A stretch of DNA of 63,878 nucleotides, filler included. It is 9 parts of 9 records of this genome, joined end to end, with 100 filler letters (N's around TTAATTAATTAA, not from the genome) between each part and the next. Parts side by side here need not be neighbours in the genome. Positions count along the whole stretch, not along the records: positions 14,224 to 22,556 come from SRR31147125_80799; 8 more parts are not named here. The stretch is one strand, 5' to 3'. The notes below the pieces were generated by a model. It had not been told where the DNA came from. It worked only from the letters and a program-made list of their open reading frames with translations, and ran no database searches. Below are positions 1 to 63,878 of this stretch, piece by piece (position 1 is the stretch's first letter; each line of letters starts with the position of its first letter). Made by a program: the position numbers and the translations under genes.

Positions 1-18
1 AAAAAAGGGAAAGAGATT

Positions 19-881
19 ATGAAATCATCAGAACTAAAAAAAGAAAAGCCGCATGGGCAGGGCAGTTTTATCCTGGTCAGCGGGACGAACTTGAAAATCA
101 AATCCAGGAATATTTCGATCTCGTTCCTTTTTTACAATTGAATGGCGATATATTAGGATTAATTGCACCACACGCCGGCTACAAGTATTCCGGTAAAACA
201 GCGGCTGCCGCTTATAAGCAACTTTGTAATTCTTTATTTAAAACGGTTATCGTGCTTGCTCCCAGTCATTCCGAGCTTTTTCCCGGGGCTTCTGTGTATA
301 ATGGGGATAGATATGAGACTCCCCTCGGTGATGTTGTGGTAAATAAATCGCTGGCAGAATCGATTGCTTCCTATTCATCCAGCATTACATTATCAAGCCA
401 GGGACACAATTATATTCGGGGAGATCATCCTGAGCATGCTTTGGAAGTACAACTGCCTTTTTTACAAATGGCACTTAAAAAGGACCTGGAAATTGTTCCA
501 ATCGTTTTTCATGATTATCGGTTAGAAAATTGCAAGATTCTCGCTGAAGCCATTGCCAATGCATCTGATGGAGAACCGATTCTTGTTGTTGCCAGTTCGG
601 ATCTTTACCACGGTTATTCCTATGAGGATTGTCAGGAAATGGACAGTCGAACTATTGCAGCTATTGAAGCATTAAACGGTGAACAATTTTGTCAGAATGC
701 TCGAAAGGGTTACTTGCAGGCATGTGGAGCCGGGCCGATAGCCACAATGCTCATGGTGAGTGCAGAGAGAGGTGCCACAAATGCACTTGTTGTGGATAGA
801 ACAAACTCAGCGGATACATCAGGTATCAGTGAGGGTTGGACTGTTGGCTATGCTTCTATTCTTGTGATAAAATCTTTTTAA
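19..881 (+). CDS. amrB: AmmeMemoRadiSam system protein B (MEMO1 family); probable homopolymer frameshift near the start
   Basis: Motifs RKAAWAGQFYP (in frame upstream of the ORF at 138), PHAGYKYSG, EHALEVQLPFLQ, ASSDLYH, ACGAGP, VGYASI. The ATG at 19 is out of frame by one base across the A7 run at 36-42. Confidence 0.88.
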
Positions 882-938
882 CCAAAAATCTGAGAATGAT
901 ATTTATTTGGAAAATGAATAAAACGTGAAAGTGGGAAA

Positions 939-1847
939 ATGGAGGAAAGAATCGGTATTATAGGTGCCGGACGTTTGGGCTCCAGCCTGGCGCGTGCGTT
1001 TTGTGAAGCAGGTTGTCAGGTCATTGCTATCAGTGATCGTATGGATTCGGTTGCAAAAGTGTGTGCCGCCCAATGCGATGAGAACACTCGAGCCTACAGC
1101 ATTGACGATTTGCCGACAGATTTAAGTGTTTTAATTCTCTCCGTACCTGATGATGAAATTGGTAATGTGGTCAAAAGGTTATCGTACACGCTAAAGATAT
1201 CAGAAAATACGATTATTGCACACACATCTGGTGCATTGGTGTCCGATATTCTGTTCCCATTAAGGGAGACAACCCGTAATCTGGCGTCAATGCATCCAAT
1301 ACAGACCTTTTCCGGTTCAAGAGATGATTGGAAGTTACTATTTGGGCTTAGTTATGGACTGGAAGGCGATAGAGAATCCTTGCGGCGGCTCGAAATTTTG
1401 TTGAAAAAGCTAAAGGGAAAGGTATTTATTATACCTAAAAATAAAAAGGCACTTTATCATCTAAGCTGTGTTTTTGCATCTAACCTCATGCTTGGAGTAG
1501 AGGCGGCATCCATAAAAATAATGGAACATATCGGATTTAGTGAGAGTGAGTCTTTTCAATTGCTGGAACCACTTATCACAGCGACTATTGAAAATATAAA
1601 AAAGACTGGCCCGGTAAAAGCACTGACAGGGCCGGTGGCGCGTGGAGATTTAGGAACTGTGTCTCAACACCTGGATGAGTTGGGAAATTTGTTTCCGGAT
1701 CTTTTACCGGTTTACGTCGTACTTTCGCAATATTTGGTGAATCTGTCCATCATGCAAAAGAAAGCAGATCCACAGAATTTGAAAGAAATAAGTGACCTTT
1801 TACGAAAGAGCGATAACAAGATAACGGAAAAGCAGGTCAGGGAATGA
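939..1847 (+). CDS. Rossmann-like + DUF2520 domain oxidoreductase (PanG-like)
   Basis: N-terminal IGAGRLG, then HTSGA, SMHPIQTF, KALYH and ALTGPVARGD motifs typical of DUF2520 proteins. Confidence 0.85.
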   Translation: MEERIGIIGAGRLGSSLARAFCEAGCQVIAISDRMDSVAKVCAAQCDENTRAYSIDDLPTDLSVLILSVPDDEIGNVVKRLSYTLKISENTIIAHTSGALVSDILFPLRETTRNLASMHPIQTFSGSRDDWKLLFGLSYGLEGDRESLRRLEILLKKLKGKVFIIPKNKKALYHLSCVFASNLMLGVEAASIKIMEHIGFSESESFQLLEPLITATIENIKKTGPVKALTGPVARGDLGTVSQHLDELGNLFPDLLPVYVVLSQYLVNLSIMQKKADPQNLKEISDLLRKSDNKITEKQVRE

Positions 1848-2692
1848 ATATTCAGCTCGATTTCAAAAATGTAAGTTACCGCTACACCGGTATTGGCGCA
1901 TCAGATCAATTTGTACTGAAGGACATAAATTTAACTCTTGGTAAAAACGAGTGCACAGCCATTGTCGGACATAGTGGTTCCGGAAAAACGACATTAATAC
2001 AACATTTTACCGGATTGTTAAAACCCTCTTGTGGAGAAATTTGTGTTGATGGATTAAATATTTGGTCCTCCAAATATAAAATAGCTCAACTCAGAAGAAG
2101 AATAGGTATCGTTTTTCAATTTCCAGAGACGCAATTGTTTGAAGTCACTGTTGATAAAGATGTTAGCTTTGGTCCTAAAAATCTGGGTCTTGAGGGAGAA
2201 GAGATTCAAATCCGGGTACGAAAAGCTCTGGAAACGGTTGAATTAGATCCGGCGGTATTTGCTGAAAGATCACCTTTTAACTTGAGTGAAGGGGAGAAAA
2301 GGCGAGTTGCCATTGCAGGTGTACTTGCAATGGATTCCGAGATGGTCGTACTGGACGAACCAGTTGCCGGGCTGGACCCCAGAGGTATAGAGCTTATGAA
2401 ATCCATTTTTCGTACGCTGGTAAAGGCGGGCAAATCTATTGTTGTGATTACACATAATATGGATTTTGTCGCCGAGATTTGTAACCGTGCAATTGTGCTT
2501 TCAAATGGAACCATTTTATACGATGGTTTTCCCCGACAGTTGTTTTCAAATGAAGAAATTATGCAAAAATCCGGATTGGAAGTCCCTTCATTTATACTCG
2601 CATTAAAAGAATTCTCCAATATTATTCCACCAGATTTGGCTGATGCTATAACCATACCGGAATTATCGCAACGATTACGAAATTTGAATTAG
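1844..2692 (+). CDS. ecfA2: Energy-coupling factor (ECF) transporter ATPase, EcfA2-like
   Basis: Walker A GHSGSGKT, VFQFPETQLFE, SPFNLSEGEKRRVAIAGVLAM, LDEP, ITHNMD. Start overlaps the upstream stop (ATGA). Confidence 0.88.
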   Translation: MNIQLDFKNVSYRYTGIGASDQFVLKDINLTLGKNECTAIVGHSGSGKTTLIQHFTGLLKPSCGEICVDGLNIWSSKYKIAQLRRRIGIVFQFPETQLFEVTVDKDVSFGPKNLGLEGEEIQIRVRKALETVELDPAVFAERSPFNLSEGEKRRVAIAGVLAMDSEMVVLDEPVAGLDPRGIELMKSIFRTLVKAGKSIVVITHNMDFVAEICNRAIVLSNGTILYDGFPRQLFSNEEIMQKSGLEVPSFILALKEFSNIIPPDLADAITIPELSQRLRNLN

Positions 2693-2933
2693 ATTTTATT
2701 TAAATATTGTTACATATTTGTAATAAGTGAATTTGTATGTATACTAAGATACAAAATTGAAATAAGGCTGGCATTTGCAGTAAAAACATTAACTTTCTGA
2801 ATTGTAATTACTGCATTTTTGATGGTGATAGTTACAAATATGTAATAAAAGCTTGCTTTTTAGGTTTTTTATTATTAAAAGTAAGGATAATATTGTAATA
2901 ACAATATTGAACTTAGGGCACGAAGTGAATTTG

Positions 2934-2949
2934 TGGCAAGTTCTTTGCA
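2934..2949 (+). promoter_or_regulatory. Putative sigma54 (-24/-12) promoter of the activator gene
   Basis: TGGCAA-GTTCT-TTGCA has the exact GG-N10-GC spacing, about 65 nt upstream of the ATG at 3015. Confidence 0.65.
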
Positions 2950-3014
2950 TGATACTTTACAAGTACTTGTAAATAATTAGGGATGGAAAGGGAAAAAGGA
3001 GGTGTAAACCTATC

Positions 3015-4106
3015 ATGAATAATACAGATTTTCAAAAAGATGTAGAATTTATGGAAGCCAATGATGATGTTCTTGATCAAATTCAACCATCATATGGGAA
3101 TTTATCAGGATTTGAGCTGTATTATCCAAAGGTAAGCCGAAATCAAGAGATACGTAAGGTTTATTCACTGATTAAAAAAATTGCCAAGAGTAATGCCTCT
3201 GTGTTGATTCAGGGGGAAACCGGAACAGGTAAAGAGTTAATTGCCGGTGCTATTCAGGCTCAAAGTCTTCGGGCAAATAAGCCATACGTGACGGTTAATT
3301 GTGCTGCTCTGCATGAAAATTTGCTCGAGAGCGAGCTTTTCGGACATGAAAAGGGTGCTTTTACCGGTGCCATTTCAACGCATTCCGGCAAGTTTGAACA
3401 AGCCGATGGCGGGACCCTGTTTCTGGATGAGATTGGTGATATGCATCCTTCGACTCAGGCAAAGATTCTAAGAGTGTTACAGGAACAGAGTTTTAATCGG
3501 GTTGGCGGGCACAAAACAATTAATGTGGATGTTCGAATCATTGCAGCTACAAATAAAGATCTGTGGCAGGAAATGGAAAAAGGCAATTTTCGGGCGGATT
3601 TGTATTACAGACTGAATGTTGTTACGCTACATATTCCTCCTTTACGGGAGAGAAAAGAAGATGTCCCTTTGCTGGCAGAATATTTTCGACGTAAATTCAA
3701 AGCGGAGCTCAAAAAGAATGCTGGTGAATTTACTGAGGAAACGTTAGACCTTTTAACGAATCATTCCTGGCAGGGAAATATACGTGAATTAAGGAATATT
3801 ATCGAGCGGGCAGTTCTGGTGGTATCAGAAGGTAAACCTGTAACGCCAAAACACCTGGCTATGACAGGGAAGGATTATTTTGCGGCTGGTGGACGGGACA
3901 GGCGAAGTGAAAATCGAACCGCGACTGATTTTAAAACATTGAATCTCGAAAAGCTGGAGAGACAAGCTATTATCGTTGCCCTGCAACGAACGAACTGGAT
4001 TCAAAAGGATGCTGCCGAACTATTACATATTTCACCCAGATCTCTTAATTATAAAATCACACAGCACAATATCACATATCAAGGATGGAGACGAAACGCG
4101 ACCTGA
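3015..4106 (+). CDS. Sigma54-dependent enhancer-binding protein (AAA+ plus Fis-type HTH) with no N-terminal sensory domain
   Basis: [51 protein letters not shown] and a C-terminal HTH. Only about 40 aa precede the AAA+ domain. Confidence 0.92.
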
Positions 4107-4163
4107 TATGTTTTGAGTTACTCAGGAAAAAAACCTTGAGAAATTTAAAAATATTTTACGATT

Positions 4164-4200
4164 AGAGCCCTGTGTTGTTTAAGCAGGGCTTTAATTTTTT
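4164..4200 (+). terminator. Probable intrinsic terminator
   Basis: AGAGCCCTG...CAGGGCTTT stem followed by a T-rich tract after the activator stop. Confidence 0.6.
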
Positions 4201-4351
4201 ATTCCATTCCTCCACATGAAATGGTCCCACCTGTTTTATATTACGTTTTAGTAATAGCAACGGCAAAAGTTGTTACTCGTTAATTTTACCCTGAAATATG
4301 ATTCTTTCTTAACTGTTTATAAATAATCCACATATGGCCGAGTTGACAGTG

Positions 4352-4367
4352 TGGCACAACCTTTGAT
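4352..4367 (+). promoter_or_regulatory. Putative sigma54 promoter of the large repeat protein
   Basis: TGGCAC-AACCT-TTGAT: perfect -24 box, with TTGA instead of TTGC at -12. Confidence 0.5.
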
Positions 4368-4444
4368 AGACAAGTGAATGATAGCTTGTTTAAAATGGAA
4401 AAGGAAGAATATAAACACAACAAGAGGGTCAGAGGTAGAATTTT

Positions 4445-7400
4445 ATGAGTTCAAGGGTTGATGGGTGTATGTTTCGTATCAAGGTCATTTTACTTTTTTC
4501 ACTGTTCATCTGGAGACCTGTCTTTTCAGGTGAAGTCACAGTGAGTTGGGGTGAAAATAAAGAGGCTGATTTGGCAGGTTACAAAATATATTATGGTACT
4601 GATTCCAGAAATTATAGCGATAATATCGATGTTGGTCTGACGACGACACACACGTTAACAGGTTTGAACTATAACACGGAATACTTTTTCTCAGTCACTG
4701 CTTATGATACTCTGAAAAATGAGAGCGATTACTCGTCTGAGCTTTGTGCTATATTAGGTGATGAACAACCTTTGGAAGTCAGTTCCGTGACACCACTCAG
4801 TTCCTTCATGATTCGGATCATATTTAATAAAAAGGTAGATTCTCGATCCGCTCAGAATATTGAAAATTACAAAATTGATAATGATGTTACTGTTAATACC
4901 GTCACTATGATGGAAGATCAAAAAACAATTCATCTGGCGACAACCATACATAATAAAGATAAACAGTACTCGGTCACAGTCAATAATGTGAAGGATATTT
5001 CAATACCTGCTAATACAATTGCAGCAAACTCTTCAGTGAGCTATTCTTTTCCGGATCAGGATGTAGATACGACGCCACCGACGATTTCCCTTGTCAATAT
5101 CGTCTCCAATGATATGTTGTCAGTTTATTTCAGCGAACCGGTTGATGTAAATTCCGCAACTAGTAAAAACAACTACACTATAACGAACGGTATAAATATA
5201 CTGTCTGCTGAAATGGGATCCAATTCCAATATTGTTAATCTTTATACAGAAAATCATGAGAGCGGTCAGTTCTATTCTTTAACTGTTAACAATATTCTGG
5301 ATGCATCGGCAAACAGAAATGAAATAGCCGCAAACAGCAGTTATTCCTACACATGGGAACCGGGTGATATTGTTGGCCCGACTATCTCACTTGTCAGTTT
5401 GACCCAGATAGATCAGATCGATGTGTTGTTTAATGAAACGTTGGATAGGGAAACAGCTGAAGAGCCGAGCCATTACCGTATTACGGGTGGTATCGATGTT
5501 TTATCAGCCAGTCTGGATTCATCAGAACGGATTGTTCGGCTTGAAACGACTTTTCATGAACCGGACAAAATATATATTTTAAATATCCGGGACTTGACGG
5601 ACAATAGCACGAACAAAAATATCATTCAGCCAAATTCTTCCTATACATATCTTTATGAACCTGCCGACCGTACCGGGCCCATTATTGCCAGAGTAGACAT
5701 TGCTGATAAAGAGCATATCCGAATTCATTTTAATGAAATGGTGGACCGGACGAGTGCAGAGAATATCAATAATTATCAGTTAAATGAGGGTGTTGTTGTA
5801 AAAAGTGCTCTGCTGGATGTCACAGGCAAGGTTGTCGATCTGCAAACGACACCCCATAAAAACGGAACCCTGAACGTACTTTTAGTAAATGGTGTCAAGG
5901 ATGCCTCCGGGCTTGGTAATGAAATTTTACCGAATAGTTCTTATACATATGTTTTCGGGACAACAGACGTGAATGCCGGTCCCACATTGGTACAGGTGGC
6001 TGTTTTAAACTCAACAACTCTTACTGTTCAATTCAGCGAAAAGGTCAAGACAAATAGTGCACAGGATGTGACAAATTACTTTATCAACAGGGATGTTTCT
6101 GTTATTTCAGCTGATCTTGATGAAAATGGTGTAGAGGTAATTTTAACAACCTCAGGTATGAAGGCAGAGGATATTTATATTTTAACGGTAAACAATATAC
6201 AGGATGAATATGGTTATCAAATCCTGGCTAACAGTTCATATAGTTATATATATGAGGGTGAAGACACTGTTGGGCCAACTGTAACCTTAGTGGAATTAAA
6301 TGATGCCGAGCACATAGTTGTATTGTTTAATGAAAAGCTTTCTCAGGCGGAAGCAGAGAATATTAACAATTATTCCATAACCGGTAATATTAGCATCCTG
6401 GATGCCCGTTTGGATGGATCAAGACGAATTGTCCATTTAACGACATCTCCACATGCCACGAATAAACTTTACATACTCTTGATGAACAATATTGTTGATG
6501 AAAGTCAGAATTCTATTCTCAATAATACGAGTTATGCCTATCTTTATGAATCTTTGGATGATCTTCCTCCAATAATCGCCAATGTAAATGTGATTGATCA
6601 ACAACATCTTTCAATAACCTTTAATGAACCGGTTGACCACATTACGGCTACTGACGTATCCTTTTATTCACTGAATAATGATGCCACGGTTAAATCCGCC
6701 GAGGTTGGAGTGACTCCCAATGTTATCGAACTTACAACATCGTTCCTGGAGTATGGCAAGATATATATACTAATGGTGAACAATGTTCGCGATGAATTTG
6801 ATAATGAAATAGTACCAAATAGTGCTTATGCTTTTACTTATGGTCAATTTCGCTTTGATGTGCCACCCACTATTACCAGTGTGCGAGCACTTGATTCGGA
6901 AAAAGTGGAAGTTGCTTTTAATATGAAGGTGGATAAAAGCACAGCTGAACTGGTTAGTAATTATTCATTAGGTGAAGATATTCAGGTTATAACCGCAGAA
7001 TTGGATACATCCTTTACAAAAGTTGTGCTAGAGACAACACCTCATGAGAATGGCAAAATCTATGTTTTAATGGCACAAAATATAGGACGATATGATGATC
7101 CCACGCTGATCATTTCACCTTACTCACCTTATTTTTATATCTATGAGGATGAATCTGCTTCTCAGGTTTCCGTCCTTGATATAAAAGTATTGGCGGAAAC
7201 ATTGATTGAAATCACCTATTCGAAAGTTGTTGACCGGCTATCTGCTGAGAATCGGAATAATTACGAGATAGACAATAATATAGCTATTTTCGCCGCTGAG
7301 CTGGATGCGACGGGCCGCAAGGTTGTGCTTGAAACGTCCAGACACAAGTCTGGTTTGGCATATACAATGAAAATTACCCAGGTTAGAAGTAAACTTGAAG

Positions 7401-8233
7401 GTTACAATTTTTCAGTAGTCAATAGCACACGAGCATTTACATATTTACCAAGTTTGCAGGTTGAAATAGAATCGAATGCCGAAACCAGTATGTCTTATCT
7501 TGAGGTTGGACAAGAATATTATGTGGATCGAAATTATCTTATTACAGAGGTGCCTGAAAATCTTTACCGTGCGCGAATGATTATGACCAGTAACAATGAT
7601 AAGAATAACAACTATTCCGGTTATGTGACCATAAACCTGAGTCAGGCAGCTTTCGTTTATATAGCTTACGATTCCAGAGCCCTGACAGTACCGAATTGGT
7701 TATACGCTGATTTCTCTAAAACTGAAATGAAAATAGGTGTTACAGAAAATTCAGAATATCTGGAGCTATGGCAAGGTTATTTTCCGGCCGGACCTTTGGT
7801 GCTGGGTGGTAATAATTCAACTGGCGCACGAGGTGCCGGGTGCATGTATGTTGTTCTGATTCAAGAGCCCGCCTTTGGCACATCGCCAGGAGGAGAACTG
7901 GAAGGCAGTTATGGCAATAAAAATACGACCCCCAACTCCGTCGATTTGTTGCCCAACTATCCGAATCCATTTAATCCTCGAACAACCATATCGTTCGATC
8001 TTCCATTTGACAGGTATGTAAAACTGGTCGTTTATAATATTTTAGGTCGCAGGGTTAAAACCCTGTTTGATTCTTTTGCTTCTGCCGGACAGCACCATGT
8101 TATATGGAATGGTGATAATATGGATGGTATTCCGGTGACCTCAGGCATTTATTTTTACCGGCTGGAAACCTGGGATGATTCGGAACGGAATGGATTGCCC
8201 TTTCGAGAGAATGTTGTCACTATTACAAGAAAA
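4445..8233 (+). CDS. Large secreted protein: FN3 domain, nine ~100-aa Ig-like repeats, an extra beta domain and a FlgD-Ig/T9SS-like C-terminal domain (3' end truncated; start may be 4469)
   Basis: Hydrophobic signal peptide; FN3 motif VSW...DLAGYKIYYG; nine repeats of P.I..V...V.F.E.VD..SA...NY; C-terminal NYPNPFNPRTTISFDLP...SGIYFYRL. Confidence 0.85.
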
Positions 8234-8333
8234 NNNNNNNNNNNNNNNNNNNNNNNNNNNNNNNNNNNNNNNNNNNNTTAATTAATTAANNNNNNNNNNN
8301 NNNNNNNNNNNNNNNNNNNNNNNNNNNNNNNNN
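8234..8333. other. Artificial contig spacer (N-run, TTAATTAATTAA, N-run). Identical spacers at 14124-14223, 22557-22656, 28141-28240, 37969-38068, 45340-45439, 51622-51721 and 58476-58575
   Basis: Eight identical 100-nt linkers carrying a six-frame stop cassette. Base composition and gene content change abruptly at each one. Confidence 0.98.
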
Positions 8334-8406
8334 CCTCCTCACTCAGTGTGAGACGGATACCCTCGAGGATAACCTTTTCATCATCGATAACGACTATATG
8401 GGCCAT
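8334..8406 (-). CDS. Response regulator, N-terminal fragment (truncated by contig end)
   Basis: The minus strand reads MAHIVVIDDEKVILEGIRLTLSEE, the start of a receiver domain. Confidence 0.75.
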
Positions 8407-8415
8407 TCAGATCAA

Positions 8416-8784
8416 TTAACGATACGTTTCGGCAATGTTTGCCACGATAGCGAGCAGTTCGTCCTCCGAGAATGGTTTCGGGAGGAAATCCACGGCACCG
8501 AGCTTCATCGAGTTGATAGCGTTTTGTACCGTGGCGTACCCGCTCATGACGATGACATGCCGTGTCTGTTTGCCGTTCACCACCTTGAGCAGTTCAAACC
8601 CGTCCTTGTCCGGTAATTTCAGGTCTAACAAAACTAGATCATACCTGTTCCTGAGTATGGCTTCAATACCTTCTCCGCAGGTTGTCCGCGTTTCTACGTC
8701 GTGTCCCATATCCGAGAGAATCATGGAGCATCCCTGGCAGATAATCGGTTCGTCGTCAACAACGAGAATACTCATGGGTTGCAT
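8416..8784 (-). CDS. Single-domain response regulator (receiver)
   Basis: ILVVDDEP...LVLLDLKLP...VMSGYAT...FLPKPF; GGGAGA RBS upstream of the ATG at 8784. Confidence 0.88.
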   Translation of the reverse strand: MQPMSILVVDDEPIICQGCSMILSDMGHDVETRTTCGEGIEAILRNRYDLVLLDLKLPDKDGFELLKVVNGKQTRHVIVMSGYATVQNAINSMKLGAVDFLPKPFSEDELLAIVANIAETYR

Positions 8785-8806
8785 GGCAAGAGTCTCTCCC
8801 TGGCAG

Positions 8807-10024
8807 TCAGTTGTCAAGATTCCGGTAGGGGATCTCCACCTTGAACCGGGCGCCGCCGTCTGATCCGTTTTCAACCAGAATCTGGCCCCCGTGCTTGCGG
8901 ATAATTCCGTAGCTGACGGAGAGACCAAGTCCGGTCCCTGTTGATTTCGTAGAGTAAAAGGGGTCAAAAATTTTATCTATTTCCTGTTCTGGAATACCCG
9001 GGCCGTTATCGCTGAACTCCACCGTCACCAATCCGTCGTCATCGTTTTTACTGCTGGTGATCTCGATACGGCCTCCGTTGTCCAGCGCTTCGACGCAATT
9101 GATCAGCAGGTTAACGAAAACCTGTTCCAGCTGGTTGCCGTCGACCATGATCAGGGGAAGATCCTGTGCCAGGTTATTCTCGACGTCCACCCGATTGAGG
9201 AGAAACTCGTTCTCCAGGATAGCAAGCGATTTCTCGACAATGTCGTGAATGATGTACGGATCTTTTTGCGGTTCCCGTTCCCGTGAAAAGTCGAGGAGTT
9301 CCTGGATGATTTTCCGGCACCGGATCGTTTCGTGAATGATGATGTCGAGTCCATCGCGTATCTGGCTGCCTTCCTCAGTTTTTTTGGCAAGGTTGGAGCT
9401 GTACAACAGGATGCCGGCAAGGGGGTTGTTGATTTCGTGAGCAATACCGGCAGCCAGGCGGCCGAGGGAGGACAGCTTATCCGTCTGGAGGGCAAGCTGG
9501 TTGTACTTCAGCTCATGCTCCTCGATGATTCTGGCTTTGCTGAGCGCGCAGGAGCACTGTTCGGCAATAGCAACCATGAAGTTGAGTTCATCATCCGAGA
9601 AGACGCGGACTTCGGCAAAATAAACACGCAGGATTCCGAGGGCCTGGATGCCGATGGTAAGGGGAACATCGATGATGCAACGGATTCCTTCCCGCTCAGC
9701 CTCACGAGCATACTGGAGCCTGTCGCTGTTGAGAATATCGTCGATGATGATTGCCCGGTTCTGGCGACAGAGATCGGTGATGATGTTGGGATTTAAACGA
9801 GGGCCCTTCTTGAGGTAATTCCTGCCGATACCATAGGCCGCGCTCAGTTCAAGCTCGTCGGTTTCTGTGTTGAGGAGACGGAAAATGGCTCCCTTGGCGC
9901 TCACGGTCTCGGACATCTTCCAGACGACGATATTCATCAACTCCTCGGTGTCCGGGGTGGAGTGGACGATGGAAATCATCTCACGGAACGCATCATAAAA
10001 ACGACGAAAGTTGGAACCTGGCAT
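8807..10024 (-). CDS. GAF-domain sensor histidine kinase
   Basis: GAF-like N-terminus; H-box AAGIAHEINNPL; N-box QVFVNLLIN; DNGPGI, FDPFYSTK, GTGLGL. Confidence 0.92.
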   Translation of the reverse strand: MPGSNFRRFYDAFREMISIVHSTPDTEELMNIVVWKMSETVSAKGAIFRLLNTETDELELSAAYGIGRNYLKKGPRLNPNIITDLCRQNRAIIIDDILNSDRLQYAREAEREGIRCIIDVPLTIGIQALGILRVYFAEVRVFSDDELNFMVAIAEQCSCALSKARIIEEHELKYNQLALQTDKLSSLGRLAAGIAHEINNPLAGILLYSSNLAKKTEEGSQIRDGLDIIIHETIRCRKIIQELLDFSREREPQKDPYIIHDIVEKSLAILENEFLLNRVDVENNLAQDLPLIMVDGNQLEQVFVNLLINCVEALDNGGRIEITSSKNDDDGLVTVEFSDNGPGIPEQEIDKIFDPFYSTKSTGTGLGLSVSYGIIRKHGGQILVENGSDGGARFKVEIPYRNLDN

Positions 10025-10103
10025 ATTTTTCTCCCACTATTCTGAGATCGTACCTTCTTTTGTAGCTATGCTCAATTACTCTTAAGGGAACCTTGAAATA
10101 ACA

Positions 10104-10119
10104 TGCACATTTTATGCCG
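10104..10119 (-). promoter_or_regulatory. Possible sigma54 promoter for the kinase/regulator operon
   Basis: Minus-strand CGGCAT-AAAAT-GTGCA with GG-N10-GC spacing, about 80 nt upstream of the kinase start. Confidence 0.4.
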
Positions 10120-10326
10120 ACGGGTATCTGTCTGAAATGACATAACTTGCTATGATCTTTCCAGGCAGATAGTATTGACTATCCCGGATCTAACGCCGTT
10201 GTGAATGAAAATATGCCTTGACCTGGTATGCAGACTAATGCAACGGTTGCAGACGGAGGCCGATATGGCCGGGAATGTATTCACGGTTCCCATGAGTCCG
10301 GTAACTTTCAATGGCGGATTGAGTAA

Positions 10327-11231
10327 ATGAAAACCCTGCATATCAGAATAAAAACAGACGAGCTGCTGGTCGATGCGCTCAGTGACTATCTGGTTGGCGT
10401 GCACGATGCGGTCACCGAGTTCAGTGTGGACGATGACGGGAGCGGTTCTCTACTCCAGGCATTTGTCGAAAAGGATACGGGAGATGAGCAGGTCATCGCG
10501 GAGCTGGGGGCGCAGATTACGTCATTTGCGAACGAGCTGGCGGACATTTTTTCCTGCGGTGTTCCCGAGGTCTCGGTCGAACTTCTTGAAGACGATGATT
10601 GGGCGGAGAACTGGAAAGCATACTTCAAACCGTTTGAGATTGTTGACGGGCTGGTGATCGCACCGACCTGGGAGGAGTATGTCCCTCGGGGGGAGAACAG
10701 GTGATCGTGATGGACCCCGGCATGGCTTTTGGAACGGGGCACCATGCCACCACCCGGCTCTGCCTGGAGTTGATGAAGGGGGCGCTGCCTCCCGGGGGCG
10801 GGGTGCTCGATGTCGGAACCGGAACCGGTATCCTGGCGATGGCGGCGCTGTTGTGGGGAGCCTCCGGTACGGTCGCGATCGACAATGACGGGGAGGCGGT
10901 ATCGGCCGCGCGGACCAACGCGGAGCGCAACGGCCTGACCGATCGAATGGAGGTCTCGGACAAACCGATCGCCGCACTGCACGGGACCTTCGATCTGGTT
11001 ATTGCCAATATCGTTCACGATGTGCTGGCCGAGCTTGCCGATCATCTTGCTGATGCTGCGACAGATGGCGGTCTGGTGCTGCTGTCGGGGCTGATTACCG
11101 GGGAACAGAGCAGCAATCTGGAACGGATTTTCGTAGGTACAGGCTTCGAGTTGAAGCAGCAGCTCGCCGAGGATCAGTGGTGTGCGTTGCTGTTCCAGAA
11201 ACGGGGAGAGCAGAGGGCAGAAAGCGGATGA
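10327..11231 (+). CDS. prmA: Ribosomal protein L11 methyltransferase (frameshift at the G6 run 10688-10693)
   Basis: DDDWAENWKAYFKPF in the first ORF; DPGMAFGTGHHATT, LDVGTGTGILA and VIANI in the second. Confidence 0.93.
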
Positions 11232-11965
11232 AACGATTCTTTGCGGCGGATATCGAACCGGGGACAACACGGGTCCGGCTCGACCGGGAGGAGTCCCGCC
11301 ATCTGACTCGGGTGCTGCGGCTGCAGGTGGGACACCCGGTCGAACTCTTCGATGGATCCGGAGCCCTCTACACCGGAGAGGTGGAGAGTCTCGGCAAAGA
11401 GGTGTCGGTTCTGCTGAGAGGCGGAAGTGAAGCGGGTGCAGCGGATGAGCCGCCAGTCGTCGTCTGTCAGGGGGATCTGAGAGGGCAGAAGATCGATTTC
11501 CTGGTGGAAAAGTGTACCGAACTCGGTGTCGACCGGTTCATCCCCTTTGTCGCCGGCCGCAGTCAGGGAAGAAGCGATGATGAGCGGCAGATGAAAAAGC
11601 TGCTGCGTCGGCGCACCATTGTGAAAACGGCCTGTAAACAGAGCGGCCGGCTGCGCTTCATGGAGGTGGAACCGGAGTCGGGATTCAGTGATCTGCTCAC
11701 AACGGGGCTCGATGATGATCGCTGTCTCAAGCTCATTTTATGGGAAAAGGAGCAGGGCGTTACGCTTGCCGATGTCGTGGGATCGAAACCAGTGACGCGG
11801 GTGTATCTGATATTCGGGCCCGAGGGCGGCTTCTCCGCGGCTGAAGCGGAGCAGGCCCTGGCGGCGGGCTGGCAGCCGGTGGGGCTGGGCACGCGCATCC
11901 TGCGGGCGGAGACAGCCACCATCGCCGCCGTGTCGATTACCCAGCATCTGCTTGGGAATATGTAA
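11228..11965 (+). CDS. rsmE: 16S rRNA m3U1498 methyltransferase
   Basis: HLTRVLRL, EKCTELGV, IFGPEGGFS, LGTRILRAETA; follows prmA as usual. Confidence 0.93.
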   Translation: MKRFFAADIEPGTTRVRLDREESRHLTRVLRLQVGHPVELFDGSGALYTGEVESLGKEVSVLLRGGSEAGAADEPPVVVCQGDLRGQKIDFLVEKCTELGVDRFIPFVAGRSQGRSDDERQMKKLLRRRTIVKTACKQSGRLRFMEVEPESGFSDLLTTGLDDDRCLKLILWEKEQGVTLADVVGSKPVTRVYLIFGPEGGFSAAEAEQALAAGWQPVGLGTRILRAETATIAAVSITQHLLGNM

Positions 11966-11978
11966 AACTGAGGTGACA

Positions 11979-12709
11979 CTATTTCCCGGTCGGCACTATC
12001 GGTCGAAAACTGTCTGTATGTAACCACCCCTTTCTCCCCGTTTCATCCGTTACGTGCACGTAGTCGTGGTAGGTCTTGGCGGGGAAACCAGTCTCCCCTG
12101 GGAAATGATGCCAACCGACTCCGATTTGTCGAATGGCGACACGAGCAGCCTGGTATCCGACACGACCACCGATCGCTGCCAGCGGTCATAGTGGTACCAC
12201 GCTCCGACGGCACCGAGAGATAGCAGCAGCACACAGCAGAGCGTCACGCGAGCGACAGACCTCCCGTTTTTTCGCCTGAGTATGGTGACGACCAGAAACA
12301 GCAGATAAATTGTGAGCACCGCAATGCAGAGATATGACCACTGGGAGATGGTCAACGCGCCGAGGAGCCGATCGGAGAAAGACGGGGCGGGGGGATACAG
12401 GGAGTAGGTTTTGCGCAGGTGATCCAGGTTGGCCTGTATGTCGGCGTCGTTCGGCGCGAGGCAGAGAGCGCGGAGATAGTGGAGTATCGCGTTGCCGGGC
12501 TGTTGCATCCGGGCGTAGCTGTTGCCGATATTGAACAGGATGTCCGCTGAGGTTCCGATCCCGTCATAGCAGTCGATTGCCTGGGAGTACAATGCGTCGT
12601 GGTAGAGTTGGTTGCAGGTATCCATCTGCACATCCGGATTCGTTTCTGCTGATCCGGACCCATAGAGGGCAAGCAACACGATACCAGTGGATATAAGACG
12701 AAAGATCAT
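11979..12709 (-). CDS. BatE-like TPR membrane protein with SH3-like C-terminus (frameshift near 12080)
   Basis: Signal peptide; TPR motif FNIGNSY...GNAILHYLRAL...D..ANL; two TM helices. Another frame continues AKTYHDYVHVTDETGRKGWL to a stop at 11979. Confidence 0.75.
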
Positions 12710-14123
12710 GACAATTCGCTGATAAAAGTTTGTAACTGATCGTGCAGTTCCTGCGTTGTTCCTGCAGAACGTTCCTGTTTCCCGTACAGCGCACCATCAC
12801 CAAGCCGGAACAGCTGTGCGGCGACAGAGTCCCTGCCGTACCGCGTTTCGATTTCCGCAGTTGTCAGAGAGATGGAATCGGCGCGCAGGTGGACAACGAG
12901 CAGCTCGTTGAGCACCTTCCTTGCGCTGGCCGGATAGTCGGGTGCGTTCGGGTTGAGGCCGGACAGCACCGCAAGCGTTTCCTTGCGCGTGGAGGAAAAA
13001 GCCTTTTTATGTGCCGTTTCCTCGTTGCCCTGCTGCGCCGTCGTGTAAAACCTGAACCCGAAGAGTCCTGCGATGGCGAGCAGGGACAGGGAGACCACGA
13101 GGATATACCACGTGGACAGAAACGGAGGAGTGATGCGATCGACGTGCCTTCCCGTTTCGAGCTTGACCGGTACGAGCGACAGGGAGGGGGAACCTCCTGA
13201 TCCGTCCGGGGCGGGCTGCTTCGTATCGGTCATGATCGGGGTCGGAGGGTTCGGTGGAGGTGATGCATTGTCGACATGGATATGGTTCACCGTTATCGGA
13301 ACCGGGTCGCTGAAAAGCGTGTGGTACTGTTCGGCGTCGGGGTCGAAATAGCTGAAGGTCACCGGCGGAATCTCGCGAGCGGAGGGGTCGGTCAGGATAA
13401 CCGCCTGCTGGAACCGTTTCGTGCCCTGGTGGGGCGATTGATCCGGAGAGAACTCTGCGGTAGGCGTGTAGAGCTTGACCCCGCCCGGGTCGCTGATCAG
13501 CGGCGGCTGGACTGACGCGAAATTGCCGCTGCCCGCAACGTTCATCGTCAGCGTCACCGGTTCTCCGGGCTCTATGGTGGTCGGCCGGGCCTCGAGGTCA
13601 AGCGTAAAGGAGCCCACCGCCCCCGAGAACCCCTCGGGTTTGGATTCCCCGGGAAGCGGCAGTACATCGATGGTGCTTTGTTCGGATCTCACCGTGATGG
13701 TCCTGCTGCTGTAGCCGGTAAACATGTCGCCGAAGAAGTCATCTCCGAAAAAGCCTGACCCGAAACCCGGGGACGGGGAGCGGTTGCGTGACGGTATCTG
13801 TATTGTGGCATCGAGCTCGAACGACAGGGGGTGAGCTCCTTCTTTCACCGCGGTGATGAACGTGTCCCATACAAGTACACTGTAGGCGGTGTTGTCGATG
13901 AGTTCCTCCGTTCGCCGCGGGTTGTTGGACAACTCGTCGATCAGGAGCCCTTCTCCCTGCAACCGGGGCAGATTCAGCTGACTGACCCGCGTTCCCCTCC
14001 TGAAGCAGACTTTGATCGTGGCCGGTATCACTTCACCGCGGTATATCGTCTGTTTGTCGGGAGTGAAGGAGATGAAAGCCGGGTTCGCTCCGGTATCGGT
14101 CCGAGAGGGCTCGGACGGCTGCC
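12706..14123 (-). CDS. BatD-family protein (5' truncated)
   Basis: VLPLP...FSGAVGSF, GEPVTLTMNVAGSGN, IPPVTFSYFDP and a C-terminal TM helix; adjacent to the BatE-like gene. Confidence 0.8.
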
Positions 14124-14223
14124 NNNNNNNNNNNNNNNNNNNNNNNNNNNNNNNNNNNNNNNNNNNNTTAATTAATTAANNNNNNNNNNNNNNNNNNNNN
14201 NNNNNNNNNNNNNNNNNNNNNNN

Positions 14224-15881
14224 TTTTCCCCCGAAATATTATAAATCACCAGTTCAATCTTGCTGTCAGCTGACAGCTGATAACTGATAGCTGTTTGGGG
14301 ATTGAATGGGTTGGGGTAGTTCTGTTCCAAAGTGTATTCATCAGGGATTATGTCCTTTATTTCCACTTCTTCCCTGATAAAGCTCCAAATATTCGACCAC
14401 TCGCTCTCCACTGAACGATTCAAAGATTTCACGCGCCAATAATATCTGATGCTTTCCGCAATGTTCCTTGCAATGAAGATCGTGTCGGTAATACTTTTAT
14501 CTTTTAACTCAACACTGAACAAGCTGTCCTTTGCGATCTGGATCTTGTATGAGGTGGCATTTTCGCATGAACTCCAAATTAAATCACAGGTATCGACACT
14601 TGTGGAATATGCATCTTCCGGTGAAAGCAGTAGGGGTACATTGGGTATTTGGGTATATTGTGCGTAATGCTGACTGACAATATTCTCGGCCAATTTGTCT
14701 CTAACGGCAAAATCTCTCAGTTGACCGAATGAATTTGCCCAATCGATATCCGATGCCATTTGATTTCCCCATAGGAAAGTACCTTTCACAAGATCATTAT
14801 AGCTTGAATTTACCTTAAAGAACGCTTCATGAATATTTGATTGCGTCTCTTCTCCGTCATCAAGTCCGTTCTGGTTGGCATCTTCCATGAATTTGTTTTC
14901 AAATTCCCTGTTCGCCGGTTCATGCGGAGATCCGACAGCATCCACATAGCCGAATTCGAGGAAATAGATCGGTTTACCAGGATTGTTTTGTTGAAGAGGG
15001 ACAAGATAGCTATTGAAGATGCCATTCCAACTTTGCGTTAATCGCTCAAGACTCATAACTGTGTCCGGCATGCTGGGGGTTAAAGGAAAATAGGCGCTGA
15101 TCCCAATAGCATCGAGATCCATATCTTTCCACAGACTGTCCAATTGAAAAAAACCTGCATCGGTCAGGGCGCCGTATTCCATATCGTAGGTCAAGGTGCC
15201 GTCGTAAATCTGCCGAACAGAATCAACCATGGCAGCTAAATGATCCAAATAATTATTCGGCCAGTATCCACCGCTTCGGGTCCGGAACAAACGATTGGTT
15301 TCTGTTCCCAGCGAATACATCGCCACGCCTTCTTGCTCGCAAATATTCGCGTAATACATGGCTTGATCGGTGTAAGTCTCAAAAAATCTTCTAACAAAGC
15401 TTTCATGATCCGGATGTTCCGGCGCCCAGGGCCAGTAGTTAATCGAGATATTGGGATCTTCAATATGCATTTTGGGATCACCCAGCTGCCAACGGGAAAC
15501 GGGATGAATGGCATGCGCGGCTTCTTCGGCTTCAAAGGCAAGGGTCAAATAGACATTGAAATGATTCGCATTAAATTCCCGTATCACATTTATCAAATCA
15601 CTATCATTGAAAGTGGGAATACCAACACCCGAATACACCCGTTCAACCGTACTGTCCATGCTGTCGCTGATATGCAAAGCTACAGAAATGCCGATCCAGT
15701 TGGCATTTAATTTATCGAGATAATTAAAATATTCTTTAGGTGGGTCTTGTATCGAGAAAGTGTTCCGGCCCCAGTTTCCGCCAATGTGAATAGCGCGGAA
15801 GAATGAGGTATCAAGCTCATTAGCATTGCTCTGAGCGAATATCAATAAAAGGATCACCACAATATACTTGCGGTTGAACAT
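14224..15881 (-). CDS. Secreted GH113-like TIM-barrel glycoside hydrolase with FN3-like and FlgD-Ig/T9SS-like C-terminal domains (3' truncated)
   Basis: Signal peptide; SLGTE, IGISAYFPL and FLEFGY motifs; YYWRVKS FN3-like segment; LEQNYPNPFNP C-terminal domain. Confidence 0.65.
14262..14293. repeat. In-frame 7-nt-period repeat (5 units) containing a 16-bp palindrome
   Basis: GCTG or ACTG at 14262, 14269, 14276, 14283 and 14290; GCTGTCAGCTGACAGC at 14262-14277. Confidence 0.7.
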
Positions 15882-15950
15882 TTGTCTTTATCTCCAATTG
15901 ATTTATAATAAGTTATATCTGTGTAGAGTCTATATCAAGGGAAAATTTTA

Positions 15951-16024
15951 GTTTAGAGGTTTAGCAGTTTAGGGGTTTAGCAGTTTAGGAGCCTTCGGCT
16001 CTGTTTAGAAGTTTAAGGGTTTAG
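15951..16024. repeat. 8-nt-period GTTTAGnn array (5+3 units, split by a GAGCC-TTC-GGCTC hairpin), overlapping the 3' end of the four-helix-bundle gene
   Basis: GTTTAG at 15951, 15959, 15967, 15975, 15983, 16003, 16011 (GTTTAA) and 16019. Confidence 0.92.
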
Positions 16025-16385
16025 TTTTTGTAAGTTGTGCTCTTCTTAAGTTTGAAAGTTTTCTTGAAATTTCATCAATTTCGTTTCTTAATTTCTTATA
16101 TGTTTCATTGCTAATTAAAGATCTTTCATTTGATACAATGATTAGGTTAAGACATTCCATCAAGCTTCCGTAGGCAATATTGGTATATTTCGCTTTATCT
16201 TTCGCAGTTATACGTCCAGAACCTTCTGCAATATTATTAGATACTGATAAAGCAGCTCTTTGTAATTGATCAATAATACCTTTTCGTTCTTTATATGGAA
16301 AATTATCAGTAATCTTATAAATATGCTTAGCAAATTCTTTAGATATTTTCCATACGTCCAGCTTTTCAAAAGAATAAATCTTCAT
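16005..16385 (-). CDS. Four-helix-bundle protein (23S rRNA IVP / TIGR02436 family, bAvd-like fold)
   Basis: SFEKLDVW...IYKITDNFP...DQLQRAALSVSNNIAEGSGR...IAYGSLME family signature; GAGGAGG RBS. Confidence 0.93.
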   Translation of the reverse strand: MKIYSFEKLDVWKISKEFAKHIYKITDNFPYKERKGIIDQLQRAALSVSNNIAEGSGRITAKDKAKYTNIAYGSLMECLNLIIVSNERSLISNETYKKLRNEIDEISRKLSNLRRAQLTKTKPLNF

Positions 16386-16408
16386 TTCGTCCTCCTCAAT
16401 TAATTATT

Positions 16409-16493
16409 CTAAACGTCTAAACCCCTAAACAGCGCAGCGCTAAACTCTTGAACAGCGCAGCGTCTAAACTCCTAAACTTATAAACGTTTAACC
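16409..16493. repeat. 8-nt-period CTAAACnn array with two AGCGCAGCG inserts; reverse complement of the 15951-16024 array
   Basis: CTAAAC at 16409, 16417, 16425, 16440, 16464 and 16472; degenerate units at 16448 and 16480. Confidence 0.92.
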
Positions 16494-16694
16494 AGTATTT
16501 CAAACGCTCCAATTATTCTTGTGATCCCCATCACTTAATTATATCCTTTCCTTAAATAATTTTATATATTGTATCAGCAACAATCTTGCGACATATTGGC
16601 AAAAGGTAATGAAAGCCGTCATAGTTTTCCGGCTATAATGGAAGACTTGGGGTTTTGCCGTTTGCGGTTTAAAAACAAAAAATGAGAATTCATT

Positions 16695-18533
16695 ATGTGT
16701 GGAATTGTAGGTTACATTGGAAAAAAAGAGGCATACCCTATCCTTATTAACGGACTTCAACGATTGGAATACAGAGGTTACGACAGTGCCGGAGTCTCTA
16801 TTATCAATAATTCTTTAAAATTGTACAAAACAAAAGGGAAGGTCTCGGATCTGAAAGATCATGTCAAAGGTAAAGATATATCAGGTACGACAGGTATTGC
16901 TCATACAAGATGGGCGACCCATGGTGAGCCTAATGACACAAATGCTCATCCTCATTACTCACCTTCAGGTAGAATGGCTTTGGTTCATAATGGGATCATA
17001 GAAAATTACAATACTCTGAAAAAGGAATTGATCAAACGAGGGTATGAGTTTAAAAGCCGGACGGACACAGAAGTTTTAATGTATTTGATCGAAGATATCA
17101 AGATAAATGAAAAGGTAAATACGGTCAAAGCATTGCAGTTAGCACTTGGGCAAGTTGTGGGAGCCTATGCCATTGTCCTGATCTGTGAAGACGAACCCGG
17201 TATGTTGATCGCAGCGAAAAAAGACAGTCCCCTGGCGGTCGGTATAGGTGATAATGATTTCTATATCGCTTCAGATGCTACCCCGATCATAGAATATACA
17301 CGGGATGTCATTTATTTAAATGATGAAGAGATCGCCATTTTAAAACCCGGAGAGGATATTAAGATCTTCAACATCATAGATCAGCTCCAAACGCCCTACA
17401 TCCATAAACTTGAAATAAATTTAAATAGTCTGGAAAAAGGTGGATTCCCACATTTCATGTTGAAAGAGATTTTTGAGCAACCAAGATCAATACGAGATAG
17501 CATGCGTGGAAGGATATCATCTGAATTAGGTATAGTAAAACTTGGTGGAATGGAAAGCCATAAGTTAGAATTGATCAGCGCCAGACGTATCATCATGCTG
17601 GCCTGTGGAACCAGTTGGCATGCCTGCCTGGTAGGTGAATACTTATTGGAAAACCTGACAAGAATCCCCGTAGAGGTTGAATATGCCTCGGAATTCAGGT
17701 ACCGTGATCCGATCATTGATAGTGATGATGTTGTGATCGCTGTTTCTCAATCCGGTGAAACTGCAGATACCATCGCGGCCGTCAATTTGGCGAAGAAGAG
17801 AGGTGCAACCGTATTGGGGATATGCAACGTTGTAGGATCGACACTTGCACGGATCACCGATGCCGGATCATTTACACACGCGGGTCCAGAGATCGGTGTT
17901 GCATCAACAAAAGCCTTTACGGCACAGGTTACCATTTTGATGTTAATAGCCTTAATGATCGCCAAAGAAAAAGAAACTATCTCAGAATCCCGTTTCAATG
18001 AACTTGTAACAGAAATGGAAAATATTCATCTCAAAGTCGAAGAAACATTAAAGTCCAATGATCAAATAAAAAAGTTGTCAAAAAAATACATGAATTCCCG
18101 AAACGCGCTTTATCTTGGAAGGGGAGTAAATTATCCGGTTGCGATGGAAGGTGCGCTTAAGCTGAAGGAAATATCGTATATTCATGCAGAAGGTTACCCC
18201 GCTGCTGAAATGAAGCATGGTCCCATTGCTTTGATTGATGAAGCTATGCCCGTGGTAGTGATCGCAACACAATGCGAGACATATGAAAAGATCATTACGA
18301 ATATTCAGGAAGTAAAAGCCAGGAAGGGTAAAGTTATTGCCATTGTAACAAAGGGCGACGAGCAAGTTCATCAAATGACCAATCATATGATCGAAATTCC
18401 GGAGATCGATGAATTGCTGGTTCCTTTGCTTTCTACCATACCTCTTCAACTTCTATCTTATCATATTGCAGTCATGAGAGGATGCAATGTTGATCAACCG
18501 CGAAATTTAGCAAAATCAGTCACTGTGGAATAA
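16695..18533 (+). CDS. glmS: Glutamine--fructose-6-phosphate transaminase (isomerizing)
   Basis: MCGIVG, LEYRGYDSAG, HTRWATHG, SQSGETADT, EGALKLKEISYIHAEG, PRNLAKSVTVE. Confidence 0.99.
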   Translation: MCGIVGYIGKKEAYPILINGLQRLEYRGYDSAGVSIINNSLKLYKTKGKVSDLKDHVKGKDISGTTGIAHTRWATHGEPNDTNAHPHYSPSGRMALVHNGIIENYNTLKKELIKRGYEFKSRTDTEVLMYLIEDIKINEKVNTVKALQLALGQVVGAYAIVLICEDEPGMLIAAKKDSPLAVGIGDNDFYIASDATPIIEYTRDVIYLNDEEIAILKPGEDIKIFNIIDQLQTPYIHKLEINLNSLEKGGFPHFMLKEIFEQPRSIRDSMRGRISSELGIVKLGGMESHKLELISARRIIMLACGTSWHACLVGEYLLENLTRIPVEVEYASEFRYRDPIIDSDDVVIAVSQSGETADTIAAVNLAKKRGATVLGICNVVGSTLARITDAGSFTHAGPEIGVASTKAFTAQVTILMLIALMIAKEKETISESRFNELVTEMENIHLKVEETLKSNDQIKKLSKKYMNSRNALYLGRGVNYPVAMEGALKLKEISYIHAEGYPAAEMKHGPIALIDEAMPVVVIATQCETYEKIITNIQEVKARKGKVIAIVTKGDEQVHQMTNHMIEIPEIDELLVPLLSTIPLQLLSYHIAVMRGCNVDQPRNLAKSVTVE

Positions 18534-18634
18534 ATATTAATTAAAATCCTATAATTATCGAATAAACCGAATGTTAATCAGTTGTTTTTCTACGATTTAT
18601 AAATTATATTGCTGTTCAAAATGAGGAAATTCAC

Positions 18635-19432
18635 ATGAAAAAGATCGCAATATTGGGTGCAGGAAACATTGGGCAAGCTATCTACCGGGGGCTCGTCGGT
18701 TCAGGTGGCATAAAGGCTGAAGATGTAATTTTAAGCAATACAAATATCAATCTTATCAAGCCATTCGAAAAAGAAGCTTGCTTGATCACGGATGATAATA
18801 CAGAAGCGTTAGCTTTTGCCGATATACTGATCATATCTGTGGAACCACAACAGGTCAACAAATTGTTGGAGCAGATCAAACCGGCACTTAATGTTAAAAG
18901 ACATTCTATTATTTCCATAGTTTCCGGTGTCTCCATCGACCAGATACTTGATAAATTGGAAGTTGAACTTCCGGTTTTCAGGGCAATGCCCAATACGGCG
19001 ATCTCCATAGGGGAGTCTATGACTGCGCTTGCCTGTCGTAGTAAAGACCGGGAATTGTTGCCCGAAGTTGAGAAACTGTTTTCTCATCTGGGAGAGACAA
19101 TCTACCTGAAAGAAGATCTTATTACATCCGCCACCGCTTTGACCGCATGCGGGATCGCATTTTTTATGAGAGCGATCAGAGCAGCGGTTCAGGGTGGTAT
19201 CGAAATAGGTTTGCATGCAGAAGACGCCCAAAAAATGACAGCTCAAACAGCCAAAGGAGCTGCAAAACTACTGCAGGAAAGCGGACATCATCCCGAGGCA
19301 GAGGTTGATCGTGTTACGACCCCTATGGGTGTGACCATTTCAGGTCTGAACCAAATGGAACATGTCGGCTTTTCATCAGCTATGATCAAGGGAATTGTCA
19401 CCGCCTGGGAAAAAGCAAATAAACTTTATTAG
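18635..19432 (+). CDS. proC: Pyrroline-5-carboxylate reductase
   Basis: ILGAGNIG, FRAMPNTA, AQTAKGAAKLL, VTTPMGVTISG. Confidence 0.95.
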   Translation: MKKIAILGAGNIGQAIYRGLVGSGGIKAEDVILSNTNINLIKPFEKEACLITDDNTEALAFADILIISVEPQQVNKLLEQIKPALNVKRHSIISIVSGVSIDQILDKLEVELPVFRAMPNTAISIGESMTALACRSKDRELLPEVEKLFSHLGETIYLKEDLITSATALTACGIAFFMRAIRAAVQGGIEIGLHAEDAQKMTAQTAKGAAKLLQESGHHPEAEVDRVTTPMGVTISGLNQMEHVGFSSAMIKGIVTAWEKANKLY

Positions 19433-19500
19433 TGACCAGAAGCCAGTGACCAGAAACCAGTGACCAGTTACCAGTGACCAGAAACCAGTGACCAGTGAAC
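19431..19500. repeat. Ten-unit 7-nt tandem array AG(T/A)(G/A/T)ACC, beginning within the proC stop codon
   Basis: agtgacc agaagcc agtgacc agaaacc agtgacc agttacc agtgacc agaaacc agtgacc agtgaac. Confidence 0.95.
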
Positions 19501-19712
19501 TATCGTGATCTGCTAGTAATTAAATTAACGAAGGGATATTTCATTTTCAAAAAAATTATTAAAATTTGTAATACACTTATTTAGTGATCGATTATAAATA
19601 TAATAAAAACAAATAAATAGATTATTGTCAAATATTTTAAAAAGTATTTTATATTGGGAACTAATATTGTTAATATTATTTACAGACGTATATTTATAAC
19701 AAGAGGCTCAGT

Positions 19713-20936
19713 ATGAAAAAGCTTATGATCATGATCGCTGCTGCTCTTCTGCTATTTGCTTGTTTTGAACCAAACAGTCAAATGTCAGGTGAGCAAAGCA
19801 TCAAATTTCAGCTTATGAAATCCGCCGATATTGATGTTGCGAGCGCTATTTGTGTGGTTTCAGCCGAAGATATGGATACGCTAGTGGTTGCGTTGATGGT
19901 GACCCCGACTTCCGTCAGCGGGGAGATCGATGACCTTCCCTATGGTGAAGACAGGTTATTTGAGATCAAGACCTATAATTCCTCCGGTGTGATGAATTAC
20001 TACGGTTCAACCCTAATTGATATCAATAGTGTTGCGCCGGTAGTTAATATTACTCTTTATCCTGTTAACCTGACAGCGGATGTCACGATCACCGGTACCT
20101 TTGCTGATGACGAGGAAACCACAGAAAAGATCGCCTTTGTTGCTGACTGGTCGGGCAATGATGAAGTCTATATCATGGATACGGATGCTACGAACATTGT
20201 AAAGTTAACTTCATCAGGTTTTAATGCAAATTGTCCCATCATTTCACCCAACAGAGAAAAAGTTGTGTATCAAAGACCTTCTGAAGTCGGACACCAGGGA
20301 TTTATTGTGGATATTGAAACCAAAGAAGAAGAAATGCTCCCCCTTGTGGAATATTCGCCACATGAATTGATCTGGAGCCCGGATGGTGAAAAACTTGTAT
20401 TCTGGTCAACATACTACGGTTCTGCCGATATATTCGAATTTAATTTTAATACTGAAAGCGTTACATGTTTGGTACGTGAAGATACTGCCAGATGCTGGGG
20501 GGCAATGTATGCTCCCGATGGTGAGCACTTAATGTATTTTTCTGATAGATCAGGTACATTTAAAGCTTATCTGGCCGACTTGGAAGGCTCTTATCCGGAG
20601 ATGATCGTAAATAATGATTCCACTGAAGAGCGCGCACCTGATATGAATCCCGTATCGACGAACCTGGTGGCTTTTGCAGGTAGAGGATTCAATATTGCTT
20701 CTTCTTCACAGTGGGGACTGTTCCTGATCGATATGGAGACAGACAGTGTTACGAATCTTATTACTACTTCAGGTGTAGATGAAAAACAACCGAGTTGGTC
20801 GGCCGATGGTACTACCATCATGTATTCACATTATGATGGTATTAATTATGGAATATACACCATCAATCCAGATGGCTCCGGAAATAGTGCTTTATTGGAT
20901 ACGGACGGAAATGAAAGATGGGCACATTGGAGATAA
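19713..20936 (+). CDS. Lipoprotein with a TolB-like (PD40) beta-propeller
   Basis: Lipobox LLLFAC; repeated ISPNREKVVY, WSPDGEKLVF, YAPDGEHLMY and WSADGTTIMY blades. Confidence 0.8.
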   Translation: MKKLMIMIAAALLLFACFEPNSQMSGEQSIKFQLMKSADIDVASAICVVSAEDMDTLVVALMVTPTSVSGEIDDLPYGEDRLFEIKTYNSSGVMNYYGSTLIDINSVAPVVNITLYPVNLTADVTITGTFADDEETTEKIAFVADWSGNDEVYIMDTDATNIVKLTSSGFNANCPIISPNREKVVYQRPSEVGHQGFIVDIETKEEEMLPLVEYSPHELIWSPDGEKLVFWSTYYGSADIFEFNFNTESVTCLVREDTARCWGAMYAPDGEHLMYFSDRSGTFKAYLADLEGSYPEMIVNNDSTEERAPDMNPVSTNLVAFAGRGFNIASSSQWGLFLIDMETDSVTNLITTSGVDEKQPSWSADGTTIMYSHYDGINYGIYTINPDGSGNSALLDTDGNERWAHWR

Positions 20937-20953
20937 AGGCATTCACTAATTAT

Positions 20954-20980
20954 AAGCCCTGCTTCGGCAGGGCTTTTTTG
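20954..20980 (+). terminator. Intrinsic terminator
   Basis: AAGCCCTGC-TTCG-GCAGGGCTT followed by TTTTG. Confidence 0.85.
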
Positions 20981-21094
20981 TTTTGACTTGTTTATGTGCT
21001 GGGCGTATATTAATTTCATTGGAACTTCAGAACCGGAATACAGGGCCGGTTTTTTAGTTAAATCATACAAATGAATCAGGAGGGAAATTCAAGT

Positions 21095-22039
21095 ATGATG
21101 GATCATAGGAAAATAGCATTCATTTTTCCCGGACAAGGCTCACAGTCCGTGGGTATGGGAAAAGACCTTTACGAAAATTCAACAATAGCCAAAGAACTTT
21201 ATAACAAAGCCGATGAAGTATTGGGGTTTAAAATATCTTCATTGTGTTTTGAAGGTCCGGAAGATCAGTTAAAGCTGACCGAGAATACGCAACCGGCTAT
21301 TCTGACGACAAGTATTGCATTATTGAAGATGCTACAAGAAAAACTTGATATTGAACCGGCTTATGTTGCCGGTCACAGTTTGGGTGAATACTCGGCTTTG
21401 GTCGCTGCAGGTTCACTATCATTTGAAGATGCAGTGCTTTCGGTGAACAAACGCGGACAATTCATGCAGTCTGCTGTTCCTGTCGGAGTCGGCACTATGG
21501 CTGCCATAGTTAGAACGACTGAAGATCTTGTTCAGGAGCTCTGTGATCAGGTCAGTAAAGAAGATCATATTGTTGTTAATGCGAATATTAATTGTCCAGG
21601 CCAATATGTGATCTCCGGTCATACGGCTGCCGTTAAAGACGTTATGGCTCTTGCAAAAGAAAAACGTGCCATGGGAATTCCTCTGGCAGTCAGTGCACCA
21701 TTCCATTCACCTTTGATGCAGAAAGCAGCCGACGATCTTGAGAGCTGGTTGAATAATATACAATTCAGTGATCTGAATATACCCTTGATCAATAACGCCG
21801 ATGTGGATACCTTGACGTCCGGTGCTGATGCCAGATCTTCTTTGATACGCCAGATGCAGGCTTCCGTCAAATGGGAAGCATCCATGCGAAAACTAATTGA
21901 TCTGGGTGTTGAAACTTTTATTGAGATCGGACCGGGCAAAGTCTTGACCGGAATGTTGAAAAGGATAGATAGGGGAGTGAAGGGGTTAAATGTGTTTGAT
22001 CTGGAGAGTTTGGATCAGACGATTGAAGTATTGAAGTAA
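21095..22039 (+). CDS. fabD: Malonyl-CoA:ACP transacylase
   Basis: FPGQGSQ, TENTQPAI, AGHSLGEYSAL, VSAPFHS, EIGPGKVL. Confidence 0.97.
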   Translation: MMDHRKIAFIFPGQGSQSVGMGKDLYENSTIAKELYNKADEVLGFKISSLCFEGPEDQLKLTENTQPAILTTSIALLKMLQEKLDIEPAYVAGHSLGEYSALVAAGSLSFEDAVLSVNKRGQFMQSAVPVGVGTMAAIVRTTEDLVQELCDQVSKEDHIVVNANINCPGQYVISGHTAAVKDVMALAKEKRAMGIPLAVSAPFHSPLMQKAADDLESWLNNIQFSDLNIPLINNADVDTLTSGADARSSLIRQMQASVKWEASMRKLIDLGVETFIEIGPGKVLTGMLKRIDRGVKGLNVFDLESLDQTIEVLK

Positions 22040-22049
22040 TTCTCGGATT

Positions 22050-22079
22050 TGTAAAGACGCAATATCTTGCGTCTTTACA
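22050..22079. repeat. REP-like palindrome
   Basis: TGTAAAGACGCAA-TATC-TTGCGTCTTTACA, a perfect 13-bp stem with no U-tract. Confidence 0.7.
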
Positions 22080-22114
22080 GATACAAGATAATAGTTTATA
22101 ATAGGGAGAATAAA

Positions 22115-22495
22115 TTGCTCGAAACAGGTATAGATATCATCGAAGTCTCCCGTATCGCGAAAGCGATCGAAACCCCGAGTTTTATTGCTAAATATTTTCA
22201 TCCGACAGAGATCGAGTATTCCGGCAAGAATATTAATGCGGCTGAGCATTATGCTGCGCGTTTTGCAGCCAAGGAAGCAGTACGGAAGATACTATTATCA
22301 TATGTGGAAAAATTGAGTTGGCTGGACTCCTGGATTGAGAATGATAGATCTGGGAAACCGCATTTGAAATTTTCTCATAATGTAGAAAAACAAGTTCGGA
22401 TTGCACATAGTTCAGTAAGTCTGAGCCATACAAAAAATACAGCTATTGCGTCGGTGATTTTGGATATTAAAATTATATCTATCCCAAATAAATAA
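22115..22495 (+). CDS. acpS: Holo-ACP synthase
   Basis: GIDIIEVSRI, AARFAAKEAV, SGKP, VSLSHT; TTG start after a GGGAG RBS. Confidence 0.92.
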   Translation: MLETGIDIIEVSRIAKAIETPSFIAKYFHPTEIEYSGKNINAAEHYAARFAAKEAVRKILLSYVEKLSWLDSWIENDRSGKPHLKFSHNVEKQVRIAHSSVSLSHTKNTAIASVILDIKIISIPNK

Positions 22496-22507
22496 AATTA
22501 ATCCGTA

Positions 22508-22556
22508 TTGACCCCGCATGGGGTCAAAGAATAGTATCCCCGGGTGAAACCCGGGG
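22508..22556. repeat. Double-hairpin REP-like element at the contig end
   Basis: TTGACCCC-GCAT-GGGGTCAA and CCCCGGG-TGAAA-CCCGGGG. Confidence 0.7.
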
Positions 22557-22656
22557 NNNNNNNNNNNNNNNNNNNNNNNNNNNNNNNNNNNNNNNNNNNN
22601 TTAATTAATTAANNNNNNNNNNNNNNNNNNNNNNNNNNNNNNNNNNNNNNNNNNNN

Positions 22657-23826
22657 AAAAAACGGAGACGAGGCTGTTTTTAAATACACCAAGAAGTTTG
22701 ACGGTTTTGATTTAAATGAGCAAAACATAAAAGTAACTGATGATGAAATAAAAAAAGCGTACGATTTGGTTGATGATGATCTTATAGCTATAATAAAAAA
22801 AGTGCTCAAAACATTGAAGATTTTCATAAAAAACAGGTAAGAAAAACTTGGTTGGACGAGCAAGATGGAAAAAGCCTTGGACAACTATTTAACCCTATAG
22901 AAATGTGTGGCGTTTATGTGCCTGGTGGAAAAGCAGTTTATCCTTCAAGTGTACTTATGAACGTTATTCCGGCTAAGGTTGCAGGAGTTGAAAGAATAGT
23001 TATGACGACTCCGCCAAATAGCGAAGGTGAAATTAGTCCGCTTATTTTGGTTGCTGCAGATATTGCAGGAGCAAGCGAGATCTATAAAGTTGGTGGGGCA
23101 CAAGCCATAGCAGCACTAGCATACGGAACAAAGAGTATAAAGCCAGTGTATAAGATAACAGGCCCTGGTAACGTCTTTGTTGCAACAGCTAAAAAACAGG
23201 TATTTGGAAAAGTTGGTATAGATATGATAGCTGGGCCATCGGAAGTTTTGGTTATTGATGATGGAACTTGCGATCAGGCTTACATTGCGGCAGATATGCT
23301 ATCTCAAGCAGAACATGACGAGCTTGCATCTTGTATTGCTGTTTGTTTATCAAAAGATAGAGCAAATGAACTAAAGGCCGAAGTTTTAAAACAAGTTGAG
23401 CTTTTACCAAAGGCAGAGATTGCAAAAGCGTCGCTTAAAAACTATGGTATGATTTTTGTAGCAGATGATATAGGTAGTGCAATTAGCTTTGCTAACGAAG
23501 TTGCACCAGAGCATCTTGAGCTTTGTATAAAAGATGCAAAAAATTATTTGGATGATATTAAAAACGCGGGAGCTGTCTTCTTGGGTGAATTTTCGCCAGA
23601 ACCGTTAGGCGATTATTTTGCAGGACCAAACCATGTTTTGCCAACTAACGGGACTGCTAAGTTTTCTTCTCCGCTAAATGTAGATGATTTTACTAAAAAA
23701 TCCAGCATAATATGCTATGATAGAAAAAATTTAGAGAATGCTTATAAAGATATATTTAAATTTGCTGAATATGAGGGGCTACAGGCTCACAGCAATAGTG
23801 TTAAGATTAGATTTGAAGACATATAG
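22657..23826 (+). CDS. hisD: Histidinol dehydrogenase (5' truncated; frameshift at the A-run 22795-22801)
   Basis: GVYVPGGKAVYPSSVLMN, GGAQAIAALAYG, DMIAGPSE, SQAEHD, APEHLEL, GDYFAGPNHVLPT. Confidence 0.97.
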
Positions 23827-23991
23827 TCAGACTGACCAAAAAAGGGCACAACCGTAAAACTATCGCTTTATAAAGCAGTTGTTTTACTTGCTTTGTCAAA
23901 AACCATATTGCAAACCAGTTACGTACATCTAGTACGCGCCTGCCTTGCGACATAGATTTTTCCTCGCCTTGTACCTTTTTTGGCAGTTTGA
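23827..23991. mobile_element. Putative MITE (~165 bp) with imperfect terminal inverted repeats
   Basis: Left end TCAGACTGACCAAAAAAGGGCACAA; reverse complement of the right end TCAAACTGCCAAAAAAGGTACAA; internal CGTAC-atcta-GTACG hairpin. Confidence 0.6.
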
Positions 23992-24084
23992 AAGCTTGGG
24001 AGTTTTGAGGGCGGAAGATAATGTATTTGGTGTTTATGAGAGATGGTAATTATTTTATAAATTTAGAAAGGAACAAAACTTTTT

Positions 24085-24668
24085 ATGATATTGGAAAAGA
24101 AAAGAACAACAAAAGAAACCGATATAGACGTAAAGTTAAGACTTTATGGAAGTGGAAAATACTCAATTAAAACAGGGTTGCCATTTTTTGACCATATGCT
24201 AGATCTTTTTGCAAAGCATTCTTTGATAGATTTAGATTTAACATGCGATGGAGATATTGAAGTTGATAGTCATCATACTATTGAAGATGTCGGTATTGTT
24301 CTTGGTAGCATGGTTAAAGAAGCTATGGGAGATTGTAAAGGCATAAGAAGATACGCAAGCATGATGCTGCCTATGGATGAAACTATGGCAAGGGTTGCTT
24401 TGGATGTTTCTGGTAGACCGTATCTTTTATATAATGTTCCTGTGCCGGCTGGTAAGATGGAAAATGGAATAGAAGCACAAGTTTTTGAAGAGTTTTTAGA
24501 GCATTTGTTATGTCAAGCTCTATGACGCTTCATATGGAAGTGTTGTATGGACAAAACACGCATCATATGTTAGAGGCTTGCTTTAAAGGCTTTGCTAGAT
24601 GTTTAAGATACGCATTGGAAAAAGACCCGAGAGAAATGGGTGTGCCTTCATCTAAAGGAGTTATATAA
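24085..24668 (+). CDS. hisB: Imidazoleglycerol-phosphate dehydratase (frameshift at the T5 run 24493-24497)
   Basis: [27 protein letters not shown]. The shifted frame continues [11 protein letters not shown]...PSSKGVI. Confidence 0.95.
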
Positions 24669-25265
24669 ATGGTTACTATTATAGATTATGGTATGGGCAA
24701 CTTACGCAGTGTACAAAAAGCGATTGAGTTTTTAGGATATAGCGCAAAGATTTCTGAGGATCCAAAGGAAATAGGCAATGCTGAAAAGTTAATACTCCCT
24801 GGAGTAGGTGCTTTTGGTGATGCTATGAAAAACCTTGGGGATAAAGGATTGGTAAGCCCAATAAAGGAAGCAGTAAAAAAAGGAACTCCATTTTTAGGTA
24901 TATGCCTTGGAATGCAGCTTATTTTTGAAAAAAGCTATGAGCATGGTGAATTTGAAGGTTTGTCTCTTATAAAGGGTGAGGTTGTACCCTTTAAGCATAC
25001 TAATCTAAAAGTTCCGCACATGGGATGGAATAATCTTTTGGCAAGAAGTAATGAATTATTTGACGAATCAGAAGATAAATATGTATATTTTGTCCATTCG
25101 TTTTATGCAAGTAATGTTGATGATAAAAACATAATAGCAAAATGTAATTATGGACACGATTTTGTTGCCGCAGTTAAAGATAATAACGTATATGGTTTGC
25201 AGTTTCACCCAGAAAAAAGCGGAGATGTTGGGATTGATATGTTAAAAAGATTTTGTGAGCAATAA
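24669..25265 (+). CDS. hisH: Imidazole glycerol phosphate synthase glutaminase subunit
   Basis: IIDYGMGNLRSV, LPGVGAF, GICLGMQ, QFHPEKSG. Confidence 0.97.
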   Translation: MVTIIDYGMGNLRSVQKAIEFLGYSAKISEDPKEIGNAEKLILPGVGAFGDAMKNLGDKGLVSPIKEAVKKGTPFLGICLGMQLIFEKSYEHGEFEGLSLIKGEVVPFKHTNLKVPHMGWNNLLARSNELFDESEDKYVYFVHSFYASNVDDKNIIAKCNYGHDFVAAVKDNNVYGLQFHPEKSGDVGIDMLKRFCEQ

Positions 25266-25372
25266 AAAAATTTGTGTAGAGTACTCTTCCCAATAAAATC
25301 TAGTATAGTGATGATCTATATATTAAATACAGGTGGAGAAAAGATATTTTTGATGATATAAGGAGAAAGATT

Positions 25373-26080
25373 ATGGTAATATATCCTGCAGTGGATATAA
25401 AGAACGGAAAATGTGTAAGACTTTCTAAGGGTGATATGGATACTGCGATTAAGTATGGTGAACCTTTTGAGATGGCTATGAAATGGGAGAAGATGGGCGC
25501 AAAGTATCTTCATATTGTCGATTTAGATTCTGCTTTTACTGGCGGTTTTAAAAACATGGACGCTGTATCTAAGATTTTGGAAAATGTGAGTATTCCAGTT
25601 CAGCTTGGAGGTGGAATACGGAGCATGAAAGATATAGATGATAGATTAGAAACACTAAATATAGATAGAGTTATTATAGGGACTGCGGCTGTTAAAAACC
25701 CAGAACTTGTAAAAGAAGCGGTTAAAAAATACCCTGGCAGAATTGTTGTTGGTATAGATGCTAAAAACGGAAAAGCCGCAATTGAGGGCTGGGATGGTGA
25801 AACTTCTGTTGATGCAACTGCTCTTGCTCTAAAAATGAAAGAGCTTGGCGTTGAAACTATTATTTACACAGATATATCTAAAGATGGAATGCTTTGCGGA
25901 CCAAACTTACAGGCTACAAAGGATATGGTTGAAAAAACAGGCATGGAGATAATTGGGTCTGGTGGAATGAGCTGTGATGATGATGTAGATGCCATCAAAA
26001 AAACGGGTGCTGCTGGCGTTATTATTGGAAAAGCTCTTTATGCAGGAAAGATCGATTTAGTAAAAGCAATGAACAACTAA
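25373..26080 (+). CDS. hisA: ProFAR isomerase
   Basis: IYPAVDIKNGKCVRL, LHIVDLD, QLGGGIRS, YTDISKDGML. Confidence 0.97.
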   Translation: MVIYPAVDIKNGKCVRLSKGDMDTAIKYGEPFEMAMKWEKMGAKYLHIVDLDSAFTGGFKNMDAVSKILENVSIPVQLGGGIRSMKDIDDRLETLNIDRVIIGTAAVKNPELVKEAVKKYPGRIVVGIDAKNGKAAIEGWDGETSVDATALALKMKELGVETIIYTDISKDGMLCGPNLQATKDMVEKTGMEIIGSGGMSCDDDVDAIKKTGAAGVIIGKALYAGKIDLVKAMNN

Positions 26081-26207
26081 GTTAGGCTTTATCCTGTATA
26101 CAGAATAATAGCATTTAATCATGAATCAAGGGTCTTTAGAATACGGATAGTTTAAACTAATTTATATTTGATACCCTAAGAGTAGTAAAAGAAACGGAGA
26201 TTTGAAA

Positions 26208-26966
26208 ATGCATACAAAAAGAGTGATACCCTGTTTGGATGTTCATGCAGGTAGGGTTGTTAAAGGCATTAACTTTGTAAATATAAAAGACGCTGGTGAC
26301 CCGGTTGAAACGGCGATAGCTTATAATAAAGCAGGTGCTGATGAGCTTGTGTTTTTGGATATAACAGCTTCTTCGGACAAAAGAAACATAATGCTAGAGG
26401 TTGTGGAAAAAACAGCGGAGCAGGTGTTTATACCGCTTACAGTCGGCGGTGGCATTCGATCTGTAGATGATTTTAGGACAATCTTAAAAGCAGGTGCTGA
26501 TAAAATATCTATAAACTCATCTGCGCTTAAAAATCCTAAGCTGATAACGGATGCTGCGCTTAAGTTTGGGAGCCAATGTGTTGTTGTGGCTGTTGATGCA
26601 AAGCGTAATGATGCTGGAAGCTGGGATGTTTATCTTAATGGTGGAAGAGTTAACACAGGAAAAGATGCCATTGAATGGATAAAAGAGGCGCACGAGCTTG
26701 GATGCGGGGAAATATTGCTTACGTCTATGGACTGCGACGGTACAAAAGCTGGGTATGATATTGAGCTTACAAAAGCGGCTACTGATGCTGTTAATATCCC
26801 TGTTATAGCTTCTGGCGGGGCAGGAACGCTGGATCACTTTGTAGATGTTGTGAAAAAAGCTGATGCGGATGCTGTACTGGCGGCTTCGCTGTTTCATTAT
26901 GGAGAGCTGGAGATAGACGAAGTAAAAAAACATATGCAACAAAACGATATACCAGTTAGAAGATAA
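26208..26966 (+). CDS. hisF: Imidazole glycerol phosphate synthase cyclase subunit
   Basis: [45 protein letters not shown]. Confidence 0.98.
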
Positions 26967-26992
26967 ATTAAGAAAAGATGAAAGGAAAAAAG

Positions 26993-27616
26993 ATGGAGTA
27001 TAATACTTTAGTAGAAAAAATAAAATTTGATGATAAGGGGCTTGTTCCTTGTATAACGCAAGATGCAAACACAAACGCGGTTTTGATGCTAGCTTATATG
27101 AATAAAGAATCATTAAAGCTAACATTAGAAGAGGGATATGTAACGTATTTTAGCAGGAGCAGACAAGAACTTTGGAAAAAAGGTGCTAATTCTGGCAATT
27201 TACAAAAGCTCATTACTTTAAAATATGATTGTGATGCAGATACACTACTTGCGATAGTTGAGCAAACGGGTGTTGCTTGCCATACTGGCGAGTATTCATG
27301 TTTTCATAACACAGCGTATGGAAAAGACTATGAGGGTGGATATCAAATTATAGATCAACTTTTTACTGTTATTGAAGATAGAAAGAACAACCCAAAGGAA
27401 GGGTCTTATACAAACTATTTGTTTGACAAAGGCGTAGATAAGATACTAAAAAAAGTGGGCGAAGAATGTGCGGAAACTATTATTGCGGCTAAAAACAATT
27501 CGTTTGATGAACTTCAATATGAAGCATCTGATCTTTTATATCATCTATTTGTTCTGCTTTCAAACCAAGGAATGAAGCCTGCGGATATATTTAGTGAGCT
27601 TGCTAAAAGGAGATAA
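26993..27616 (+). CDS. hisIE: Bifunctional PR-AMP cyclohydrolase / PR-ATP pyrophosphatase
   Basis: [44 protein letters not shown]. Confidence 0.96.
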
Positions 27617-27672
27617 TTTTTAGTACAGTTTTTGTTTTTTGTATATTTAGAGTGAAAGGAATAGAGATTATT

Positions 27673-28020
27673 ATGGATAAAGTTAGTGTTGCATGCGAGC
27701 TTAAAAGCATCAATGAACATTGGAAACCAAAGGTTATAGGGCAGCTTAACGACCATATGGTAAAGGCGGCTAAAATAAAAGGTGAGTTTTTATGGCATAA
27801 GCATGATAATGAGGATGAGATGTTTTATGTGGTGGATGGAAGCCTAACTATTAAATATCGCGATAGGGATGTTGAAGTTAACAGCAATGAATTTATTATA
27901 ATTCCAAAAGGTGTAGACCATATGCCAGTATGCGAAAAAGAAGTGCATATTTTACTGATAGAGCCAAAGGAAACGCTTAATACTGGCGATGTTGTTAATG
28001 AGAGGACTGTATACCTATAA
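27673..28020 (+). CDS. Cupin domain protein
   Basis: HWKPKVIGQLND, GEFLWHKHDNEDEMFYV, IPKGVDHMP, TLNTGD. Confidence 0.85.
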   Translation: MDKVSVACELKSINEHWKPKVIGQLNDHMVKAAKIKGEFLWHKHDNEDEMFYVVDGSLTIKYRDRDVEVNSNEFIIIPKGVDHMPVCEKEVHILLIEPKETLNTGDVVNERTVYL

Positions 28021-28057
28021 TATAATAATATTGATTTAAAAAAATAAGCATTAGCTA

Positions 28058-28086
28058 TTGACAATTTAGCTATTGTATATTAGAAT
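28058..28086 (+). promoter_or_regulatory. Sigma70/SigA promoter of the tRNA gene
   Basis: TTGACA-17 nt-TAGAAT just upstream of the tRNA. Confidence 0.8.
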
Positions 28087-28111
28087 AAATAACGCTGAAT
28101 TGAGTGGATGC

Positions 28112-28140
28112 GGGAGCATAGCTCAGCTGGGAGAGCACTT
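28112..28140 (+). tRNA. tRNA 5' fragment, probably tRNA-Val; truncated before the anticodon
   Basis: GGGAGCA-TA-GCTC-AGCTGGGA-GAGC-ACTT gives the acceptor 5' strand and D-arm. The isotype is inferred from resemblance only. Confidence 0.8.
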
Positions 28141-28240
28141 NNNNNNNNNNNNNNNNNNNNNNNNNNNNNNNNNNNNNNNNNNNNTTAATTAATTAANNNN
28201 NNNNNNNNNNNNNNNNNNNNNNNNNNNNNNNNNNNNNNNN

Positions 28241-28357
28241 AAAAAGAAGGCTTGCGCATAGAAGAAATAAATTTTTGACCTTCCCGGGTAAAAGAACATA
28301 TCCCAGCAGCACGGTAGGCAAAAATAAAAAAAGAAAGGTAATGGAACTAAAAACCAT
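28241..28357 (-). CDS. MBOAT (AlgI/DltB-type) O-acyltransferase, N-terminal fragment (not in the ORF track)
   Basis: The minus strand reads MVFSSITFLFLFLPTVLLGYVLLPGKVKNLFLLCASLLF, a typical AlgI-family N-terminus. Confidence 0.8.
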
Positions 28358-28404
28358 GGATAGCCGAATTCCTCACATGTGGCATCTGCCTGAAAGGGGC
28401 AAGA

Positions 28405-30918
28405 TCATTTTTTCAAAGCCAACCGCTCACTCCACCCCTGATGAAACGGGTAGGATATCAACCAGTGATAAATGGTATGGCTAAACCTCTTATGCTTTTT
28501 AAGGTCCAGATAATTGATTCCCCATGCCGTCATTTTCCACAACGGTGTCAACAACTTCCCTTTGATCCCCGGAGAGGCATACTCCGGAAGATGTCTATTA
28601 TGTCGAAGCTCCGGATGAATCTTAAGCATGGTCTCCACAGCAAAGCCGACTTTTCTTTGCCTCTTTAAAAATGAAAGCATATCAGTGGGGTGATGGTGGA
28701 CAGCCTTTGCTTCGGGCGTGTAGACAATCCGTAAGCCTTCTTTGCAAAGTCTATAACCGAGATCGATATCCTCCCAGCCATACTCTTGAAATGATAGATC
28801 AAACGGCGTCTTCCCCAAAATTGATCGCTTCATTGAAATATGTGAGGTGTAAAAACAGGTAAAAGGGACGTCATCGCCCGAACGCATCAACTCGTAACCA
28901 AATTGGGCCCCATGTCCATTGATAAACTCCAAAAATGGAGAGACATTCATTTTTGCCCGATCCCAATCCGTGAATCCCAAAATGGCAATATCGTTATCAA
29001 GGGGGTTCAGTTGAGCGTGTTTACGCATATGGGTTTCAAGGCAATCCGGTGCCGGGATGATGTCATCGCCAATAAACATGACAACATCTCCTGTAGCAAA
29101 TTGCAGCCCGTGATTTCTGGCCTGACCTTGTTTTTGATTCTTTTGGGTTAAAATAATGAGCTCAAATCTCCCCACATCATGATGGTCGGTTTTCCAATTT
29201 TCCAACGCGTCAAGCGTTCCATCGGTTGAGCCGTCATCGACGACAATGACCTGAAAATGGGGGAGGGTCTGTTTTTTCAATGCCTCCAGGCACTCGATCA
29301 GTACTGTTTTTCGATTATAAGTCGGTATAATGAGGGTCAGGGATAAATTGCTCAATTCGATCCCCTTGGCTACGTTGGCCGTGCCTCCAATTTCCGTAGA
29401 TACCCCACACGCATCTTCCGTTAAGCTATCAGCTTCTTCAGTATCATCTCGGATATTATGCAACGCATCCCTTGTCCCACGAAACGCAATCCTCTCAACG
29501 GCACACCCCAAAATCCGTTTATCCCCATTATTGAATACCAAATGGGGAGACCAGGTTGACGATTGAATGGCCACGGCCAACACCCCGGTTTCATCAGCCT
29601 CCACTTCCAGTTCCAGCGCGTTCCACCCGGAGTGATGGGCAAACTGAAAGCGCTCAACTTTATTTCCACAGGCAATTTCAACCCATGAACCGGCAGTAGC
29701 GTCCATGGATTGCCCCGGCAGAAACAGTTGCAATTCGAGTCTACCGGCGGCATGAGAGGCCACTTTCAAACAGCACTCGGCATCACCGGTAGTCCAACGA
29801 ACGCGCCGTCCGTCCAACGCCTCCACAAAGTACCATCCCGGACCCAATCTTGATGCCGATGATACCTCATCGGCCATTGATAAACGCGATGACCGAATGG
29901 CAAATTGTTGGATTTCCGATTTTGAAAACTTGTGCATCAACGGCATCATAGCCGGAGAATTGGTATCTGAAATCAATCCTCTTTCAAATAACACCTCATC
30001 GGACGGGACTCTATTTTTTTGAATTTTCACTCGTTCCATAAGGGTACCCGGAAGTCTCACCAAATTCCACCAAATGACATGCCGCATTTCATCCCACGCT
30101 TTTCTCTCTTTCCATACGTGAAAATGTTCACGCAATACAGCCACTGCGTTTTTCTTTCGATAGCATTTGATGAGGGTTCGAACGTTATGCCTCATGCCCA
30201 GACGATTTCGCCAACTGTTTCCATATACCTTTGAGGTGGTTCCACCAAACTGATGATAAACGATGGAATCCGGGCACACATGCACCTCTCCACCGGATAG
30301 CCAGATTCGCCATCCAAAGTCCACATCTTCATGGTACATGAAAAATGATTTATCAAACCCTCCCAACGCCTCAAATTTTTCTTTTGACATGAGCATGGCT
30401 GCCGCTGTGGGAAAAAACACCGGAACCGTGGGATGATCATGTAACTGCTTTACGGTATTGTGCCTATAGGACAGTCCGAAAAAATGATCAAACCCATAAC
30501 CTAGCCGGGACATCCCCCCTCCCATGGCATTGAGTATCTCCGGATGCTCCAGAAGCATTAATCGGGAACATGCCGCAGTGATACGGGGATTCCCATCCAT
30601 GGCCGTCACCATGGTGATGAGCCAGTCGGGATCCACTTGGGTATCATTATTCAAAAACGCTATCTTTTCTCCATTCGCCGAAGCAACCCCCAATTCATTG
30701 GCCCGACCAAATCCAAGATTTTTTTGTGCATCGATGGTCCGAACCTTTGGATAATTCCCACTCAGCCATTCAAGACTCTCATCAGCCGAACCGTTATCCA
30801 CCACGATGATTTCAAAAGAGACGGTTTCGGTTTTTATGAGTGAAGGCAAGCACTGTTTCAAATACCTTAATCCATTATAATTGACTATAATTACAGAGAC
30901 ATCGATACTGCCGCTCAT
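28405..30918 (-). CDS. Two-domain GT2 glycosyltransferase with a central beta-rich domain
   Basis: VSVIIVNYNG...VVDNGS...FLNNDT...YHEDVDFGWR; second domain IIPTYNR...VVDDGSTD...GWEDIDLGYRL. Confidence 0.9.
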   Translation of the reverse strand: MSGSIDVSVIIVNYNGLRYLKQCLPSLIKTETVSFEIIVVDNGSADESLEWLSGNYPKVRTIDAQKNLGFGRANELGVASANGEKIAFLNNDTQVDPDWLITMVTAMDGNPRITAACSRLMLLEHPEILNAMGGGMSRLGYGFDHFFGLSYRHNTVKQLHDHPTVPVFFPTAAAMLMSKEKFEALGGFDKSFFMYHEDVDFGWRIWLSGGEVHVCPDSIVYHQFGGTTSKVYGNSWRNRLGMRHNVRTLIKCYRKKNAVAVLREHFHVWKERKAWDEMRHVIWWNLVRLPGTLMERVKIQKNRVPSDEVLFERGLISDTNSPAMMPLMHKFSKSEIQQFAIRSSRLSMADEVSSASRLGPGWYFVEALDGRRVRWTTGDAECCLKVASHAAGRLELQLFLPGQSMDATAGSWVEIACGNKVERFQFAHHSGWNALELEVEADETGVLAVAIQSSTWSPHLVFNNGDKRILGCAVERIAFRGTRDALHNIRDDTEEADSLTEDACGVSTEIGGTANVAKGIELSNLSLTLIIPTYNRKTVLIECLEALKKQTLPHFQVIVVDDGSTDGTLDALENWKTDHHDVGRFELIILTQKNQKQGQARNHGLQFATGDVVMFIGDDIIPAPDCLETHMRKHAQLNPLDNDIAILGFTDWDRAKMNVSPFLEFINGHGAQFGYELMRSGDDVPFTCFYTSHISMKRSILGKTPFDLSFQEYGWEDIDLGYRLCKEGLRIVYTPEAKAVHHHPTDMLSFLKRQRKVGFAVETMLKIHPELRHNRHLPEYASPGIKGKLLTPLWKMTAWGINYLDLKKHKRFSHTIYHWLISYPFHQGWSERLALKK

Positions 30919-30962
30919 TCAACTCTCCCCAATTCCATCGCTTTTTTTATTGATCACCATTA

Positions 30963-32352
30963 TCATACATCTGTTTTCTCTATCGAAGAGTCCATCGCCT
31001 GTTCAAGTTCTTCAATCTGACGAAGTAACCTTTTGACATACACTTTCCGCTCTTTATCCATCTGTTCCCATTCCAACTGCCGGGCTCTGGCAGCCTGCTC
31101 AACCGTTGAAAGGTCTTTTTCAAGATGACGGGCATAGTCAGTCCGCTCCCTATCCATTTTTTCCCACTCCAGCCGTTGGTTCTGGGCAGTCCGTTCAACA
31201 GCTAAAAGATCTTTTTCAAGATTACGAATATAATCGGTCCGCTCATTATCCATCCGTTGCCACTGTTCCCGGCTATCCTTACTCTCTTTCTCCAATTTTT
31301 GAATGTCGGTTTCGAGTTTTTGCAAGTATGCATTACGTTTTTTGTCTATTGACTCTAATTCATGGATATATTCCAGACGGTTTTTATCCATGATGCTCCA
31401 GTGGAAACGTTCCGCCTCCAGGTCTGCTAAATTTTCTTTGAGCACCGTCATTTCAGGTAAAAACGCCCCCCGCATCTCTTTATTCACGGCATTATATATT
31501 TCAAGCAACGTATCCGGTGTATAGCGATGCCAATGCTTTCGATAGACCGCTTTTCTGCCGCCACTCTGCCATTGTTCTCCCCCCTCCCACAATGAATGAG
31601 TGGTCAAACACCCGGTAGACGGCCGTAAAGAAATTGAGCAACGTCAATGTCGCTCGATCGGCAAGGCGGAGCAGCAGATCCCAATCTTCGAAACAAGTGA
31701 GTTCAATGTCAAATCCTCCGACCTCAAGAAACAACCCTTTGGGGATGATCAGCGCATTGATCGGTATATGATTTTCCCACAAAATCGCTTTGGAATTAAA
31801 AGGTGACGCAAACACTCGAAGCGGCTCTCCGGTTGACTCGCCTTTAAATCTCATTGCCTTGACTTTTCCATGATAAACAACGGGCTTTCCCGATCCTCTT
31901 TTCTCTTCTATTCCGGTTGCACTCAGATGGTCAAAGAATCGCCTGATTGCCTCTTTCATCAACAGGTCATCATCATCCAGAAAAAAAATCCAAGGGTTTT
32001 GTGCCAGTTCAACCCCTTTATTCCCGGCAGCCGACCGTCCAATTCCCGGTACAACGTCGATATACTGAAATTTCATTTTGCCGGTTAACAGCTCCTGGAC
32101 AAGAGATTTCACCGAATCTCCGCCATCATTTACAATGACGATCTCAACGCGATCATCACGGCCTTTTCCTTGATCCATCGAAGTCGCACGGCTCAGGATT
32201 TGTCCCTGTTTTTCCGGGTGCAATTCCGAATAAGCACCCAACACACTTTCAATGGCCTCTTTCAGCAGCAAAGGCCGATTTTTCGTTCTCACAACGATTG
32301 ATAAACGGTTATTTTTCTCACTTTTTCCGTTGTTACACATAAATTTTTCCAC
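30963..32352 (-). CDS. GT2 glycosyltransferase with a C-terminal coiled-coil of 32-aa repeats (ORFs 31501-32352 and 30963-31607 joined across a frameshift near 31580)
   Basis: SIVVRTKNRP, VNDGG, FLDDDD, FEDWDLLLRL; then repeats of W..MD.ERTDY.R.LEKDL..VE..A. Confidence 0.75.
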
Positions 32353-32354
32353 GC

Positions 32355-33329
32355 TTACACTTTTTTTGCAATCAAGAACACATAGTCACTTGGGATAACC
32401 CCCAGTTGGATCATCGCATTTTCAATATTAATTATATGCCTCAATATTTCTTTTTCTTCTTCCCCCGTATCAAAATTTTCAGTGATGTCGTTCATTAGGG
32501 GATTTAGGATGGTTCCGCCTGTCATATTCTCCGCCAGTATATCCAACGAGTCACGGACAATGTCCATAATATCATTACTTCTTACCGCTTCGGACGGGTC
32601 GTCGTTGTAAACCTCATCAAAGGTTGGGCGGAAAGCTGTTTCTTTTAATTCTCCGGTCATGGTGCGTTTCATATGATCCGGCAAGCTTTCCAATAGTAAA
32701 TTTGCAATTTGAACCTGTTTGTCGGTAAACTGCAAATAATTTGGCCCGATATATTCTCTCATGGCAAAAAGCCCGTCGTTTTTTAGGGCCTTGTTGATTT
32801 CCTCAAAAAGCTTTTCCAGATTTTGGATATGATGGATTGTTCCCATGGAGTAAATAAAATCATACCCATTTTTATTTGATGGAAACTCCCTATTGAGATC
32901 CACAGATTTGTATTTGATGATATGGTTCAAGTTCAAATCATCTGAAATTTTCTTTTGCGTTTCCAATAATTCCTTCGAAATATCACTCACGATGATTTCC
33001 TTGAAGGCATTGGTATTTGCCAAACTGATCGGCATTGATGTTTCGCCCAAATTACACCCAATAACCAGTCCCACCATATTTTCCAATTTCTTGTTTTTTG
33101 GAAAAAACGAGGCGATATATTCCAACAAATCCCTGCATTCATATAATTTTTCTTCACCTGTCATTTGCGACCACTGATAACGGGCGGCCACTTCCGCCAA
33201 TTCCCAATAAACCTTAAACGCGTTTTGAATATATATTTGATCCGACTTCGCCCATTTCTCAGCCACTCGATTTGAAGCGCTCTGTTGAACATCATTGTTA
33301 TGATCGTCATTCGATTTATCCAAAGTCAT
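32355..33329 (-). CDS. Class I SAM-dependent methyltransferase
   Basis: GLVIGCNLG, DFIYSMGTIHHI, LKNDGLFAMREYIGP, DPSEAVRS. Confidence 0.8.
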   Translation of the reverse strand: MTLDKSNDDHNNDVQQSASNRVAEKWAKSDQIYIQNAFKVYWELAEVAARYQWSQMTGEEKLYECRDLLEYIASFFPKNKKLENMVGLVIGCNLGETSMPISLANTNAFKEIIVSDISKELLETQKKISDDLNLNHIIKYKSVDLNREFPSNKNGYDFIYSMGTIHHIQNLEKLFEEINKALKNDGLFAMREYIGPNYLQFTDKQVQIANLLLESLPDHMKRTMTGELKETAFRPTFDEVYNDDPSEAVRSNDIMDIVRDSLDILAENMTGGTILNPLMNDITENFDTGEEEKEILRHIINIENAMIQLGVIPSDYVFLIAKKV

Positions 33330-33387
33330 GTGATATTTCCTTTTCTCGCTATTAGAATTTCTGAATACCCATGCTGACAACACCGCG

Positions 33388-34374
33388 TCACGGTTTCTGC
33401 GTCATCTCCAAAGCACCTTTTGCATAATAGGTATCAAGAATAAACCGATACCGCTCATGGGCAAAGGGGAGCATAAGCCATTTATCCAAAAGACCCACGA
33501 CTTTTTTTGAATCCGGGCTTTGAAAAAAAGGGTTGCATTTTTATTGAGTCCATCCTCATCTCCAAGAAACCGGGTAAGCTCCGGATGCCTTTTTGAAAAA
33601 TCCGTGACGCCTTTCCCACATGGTACTGACGAAGGCAAAAGGCGACGACGTCCGTCTCATGATAGTGGTATGCAACGGCTTCCGAATTATAGTGAAGGAT
33701 TCCCCCGCTTTTTCCAGACGATATCCCAGTTCAATATCCTCCCAGCCATAAACGGTAAACGCTTCATCGAACCCGTATTCAAGACGATTCAGCAACGCTT
33801 TGGGAACAAGCAAGTTTGACGTATAATAGAAATTAAATGCCAAGGGACCGTTGCCGTCAATCAAGGAATAGCCGAACTGATGGCCGAACTCTCCGATATA
33901 ATGCATAAACGGGGTGATCCGAAACTCATTCGGCCATGTCGTGTACCCAATGACACTACTCGTATCCGGTGCCTCCAAGGCCGCATGGAACGTCAAATGA
34001 GACTCAAGGAAAGTAGACTCGGGAACGATATCGTCTCCGATAAAAATCAGCAGTGGCCCATTGGCCTTTTCGATGGCAAAGTTTCTTGCCGCACCCTGTT
34101 TTTTGTTCTCTCGGCTCCAGTGGAACAAATTCAGATGCGTTTCTTTTGCATATTTTTCCAGCATTTGCGGGGTATCATCCCGGGATCCGTCATCCACAAC
34201 CAACACTTCGAATCCATTGACGCCCAAGCTCTGGGCTTCCAACGCCAACAACACTTTTTTCAGCAACTTCGATCGATTATAGGTGGGAATGATGACACTC
34301 ACCAGGGGGTGCCCCGCAGCGATGGCGCAGGTATGACTTATTGCGTTTTGCCCCGTGTTTTTATCGATACTCAT
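33388..34374 (-). CDS. GT2 glycosyltransferase (frameshifts in the 3' part)
   Basis: VSVIIPTYNR, VVDDGSRD, FIGDDI, GWEDIELGYRL; the C-terminus continues in other frames to 33388. Confidence 0.85.
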
Positions 34375-37300
34375 CCAAGGCTCCAATCTTCTTTTGTGAT
34401 GGCCAAGCTCGGATGGTAATAGGGATCCGCCTCAAGACGTTCTTTCCATCGATCACGCAAAAAATGTGTTGCAGACGGATCATAAGCGTATCCTCTGCTA
34501 TACGACTCGTAGTGGTATAGCTCTGCAAAAGGGGTATAGACAATTCGATACCCTAATTTTTGCAACTTCAGACAAATATCCAAATCATTGTAACTGACCT
34601 GTAACCCGTCCTCGTCAAAACCGCCGACCCGATCAAAAAGAGACCGCCGCATCATCATACAGGCGCCCGTCACGGCAGAGACATTGCGAACGATTTGGGG
34701 AAGCCCATGATAAACATCATTTCTTTCACCGGGAATATGTTTGAATGCATGGCCGGCCAGCCCGGCGATTCCAACAACGATGCCGGCATGCTGAATGGTG
34801 TCGTTGGCGTATAGCAAGCGCGCACCCACAGCCCCCACCTCTTTTCTACAGGCGTGCTCCACCATGGCTTGCAGCCATCCTTCGTTGATCACTTCAACGT
34901 CTGAATTGAGAAACAGCAATAGGGGGCCTTTAGTGTGCAAAACCGCACGGTTGTTCAGCGCCGAATAGTTGAAAGGGCGATCGTCCCGAATGACAGTGAC
35001 CTTTGGATGGGACGCAAAGGAGGTTATCAATGCCATGGTTTCCGGACGGCAACTTTGATTGTCCACGCATAGAATCTCATAGTTGGAATAGGTTGTCTTT
35101 TTCAAGATACTGTTTACAGCGGTTTCAAGCACTTCCGGCGCATCTTTAAAAGGAATGATGATGGAAACCCTTGTCTCCGAGGAATTGACAGGATATCTCA
35201 CCCGGAATGAGTCGGCCGTTCTTCCCTCTTCAAGTGTAACTGCCCCTTTTCCTTTTTCGCGCGCCCTTTCAATAGCAAATTCAAGCGCTCTTTGAGCATT
35301 TTTCAACACCGCTTTCCGGTGGGAGGCTCCCTTTCCCTTTCTTCGATGGCATATCACTTTTGGCATGCGAACAATCAATGCTGACAAAACATTGGATTTC
35401 AGTTCACTCTCGGATGCGTCACTGCCGGTACAACACGCGCCATTGGATATCCACTCTCCCACTTTGAGCATCAAATCATACATGGGGCAGAGATCCACCC
35501 CGGGAGAAACTCCGCCAATCGTTTGTATCGTGGATTTACGGCATAGGACGCCCCCGGATAGATAATTGGGAAATGCCGTCAACAGATCCGGAGACCAGCC
35601 CGGCTTGAAAAAGGGGTTGACGCGCATGCCGGTTCCATCCAGCCAATCCTCATCCCCATATACCACCACCGCTTCCCGATTCGTTTTCAATATCTCCATG
35701 AAATTCCGGATGGCATGGGAAGCCAAGACATCGGTTGGGCGAAGATAGATAAAAAACGGCGTTGAAGTGGCGTCAATGGCTTGATTGATTTTCTCATCCA
35801 AAGAAGCATTTTCATCAAAAGACAGCACCTTGATTTTACCACTTCTTTCCTGCGCACTCCAAAATCCCCCGCCGTTTCTCTCCACCAGGGTTTGCCATTT
35901 TTTTCTCGACTATCCAGCAAAATCAGATGGTCCAGCATATCAATCTGTTGACAGATGGCATTCAAGGAGGTCTCAATCCACTCAAGGGGCAAAGAGGTTT
36001 CGAATGGGTCAAACAAGGGATAAATCACATCAATCTTTTGTTTTAGGTGCCCATCTTTCAAAACTTCGTCCCCCCTCCGACGGCGCATCTTCCCCCCCGG
36101 TTCCCACTCCCACGGCATTGCATCTTTCATTGGAGGCAATCCACACCTGATATGCATCTTCGGGGTCATTTCCCCGCCCTTCATGCGCCCAAACAGCGAT
36201 GGGGAGTGCGCTATCGCCCCCATTCAACTGAAGAGACACGATCAATTTGTTGGGTCCGGCATGATTTGAATCAAAATGAATCGGGTCAAAAGAAAATGTG
36301 AGAAACGCGTTATCCGGTATGGACGGCGCCAATCTTCCACATCGTCTGAAGGGAACGGGATCATCGCTTTTTAGGTCTTCTTCCCAGTAGATCTCCATCA
36401 CCAGCACCCCTGGATTTATCCGTCGGTATGTGGCCATGAAGAGCCGAATGCCGGCCAAATTATCTTCGGAAACAAAAATGGGAAATGCCATGGGCACATC
36501 GGAGCGGACATCGACAACGCGTGTTGCGCCATGAACGAGGTGTTCCTGGTACACACTCATTTCATCGGAAATCGATTGCGGGCGGTTTACATTCAAGGTC
36601 TCCATTACCGGTGTCAAGTCGGGATCGATCAAGGCGCTCCGGAGGGTAAAAGAGTAGTTTGATAAAGGGCTGTTTGACGCCACCTTCCCTTTGGGCACAA
36701 CACTGTTACCGCCACCCTTCGTCGATCCTCCCATGTCGGATTCAATATCGGTGGGGTGATCATGACATGTTTTTTTTTCAACGGAAGTCGCAAATGATGA
36801 AGCCGGTTGCTCACGCCCCACTTTGAAATGAGAAAAAACAGCGTATATGCCTTGATGCAATACGCCTTTTAAAAAGAAACCCACGCGATGAAGCCGGTCA
36901 CGGCACCGAAGCCCCAGTTGGATATAGGCGGAAGCCAGTCGATGAGATCTTGCCTGCCCCATGCTCGACAGCGTTGCTTTCTGTGCATCGACAGTACGCT
37001 GCAACGCTTCAATTTCCACCGTCATCTTTTCTTGAGCGGCTTGATGGCCATGGATTTCCATCGTGGCATGATTGATGTGGGCCGAAAGCGCATCGACCAG
37101 CTCATGGTATCTTGACAGGGTGTCGTTTTGATGTTTCAGACGCTCCTTTAGTTTTCGCGTTGCTTTTTCATCCGGCTTCGCCCACACGTCCCCCAAAGCC
37201 CCACCGTCAAAGTATTTGGAAAGATGCGTCAAATATTCGGTTTCCGGATCTTGTCCGGAAACCGTGTCATGAATCCAGAATCCCTCACAATAAAGGGATG

Positions 37301-37907
37301 GCTCACCAAGGGACACACTTCTCGTCACATCCAGACTGGTTGAATGTAATTGATAATCCAGCTGTGCCAGTTGACTTTTGTAAACCGCCATCGCTTTTTT
37401 CTTGATATCCATCACCGGCGTAATGTCGATGAGTGCATTGACCTCGCCGTGCCGGTTGATCTCATAGAACCACAGGGGCGGTTTTGCTTTTATTGCTTCC
37501 CAATAGTACAAAATTTTCCGGGTGGTCGCCCGGTGATCCGGATGAATTTCCTGAAATGAGGGGAGAAATAGCACCTTGGGATTTACTTCAGTGAAGATCC
37601 GATCCAAAAGGATTCCAGGAAGGCGCTCGTCAGACACGTGCCTGTCTTTCAAGTTGACATAAAACCGCTTGCCGATACCAAGTACCCTTGCCGCCTCTTC
37701 GGTCTCCAGTTTTCTTATATCGGGATCCCCTCCCATATCCCCATTGGTGATGAAGACCACATGGACTTCGACCCCTTTTTCAGCAGCAAGTGCAATGGTT
37801 CCTCCCATCCCCAACGTCTCATCATCCGGATGGGGGGCAAATATCAAATAGGGGCCTTCCGGCAATTCATGCTTTTGGTAGGGGATCAACTGTTGTTCAG
37901 GAATCAT
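34371..37907 (-). CDS. Probable fusion of PIG-L family deacetylase, coiled-coil and GT2 domains (ORFs 36030-37940, 35687-36223 and 34371-35885 joined across two homopolymer frameshifts)
   Basis: APHPDDETLGMGG and HPDH (PIG-L); coiled-coil; YGDED...FFKPGWSPDLL, VSIIIPFKD, FLNSDVEV, VSAVTGACMM, YNDLDICLKL (GT2). The domain calls are firm; the single-gene model is inferred. Confidence 0.7.
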
Positions 37908-38068
37908 TTTTTCGTTTCCGCAAGCCGTATTCCAAGGCATTTAGGAATGAGTCCGAAATAACTTACCCNNNNNNNNNNNNNNNNNNNNNNNNNNNNNNNN
38001 NNNNNNNNNNNNTTAATTAATTAANNNNNNNNNNNNNNNNNNNNNNNNNNNNNNNNNNNNNNNNNNNN

Positions 38069-38783
38069 TTCCCAGTTCACCATTATCACGGACATGAGCC
38101 GTCAGGTGAAAATGTCCATCATCAGCCGCACTCTGGTTCCCAATGTCTCCATTATCGACCCCACGCTTTTGACCACCAAACCAAGAGAGCTGATCATTGC
38201 AGCCGCCGTGGATGCCCTTTCCCATGCCGTTGAAGCCCATGTCTCGAAACTGGCGTTTCCCTTGACCAAAATACACTCCCTCAAGGCCATCGATCTCATC
38301 ATGAAAAATCTTCCCCTGGCCCTCAAGGATCACAGCTTGGAATATATGGAGCAGCTCAGCATTGCAGGAACATCTGCGGCCATGGCCTTCAGTAATGCCA
38401 GCCTCGGATTGGATCATGCCCTGGCCCACTCATTGGGCGGTCTTTTCGATGTGCTCCATGGAAGCATTCATCCGATTTTACTCCCCAGTGTAATGCGGTT
38501 CAACCTGCCGGAATGCATGGAGCAGCTTGCAGAGATCGGTCAGGTGCTCATCGGCGGCCAGGGCCCCCTGACCACTCCGGAAAAGACGGCCCTGGCAGGT
38601 ATCGAAGCCCTGGAAACCTACTTTGAGAGCCTGGGGGTCAGTACCCGGTTACGGGATATCATCCCGGATCAATCCACCCTGCCCCAACTCTGTGAAATGG
38701 CGACCCACGATTCATGTCTTCTCAGTAATCCCAGAATGGCAAGTGCGGAAGAAATGATATCTATTTGCAACAATGTTTGGTGA
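38069..38783 (+). CDS. Iron-containing alcohol dehydrogenase family protein (5' truncated)
   Basis: IIDPTL, DALSHAVEA, AFSNASLGLDHALAHSLGG, HG, LPSVMRFN, NPR. Confidence 0.9.
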
Positions 38784-38791
38784 GAACGCCC

Positions 38792-40057
38792 ATGAAACCA
38801 CCCACCACCTTAGAGGATATTGTCGGGTTGGAGTACACCCGGCTCGGCTTTTTCTCTGAAGTTAAAAACAAGATGATCGAACTTCAGGCCATCAACCAGG
38901 AACTGGAGCGAAAACAGCAAAAACTGGAGGCCATTTTCGACGGCATCTCCGATGTGATGGCCATTATCTCCATCAACCTCACGGTGATTTCCGTCAACCG
39001 GTTCTTTTTCAACTTTTTCGGTCCGGAATCCCCGGAAGGTCGGTACTGCTTCGAAGTGTTCAAAAAACGAAATACGCCCTGCCCCAACTGCCCGGTTGCC
39101 AAAGCAAAGGAAGGGAACCGTATCCAACGGGATACTCTCATCTTTGATATCAACGACAAATCCCATCAATTCGAAGTGACGGTTTCCCCTCTGCGAGACT
39201 CTCTGTATCGGCCGTTGAAATTTCTCATGCTGATGCGGGATGTCACCGAAGCCAAGGAATACCAGACCAAATACAATCATGCCCAGAAAATGGCTGCTGT
39301 GGGAACGTTGGCTGCGGGGGTGGCCCATGAGATCAATAACCCGCTTACCTCCATCAGCGGCTTCACCGCAGGATTGAAACGCCGTCTACCGAAACTTGAA
39401 CAGTATCTCAACACCGACATTAATATTATCGAAAACGCTGAAACGAATCACCAAATCCAAGAACTTCTGGAAGATTTCACAGAATATCTCGACACCATCC
39501 AAAATGAATGCAATCGCTGTCGGGATATTGTCCAGGGGCTGCTCACCTTCAGCCCCAGGAAAAAAATCGATTTTACACCGTTGGCTCCCAAGGGGTTGGT
39601 GGTGGATGTGCTTAAACTGCTGCGGTATCGGTTCAGAAGAAATCCCAATGTCACCATCACGCTGGATGCACAAAAAAAACTTCCCATTGTCATGGGCAAT
39701 GCGCCTGAGCTGAAACAGGTATTTCTCAACCTGATATGCAATGCCTTGGATGCGGTTCAGGAAAAAGGAACCATCACCCTCTCGCTGACCAAACAGAATA
39801 ACCATCTTGCGCTCACGATACAAGATGACGGCTGCGGCATTGACCCGGCAAACATGGACCGCCTGTTTGATCCCTTCTTCACCACTAAATCGGTTGGCCA
39901 GGGAATGGGAATCGGGCTTTCCACCTGCTACAACATCATTCAACAACACCACGGTGAAATCACCGTGGAGAGCCAAAAAGATAAAGGCTGCACATTTACC
40001 GTGATGCTGCCTTCCAGAGAACAACTCCTCCAAAATAGAAGCGAACAACCATCATGA
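38792..40057 (+). CDS. PAS-domain sensor histidine kinase
   Basis: PAS domain with CF...CPNCP; AAGVAHEINNPL; QVFLNLICNA; DDGCGI; FDPFFTTK; GMGIGL. Confidence 0.92.
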   Translation: MKPPTTLEDIVGLEYTRLGFFSEVKNKMIELQAINQELERKQQKLEAIFDGISDVMAIISINLTVISVNRFFFNFFGPESPEGRYCFEVFKKRNTPCPNCPVAKAKEGNRIQRDTLIFDINDKSHQFEVTVSPLRDSLYRPLKFLMLMRDVTEAKEYQTKYNHAQKMAAVGTLAAGVAHEINNPLTSISGFTAGLKRRLPKLEQYLNTDINIIENAETNHQIQELLEDFTEYLDTIQNECNRCRDIVQGLLTFSPRKKIDFTPLAPKGLVVDVLKLLRYRFRRNPNVTITLDAQKKLPIVMGNAPELKQVFLNLICNALDAVQEKGTITLSLTKQNNHLALTIQDDGCGIDPANMDRLFDPFFTTKSVGQGMGIGLSTCYNIIQQHHGEITVESQKDKGCTFTVMLPSREQLLQNRSEQPS

Positions 40058-41567
40058 CGGACACCACACCCGAAAAGCCGGAAAAACTATCCCTTCAAGC
40101 GCCCTCAAAACAGACCCAGGATGAAAACATCATTCACATCCTTGTGGTGGATGACGAAAAGCATATCCGTAGATTGCTCCAAAAGGAGATGGCATCTCCC
40201 CGGAGAGAAATCACCACCGCAGGCAGCGGAGAAGAGGCGTTGGCCGCCATTTCCCGGCAGACCTTTGATGTCATTATCCTGGACATCAGTCTTCCCGATG
40301 CCAACGGAATCGAGTTGATGAGCCGCTTTCAGGAATCGATCATAGCTGTTCAAATCATCCTGATCACCGGATATGCCGATGTGGACGATGCCGTGGAGTC
40401 CATGAAAATCGGGGCATATGACTACATCACCAAACCGTTTGATCTGGACCGGCTGGAGATGGTGATGGAAAAAGCGTTTCAGAAAGGGTGCCTGCAAAAG
40501 GAAAAACTGCTTGAGATGGAGCAGCAAAAGCAGGCACTCAAGGCCAAAGGGGGAGCCGTGGTCACATCATACAAAAACCCAAACCCATTATCGGCCATTC
40601 CAAAGCCACGGATCAGATTCGGTATCTCATCAAAAAAGTGGCTCCGACATCGGTGCCGGTTCTAATCATCGGCGAGAGCGGTACGGGAAAAAATGTGGTG
40701 GCCGGTCAGCTCCATGCGCACAGTAACAGAGCCGACCAGGAATTGATCATCAAAAATTGCGCCACCCTTCAGGAGGAGCTGATCCGAAGCGAGCTGTTCG
40801 GCTACAACAAAGGGGCTTTCACCGGTGCGGATAAATCACGCAAGGGGCTGTTGGAAGTGTCTGATAAAGGGACGCTTTTCCTGGACGAGATTGGCGAACT
40901 TTCAGTGGGAGTCCAGGCCTCTCTTCTGAGGGTAATGGAAAACCAGACCTTTCGTCCGGTAGGGGACAAGCAGGAAATCAAAGTGGATATTCGATTCATG
41001 TTTGCCACCAACCGGGATCTGAGAAAAGAGGTGGAAAAGGGGAAATTCAACGAAGCTCTATTCCATCGGCTCAATATTTTCACCATCAATCTGTTTCCCT
41101 TGCGGAAACGAAAAGAAGAGATTCCTCTACTTGTCGATTACTTTTTAGGCCGCCTCAGCCCCGGTGGAGAGCCCTACAAAATTTCAACCGATGCCATGGA
41201 GTGCCTCATGACATATGAATGGCCCGGTAATGTCCGGGAGCTTCACAATGTCATGGAAAGGGGGGTGATTCTGGCGGAAAACGGTATTATCACAGAAAAC
41301 TCATTACCGTTGGAGTTGGTGGAGGCAAAAGCCGGATCAGGAGCGTCGGGAGGGGCCGTGAACGGCTTGGCAGGACTTGGAGGCAGAGGTTTCGATGCCG
41401 TAGTCGATTCGGATGATCCGTCCTCTATTCTTTCCTTGAAGGAGATTGAAAAACAGCATATCATGAGGGTGATGAAGCAAGTGAAAGGCAATCGGTCTCA
41501 GGCTGCGGAAATCCTCGGTATCGGAAGAAAGACACTCTATCGGAAACTCCAGGATTTCGGCGAATAG
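40054..41567 (+). CDS. NtrC-family sigma54-dependent response regulator (frameshift at the A5 run 40573-40577)
   Basis: Receiver ILVVDDE...ILDI...KPF; then GESGTGKN, SELFGYNKGAFTGA, WPGNVREL and a Fis HTH. Confidence 0.92.
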
Positions 41568-41580
41568 CAAAAAACAAGAC

Positions 41581-42261
41581 ATGAAGAAATCTTCAAAAAA
41601 CAGATTAATGCCTCAGCAGCAAAGCTTTTTTCCGGGAGATACGCTTTTCGATAAAATTGCAAGAGCAGTATGTCGGGCAGGGTGTCTCCCAAGAAAAGAG
41701 CTCCATGAAGCATGGGAAATGGCCAAGAGAGTGCGGCGAAGATATAGGGGCGGAAGAGTTCTGGATCTGGCATGCGGTCACGGCCTACTCGCCCACATGA
41801 TGTTAATCCTCGATGACAGTTCAAAAACAGCGTTAGCCGTGGATACAAACATTCCTTTGAGTGCTGAAAAACTATCCGTATCATTACAAAAATCATGGCC
41901 GAGATTGAGAAATAGAGTGATTTACAAGGAAATCGATCTTGAAAAGATCTCGATTTGTCCCGATGACCTTGTCGTATCCGCTCATGCCTGCGGATCTTTA
42001 ACGGATTTGATTCTCGACAAAGCAATTGACCGACATGCCAGAGTGGCGGTTCTCCCCTGCTGTCATGATTTAAAAGCATCTCCGACAAACGGGCTTGACG
42101 GATGGATGGAGAAAACCCTTGCAGTTGATGTGGTAAGAGCGTTGAGGCTGAAAGCCGGCGGATATCGCATTGTTGCCCAGAACATTCCAAGGGAGATCAC
42201 CCCTAAAAACAGACTGCTCATGGGAGAGTATCAAAAAACGCATCACGCGTTGTCATATTAA
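41581..42261 (+). CDS. SAM-dependent methyltransferase-like protein
   Basis: VLDLACGHGLL, SAHACGSLTD, VLPCCH, ITPKNRLL. Confidence 0.8.
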   Translation: MKKSSKNRLMPQQQSFFPGDTLFDKIARAVCRAGCLPRKELHEAWEMAKRVRRRYRGGRVLDLACGHGLLAHMMLILDDSSKTALAVDTNIPLSAEKLSVSLQKSWPRLRNRVIYKEIDLEKISICPDDLVVSAHACGSLTDLILDKAIDRHARVAVLPCCHDLKASPTNGLDGWMEKTLAVDVVRALRLKAGGYRIVAQNIPREITPKNRLLMGEYQKTHHALSY

Positions 42262-43060
42262 TTTCAGAGGGTTGGATGTGATAGTTCAAATTCGTTCTCA
42301 TCCCCACTGCTTTCCCGCCATTTTCATCTCTTTTTTGTACGGCCCCATCACTATTCATATGAAAATCCCGCCCTCTGCGGCTTCCCGAATTTTCATGTTT
42401 CCGTGTGTCGGATACACCGACATGACCGTTATAAACACTGTGCGAAGTGGATTTTTCATCCCTTGGTGATAGTTCCTTTACCCGAGAGATACGAATCAAA
42501 TTGATACAGGCATACGTTTGCCGAATGGTAAAAATTTCATCAAAAGAGTACCCCAGCAATCGTCTTAAAATCACCCGATTCACTCCGGCGTGGGCCACAA
42601 TCACCCCGGTGTCGGATATATTGTGACAAATTTTTTCAAATACTCCCACCACCCGCGTCTCAAGATCGGAAAAACTCTCCCCATCGGGCGGCCTGAAGTT
42701 GCCGATATCCTCTCCCCGCCTTTGATACGCTTCCGGGTATTTCCGTTTTACCTCTTCAAAGCTTTTTCCGTCCCACATGCCCATATCGATCTCCCGTAGG
42801 GCTTTAACGGCCCGGGGAATTATGTCGTGAGGCGCTGCAATGATTTGGGCGGTTTGCCGGGCACGCTTTAAATCACTGCAATAGATCTCGAGTGTTTTGC
42901 CGGAAAAGAGATCTTTCAACGAAAACACCTCTGCCAACGCCTTTGCCTGAATCCCCCCTTGGTCACTCAATCCCGGATCAGACTGTCCCAAGTATCTCTT
43001 TTTGTCATCGACCTTTTGAGGCTCGGCATGACGAATCAGATAAACGCGTTTTTCATCCAT
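42218..43060 (-). CDS. Histidine phosphatase (phosphoglycerate mutase/CobC-like) family protein
   Basis: LIRHA, SDLKRARQTA, LREIDMGMWDG, PPDGES, VAHAGVNR. The last ~80 aa look non-homologous. Confidence 0.85.
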   Translation of the reverse strand: MDEKRVYLIRHAEPQKVDDKKRYLGQSDPGLSDQGGIQAKALAEVFSLKDLFSGKTLEIYCSDLKRARQTAQIIAAPHDIIPRAVKALREIDMGMWDGKSFEEVKRKYPEAYQRRGEDIGNFRPPDGESFSDLETRVVGVFEKICHNISDTGVIVAHAGVNRVILRRLLGYSFDEIFTIRQTYACINLIRISRVKELSPRDEKSTSHSVYNGHVGVSDTRKHENSGSRRGRDFHMNSDGAVQKRDENGGKAVGMRTNLNYHIQPSEINMTTRDAFFDTLP

Positions 43061-43092
43061 TTGGCAATCGCCTTTCAGATCAGAGCAGACCT

Positions 43093-44389
43093 TTATTCTT
43101 TCAGGTAAAGGCGACCATACCGATCGATGAGTTCGTAAACGTCCATCTGAATCTTCTCTTCCACCATGGTTCGAATCATCTTTGCATTGGCAAACCGCTG
43201 ACGCACATTGTCTTGAACTTCAGGATGACCGGTATATTTTGCCACTCCCCTACGACATCTCTCATCCAAAGGTAAAATTGCCGATCCGGATGTCATCTTG
43301 TCGGCCAGATAGAGTACGGCGGATTCATCGAGAATCTCCGGATGGGTAATATTCATGTGGTTTCCGATGATGTCGCCAACGGCTTCGAATCCCATTTCCT
43401 TAAGGATGACGTTGCCTTTTCCGGCATGGTCCGCGTCACCTTTTGCGATGTCATGGAGCAATGCTGCCGAATGGAGAAGATCAAGATGAAGCCGGGCCCC
43501 TCTGCTGTTTAGGTGCTCGGCAACCAAAAGAGCGATGTCGGCAACGAGTTGCATGTGTGCGACAAGCTGCCGAGGAAGCGCTCTTGCCGCATGAATTTCC
43601 AGGCATTGGGAGACTGGGGGAGATGGATGGGCCGCCCCCGCCATCCACGATCACTTTTTCATAATCTCTCCGAACATCCATATCCTGGAGGATACCCGGA
43701 TCGTCCACTTCGACATCACGGATGGTCAAACCGCTATCCTTTATGATGGATCTCAGCCCCTCCTTGGGGTGAGACGTGAGAATCTCCGGCAACAACCTGG
43801 TCGACAACAACGGGGGATGCCCCTTCTTCCCTTGGTAACGAGGAAATATCATCTCCCCTCGAGATGCTTCATAATGGAACGTCAACCATTCAATGGTTTC
43901 CGGATTGACCAGAGGCGTATCTGCGGGAAGGATGAAAAAGGCATCTATTGCATCAACGTTTTCTCTTTTTTCCTGCTCTGCTTTTTCTGCATATTCTGTT
44001 TGTTTTGCTTGCAGACAGGCAGCTCCTGCTCGAACCGAGGAGAACATCCCCGCGTCATAGGCATCATTGACAACGATCTCCACCGGGTGCTGCTTCAAAA
44101 CCGGTTCCAGTAGATGGGATTTATGGCCGATCACCACAATGATGGTGTCGATGCCGGCCGCTTTGAAAGCCAGGATCGGCCTTTCAACGGCCAGTCGATC
44201 CCCAACCGGCAACAGCGGTTTGAACACCCCCATTCTGGAAGAGAACCCGGCAGCCGGTATAATGGCGGCCATTTTCTTTCTTGACCGGAAACACTCACGG
44301 TCAATCCGTTGCGCATTAAACCGCTTCTTATCACAGTTTGTTGGGGCAAAGGGCCTGCGGCGCTCATCGGATTTTTGGAGGTTGTCCAT
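43093..44389 (-). CDS. MocA/MobA-like nucleotidyltransferase fused to an HD domain (frameshift near 43620-43640)
   Basis: IIPAAGFSSRMG.FKPLL, GMFSSVRAG, PADTPLV, GHPPL, DMD; then AHM...AALLHDIAK...H...YLADK. Confidence 0.82.
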
Positions 44390-45339
44390 CTATTTAATCC
44401 CATCGACCCGGTCTTTGGATTGTCCTTTGAAACGGACCTGGATCAACTCCGCCACAATGCTGACGGCAATTTCCTCCGGAGTCTGCGCCCCAATGGAGAG
44501 CCCGATGGGGGAGAAGACACCATCCAATCGCTCCTGGGTTACACCCTGTTCTCGTAGATAGGCATAGATCGCTTGTCGCTTGGAGCTGCTGCCGATCATG
44601 CCGATATACCGGGCCTCGGTCTGCAGGGCCTTTTCCAGAATCTGACGATCATACAGGTGGCCTCGGGTCATGATGGTGATAAAGCTGTCCGGCCCCATGT
44701 CAAATGAAGCAAAACAATCGCTCAAATCTTCGACGACATATACTTCGGCATGGGAAAAACGCTCGGAATTGGCAAATTCGCTGCGGTCATCCAAAACGAC
44801 CGTCCGGAATCCCACATTATGGGCTAAAGCCGCAGTTTCCACTCCCAGGTGACCGGCACCGCAAATGTAAAGCGTGCCATTGAACCGAGCCGGGTCGACA
44901 AAATAAGTATCCCCCCCACCTCCAGCAATCCGGGAGAGCGCATCTTTTGGGTTTCCGTGATGAGTCGGCCCAATGCGTTTTCTTCCAGGGACAATGTGCC
45001 GTGCTGTTCAACACCATCCCGCTCAAACCCGGATACCACCGCGCGTTGCAGACGGAATTCGTCGTTCGATTCCCGATTCAACCGATTGACCAGAAAACAC
45101 GCTTTCCGATGCGTCAACCGGTCCAGCAACTTGGAAAAAAGATCGAGAGTATTTTGATCCGCAGCCAGATATTCCGTCAGGATTGTTACGTTGCCGCCAC
45201 AGACCATATCCATTTCCGCATAGATCTTTGAGTCCAACGTAAATTCTCGAATGGAGGCGGTATCACGAACGGCCTCCAATCCTTCCGAGTTCCCCGCCCT
45301 TCCCTGTTGAAACAGCCTGTCGGCTTTTTCTTGAATTTG
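44390..45339 (-). CDS. xdhC: XdhC/CoxI-family molybdoenzyme maturation factor (5' truncated, frameshifted)
   Basis: DMVCGGNV, VVLDDRSEFANSERF, IMTRGHLYD, YIGMIGSSSK, SPIGLSIGAQTPEEIAVSIVAELI. Confidence 0.9.
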
Positions 45340-45439
45340 NNNNNNNNNNNNNNNNNNNNNNNNNNNNNNNNNNNNNNNNNNNNTTAATTAATTAANNNNN
45401 NNNNNNNNNNNNNNNNNNNNNNNNNNNNNNNNNNNNNNN

Positions 45440-46561
45440 AACTTTTACAATAAAAGCACTTTGCAAAGCTCTTTCAAAAATGGTGTGTTTCCCCCAAACC
45501 ATATGGTCGCCAAGGTGCCAGCCATGGTCGCCCCAAAGCACAACAATGGTATTTTCTGCCAATCCCAGTTTATCTAATTCATTTAGCAATTTACCCACCT
45601 GTGCATCGGTATAACTAACACAGGCGTAATAGGCGTGACGGATTTTTCGTGCATACTCATCAGAAACATTTGCTTTTAACGAACCTTTTTCCTCTCCCAA
45701 CTGGTATCCGTTAAACTCTCCACTACCGTGCAAACTTGCAGCCGATGAATTTTCAGGAATAGCTGTAAAAGGTGCTGTTGAAATTTTTTCTTCATCATAC
45801 AAATCCCAGTATTTTTTAGGCGCATTAAACGGAAGGTGTGGTTTAAAAAATCCTACTCCCAAAAAGAAAGGTTTATCCTTTTTTGCCAATTCATTCATTT
45901 TCCTGATAGCAAGGGCGGCTGTCATTCCGTCTACATAACCGTAATCATCTACATCGCCTTTTTCGTAAGGTTTTACCTGGCGATTCATACTCTGGCGATT
46001 TTCACCATTGGCATATCCGAAAAAGGCATTCCAGCCGGTTTTCCATTTGGCAGGATTAAAAACCAGTTCGTTCCAACTTTGGGGCAATTCTCTATCTTCA
46101 CTAACCGGCTCGGTGTAATCATAAAGCAATCCATCGGCATAATGACTAACTTTTCCAATACCAACTGTGTAATACCCATTATTTTTAAGGTGATGAATAA
46201 AGGTTTCAGGTTTATTGGTTGAGGCTTGTTCTGCAATAAACTCTTTGCAGGCGTGGTTACCTAAATGCGCTTTTGTTTTGGGTAACATGCCCGTTAACAT
46301 GCTGTAGCGTGAAGCGCCACAAGTAGGCACCTGCACAAAGTGGTTTGTAAAAACGGCACCGGTTTCGGCCAACTTATCAATGTTGGGAGAATGGATGTAA
46401 TCTTTTCCGTAACATCCTAATTCAGGGCGTAAATCGTCGATACAAATGAAGAGGACATTTGGTTTTTGTTGTTCCTTTTCGGAAGGTGCAATTTCCTTTT
46501 CGGAACAACTAAAAACACTAAGTACAATGGAAAGAAACAGATAATTAAACATTGTTTTCAT
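45440..46561 (-). CDS. Formylglycine-type sulfatase, iduronate-sulfatase-like lipoprotein (3' truncated)
   Basis: PNVLFICIDDLRP, TCGASRYS (CxAxR), GKVSH, FFKPHLPF, WGDHGWHLG. Confidence 0.92.
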
Positions 46562-46649
46562 TTTAATTTGTAAAAAAGCCGCCCCCCACAAGAGGCGGCT
46601 AAAATCTAACCAAACTAGTTTATGCGAAAAAACTAATTATATCATTCCA

Positions 46650-48314
46650 TTAATAACCTGGATTTTGAAGAAAATCGCCGGGATTTGACACCCTGTCTAT
46701 CTGGGTTTGCGGAATTGGACGCACCAGGTGCATTTCTTTGATATTCGGAGCTGCATCGACATTATACAGTTTCACTCTCTCTAAAAGAATACCGCGTCGT
46801 TTCAGATCGTACCAACGATGTCCTTCCCCGCCAATTTCTTTGGCTCTTTCTTCAAAAATAAAATCGAAAGTCATGTCTGCAGCTGTAACCGCCATATCGG
46901 CTTCGCGGCCAGGCATTATAGCTCTCTGACGCAAGGTAGTTACCAATTGAGCCGCTTCATCTTTATTTCCCAATTCTATTGCCGCTTCCGCTGCAATCAG
47001 ATACATTTCGGCAAGCCTTATCACAATTGCATCACGGGTTCCATTGTTATCGTTTTTATCCGTCCTGTTAGTATCGTAGTATTTCTTGTAATAACTTGGC
47101 CATAAACGACGACTGTCTCCACCAACTTCAAGTGAATTGGTTTGTGTGGTTACATCTTCGCCATTATAATCGATATACCAATAGGGTGCATTTGCCTGAA
47201 TATCATCGTCGACCGGATGCAAAACAATTTTAATGGCGGTATCACCTACGCTCACCTCGTGCCCATTTATTGTTCCTGTATTGTTGGCAATCCACACTGT
47301 TTTAAACGAGGAATTAAAACGTGCATCAACTTCCGGCTCCCACATGTCGAGGTAGTAATTGGTTGGCATAAAACGCTGGTGAGGTTTGCCATTTTCAATA
47401 TCCCTGTCCATGACAGGATTTCTCGTATAATCCCAAACAAAAAAGTTATGTTGCTGGCTTCCGCTTCCGTTTAATAAAGGATCGGACCCATACTGTACCG
47501 ACCAGATAACTTCATCATTTTCCTGGTTATTGATGTCCCATAAATTATCGAGATCTTCCAGTGCATAACTGTAATTATTTATCACATTATTGGCATAGCT
47601 ATTGGCATCTGACCAATTACCCAGTGTAAGTTGAACACGAGCCATTAAAGCCTCAGCCATTCCCTTGTTTGCTCTCCCGAACGATACTTCTTCAGGCATG
47701 GGCAGGTTGGCTATTGCATATTCCAAATCGGGTACAACACCCTGGTCGTAAATTGTGGCAACGGGAGTACGATAAGCTTCCGTTTCAACACCCGATGTTT
47801 CTTCAAGTGTAAAATGTACATCTCCCCATTGCTGAACCAATATAAAGTAATAATGCGCTCTTAAAAAACGTGCTTCAGCAACGGCCTGGTTTCTTTCCGT
47901 CTCGGTCATTTCCTCCACTTCCGGAGCTCTTACTGCAATCGAGTTACACTGATTTATTCCCTGGTAAAAGTTATCCCAGATAGTACTAAAAAAGCCATGG
48001 GTCCCTAAAAGGTTCTCATCATATTTCCCAAACGAAGGATTATTCTTGTTTGCTCCATAACCATTTGTATTTATATCAGTTCCAATTACAGTTAAGTAAA
48101 AAGAACGCTCGGGCCCGTAATATGTCCGGAGAGGTGGATAGCATGCTTTCAAACCGTCTTCAATTCCAGCTTCAGTAGAATAATAGCTATCACCGGTAGC
48201 CAGACTCAAAGGATCTTCTTCCAATAAATCGCTACATGATACAGCTAAAAAGAAGAAAGAAATTAAACTGATTTGAGTTATTAATCGAATAACCCGGTTT
48301 ATATGTATTTTCAT
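46650..48314 (-). CDS. RagB/SusD-family lipoprotein
   Basis: Lipobox AVSC, EARFLRAHYYF, IRLAEMYLIAAEA, ERAKEIGGEGHRWYDLKR, QNPGY. Confidence 0.95.
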   Translation of the reverse strand: MKIHINRVIRLITQISLISFFFLAVSCSDLLEEDPLSLATGDSYYSTEAGIEDGLKACYPPLRTYYGPERSFYLTVIGTDINTNGYGANKNNPSFGKYDENLLGTHGFFSTIWDNFYQGINQCNSIAVRAPEVEEMTETERNQAVAEARFLRAHYYFILVQQWGDVHFTLEETSGVETEAYRTPVATIYDQGVVPDLEYAIANLPMPEEVSFGRANKGMAEALMARVQLTLGNWSDANSYANNVINNYSYALEDLDNLWDINNQENDEVIWSVQYGSDPLLNGSGSQQHNFFVWDYTRNPVMDRDIENGKPHQRFMPTNYYLDMWEPEVDARFNSSFKTVWIANNTGTINGHEVSVGDTAIKIVLHPVDDDIQANAPYWYIDYNGEDVTTQTNSLEVGGDSRRLWPSYYKKYYDTNRTDKNDNNGTRDAIVIRLAEMYLIAAEAAIELGNKDEAAQLVTTLRQRAIMPGREADMAVTAADMTFDFIFEERAKEIGGEGHRWYDLKRRGILLERVKLYNVDAAPNIKEMHLVRPIPQTQIDRVSNPGDFLQNPGY

Positions 48315-48326
48315 TATTTCTGAGTT

Positions 48327-51300
48327 TTAAAATTTAATATTCAAACCAAGTATATAAGTAGAGGTAGCAAGTGCACTCATTGTTTCCGGATCAACCGTGT
48401 CGTACTTCGACCAGGTTACCGGATTAGTTGCAGAAATATATAACCGGCATTGAGAGAAGATGTCGGATTTCATGAGGCTTTTCGTAAAATCGTAGCCCAA
48501 CGAAATGTTCTTAATTTTTACAAATGAACCATCGAAATAACGAACCGCATTATTATATAATATACCGGAACCTTCTATAGGCATTGGAAAATCATTGCTC
48601 GGATTATCAGGTGTCCAGTAATTAAAGTTCAGGTGCGCATAACGTCCCTCCCAACTATTACCACTAATCGAATGGTATCCGCTGTTAACCATTTGTCCCT
48701 GTCGGGCATAAATAAGCATTGAAAAGTCGAAACCTTTGTATGAAATACGATTGGTTAAACCCCCTGTCCAGTCAGGAACGGTGGAGCCTAAAATTGCTCT
48801 GTCATCAGAATTTATTTGTCCGTCGGGTTCGTTAGTTAACTCTCCATTTTCGTCGCGTCCGTTTACATCCTTAATTTTTATTCCTCCCGGTTCCAAACTA
48901 CATTCAGCAGCTTCGTCAGCCTCATCGGTTTGCCAGATTCCATCAAACACATAGCTGTAATAAGAATTAACTGATTCACCAATAAACCAACCGTTACCAA
49001 TATCGTCTTCTGTTCCGTTAAATAATTCAACTATTTCTTCTTTGTTTGAGAAAATATTAAAATCTACATCCCACTTAAAACCTGAAGAACTATTAATTAT
49101 ATTCGCTGAAGCAGTAAATTCAATCCCCCTGTTTCGTGTTGAACCCACATTTTCAATTATACTTTCAAATCCGGAAGTACTGGGTAATAAACGTTCCAAT
49201 AATAAATCGCTGGTTTTTGTATCGTACAATTCGATTGTACCCGATATTCTGTTATTCCACAATCCAAAATCTACACCCAGATTTATCGTTTTGGATATCT
49301 CCCAACTTAATTCTGGATTTGCAATACCTGAGAGTTGGTATCCATAAGCCGAATCATCGCCAAATAAATAGGCCGAACGCGCCAATCCTCCTTGTGTTTG
49401 ATAAGGGCTAATTGCTGTATTCCCTACAGCCCCATAACCAGCACGTAACTTAAGGAACGACAAGACTTCGCTATCAAGAAAATCTTCTTCAGATATAATC
49501 CATGCCAGTGAAGCAGCAGGGAAGAAAGCCCACTTATTACCATCTGCCAAACGCGATGACCCATCGGAGCGACCGGAAACTGTTACCAAATATTTATCTT
49601 TAAATTTATAGTTAACCCTACCCATATAAGATAAAAGTCCCCATTCGGATAATCCACTTCCTATACCCGTAATAGTTTCTGCAGTACCTAAGGCGTAAAA
49701 CGCAGATCTGACAATTGGAATGCCCTGAGCAGAAAGAGAAGAACTTTCATAACGGTTGGATTGAGCACTAAAAAGTCCCACAACATTTATATCATGTTCT
49801 CCAAACGACCTGTCAAAAGTTAAAATATTTTCAAGTGTATAAGTAAATGAATTGGTATTATTTATAGATCCCGTTGGCACACTTCCGGTGTAGTCCCCTT
49901 CTGATTGTCCCCGGCGGCTATACAACATATCGGCACCAACATTTAACCTGTAATTTAAATCATCGGTAATTTGATATATTCCAAATAAATTGGAAAAAAG
50001 GCGATATCCTCTGGTTTCGTCAACATATTGATCGGGAGCAAAATTAACCAGTGGAGAAGTCACCAAAAATTCATCCGGGTTGGCATAGGCAATTATATTC
50101 CCGTCCTCATCGTAAGCTTCAGTTGTTGGAGCGTAACGAATAGCATCCGTGGTTGGATCATCACTATCCATCCTGTTTCTGGTATCCATCGATGTGGTAA
50201 AACTTAAGCCCACTTTTATTTTTTCAGTTAAGGTTGCATCGAGATTGGCACGCAAGGAATAGCGTTCATAATCTGTTTTCTTCAACACTCCTTCTTCGTT
50301 GTAATATCCCCCCGATAAATAATAACTGATTTTTTTATTCCCTCCACTTGCCGATAATACATATTCGTTTTGCATTCCCGTACGGTAAAGTTCATCTAAG
50401 TAATCTGTTTCAACGCCATTTATGTAATTATCATACATATTTCCCATCAGCACTTCATCCTGGCTCGAATCGGTCTTACTTAATCCATTGGCCACTCTTC
50501 GGTATTCAACAAATTGTTGAGAATTCATCTTATCTAAATTCTCGATTTGTTTTTTAACACCGTAATAAGAATTAAAGGTAATTTCTGAATGTCCTTCTTT
50601 CCCTCTTTTTGTAGTGATAAGAATTACACCATTCGCCCCCCGCGAACCATAAATTGCCACGGCGCTTGCATCTTTCAACACCTCCATCGATTCAATATCG
50701 GAAGGATTAAAATCGTTAATATTGGCTGTTGTAGGTATACCATCAACAACATACAGGGGTTCATTATTTGCTGATATCGAACGGTTACCCCTGATGCGAA
50801 TGGTTTGTCCGGAACCAGGTGTTCCATTACTACTAACTACATCAACACCTGCTAATCTTCCCTGAGCCTGATCGAGCACACTGGCAGTGGGCACTGTGCT
50901 TAAATCTTCTGCCGAAACGGACGAAATTGCTCCTGTCAAATCGCTCTTTTTCATGGTACCGTATCCAACTGCTACAACTTCATCAAGACCAATAACATCC
51001 TGCTCCATTACTACAATGAAGGTAAGTTGATCTCCAATAGTAACTTCCCGACTTTTCATTCCAATAAACGAAAAAAGGAGTTTTTCAACATTTGCTGAGA
51101 TTTTCAGTTCAAAAGTACCATCGGCTATAGTTACAGTACCAACAGTAGTTCCCGGAACTACCACAGAAACACCGGGTAAAGGATCATCGTTTTTGTCGGT
51201 TACCTTCCCCGAAATTGTTTTCTCTTGTTGTTGAAAAAGATCGTCCCTACCGGAATCGGATTCTTGTCCTTTGGTAATAACAATGTCCTTATTCAAAACC

Positions 51301-51621
51301 CGATAGATTAAACCGGTTCCATCCAAAACATCATCTAAAACCTTATCAATTTTGGCATTATTATAGGTTTTATTAATGGTTTTACCGTGTGGAAGATGCT
51401 CATTTTTATAAAAAAAGTCGAATTCTGTTTTTTCCTGAATCGATTGAAAAACGTTTTCCAAAGTGGCATTTTCCAATTCCAAATCGATTCTAACTGATTG
51501 TGAATAAACGCTTGCAGAAATATTAAAAAGAGCCGCAAACATTAAGATAAAAGTAAGTTTCATCATCAGGAATAGTTTTTTACCTTTTCTCCCCAAATGA
51601 GGAAAAGGGATTAATTTTTTT
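48327..51621 (-). CDS. SusC/RagA TonB-dependent receptor with an N-terminal signalling-type extension (start uncertain, at the contig edge)
   Basis: LDEVVAVGYG, PLYVVDG, DIESMEVLKDASAVAIYGSRGANGVILITTK, C-terminal GLNIKF. Confidence 0.95.
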
Positions 51622-51721
51622 NNNNNNNNNNNNNNNNNNNNNNNNNNNNNNNNNNNNNNNNNNNNTTAATTAATTAANNNNNNNNNNNNNNNNNNNNNNN
51701 NNNNNNNNNNNNNNNNNNNNN

Positions 51722-53109
51722 TGAAATCAATTGTTCTTTTAGAAAATAAAAATAACATACTACCTCTTTCTAAAGAAACAAAATCAATTGCTGTAATTGG
51801 ACCAGGAGCTGATGATTTGCAACCGGGAGATTATACTGCAAAGTTGCAGAATGGACAGTTAAAATCGGTTTTATGTGGACTCCAGGAAAAGCTCGGTAAT
51901 CAAACCGAGATCAACTATGTGAAAGGTTGTGAATTTATTTCCGAACAGGAGGTTGATATAGAAAGTGCTGTTGCTGCTGCTGAAAAATCAGATATTGCTA
52001 TTTTGGTTTTAGGCGACTGTTCAACTAGCGAAGCTACTCACGGCGTTAAGAAAACGTCCGGTGAAGCACATGATTATTCAACTTTAATTCTTCCAGGTTT
52101 TCAGCAGCAATTACTTGAGGCTGTTTGTAAAACTGGGAAACCTGTTGTTTTAGTGCTTCAAATAGGTCGTCCGTATAATTTGACTTATGCGAAAGAGCAT
52201 TGTGAAGCAATTTTGGTAAATTGGCTTCCTGGACAAGAAGGTGGACCTGCAACTACAGATGTACTTTTTGGTGATTATAATCCTGCCGGGCGTTTACCAA
52301 TGACTTTCCCTCGCCATGTTGGACAGTTGCCTTTATATTATAACTTCAAGACTTCCGGACGAGCTTATAATTATGTTGATATGCCATTCTATCCATTGTA
52401 TTCATTTGGATATGGATTGAGCTATACAAAATTTAACTATACCGACCTGAAAGTTATCGAAAACTCAGATGGAACAGTTGATGTAAAAGCAACTGTAACT
52501 AATGTTGGAGACCGGGATGGTGAAGAAGTAATACAGCTATATGTAACTGATATGTATGCCAGTGTAAAAACACGGGTAATGGAATTGAAAGATTTTGATC
52601 GTTTGGAATTGGCTGCAGGTGAATCACAAGAAGTTAAATTTCGTTTGAATCCTTATCAACTTTCACTGTTAAATGAAAATATGGACAGGGTTGTAGAAAG
52701 CGGACAATTTAAAATTATGCTAGGAGGGCATAGTCCTTCATTTGTTGCAGCCGATCGCATTAAGGATAGTGTCGGATTTGAAACACCAGAGGATGGAGTG
52801 TCTACAATATTGGATTACTCGCAATCATTTCAAGCAGATTTTGAGTTGAGCTTTGCACAAGTCAATCAAATTACTCAGAATGGTAAAACACTAGTCAATG
52901 TTAATGCAAAGAATAAGGGTAATCTTACTGATGTTGGCAAATTGAAAATTTATGTTGATGGGGTACAGCAGGAAGAAGTTCATCATTATGAGTTAAGTCC
53001 TGGTGCTGAGAAGATTGTTCAATTTGAATTACATGGGAGAAGGATGAAGAATTTGATGGTTACATCAAAATATAAATGTATTGTTCAAGACCTTTTAAAA
53101 GATTACTAA
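51722..53109 (+). CDS. GH3 beta-glucosidase/xylosidase, C-terminal part with FN3 domain (5' truncated)
   Basis: WLPGQEGG, GDYNPAGRLPMTFP, PLYSFGYGLSYT, GEEVIQLY, ELKDF. Confidence 0.92.
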
Positions 53110-53127
53110 TTAAGAAAATAATAAGAA

Positions 53128-55598
53128 ATGAAGTCATATTTATTAATTATCACACTATTTCTGACCAGTTGGGCTGTAATTGCTCAGCAAGTTGATACTC
53201 CAGCTAGTCAGCGAGAAGGGAAAATAACTGCTAATTGGTCAGATCGGGCATTAATTAATAACGGTGATTCAAAGCCAGGTGGACAGTACTTGCTTTGGTA
53301 TCAGAAGCCTGCAAAAGTATGGGAGGAGGCATTGCCTATTGGAAATGGATCACTTGGAGCTATGGTTTTTGGAGGAGTAGCCGATGAACGCATACAGCTA
53401 AATGAAAGCACGCTGTGGGATGGTTATCCGATGGATCCCAATGATCCTTCTTCCTTGGAATATTTGCCGGAGGTTCAACGATTGTTGTTCGAAGGTAAGA
53501 ATAATGAGGCCGTAAAGCTGGCAGAGCAGCATATGATGGGACGTCCGCGTGGGGTGAAACCTTTTCAATCATTGGGAGAACTTTGGTTTGATACACCAAT
53601 TATGGAGGCTTCTGATTATGTGCGTAGCCTGGATTTATCAACTGCTATCGTAACTACAAAGTTTAAAGCAGATGGCGTAAGTTATTTGCGTGAGGTTTTT
53701 ATATCACCAGTTGATCAGGTTTTAGTGGTTCATCTCTCCGTTGAAGGAAAAGGCGATATTAACTTCAATCTAACAATGAAACGGCAAAAGGATGCTGTAT
53801 GTAAGTCAATTTCTAATGATGCAAATTCATTGCTTTTAAAAGGACAAATTGATTGTAAAGATAAAACAGGAAAACCAAGAGGATTAAGTTTTGCCGCACA
53901 AGTTAAAGCTATTGCCAAAGGGGGTAAAACTGAAAATGATAATGGTATTTTGAAAGTATCTGGAGCGAAAGAAGTGACTTTGCTTTTAAGTGCTGCTACC
54001 AATTATCCGGGGTTGGCAAATCTTGATAAAGGTGGACCAGACTATTCTATTGATCCGGTTGCGATCTGTGCTCAAACAATTAAGAATGCAGAGTCAAAGA
54101 GTTATAAGCGATTGAAAAAGGCACATATTATAGAACATCAACGTTTATTTAATCGCGTTGACTTGCAGCTTGGAGAAGTTTCTCCTGAAATTCTGTCTTT
54201 GCCTACGGATAAACGTCTGGAGTTAGCAAAACAAACGATGATACCGGATAATAGTTTGGTTGAAACGTTTTTCCAGTTTGGTCGCTATTTGTTAATTTCA
54301 AGCTCTCGTCCTGGAACAATGCCTGCTAATTTACAAGGAATATGGGCGTGGAAGATGAATCCTCCTGGAACGCAGATTATCATACAAATATTAATTTTCA
54401 GATGAATTATTGGCCAGCTGAGATCACCAATTTATCAGAGTTGCATATGCCACTTTTTGATTTAGCAGATGCATTGGTTGAGCCTGGTTCAAAAACGGCT
54501 AAAATACTCTACGGTGCCAATGGCTGGGTCGTTCATCATTTAACTGATCCATGGGGATACACCACTCCTGCTGATGGACCACAAGGAATTTGGCCGGTAG
54601 GTGCAGCATGGTTGGCTCAACATCCTTGGGAACATTACGCTTATACGGGCGATGAGTCATTCTTGAAAGAGCGAGCTTATCCGTTAATGAAAGGCGCTGC
54701 TGAATTCATTCTTGACTTTTTAATTGAGGCTCCAGAAGGTACAGCCTGTCCCGGAAAACTAGTTACGAATCCATCCTATTCTCCAGAAAATGCATTTTTT
54801 CTACCCAATGGAGAAACTTCTGTGTTTACTTATGGGGCAACAATGGATATAGAAATCATTTATGATTTGTTGACTCATTGTATAGAAGCATGTGATATTT
54901 TAGATTTAGATAAGGACTTTAGGGAACAATGTGAGGAAACATTAAATAAATTACCTCCAATTCGAATCAGTAAAAAAACCGGACGGATTATGGAATGGGC
55001 AGAAGATTACAAAGAAGTAGATCCTCATCATCGGCATACTTCGCATTTGTTTGGTCTGTATCCTGGAAATCAGATTACTACATTAGGAACTCCGGCGTTG
55101 GCTGAGGCGGCTCGTAAAACGCTTGTTGCCCGTGGTGATGATGGGACCGGTTGGGGCTTAGCATGGAAAATAAACATGTGGAATCGCTTGCAGGATGGTG
55201 ACCATGCTTATAAACTGCTTTCGGTATTATTGGCTTCTAAAACATTACCAAACTTGTTTGACAACCACCCTCCATTTCAGATTGATGGTAATTTTGGAGC
55301 TACAGCAGCTATTGCCGAAATGATGCTCCAAAGCCAATCTCGTAACGATGATGGAAGTTACAACATGCAATTGTTACCTTCATTACCAACAAATTTGTCA
55401 AGTGGATCAGTAAAAGGATTGTGTGCCCGGGGGGGATTTATCATTGATTTGGATTGGGAAAACGGAGAGGTAAGCAAGGTGAAAATTGTATCAGAAAATG
55501 GAGGATTTTTGCATGTTTCTGATGGAAAAAATCAGTTTTATTCTGTAACCCAAAAAGGAGAAGTTACAATATTGGATCATTCACTAAATAAAAAATAA
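53128..55598 (+). CDS. GH95 alpha-L-fucosidase-like (frameshift near 54365)
   Basis: [71 protein letters not shown]. Confidence 0.93.
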
Positions 55599-55599
55599 A

Positions 55600-57844
55600 A
55601 TGAAATTAAATCTGAAAATAAGCTTATTTGTGATTGCTGCTGCCATGTTGTCAGCCTGCTCAACTTATCAGGGAGAAGGAAAAGTTACAGTTGCCGTAAA
55701 TCAGCCGGTCGATTACGTTAATCCATATATGGGAAATATCAGCCATTTATTGGTGCCAACGTTTCCAACTGTTCATTTGCCTAATAGTTTGTTACGGGTA
55801 TATCCTGAACGTCGTGATTATACTGAAATTGAACTGAATGGTTTGCCTCTGGTAGTTACAAGTCATCGTGGTAGTTCAGCATTTAACCTAAGTCCGTTTC
55901 AGGGAATAGAAAGTGAGTTGGAACCTATTGTTAAATATCGTTACGATCAGGAAGTACTAACTCCCTATTCGTATTCGGTTTATTTGGATGAACAGAACAT
56001 TCAGGTTGATTTTGGTTTGTCTCATCAATCAGCTGCGTATAATATTCAATTTGAAAAAGATGCACCTGCTTATTTGATTTTAAACTCAAAAGAGGGGGAT
56101 GAACTGGGATGGAAAAGCAATTAGTGGTTACCAGTTAATCGAGAATAATACTAAGGTTTATTTGTATCTGGTTCCTGAAGAGTTACCACAGCAGGTTTCA
56201 AAATTGGATGATGGAAAACTTATCGGGTCAACTAAAACTGACGGTCGTAATGCATGTTTGGTACTGAAATATCCCCAGGGAACTAATGGGTTAAAAGTAC
56301 ACTATGGAATTTCATTTATTGATGAAATGCAGGCCAAAGCAAATATGGAGCGTGAGGTGGCAGGTAAATCTGTTGCTCAACTTCAAGCCGAAGGACGAGA
56401 TATTTGGAATGAAGCCTTAGGGAGGATAAAAGTTGATGGTGGAACTGATGATGAGCAGACTGTTTTTTACACCTCTCTTTATCGTTGCTTCGAACGTCCA
56501 GTGTGTATTTCAGAAGACAGACGCTATTACAGTGCGTTTGATGGGAAAGTACATGAAGATAATGGCCGTCCATTTTATACTGACGATTGGATTTGGGATT
56601 CATATCGTGCTCATCATCCGTTACGCATATTGATCGATTCAAAGAAAGAAGAAGATATTTTAAACTCATTTGTGTCGATGTCAGAGCAAATGGATAATTT
56701 TTGGTGGCCAACTTTTCCCGAAATAACAGGGGATAGTCGGCGAATGAATTCAAACCACGGGGTTGCCTCAGTTATTGATGCGTATCGCAAAGGGTTAAAA
56801 AACTTTGACTTGGAAAAAGCATACAAAGCATGTAAGGGTGCTATTACTGAAAAAACGTTGGCTCCCTGGTCTGGAATGCCAGCAGGAAAAATGGATAAGT
56901 TTTATAAAGAGCTTGGTTACATTCCAGCTTTGCGTGAAGGAGAAAAAGAAAGCTTTCCAGAAGTGCATTCATTTGAGCGTCGTCAGCCAGTTGCTGTAAC
57001 TTTAGGAACTTCATATGATGAATGGTGCTTATCACAAATAGCTAAGGAACTCGGAAAGTCTGATGATTTTGATAATTTTTTGCAGCGATCTTTAAACTAT
57101 CGTAATTTATTTAACCCCGATACTAAATTTTTCCATCCTAAAGATAATAAAGGTAGATTCATTGAACCATTTGATTACAAATTTGCAGGAGGAATGGGGG
57201 CACGTGGTTATTATGGCGAAAATAATGCCTGGGTTTATCGTTGGGATGTGCAGCACAATATTCCAGATTTGATTGACTTAATGGGCGGTAAGGAGGAGTT
57301 TGTGGAGAATCTGGATGCCATGTTCACAGAACCTTTAGGAAGAGGAAAGTATGCTTTTTATGCACAATTGCCCGATCATACTGGTAATGTTGGGCAGTTT
57401 TCAATGGCAAACGAGCCGTCTTTGCATATACCATACCTGTACAATTATGCAGGTCAACCATGGAAAACCCAGAAACGACTTCATAAATTGTTGAAAGAAT
57501 GGTTTCGCAACGACTTAATGGGTGTTCCTGGAGATGAAGATGGTGGTGGAATGTCTGCATTTGTTGTATTTTCATCAATGGGCTTTTATCCGGTTACTCC
57601 TGGTGAACCTATTTATTCCATTGGCAGCCCTATGTTTGAGCATGTTGCAGTCGATTTAGAGAATGGTAAGACATTTGAAATTGTAGCGCATAATGCTTCT
57701 GATGTGAATAAGTATATTCAATCAGCAACCCTGAATGGAGAAATACTTGATAAACCATGGATTTCACATGAAACTGTTACAAATGGTGGAAAGTTAATCT
57801 TTGAAATGGGTGCAAAAGCAAATAAGCTATGGGGTGTTGAATAG
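55600..57844 (+). CDS. GH92 alpha-mannosidase-like lipoprotein (frameshift at the G-run 56094-56098)
   Basis: DYVNPYMG, FYTSLYR, WDSYRA, NEPSLHIPYLY, PGDEDGGGMSA, GFYPVTPG. Confidence 0.93.
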
Positions 57845-58088
57845 AATTTGATGAAGATTACTATCTCAACATAATTTTCTGTCGATTAATCCAAATATAT
57901 TTTTGAGTTTGGAGTTTCTTGCGTGCTAAGAAAACTGAAAGTTTTTGCCTATTCATATGAATTAAATAGAACTAAATTTCAAATGAGATAAATGGAGAGT
58001 TTTTTAAGAACGCAAATTGATATTTTATTGAAATAGAAATTTTTACAAGGATTCTGGATGAATACTAGTATCCCAATAAGAAGAAAGC

Positions 58089-58124
58089 AAAAGTCTTTAA
58101 ATCGTATGATTTGAAGACTTTTTT
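58089..58124. terminator. Long hairpin, probable bidirectional terminator or repeat
   Basis: AAAAGTCTTTAAATC-GTAT-GATTTGAAGACTTTT (one mismatch) followed by a T tract. Confidence 0.5.
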
Positions 58125-58575
58125 GTTTTTATATCAATTCGATCAAAGAATTCGCAAAAACTAGTATTGAAGTAGGGCGAGAATCAAATTTTGTGTGTGG
58201 GGAGTAGTGGGTAGGTGTGGGAAGGAACAATTCATAATCAAGGTAGAGTAGCTTTGGTTCAGTTTAAATGAAACAGCCATATCAATCGTTCTTTTTGTTA
58301 AACAAGGAATGAAGGGTGTGGTGTCGAATTTTTAAATAAAGTTATAGGTAGCTTAGGCAAACCCTTTTTCATCAAAATTAACAATCTACACAATCTTCAG
58401 CTTTTTGGTTACTTGATTTTGAAAAAGTGTGATTTTAAATGTCAGGTTGAATCAATCATTTTGGTAATAAAAAAANNNNNNNNNNNNNNNNNNNNNNNNN
58501 NNNNNNNNNNNNNNNNNNNTTAATTAATTAANNNNNNNNNNNNNNNNNNNNNNNNNNNNNNNNNNNNNNNNNNNN

Positions 58576-58922
58576 AAAAGAAAAGCTCTGATGCTTTAAC
58601 TAATAAAGTAGATGAGGCTTTTACTGAACTTGATATGGAAGCGGATAAAATAACTAGTGAGAAAAAACGAAATTCTCAGCTAATTGGTCAGGAAAACGTT
58701 CTTGGGAAAATTTGTGACGTATTAAGAGTAAGTGATGGTGTAATCTGGGTTTATAAAGGAATTATTTTAAGACAAATAAAATTTTTAAATGAGGATAAAA
58801 TAATCTATGAAGCTGTTATATTTGAGGAGAATACTAACATAACTAATGAAGTTTTTAGTGTTCCTGAAGGTTTTATGGTTGTTGAAAATCCAATGAACAA
58901 ACTCTTTGAAAGTTCAAACTAA
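58576..58922 (+). CDS. Hypothetical protein, C-terminal part
   Basis: Open frame from the contig start, ending ...FSVPEGF, followed by a hairpin at 58940-58970. Confidence 0.55.
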
Positions 58923-59046
58923 ATAAAATTTAATTAGCTAAAAGTCTTTTTCATCAGAAAAAGGCTTTTTTATATTTGTTAAGTGCCGAAAATAATATTA
59001 TATTATTAAATTTAATATAGCAGATTTATTGGGAGGTTAATTAATT

Positions 59047-60117
59047 ATGCTAATATCAAAAAAAATTACTTATTTAATAACTGGGCTTACTCTATTATCA
59101 TCAACTTATGCTGAAAACTCTAACAAAAAAGTAAAAGATTCTAGTGTGTATACTATTCCTATTATCTTTGCATCTTCTGATGTAGGTGTTGGCTATGGTG
59201 CACAAGTTATATATATCAATAAGAGAGATGATAGTATTCTTGACGGTCAATTCCAGGGAATCCTTACAACAAAAGACCAAAAGGTATTAAATATTTCAAC
59301 TCAAAAACAACTGATTGATAGTGGCAATATTTTAGAATTATCTACCTCCGTTACAGACTGGAAATCAACATTTTACGGCTTAGGTAATAGTAGTTCTAAG
59401 AATAAAGAGGAGTCGTATGTATCAAAAAATATTGATGTCACAACTGGTTTTAAGAAAAAAATGAGTGATTACGAATATTTAGGTTTTAAGTATATTTTTA
59501 AAGATTTTGAAACAACCGACTTAAAGAATGATGGTTTATTAGATAAATATGATTATAATGAAAATGGGGTTGCTTCTGGTTTTGGAATAAATTACACTTA
59601 TGATAAGAGAGATCTCCCTAGAAATCCTAAAAATGGATATATCTTTTATGCTGATAGTAGATTTTATGGAGAGGTAATTAGTAGTGATTATGACTTTCAA
59701 ACATACTCATTTGATGCAAAAGCATATAAAGAAATAAAACCGAATCATATAGCTGCCATTCAATTTTATACCTCACACTCTGGTGGTGATGTCCCTTTTG
59801 CTTACTTAGAAAGTCTAGGCTCAAGTAATTTATTGAGAGGATACTTGGCTGACAGATATTTAGATAAAGCAAAACTAGCCTTTCAAGGTGAATATAGGTA
59901 TCCAATTTATGGAAATTTTACTGGGGTTGCATTTGCATCCTCAGGTCAGGTATCATCAAAAATTTCAAATTTTGAATTAGATGATTTTAAATCGACAATT
60001 GGAGCAGGCATTAAATATGTTCTCTCAGAAGAGGATGGAGTTAAAATTCGGTGCGATATTGGGATTAATGAAGATGGAGAAACTGCCTTTTATATTGACT
60101 TTGGCGATGCATTTTAA
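59047..60117 (+). CDS. BamA/TamA (Omp85 surface antigen) family barrel protein without obvious POTRA domains
   Basis: Signal peptide, YDKRD..NP..G, LRGY, GAGIKY, C-terminal FYIDFGDAF. Confidence 0.8.
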   Translation: MLISKKITYLITGLTLLSSTYAENSNKKVKDSSVYTIPIIFASSDVGVGYGAQVIYINKRDDSILDGQFQGILTTKDQKVLNISTQKQLIDSGNILELSTSVTDWKSTFYGLGNSSSKNKEESYVSKNIDVTTGFKKKMSDYEYLGFKYIFKDFETTDLKNDGLLDKYDYNENGVASGFGINYTYDKRDLPRNPKNGYIFYADSRFYGEVISSDYDFQTYSFDAKAYKEIKPNHIAAIQFYTSHSGGDVPFAYLESLGSSNLLRGYLADRYLDKAKLAFQGEYRYPIYGNFTGVAFASSGQVSSKISNFELDDFKSTIGAGIKYVLSEEDGVKIRCDIGINEDGETAFYIDFGDAF

Positions 60118-60211
60118 TTGAGTTTTTCTTGTTTATTAATGGGACTTTGATGTATAATTAGCATATAAAGTTTTAGTATATCAAATTACCGTAACATTTA
60201 AGGAGGAAAAA

Positions 60212-60733
60212 ATGAAAAAATTAACTTTAATTATAGTTCTGTGTTTATCTACACTTTCTTTTAGTGATGAATTTGATTTAATTGTTTCAACCGGAGTTAT
60301 GTCTAGTGCAACTGCTGGATTGGGACTTCAACTTGAAGTTTTACCAGAACATGATTTAGTTTTAATAGCTGATGCAGGAGTTACTCCTTTTTTCGGTGAA
60401 TTTGTTGGTGGAGCTATTAAACTAGAAAACATTAATGGAATTAGATACGGAGTATTTTATAAACGATTCACTACTTTCGACCGTTTATGGTCAGAGTATT
60501 ATTTTGATGCTCTTTTTGATTCATTCGAAGACGATGACCCTGATATTGATAATGCTGTTTATGATATTTATGGTATTGCAGTATCAAAGGTATTTGACCA
60601 TGATGAATTTATTAGCCCTTTCCTAGGTCTCGAAGTAGGTTATGGAGAGGTACAGGATAAAGATGAATGGGAAGGCGAAGATGGTAAAAGATATGTTGAA
60701 TACTACGATTTTAGAATTGGTTTTGCTTTTTAA
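60212..60733 (+). CDS. Small putative outer-membrane beta-barrel protein
   Basis: Signal peptide, amphipathic strands, C-terminal RIGFAF; AGGAGG RBS; hairpin terminator at 60757-60786. Confidence 0.55.
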   Translation: MKKLTLIIVLCLSTLSFSDEFDLIVSTGVMSSATAGLGLQLEVLPEHDLVLIADAGVTPFFGEFVGGAIKLENINGIRYGVFYKRFTTFDRLWSEYYFDALFDSFEDDDPDIDNAVYDIYGIAVSKVFDHDEFISPFLGLEVGYGEVQDKDEWEGEDGKRYVEYYDFRIGFAF

Positions 60734-60972
60734 TTAAGTTTACTATAATCAGATCTCAAGTCCTTATTTTTTAAGGACTTGTTTTATATTCACTTCAAGT
60801 AAATCAAATTTTGAAACCATCTGTATATTTTATTAATGAAATATATAAGTGGTATATATATTTTCTATTTAAAAAATACTTTATTATTTCAGGTTTTATG
60901 ATAAAATAGTGCAAAGTATTTATTTTTTAGAACGAGAATATAAAAAAATTAGACAATATATTAGGAGGAAAC

Positions 60973-62469
60973 ATGGACAAGATTTATTATAGTACTAGAA
61001 ATCAAGAGGAAAAGGTATCTTTTTCTCAAGGGGTAACTAGAGGTATTGCAACTGACGGTGGACTATATGTTCCTGGAAAATTTAATCAATTGGATATAAA
61101 TGATGCAAAATATCAATCAATGACATATCAAGAGTTAGCTGTTGATGTATTAAGCAACTACTTAAATGACTTTGATGCAGAAGAAGTAAAAAAATGTGTA
61201 TATGAAGCTTATGGAGATAATTTTGAAACAGATGAGATTGTTCCACTTGCTGAATGTGACAATGCTTCATTCCTAGAGTTGTTCAGAGGCCCTACATTGG
61301 CTTTTAAAGATATGGCTCTATCAATACTTCCAAAGTTCATGAATGTTTCTAGAAAGAAGAATAACATAGATGATGAGATTGTTATCCTTACTGCTACAAG
61401 TGGAGACACTGGTAAAGCAGCTCTAGAGGGATTTGCTAACAATGAAGGAGTTAAAATCATAGTATTCTTCCCAACTGATGGTGTATCTGATGTTCAAAAA
61501 GCTCAGATGGTTACACAAACTGGGGATAACACACATGTTGTAGCAATAAAGGGAAACTTTGATGATGCACAAAGTGGCGTTAAAGAGTTATTTAGTGATA
61601 ATAACTTTAAACAAGAATTAAAAGATAATGGGTTTGTATTTTCAAGTGCAAACTCAATTAACATAGGTAGATTAGTTCCACAAATCGTATATTACTTCCA
61701 TGGATACTTTGAGCTTGTTAAAAAAGGTCAAATTCAATTAGGGGATAAAATTAATGTTGTTGTTCCAACTGGAAACTTTGGAAATATCTTAGCATCATAT
61801 TATGCTAGCCAAATGGGATTACCTGTAAATAAATTCATCTGTGCAAGTAACGTGAATAACGTATTAACAGATTTTTTAAACACTGGTGTTTATGATATTA
61901 ATAGAAAATTTGAAACAACTATTACTCCATCAATGGATATATTAATTTCAAGTAACTTAGAGAGATTTATCGAATCTTTAACAAATCAAGATGATAAATT
62001 AATAGCCGAGCTTATGAACTCATTAAAGGAAACGGGTAAATATGAGTTACCAGCTGATTTAAAAACTAAAATGGATAGTTTTTATGGTGGATACACTACA
62101 GATGCTGAAACAAAAGATGTTATCAAAAGAGTATATGATAAATACGACTATGTAATTGATACTCATACTGCTGTTGCATATAAAGTATATGAAGATTATA
62201 TAGAAGCAACAGGTGACAAGGATACTAAAACTTTAATTGCTGCAACTGCAAGCCCTTTTAAATTTACTAGATCAGTTGTTGAGGCAATCACTGGAAAAAC
62301 TCAAGATGATAAATCTGATTTCGAATTAATTAACGATTTATCTAGTTTAACTGGTTGGCCAGTACCAAAGGGTGTATTTGAACTTGATAAAAAAGAGGTT
62401 CTACACGACACAGTTGTTGAAGTAGCTGAGATGAAAAAATCAGTAGCAGATTTTCTTAATATTAAATAA
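60973..62469 (+). CDS. thrC: Threonine synthase
   Basis: YYSTR, DGGLYVP, ELFRGPTLAFKDMAL, ATSGDTGKAA, NSINIGRL, PTGNFGN, PSMDILISSNLER. Confidence 0.97.
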   Translation: MDKIYYSTRNQEEKVSFSQGVTRGIATDGGLYVPGKFNQLDINDAKYQSMTYQELAVDVLSNYLNDFDAEEVKKCVYEAYGDNFETDEIVPLAECDNASFLELFRGPTLAFKDMALSILPKFMNVSRKKNNIDDEIVILTATSGDTGKAALEGFANNEGVKIIVFFPTDGVSDVQKAQMVTQTGDNTHVVAIKGNFDDAQSGVKELFSDNNFKQELKDNGFVFSSANSINIGRLVPQIVYYFHGYFELVKKGQIQLGDKINVVVPTGNFGNILASYYASQMGLPVNKFICASNVNNVLTDFLNTGVYDINRKFETTITPSMDILISSNLERFIESLTNQDDKLIAELMNSLKETGKYELPADLKTKMDSFYGGYTTDAETKDVIKRVYDKYDYVIDTHTAVAYKVYEDYIEATGDKDTKTLIAATASPFKFTRSVVEAITGKTQDDKSDFELINDLSSLTGWPVPKGVFELDKKEVLHDTVVEVAEMKKSVADFLNIK

Positions 62470-62580
62470 TTTGTATGTAATTAATAAAATCCAACGCAGA
62501 TTTTCTTAACATCAAATAATTAAGTGTAATTAATAAAATCCAGCGCAGATTTCTTAATATTAAATAATTTATGTGTTATT
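62446..62580 (+). repeat. Three tandem ~50-bp copies of the thrC 3' end
   Basis: GCAGATTT(T)CTTAAYATYAAATAATT starts at 62446, 62496 and 62545. Confidence 0.9.
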
Positions 62581-62610
62581 AGTAAGATTAAAATTTAAAC
62601 TTTATAAATG

Positions 62611-62645
62611 AAAAGGAGTCCAAATTAAATGGACTCCTTTTATAT
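62611..62645. terminator. Bidirectional terminator between the convergent thrC and pepF
   Basis: AAAAGGAGTCCA-aattaaa-TGGACTCCTTTT. Confidence 0.8.
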
Positions 62646-62656
62646 TTTTATGTTCT

Positions 62657-63878
62657 CTAATTTAACAGTTCTAGTTCAGTTAACACTTTCTCAAATTCAT
62701 CTAACAATGAATCAAGCTCATTTGCAACTTCTAACATTGTCTCCTCTTCTGATAAGTCAACACCTGCTTTTTTTAACTGATTCATCGGATAATCATTTCC
62801 ACCTGATTTTAATAGGTTTATATATTTATCTAAATTACTTTTTCTCTCTTCTGTGCTTCTTTCAGGATTATTAATTAAATCATAAAATTTAGCTGATGAA
62901 GCATAGCATGTTGCATATTGATATACATAAAATGGCGAATTATAGAAATGAGGAACTCTTGTCCACCATAAATATGCATAATCATCAAGAATAACATCAT
63001 CACCGTAATATGTAGTTAATAGGCCTTTTACAATATTATCTAAAGTTTCAGCTGTTATTGGTTCACCTTTTTCAACTAAGTCATGTACTTGTAATTCATA
63101 GTCTGCAAACATTACCTGTACATAAAATGTTCCAATTAGGTTTCTAATTGATTGTTCTAAAAGTGCAGCTTTCTCAAGTGGGTCATTAGATTTTTCCAAC
63201 ATATAGTTTAGTAGTAGTTTCTCATTATATGTTGAAGCAACTTCTGCTACAAATATTGTGTAATCATGAAGCGTAAATGGTTGTGTTTCATCAGATAACA
63301 TCGTATGCAGGGTATGTCCCATTTCATGACCAAGTGTAAACACATCACTTAGAGTTTTATTATAGTTCATTAACATATATGGATGAACCCCGTATGTTCC
63401 AGCTGAATAGGCCCCGCTTCTTTTACCCTCGTTTTCATACACATCTATCCATCTACTATTTAATGCTGTATCTGCTCTTTTTTGGTAATCATCACCAAGA
63501 GGAGCAACTGATTGTAAAACTAAATCTTTTGCTATGTCGTAATCATACTCTTTTGTAAAATCAATTAGTTTAATTGAATTATCCCAAGTGTTATACGATT
63601 CTAAATTCAAAGCTCTTTTTCTCATCTCTCTATATCTTTGTAATGGTTTTGTATTTGCTCGTACTCCATTAACTAAACTTTTGTAAACATCTGTTGGAAT
63701 ATTATTTCCCTCAAGTGCTCCTTCAAGGATTGACTCATAATTTCTAGCCTTTGTATTAGCAAGATTCTTTTGAGCTATTGCATTATATATTGCTGCATAT
63801 GTATTTTTATTTTTCTCATACACTTCGTAATATGCCTTATATGCTTTTTCTCTATCTTCTCTATTTCTATTTTCACTC
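62657..63878 (-). CDS. pepF: Oligoendopeptidase F (M3B), 5' truncated
   Basis: WIDVYENEGKRSGAYS, HPYMLMNY, TLGHEMGH (HExxH), FVAEVAST, FYVYQYA. Confidence 0.95.
   Translation of the reverse strand, partial: SENRNREDREKAYKAYYEVYEKNKNTYAAIYNAIAQKNLANTKARNYESILEGALEGNNIPTDVYKSLVNGVRANTKPLQRYREMRKRALNLESYNTWDNSIKLIDFTKEYDYDIAKDLVLQSVAPLGDDYQKRADTALNSRWIDVYENEGKRSGAYSAGTYGVHPYMLMNYNKTLSDVFTLGHEMGHTLHTMLSDETQPFTLHDYTIFVAEVASTYNEKLLLNYMLEKSNDPLEKAALLEQSIRNLIGTFYVQVMFADYELQVHDLVEKGEPITAETLDNIVKGLLTTYYGDDVILDDYAYLWWTRVPHFYNSPFYVYQYATCYASSAKFYDLINNPERSTEERKSNLDKYINLLKSGGNDYPMNQLKKAGVDLSEEETMLEVANELDSLLDEFEKVLTELELLN

Follow-up and report, generated by a model that had tools for sequence, protein, structure and literature searches.

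The DNA considered here (the window) is a stretch of 63,878 nucleotides, a chain of contigs joined by runs of N, and the contig of interest occupies positions 14224–22556. In a divergent intergenic region of this contig, with a GH113-like gene on one side and glmS on the other, a small gene of the IVP family is enclosed by two arrays of short tandem repeats, and the whole is called the cassette below. The features of the locus are the following.

15882–15950, minus strand: spacer that separates the cassette from the GH113-like gene, near-identical in a relative (alignment with locus L081).
15951–15988, minus strand: 3' (downstream) arm, outer block, five CUAAACnn units on the sense strand, paired with the leader in the minimum-energy (MFE) fold and in the arm duplex.
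About 15990–16000, minus strand: small hairpin within the 3' arm, GAGCC-GAA-GGCUC on the sense strand (AGCC-TTCG-GCT on the plus strand).
16003–16024, minus strand: 3' arm, inner block, three units, one of them UUAAAC, overlapping the last codons and the stop of the ORF.
16005–16385, minus strand: IVP gene, 126 aa, basic product of a four-helix-bundle family, recognised by matches to the PF05635 and TIGR02436 profiles.
16390–16397, minus strand: Shine–Dalgarno-like GAGGAGGA, its 3' end 4 nt ahead of the ATG (GAGGAGGAcgaaATG), read from the sequence.
16409–16430, minus strand: 5' (upstream) arm, inner block, three GUUUAGnn units, paired with the 3' arm in the folds.
16431–16463, minus strand: break in the 5' arm, where two copies of CGCUGCGCUG enclose GUUUAG and a degenerate unit, with a period of 23 nt and a predicted local hairpin.
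16464–16493, minus strand: 5' arm, outer block, two GUUUAG and the degenerate GUUUAU and GUUAAA, read from the sequence and pattern matches.
16520–16535, no strand assigned: CRP/FNR-type palindrome TGTGA-N6-TCACA with one mismatch, immediately outside the 5' arm and some 135 nt ahead of the ATG.

The preliminary description of this DNA had stated that the contig carries no rRNA, reverse transcriptase or transposase, and this was borne out for the entire window by an Rfam scan (0 matches at the gathering threshold) and by Pfam searches of 52 ORFs. The sole sub-threshold Rfam match at 15800–16700, to snR77 (23.2 bits against the required 50, E 0.81), was treated as chance. The spacer next to the GH113-like gene is probably the promoter and 5' UTR of that gene, and contains a promoter-like site at 15932–15905 on the minus strand, recognised only by its match to the consensus. 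The palindrome on the other side of the cassette has the form which we take to be the CRP consensus, and it is the single match in the 63.9-kb window at up to one mismatch. Such motifs lie upstream of 8 of 24 IVP genes in related genomes, and 7 matches unlinked to IVP genes were found in 47 kb of intergenic DNA of a relative. The palindrome at 16520–16535 is possibly a piece of the cassette's own regulated promoter. On the minus strand, a scan confined to the sigma-70 type revealed no convincing promoter ahead of the 5' arm, and no intrinsic terminator was found in a scan at the cassette.

The protein matches PF05635 with an E value of 1.6e-34 (118.8 bits, the cut-off being 33.8; residues 7–111, profile positions 1–105 of 106), which is its only Pfam match, and TIGR02436 with an E value of 1.1e-31 (109.3 bits against 24). 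Thus, the curated cut-offs of the family are exceeded across the whole domain. The single-domain size of 126 aa and the NNIAEG motif fit the family pattern (about 110–130 aa with a central N-I/L-A/V-E-G), the motif being present in 78 of 92 collected members. The calculated pI is 9.77, compared with a family median of 9.18 (n = 92) and values above 8 in 75 of the 92. Neither a nuclease nor a recombinase domain was detected in Pfam, TIGR02436 profile and PADLOC searches, and none of the defence-system protein models of PADLOC matched the protein at E ≤ 0.01. The ORF looks intact and has a strong ribosome-binding site (RBS), and the ggaggacgaaATG context of the latter is common to many paralogous cassettes in related genomes. 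The closest solved relative is PDB 2gsc (XCC0516, E 1.2e-17), an entry with five chains, and the Xanthomonas S23p protein is cited as a homopentamer in PMC4990558. By sequence comparison, the pentameric XCC0516 is a homologue of the family and Avd a more distant one, and the IVP protein itself may, from its homology to PDB 2gsc, be a four-helix bundle assembled into a homopentamer.

On the plus strand, GTTTAG is found at 15951, 15959, 15967, 15975 and 15983, i.e., as five units with a period of 8 nt, followed by GTTTAG at 16003, GTTTAA at 16011 and GTTTAG at 16019. On the other side of the gene, CTAAAC stands at 16409, 16417, 16425, 16440, 16464 and 16472. Degenerate units are seen at 16448, 16480 and 16488, and the array contains two CAGCGCAGCG inserts (plus strand). 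The pattern GTTTAGNNGTTTAG at up to one mismatch gives 10 matches, all inside these two blocks, where 0.19 are expected and any of 100 shuffles contains two at most; beyond the blocks, the plain hexamers are met twice each in 63.9 kb. The description of a 126-aa gene between complementary arrays with an 8-nt period is confirmed by these numbers. The IVP ORF reaches into the downstream arm, whose three inner units supply its final residues and its stop codon, and among the 52 homologue loci having a downstream array, this array begins at least 6 nt inside the ORF in 16. The small hairpin is predicted as a local stem in both the fold and the arm duplex. It is absent from the remnant of the cassette at L081, which retains the outermost three units of the 15951–15988 block. 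A CRISPR array was ruled out, because the units recur every 8 nt and their spacers measure 2 nt, whereas CRISPR repeats of about 23–50 nt alternate with unique spacers of similar length.

The host organisms are Marinimicrobia-like bacteria and Bacteroidota. The family is present in Ferruginibacter, Tenacibaculum, Winogradskyella and Flavobacterium strains and in Bacteroides thetaiotaomicron, which alone among the control genomes has it. The flanks of 80 family loci (79 genome loci and the window) were examined, complementarity being accepted at z > 4 and above all 30 shuffles. Inverted complementarity of the flanks was significant in 45 of the 80 and direct similarity in 16, while 42 exceeded the 95th percentile of mismatched upstream/downstream pairs. 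In a replicate of 65 metagenome loci, in which the closest match to the IVP protein has 64% identity, 35 passed the same test and 34 exceeded the mismatched-pair percentile. In 400 kb of a related genome, only 12 of the 298 genes outside the IVP family passed, as did a single one of 43 genes in the window, namely the IVP gene. Hence, the proposal that the flanks of homologues are enriched for complementary periodic arrays was upheld, and IVP genes show the inverted-flank signal about 14 times as often as the remaining genes of this array-rich genome (G004). The test is conservative and incomplete: only one of three IVP genes in the G004 sample passes it, and about 45% of all loci fail. The layout of a gene with inverted arrays recurs in many bacterial phyla, and we regard it as almost certainly a real conserved cassette. 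In a search of the literature outside subscription journals, no published account of repeat arrays flanking PF05635/TIGR02436 genes outside rRNA was found. Outside rRNA, this family has a conserved gene-plus-inverted-array anatomy, with paralog-specific units, fixed polarity of the arms and matching gene-less arrays elsewhere. Cassettes often lie between co-directional operon genes, for example, between a gene whose product ends in ...YYDEQYGG and the MKGIILAGGSGTRLYP gene in Chitinophagaceae, and one is placed in the same way in the CPS locus of Riemerella (PMC13688083, Table 3).

The period of the arrays in the family is 7–9 nt, 7 nt being commoner than 8, so that the 8-nt period is a trait of the subgroup to which the window belongs and not of the whole family. 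The arrays have about 2 to 15 units across the loci (medians 4.6 and 4.0), and the suggestion that exactly five units in the outer block would suit a pentamer was therefore abandoned. Related genomes contain 9–16 paralogs each, and every paralog has its own unit (these and the array counts given below refer to related genomes, not to the genome of the window). The units change, yet the arms stay complementary, across phyla and within single genomes (G001–G004). For instance, at an orthologous site upstream of a gene common to L001, L003 and L156, the last has GTTTAG/CTAAAC and the first GTTTAA/TTAAAC. The suggested check for covariation of the two arms thus gave a positive answer, the units differing by lineage and paralog with complementarity kept. 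A repeated 6-mer is common to 52 of 80 cassette pairs at protein identity of at least 60%, to 60 of 225 at 50–60%, to 66 of 273 at 40–50% and to 101 of 2850 below 40%; for paralogs of the same genome it is 5 of 58 pairs. None of 500 permutations reached the observed correlation between unit and protein identity. The choice of unit thus goes with the lineage of the protein and not with the genome. In 75 of 87 arm alignments (44 of 48 from genomes and 31 of 39 from metagenomes), the upstream arm is the G-rich one (G > C). Part of this polarity, like part of the association of unit with protein, may come from shared descent and not from selection. As far as sequence can tell, the conserved core, the variable spacers and the lineage-specific units would fit the notion of a protein that reads periodic repeats.

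In the MFE fold of the minus strand of 15930–16510, the leader is predicted to pair with the trailer (−131.7 against −106.5 ± 6.0 kcal/mol for shuffles, z −4.2), and none of 100 shuffles is as stable. For the two arms alone, the predicted gain from pairing is −29.4 kcal/mol against −13.5 ± 4.6 for shuffles, a value reached by none of 200, and the arm duplex has 43 intermolecular pairs. The fold proposed in the preliminary description, with the RBS and the ORF enclosed by paired ends of the transcript, is therefore supported by prediction. The expected trace of RNA pairing did not appear, there being no excess of G·U over A·C among the arm mismatches (113 and 122 in genome and metagenome loci combined; 65 and 63 in the former, 48 and 59 in the latter), in a comparison that has little power to detect RNA-level selection at core positions. 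The mismatches are mostly transversions and stand at spacer positions, so that the stem would consist of 6-bp helices in series, separated by regular internal loops; with no RNA-specific mismatch signature, complementarity at the DNA level accounts for the data equally well. In several paralogs, including L097 and L107, a promoter-like region with a CRP-type palindrome sits between the 5' arm and the gene, and the own transcript of these genes would omit the 5' arm. On balance, pairing of the arms in RNA seems to us an even matter.

If the arms do pair, the cassette could be purely an RNA device like the intervening sequences (IVS) of rRNA, the stem allowing RNase III to excise it from read-through transcripts or leaving it compact and harmless, and the protein having nothing to do with the repeats. 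The arms would be tandem repeats because they are built by slippage and by correction of one arm against the other, and because many registers of pairing are open to a periodic arm. Complementarity that persists through changes of the unit, a significantly stable predicted stem and the frequent position between co-directional genes, as in Chitinophagaceae and the Riemerella CPS locus (PMC13688083), all agree with such a device, and excision by RNase III is proven for the rRNA version (PMC4990558). However, the G·U excess is missing, the regularly mismatched spacers weaken the helix and the same unit families often occur as solo arrays that have no partner to pair with. Moreover, units are kept at 40–60% protein identity and are distinct among paralogs of one genome, and selection for a stem alone needs neither. 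We consider this explanation unlikely.

Arrays also exist without the gene. In 400 kb of G004, 62 arrays with a period of 6–9 nt and many unit families were counted, 51 of them in the 12% of the DNA that is non-coding. These intergenic arrays are about 17 times as numerous as the IVP genes (three) and lie mostly away from them, which means that arrays are not solely the arms of IVP cassettes. Arrays of the GTTTAG type occupy about 20 sites in G004, despite deletion of its GTTTAG-type gene at the site corresponding to that of the window. Among 41 relatives, the number of arrays does not scale with that of genes, a comparison confounded by unit type and phylogeny: there are 304 array matches and 5 genes in G024, and none in G036 and G037 with 9 and 8 genes, respectively. 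The same relative genome as has the three IVP genes also contains a Y1 (IS200-like) transposase gene, which we read as RAYT-like; palindromic repeats flank it, and a heptamer array lies close by.

The occurrence of arrays regardless of the gene had been named beforehand as a point against the cassette, and it was partly observed, with 51 arrays, mostly distant from the genes, for 3 genes in G004. Such abundance in the non-coding DNA would be expected if the arrays were independent genome-wide intergenic repeats, similar to the heptamer STRRs of cyanobacteria and with a role or dynamics of their own, in regions where IVP genes merely tend to lie or are tolerated. The lack of orientation bias in the solo arrays (18 C-rich and 13 G-rich on the sense strand) points the same way, as does the 3' end of proC, where an array is present both in the window and in L081 but with different units. 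This explanation leaves unaccounted for the inverted copies of one unit around IVP genes, the tracking of protein lineage by the unit across phyla and the approximately 14-fold commoner inverted flanks, and, in our opinion, it is quite improbable.

Another explanation is that the cassette is, or formerly was, a mobile element, its arrays serving as terminal inverted repeats or as landing pads of homology. Cassettes would move from one array hairpin to another by recombination or through some enzyme, and the many arrays and hairpins that have no gene would be relics or vacant targets, in the relation of REPINs to RAYT genes. Gene-less hairpins of the GTTTAG-type unit are indeed found in relatives (L114 in G004; C1:130219–130305, C7:36949–37009 and C31:2302–2408 in G005), one solo array has a possible N-terminal gene fragment alongside (E 0.3), and related small genomes harbour up to 20 cassette copies, six of which, in G002, are crowded into 30 kb of a single contig. 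An internal-deletion relic is documented in a relative at the site that corresponds to that of the window. A search with the GH113-like protein gave one syntenic relative, L081, in which the deleted remnant occupies the same place and glmS is missing between the cassette and proC. The site in the relative is thus not empty, and the comparison between the hydrolase and glmS, which had been suggested as a search for an empty site, yielded a decayed copy instead; in this search no empty site was found for the locus. On the other hand, the protein has no nuclease or recombinase domain, cassettes share the same site in different genera and no near-identical copies were seen within one genome, the best such pair being 66% identical and most pairs having unlike arms. 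The gene remnant was noted at just 1 of about 48 solo arrays, and solo arrays have the repeats alone in common, not flanking element sequence. The idea of a non-autonomous unit that moved recently is not supported, in view of the relic in L081 and of the divergence of same-genome paralogs and their arms. The cassette is old at this site and decayed by internal deletion in the relative. Mobility, past or present, appears to us an improbable explanation of the architecture.

The very large family PF05635/TIGR02436, for which, to our knowledge, no function is known, owes the name that it received about thirty years ago to ORFs found within intervening sequences of rRNA. The cassette resembles the IVS of 23S rRNA (helix 45 of Coxiella burnetii, Leptospira; S23p ORF) in the protein family, in its size of about 430–540 nt and in the location of the ORF in the loop of a predicted, although imperfect, stem of complementary termini with 43 pairs. 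It differs in being intergenic (between the GH113-like gene and glmS), rather than in helix 25 or 45, and has no Rfam match at the gathering threshold, and its arms consist of repeated 8-nt units whose spacers are mismatched, whereas the IVS stem is near-perfect. [quoted passage not shown] The Coxiella ORF is reported as decaying and unexpressed, unlike the intact-looking ORF with a strong RBS described here. The REP/RAYT (REPIN) systems are similar in that a small gene is placed between inverted copies of a short repeat, and GTTTAG-type repeats are likewise scattered without genes in the intergenic DNA of relatives, some as hairpins. In contrast to RAYT, the IVP protein belongs to a four-helix-bundle family and has no HUH/Y1 catalytic domain, and in contrast to REP, its repeats are tandem 7–9-nt units, not single palindromes, with an own unit for each paralog and no sign of mobilisation.

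Avd, the accessory protein of diversity-generating retroelements (DGR), forms a basic pentamer and has both nucleic acid and the reverse transcriptase as binding partners. The IVP protein is a distant homologue of the same fold, with a match to NF033474 (E 1.7e-4) below the cut-off. Its assignment as a DGR accessory protein was rejected (21.8 bits against 80), the 52 ORFs including no reverse transcriptase and no template/variable repeat pair being present. TRAP and HutP are ring-shaped RNA-binding attenuation proteins that read (G/U)AG and UAG repeats, respectively. With them the cassette would share a small oligomer and a leader that has a short conserved core, a variable spacer, a constant period and from a few to about a dozen units, and it differs by the lack of kinship in sequence or fold and by the complementary second array 3' of the IVP gene. 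The cyanobacterial STRR heptamers are intergenic tandem arrays of 7 nt in several families, whose function is not known, and the arrays described here are also intergenic, made of short units and divided into several families. A literature search found no published link between STRRs and PF05635/TIGR02436, and the papers on STRRs that it gave use them just as fingerprinting markers.

We tentatively prefer an account in which the transcript carries cognate repeat arrays that pair with each other around the ORF, the basic oligomer probably binding to them. The repeat unit, i.e., a 6-nt core with a variable spacer of 1–2 nt at a fixed period, would be the recognition element of the encoded oligomer; that the IVP protein recognises its own unit is, as we see it, nearly an even question. 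The G-rich array stands in the leader before the gene and its C-rich reverse complement after it, partly over the 3' end. In a transcript with both arms, these would zip into an imperfect, register-tolerant long-range stem enclosing the RBS and the ORF, comparable to the IVS of 23S rRNA. Protein on the arrays and ribosomes meeting the inner stem could then set the protein output, and the same unit at other sites of the genome would represent further targets or relics. We infer the formation of the stem in vivo, its processing by RNase III or another nuclease, the binding of repeats by the protein and a gain to the cell, and it is rather doubtful that all three steps of the mechanism hold together.

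A more general and speculative idea, to which we give a minor chance, is that PF05635 may be a large, diversified family of oligomeric readers of short tandem repeats, in which each paralog has its own 7–9-nt unit, present on either side of its gene, and the copies of that unit dispersed in intergenic DNA are its targets. If this is true, the 10–20 paralogs of one organism would be 10–20 orthogonal protein–repeat pairs, and both the orphan family of 'intervening-sequence proteins' and the unexplained STRR-like intergenic arrays of many bacteria would be accounted for. In annotation, short-period arrays adjoining IVP genes can be mistaken for other classes of repeats. The intervening sequences of rRNA would be one special landing place of a broader class of cassettes. 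Finally, a 'hypothetical protein' becomes a system with sharp questions: whether the oligomer binds the repeats, whether the arms pair and are cut, and whether the scattered arrays are targets or relics.

In the window, the gene of the 23S rRNA intervening-sequence protein (IVP) is enclosed by complementary GTTTAGnn and CTAAACnn arrays, as claimed in the preliminary description and confirmed by the unit positions and by the two-unit pattern, which was matched 10 times, always inside the two arrays, against 0.19 expected. Bare hexamers (GTTTAG, CTAAAC) occur outside the arrays just twice each. The cassette and its surroundings include the following features (arm coordinates refer to the plus strand):

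15951, 15959, 15967, 15975, 15983: GTTTAG starts, outer block of the downstream arm
~15990-16000: short hairpin after the outer GTTTAG block
16003 (GTTTAG), 16011 (GTTTAA), 16019 (GTTTAG): inner block of the downstream arm
16005-16385, minus strand: IVP ORF, 126 aa, flanked by both arrays
16409, 16417, 16425, 16440, 16464, 16472: CTAAAC starts, upstream arm
between the CTAAAC units: degenerate units and two CAGCGCAGCG inserts
16520-16535: TGTGA-N6-TCACA palindrome, the single such site in the window

Read in the sense of the ORF, GUUUAGnn units occupy the leader and CUAAACnn units the trailer, the inner three of the latter coding for the IVP C-terminus and stop codon. In the window, 11 nt separate the upstream arm from the RBS; therefore, any promoter of this cassette must be outside the 5' arm. 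The palindrome, which we take to be the CRP-type consensus, may mark a regulated promoter. It was also found upstream of 8/24 IVP genes in Marinimicrobia-like relatives (L085, L092, L095, L096, L097, L106, L107 and L112), ~100-157 nt from these genes and that of the window, versus 7 hits unlinked to IVP genes in 47 kb of intergenic DNA (~7-fold enrichment), and is possibly a regulator site common to IVP genes.

The ORF matches PF05635 (E 1.6e-34) and TIGR02436 (E 1.1e-31) and encodes a basic protein (pI 9.8), whose nearest solved relative is XCC0516 (PDB 2gsc, E 1.2e-17; five chains in the deposit). rRNA, reverse transcriptase and transposase, described earlier as absent from this contig, were not found anywhere in the window. 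The identity with Avd of diversity-generating retroelements was ruled out by an equivalog score of 21.8 versus 80 bits and the lack of a reverse transcriptase in the window. The window consists of nine contig pieces, the cassette being on that at 14224-22556, split by double 44-N runs with 12 bases between them (8234-8333, 14124-14223, 22557-22656 and five more); thus, genes across joints are not true neighbours. A GH95-type glycosidase at 53128-55595 extends over two overlapping ORFs (catalytic-profile positions 1-87, then 85-408), probably due to a frameshift or assembly error.

Flanks of 80 IVP homologues from genomes and 80 from metagenomes were compared, the 200 nt upstream of each gene being aligned with a reverse-complemented 3' segment that began 30 nt before the end of the ORF and continued for 200 nt beyond. 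Complementary arrays, expected at homologues from the preliminary description, were indeed recurrent: significant inverted complementarity was found in 45/80 usable genomic loci (79 homologues and the window; direct similarity in 16/80) and in 35/65 usable metagenomic loci, with 42/80 and 34/65, respectively, above the 95th percentile of mismatched upstream/downstream pairs. Only 12/298 non-IVP genes passed the identical test in 400 kb of an array-rich related genome, and 1/43 window genes, namely the IVP gene. The test is conservative, passing just one of the three IVP genes of that 400 kb, though arms are visible at all three. These comparisons indicate that the window cassette exemplifies a general architecture, which, by record titles, occurs in Bacteroidota, Neomarinimicrobiota, Omnitrophota, Planctomycetota, Patescibacteria, Verrucomicrobiota, Nitrospirota, Acidobacteriota and others. 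No description of inverted repeat arrays around IVP genes outside rRNA was found in a search of the openly accessible literature.

Using TRF at periods 6-9, upstream arrays were detected in 43/81 loci and downstream arrays in 52/81, the latter starting inside the ORF in 16/52. Periods of 6, 7, 8 and 9 nt were observed in 1, 25, 12 and 5 upstream and in 1, 31, 14 and 6 downstream arrays, so that 7 nt is the commonest, and an autocorrelation test gave similar results. Period 8 belongs to the subgroup of the window cassette, with GTTTA(G/A/T) units in Marinimicrobia-like and Bacteroidota relatives. Copy numbers vary from ~2 to 15 (medians 4.6 and 4.0); therefore, the outer block, whose five units were formerly thought to fit a pentamer, is unremarkable in this respect. 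The polarity of the arms is strong and strand-specific, the upstream arm having G>C in 44/48 genomic and 31/39 metagenomic arm alignments.

PF05635 matches number 16, 11, 16 and 9 in the related genomes G001, G002, G003 and G004 (1.5-2.2 Mb), and 0 to 20 per genome among 41 relatives. Each inspected paralog of one genome has its own unit, with the complementary partner always downstream; examples are GTGACGCG, GTTGAAnn, GTTTAAnn, GTAGGTA, GCTGAGAA, GTAGTCA, GTCGAGnn, GATAAGAG, CGATAAA and TCGATnnn. When pairs among 84 cassettes were scored for a common repeated arm 6-mer, sharing increased with protein identity, from 101/2850 pairs below 40% through 66/273 at 40-50% and 60/225 at 50-60% to 52/80 at 60% or more; for same-genome paralogs of all identities it was 5/58. 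This correlation was reached by 0/500 permutations. The data indicate that a repeat unit is characteristic of its cassette rather than of the genome carrying it. Loci L156 and L001 represent one site, upstream of a downstream gene common to both, and differ by a matched change on both arms (GTTTAG/CTAAAC and GTTTAA/TTAAAC). Six PF05635 genes lie in ~30 kb of one contig (G002:C12:9395-38654), where the unit differs in each of four inspected cassettes (L094, L099, L104 and L109).

The leader-trailer pairing proposed earlier was recovered in the predicted fold of the 581-nt sense RNA (z -4.2), and the arms alone gave a predicted gain of -29.4 kcal/mol versus -13.5 +/- 4.6 in shuffles. A pure RNA stem device would account for this pairing. 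Arm mismatches are G·U 65 versus A·C 63 in the genome set and 48 versus 59 in the metagenome set, mostly transversions at variable spacer positions; thus, there is no positive sign of RNA-pairing selection beyond the unit cores. Several paralogs have a promoter-like stretch between the 5' arm and the IVP gene. In our opinion, a device working by the RNA stem alone is unlikely.

Instead of the empty site sought in relatives, the sole syntenic relative found, L081 of G004 (GH113-like protein 62% identical), has a decayed cassette remnant at the corresponding place: a shortened 5' arm, RBS and ATG, directly the last ~25 codons, the outer three CTAAAC units and a near-identical spacer to the GH113 start. 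The cassette is therefore older than the split of the two lineages. As judged from this locus, it is dispensable and decays by internal deletion, leaving the arms behind. That the arrays are relics or landing pads of a mobile element is improbable; comparison with L081 gave no indication of a recent insertion at the window site. The other flank of L081 is proC, glmS being missing there. The spacer itself (15882-15950; L081 2650-2716) is nearly identical, while the GH113 proteins are just 62% identical, which suggests a conserved promoter or leader. A gene-less array of ~ten 7-nt units (AGTGACC/AGAAACC; 19431-19498) extends from the proC stop codon; L081 has at the same place (~1510-1575) a different, TAAGAC-type array around a small hairpin.

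Arrays are more than cassette arms. GTTTAG-type triple units gave 35 matches in G004 versus 4 for the reversed control and 63 versus 1 in Ferruginibacter (G005), mostly distant from PF05635 genes, several being gene-less hairpins. A 400-kb sample of G004 contained 62 arrays of period 6-9 from many unit families, 51 of these arrays in the non-coding 12%, with just 3 intact IVP genes and one possible N-terminal IVP fragment adjoining an array (E 0.3). Solo arrays had no orientation bias on the sense strand (18 C-rich versus 13 G-rich). The preliminary description had held that arrays occurring genome-wide regardless of the gene would count against the cassette; this is partly borne out by the 51 intergenic arrays against 3 genes in the G004 sample, but enrichment and matching at IVP genes persist. 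Several unit families of solo arrays also match paralog arms of their own or sister genomes (TCGATnn, CCATAA, GTTGAA, GTTGAG, GTAGGTA, GTAAGAC-like). That the arms are just independent intergenic repeats is very unlikely.

Other array-rich sites were noted. Very long GTTGAGnn/GTTTAGnn arrays (~300 nt) occur at G024:C31:28888-29197 and elsewhere in G024, with 304 pattern matches versus just 5 PF05635 matches. Composite intergenic tracts at L144 5097-5178 (G004:C10) and L128 (G004:C176) combine arrays of three units (TCGATTAC, TCTAAAC and AATTGTC) abutting within ~80 nt. In L142 (G004:C8), an IS200-like Y1 transposase gene (7946-8620; PF01797, E 2.6e-25), flanked by REP-like GGGTTTTAACCCGG palindromes and directly adjoined by a heptamer array (TACAGAT)x5, is read as RAYT-like, and a 99-aa GIY-YIG nuclease gene with CRP-like palindromes upstream is flanked on each side by a copy, in direct orientation, of a ~90-nt hairpin-containing element (18420-19110).

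The cassette is most alike in working to ORF-bearing rRNA intervening sequences but lacks the rRNA location defining that class; it resembles REP/RAYT in the layout of a gene and dispersed repeats, without a transposase, and TRAP/HutP targets in periodic core-and-spacer arrays, without homology. RNase III excision is reported as proven for the Coxiella rRNA intervening sequence (PMC4990558). An IVP gene is listed between wbpP and ugd in a Riemerella capsule locus (PMC13688083, Table 3), and '23S rRNA IVP' appears in a figure legend as one of the domains associated with CRISPR arrays (PMC10910872), a link that, we would guess, reflects flanking short repeats.

Summarizing these data, we tentatively favour a model in which the repeat unit would be recognised by the basic oligomer encoded in its own cassette; the anatomy and evolutionary patterns of the cassettes are the demonstrated part. 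The two arms would pair in transcripts holding both, as in rRNA intervening sequences, and may be processed in vivo; expression would be tuned by protein binding and by ribosomes translating through the inner stem, and units scattered elsewhere may be further targets or relics.
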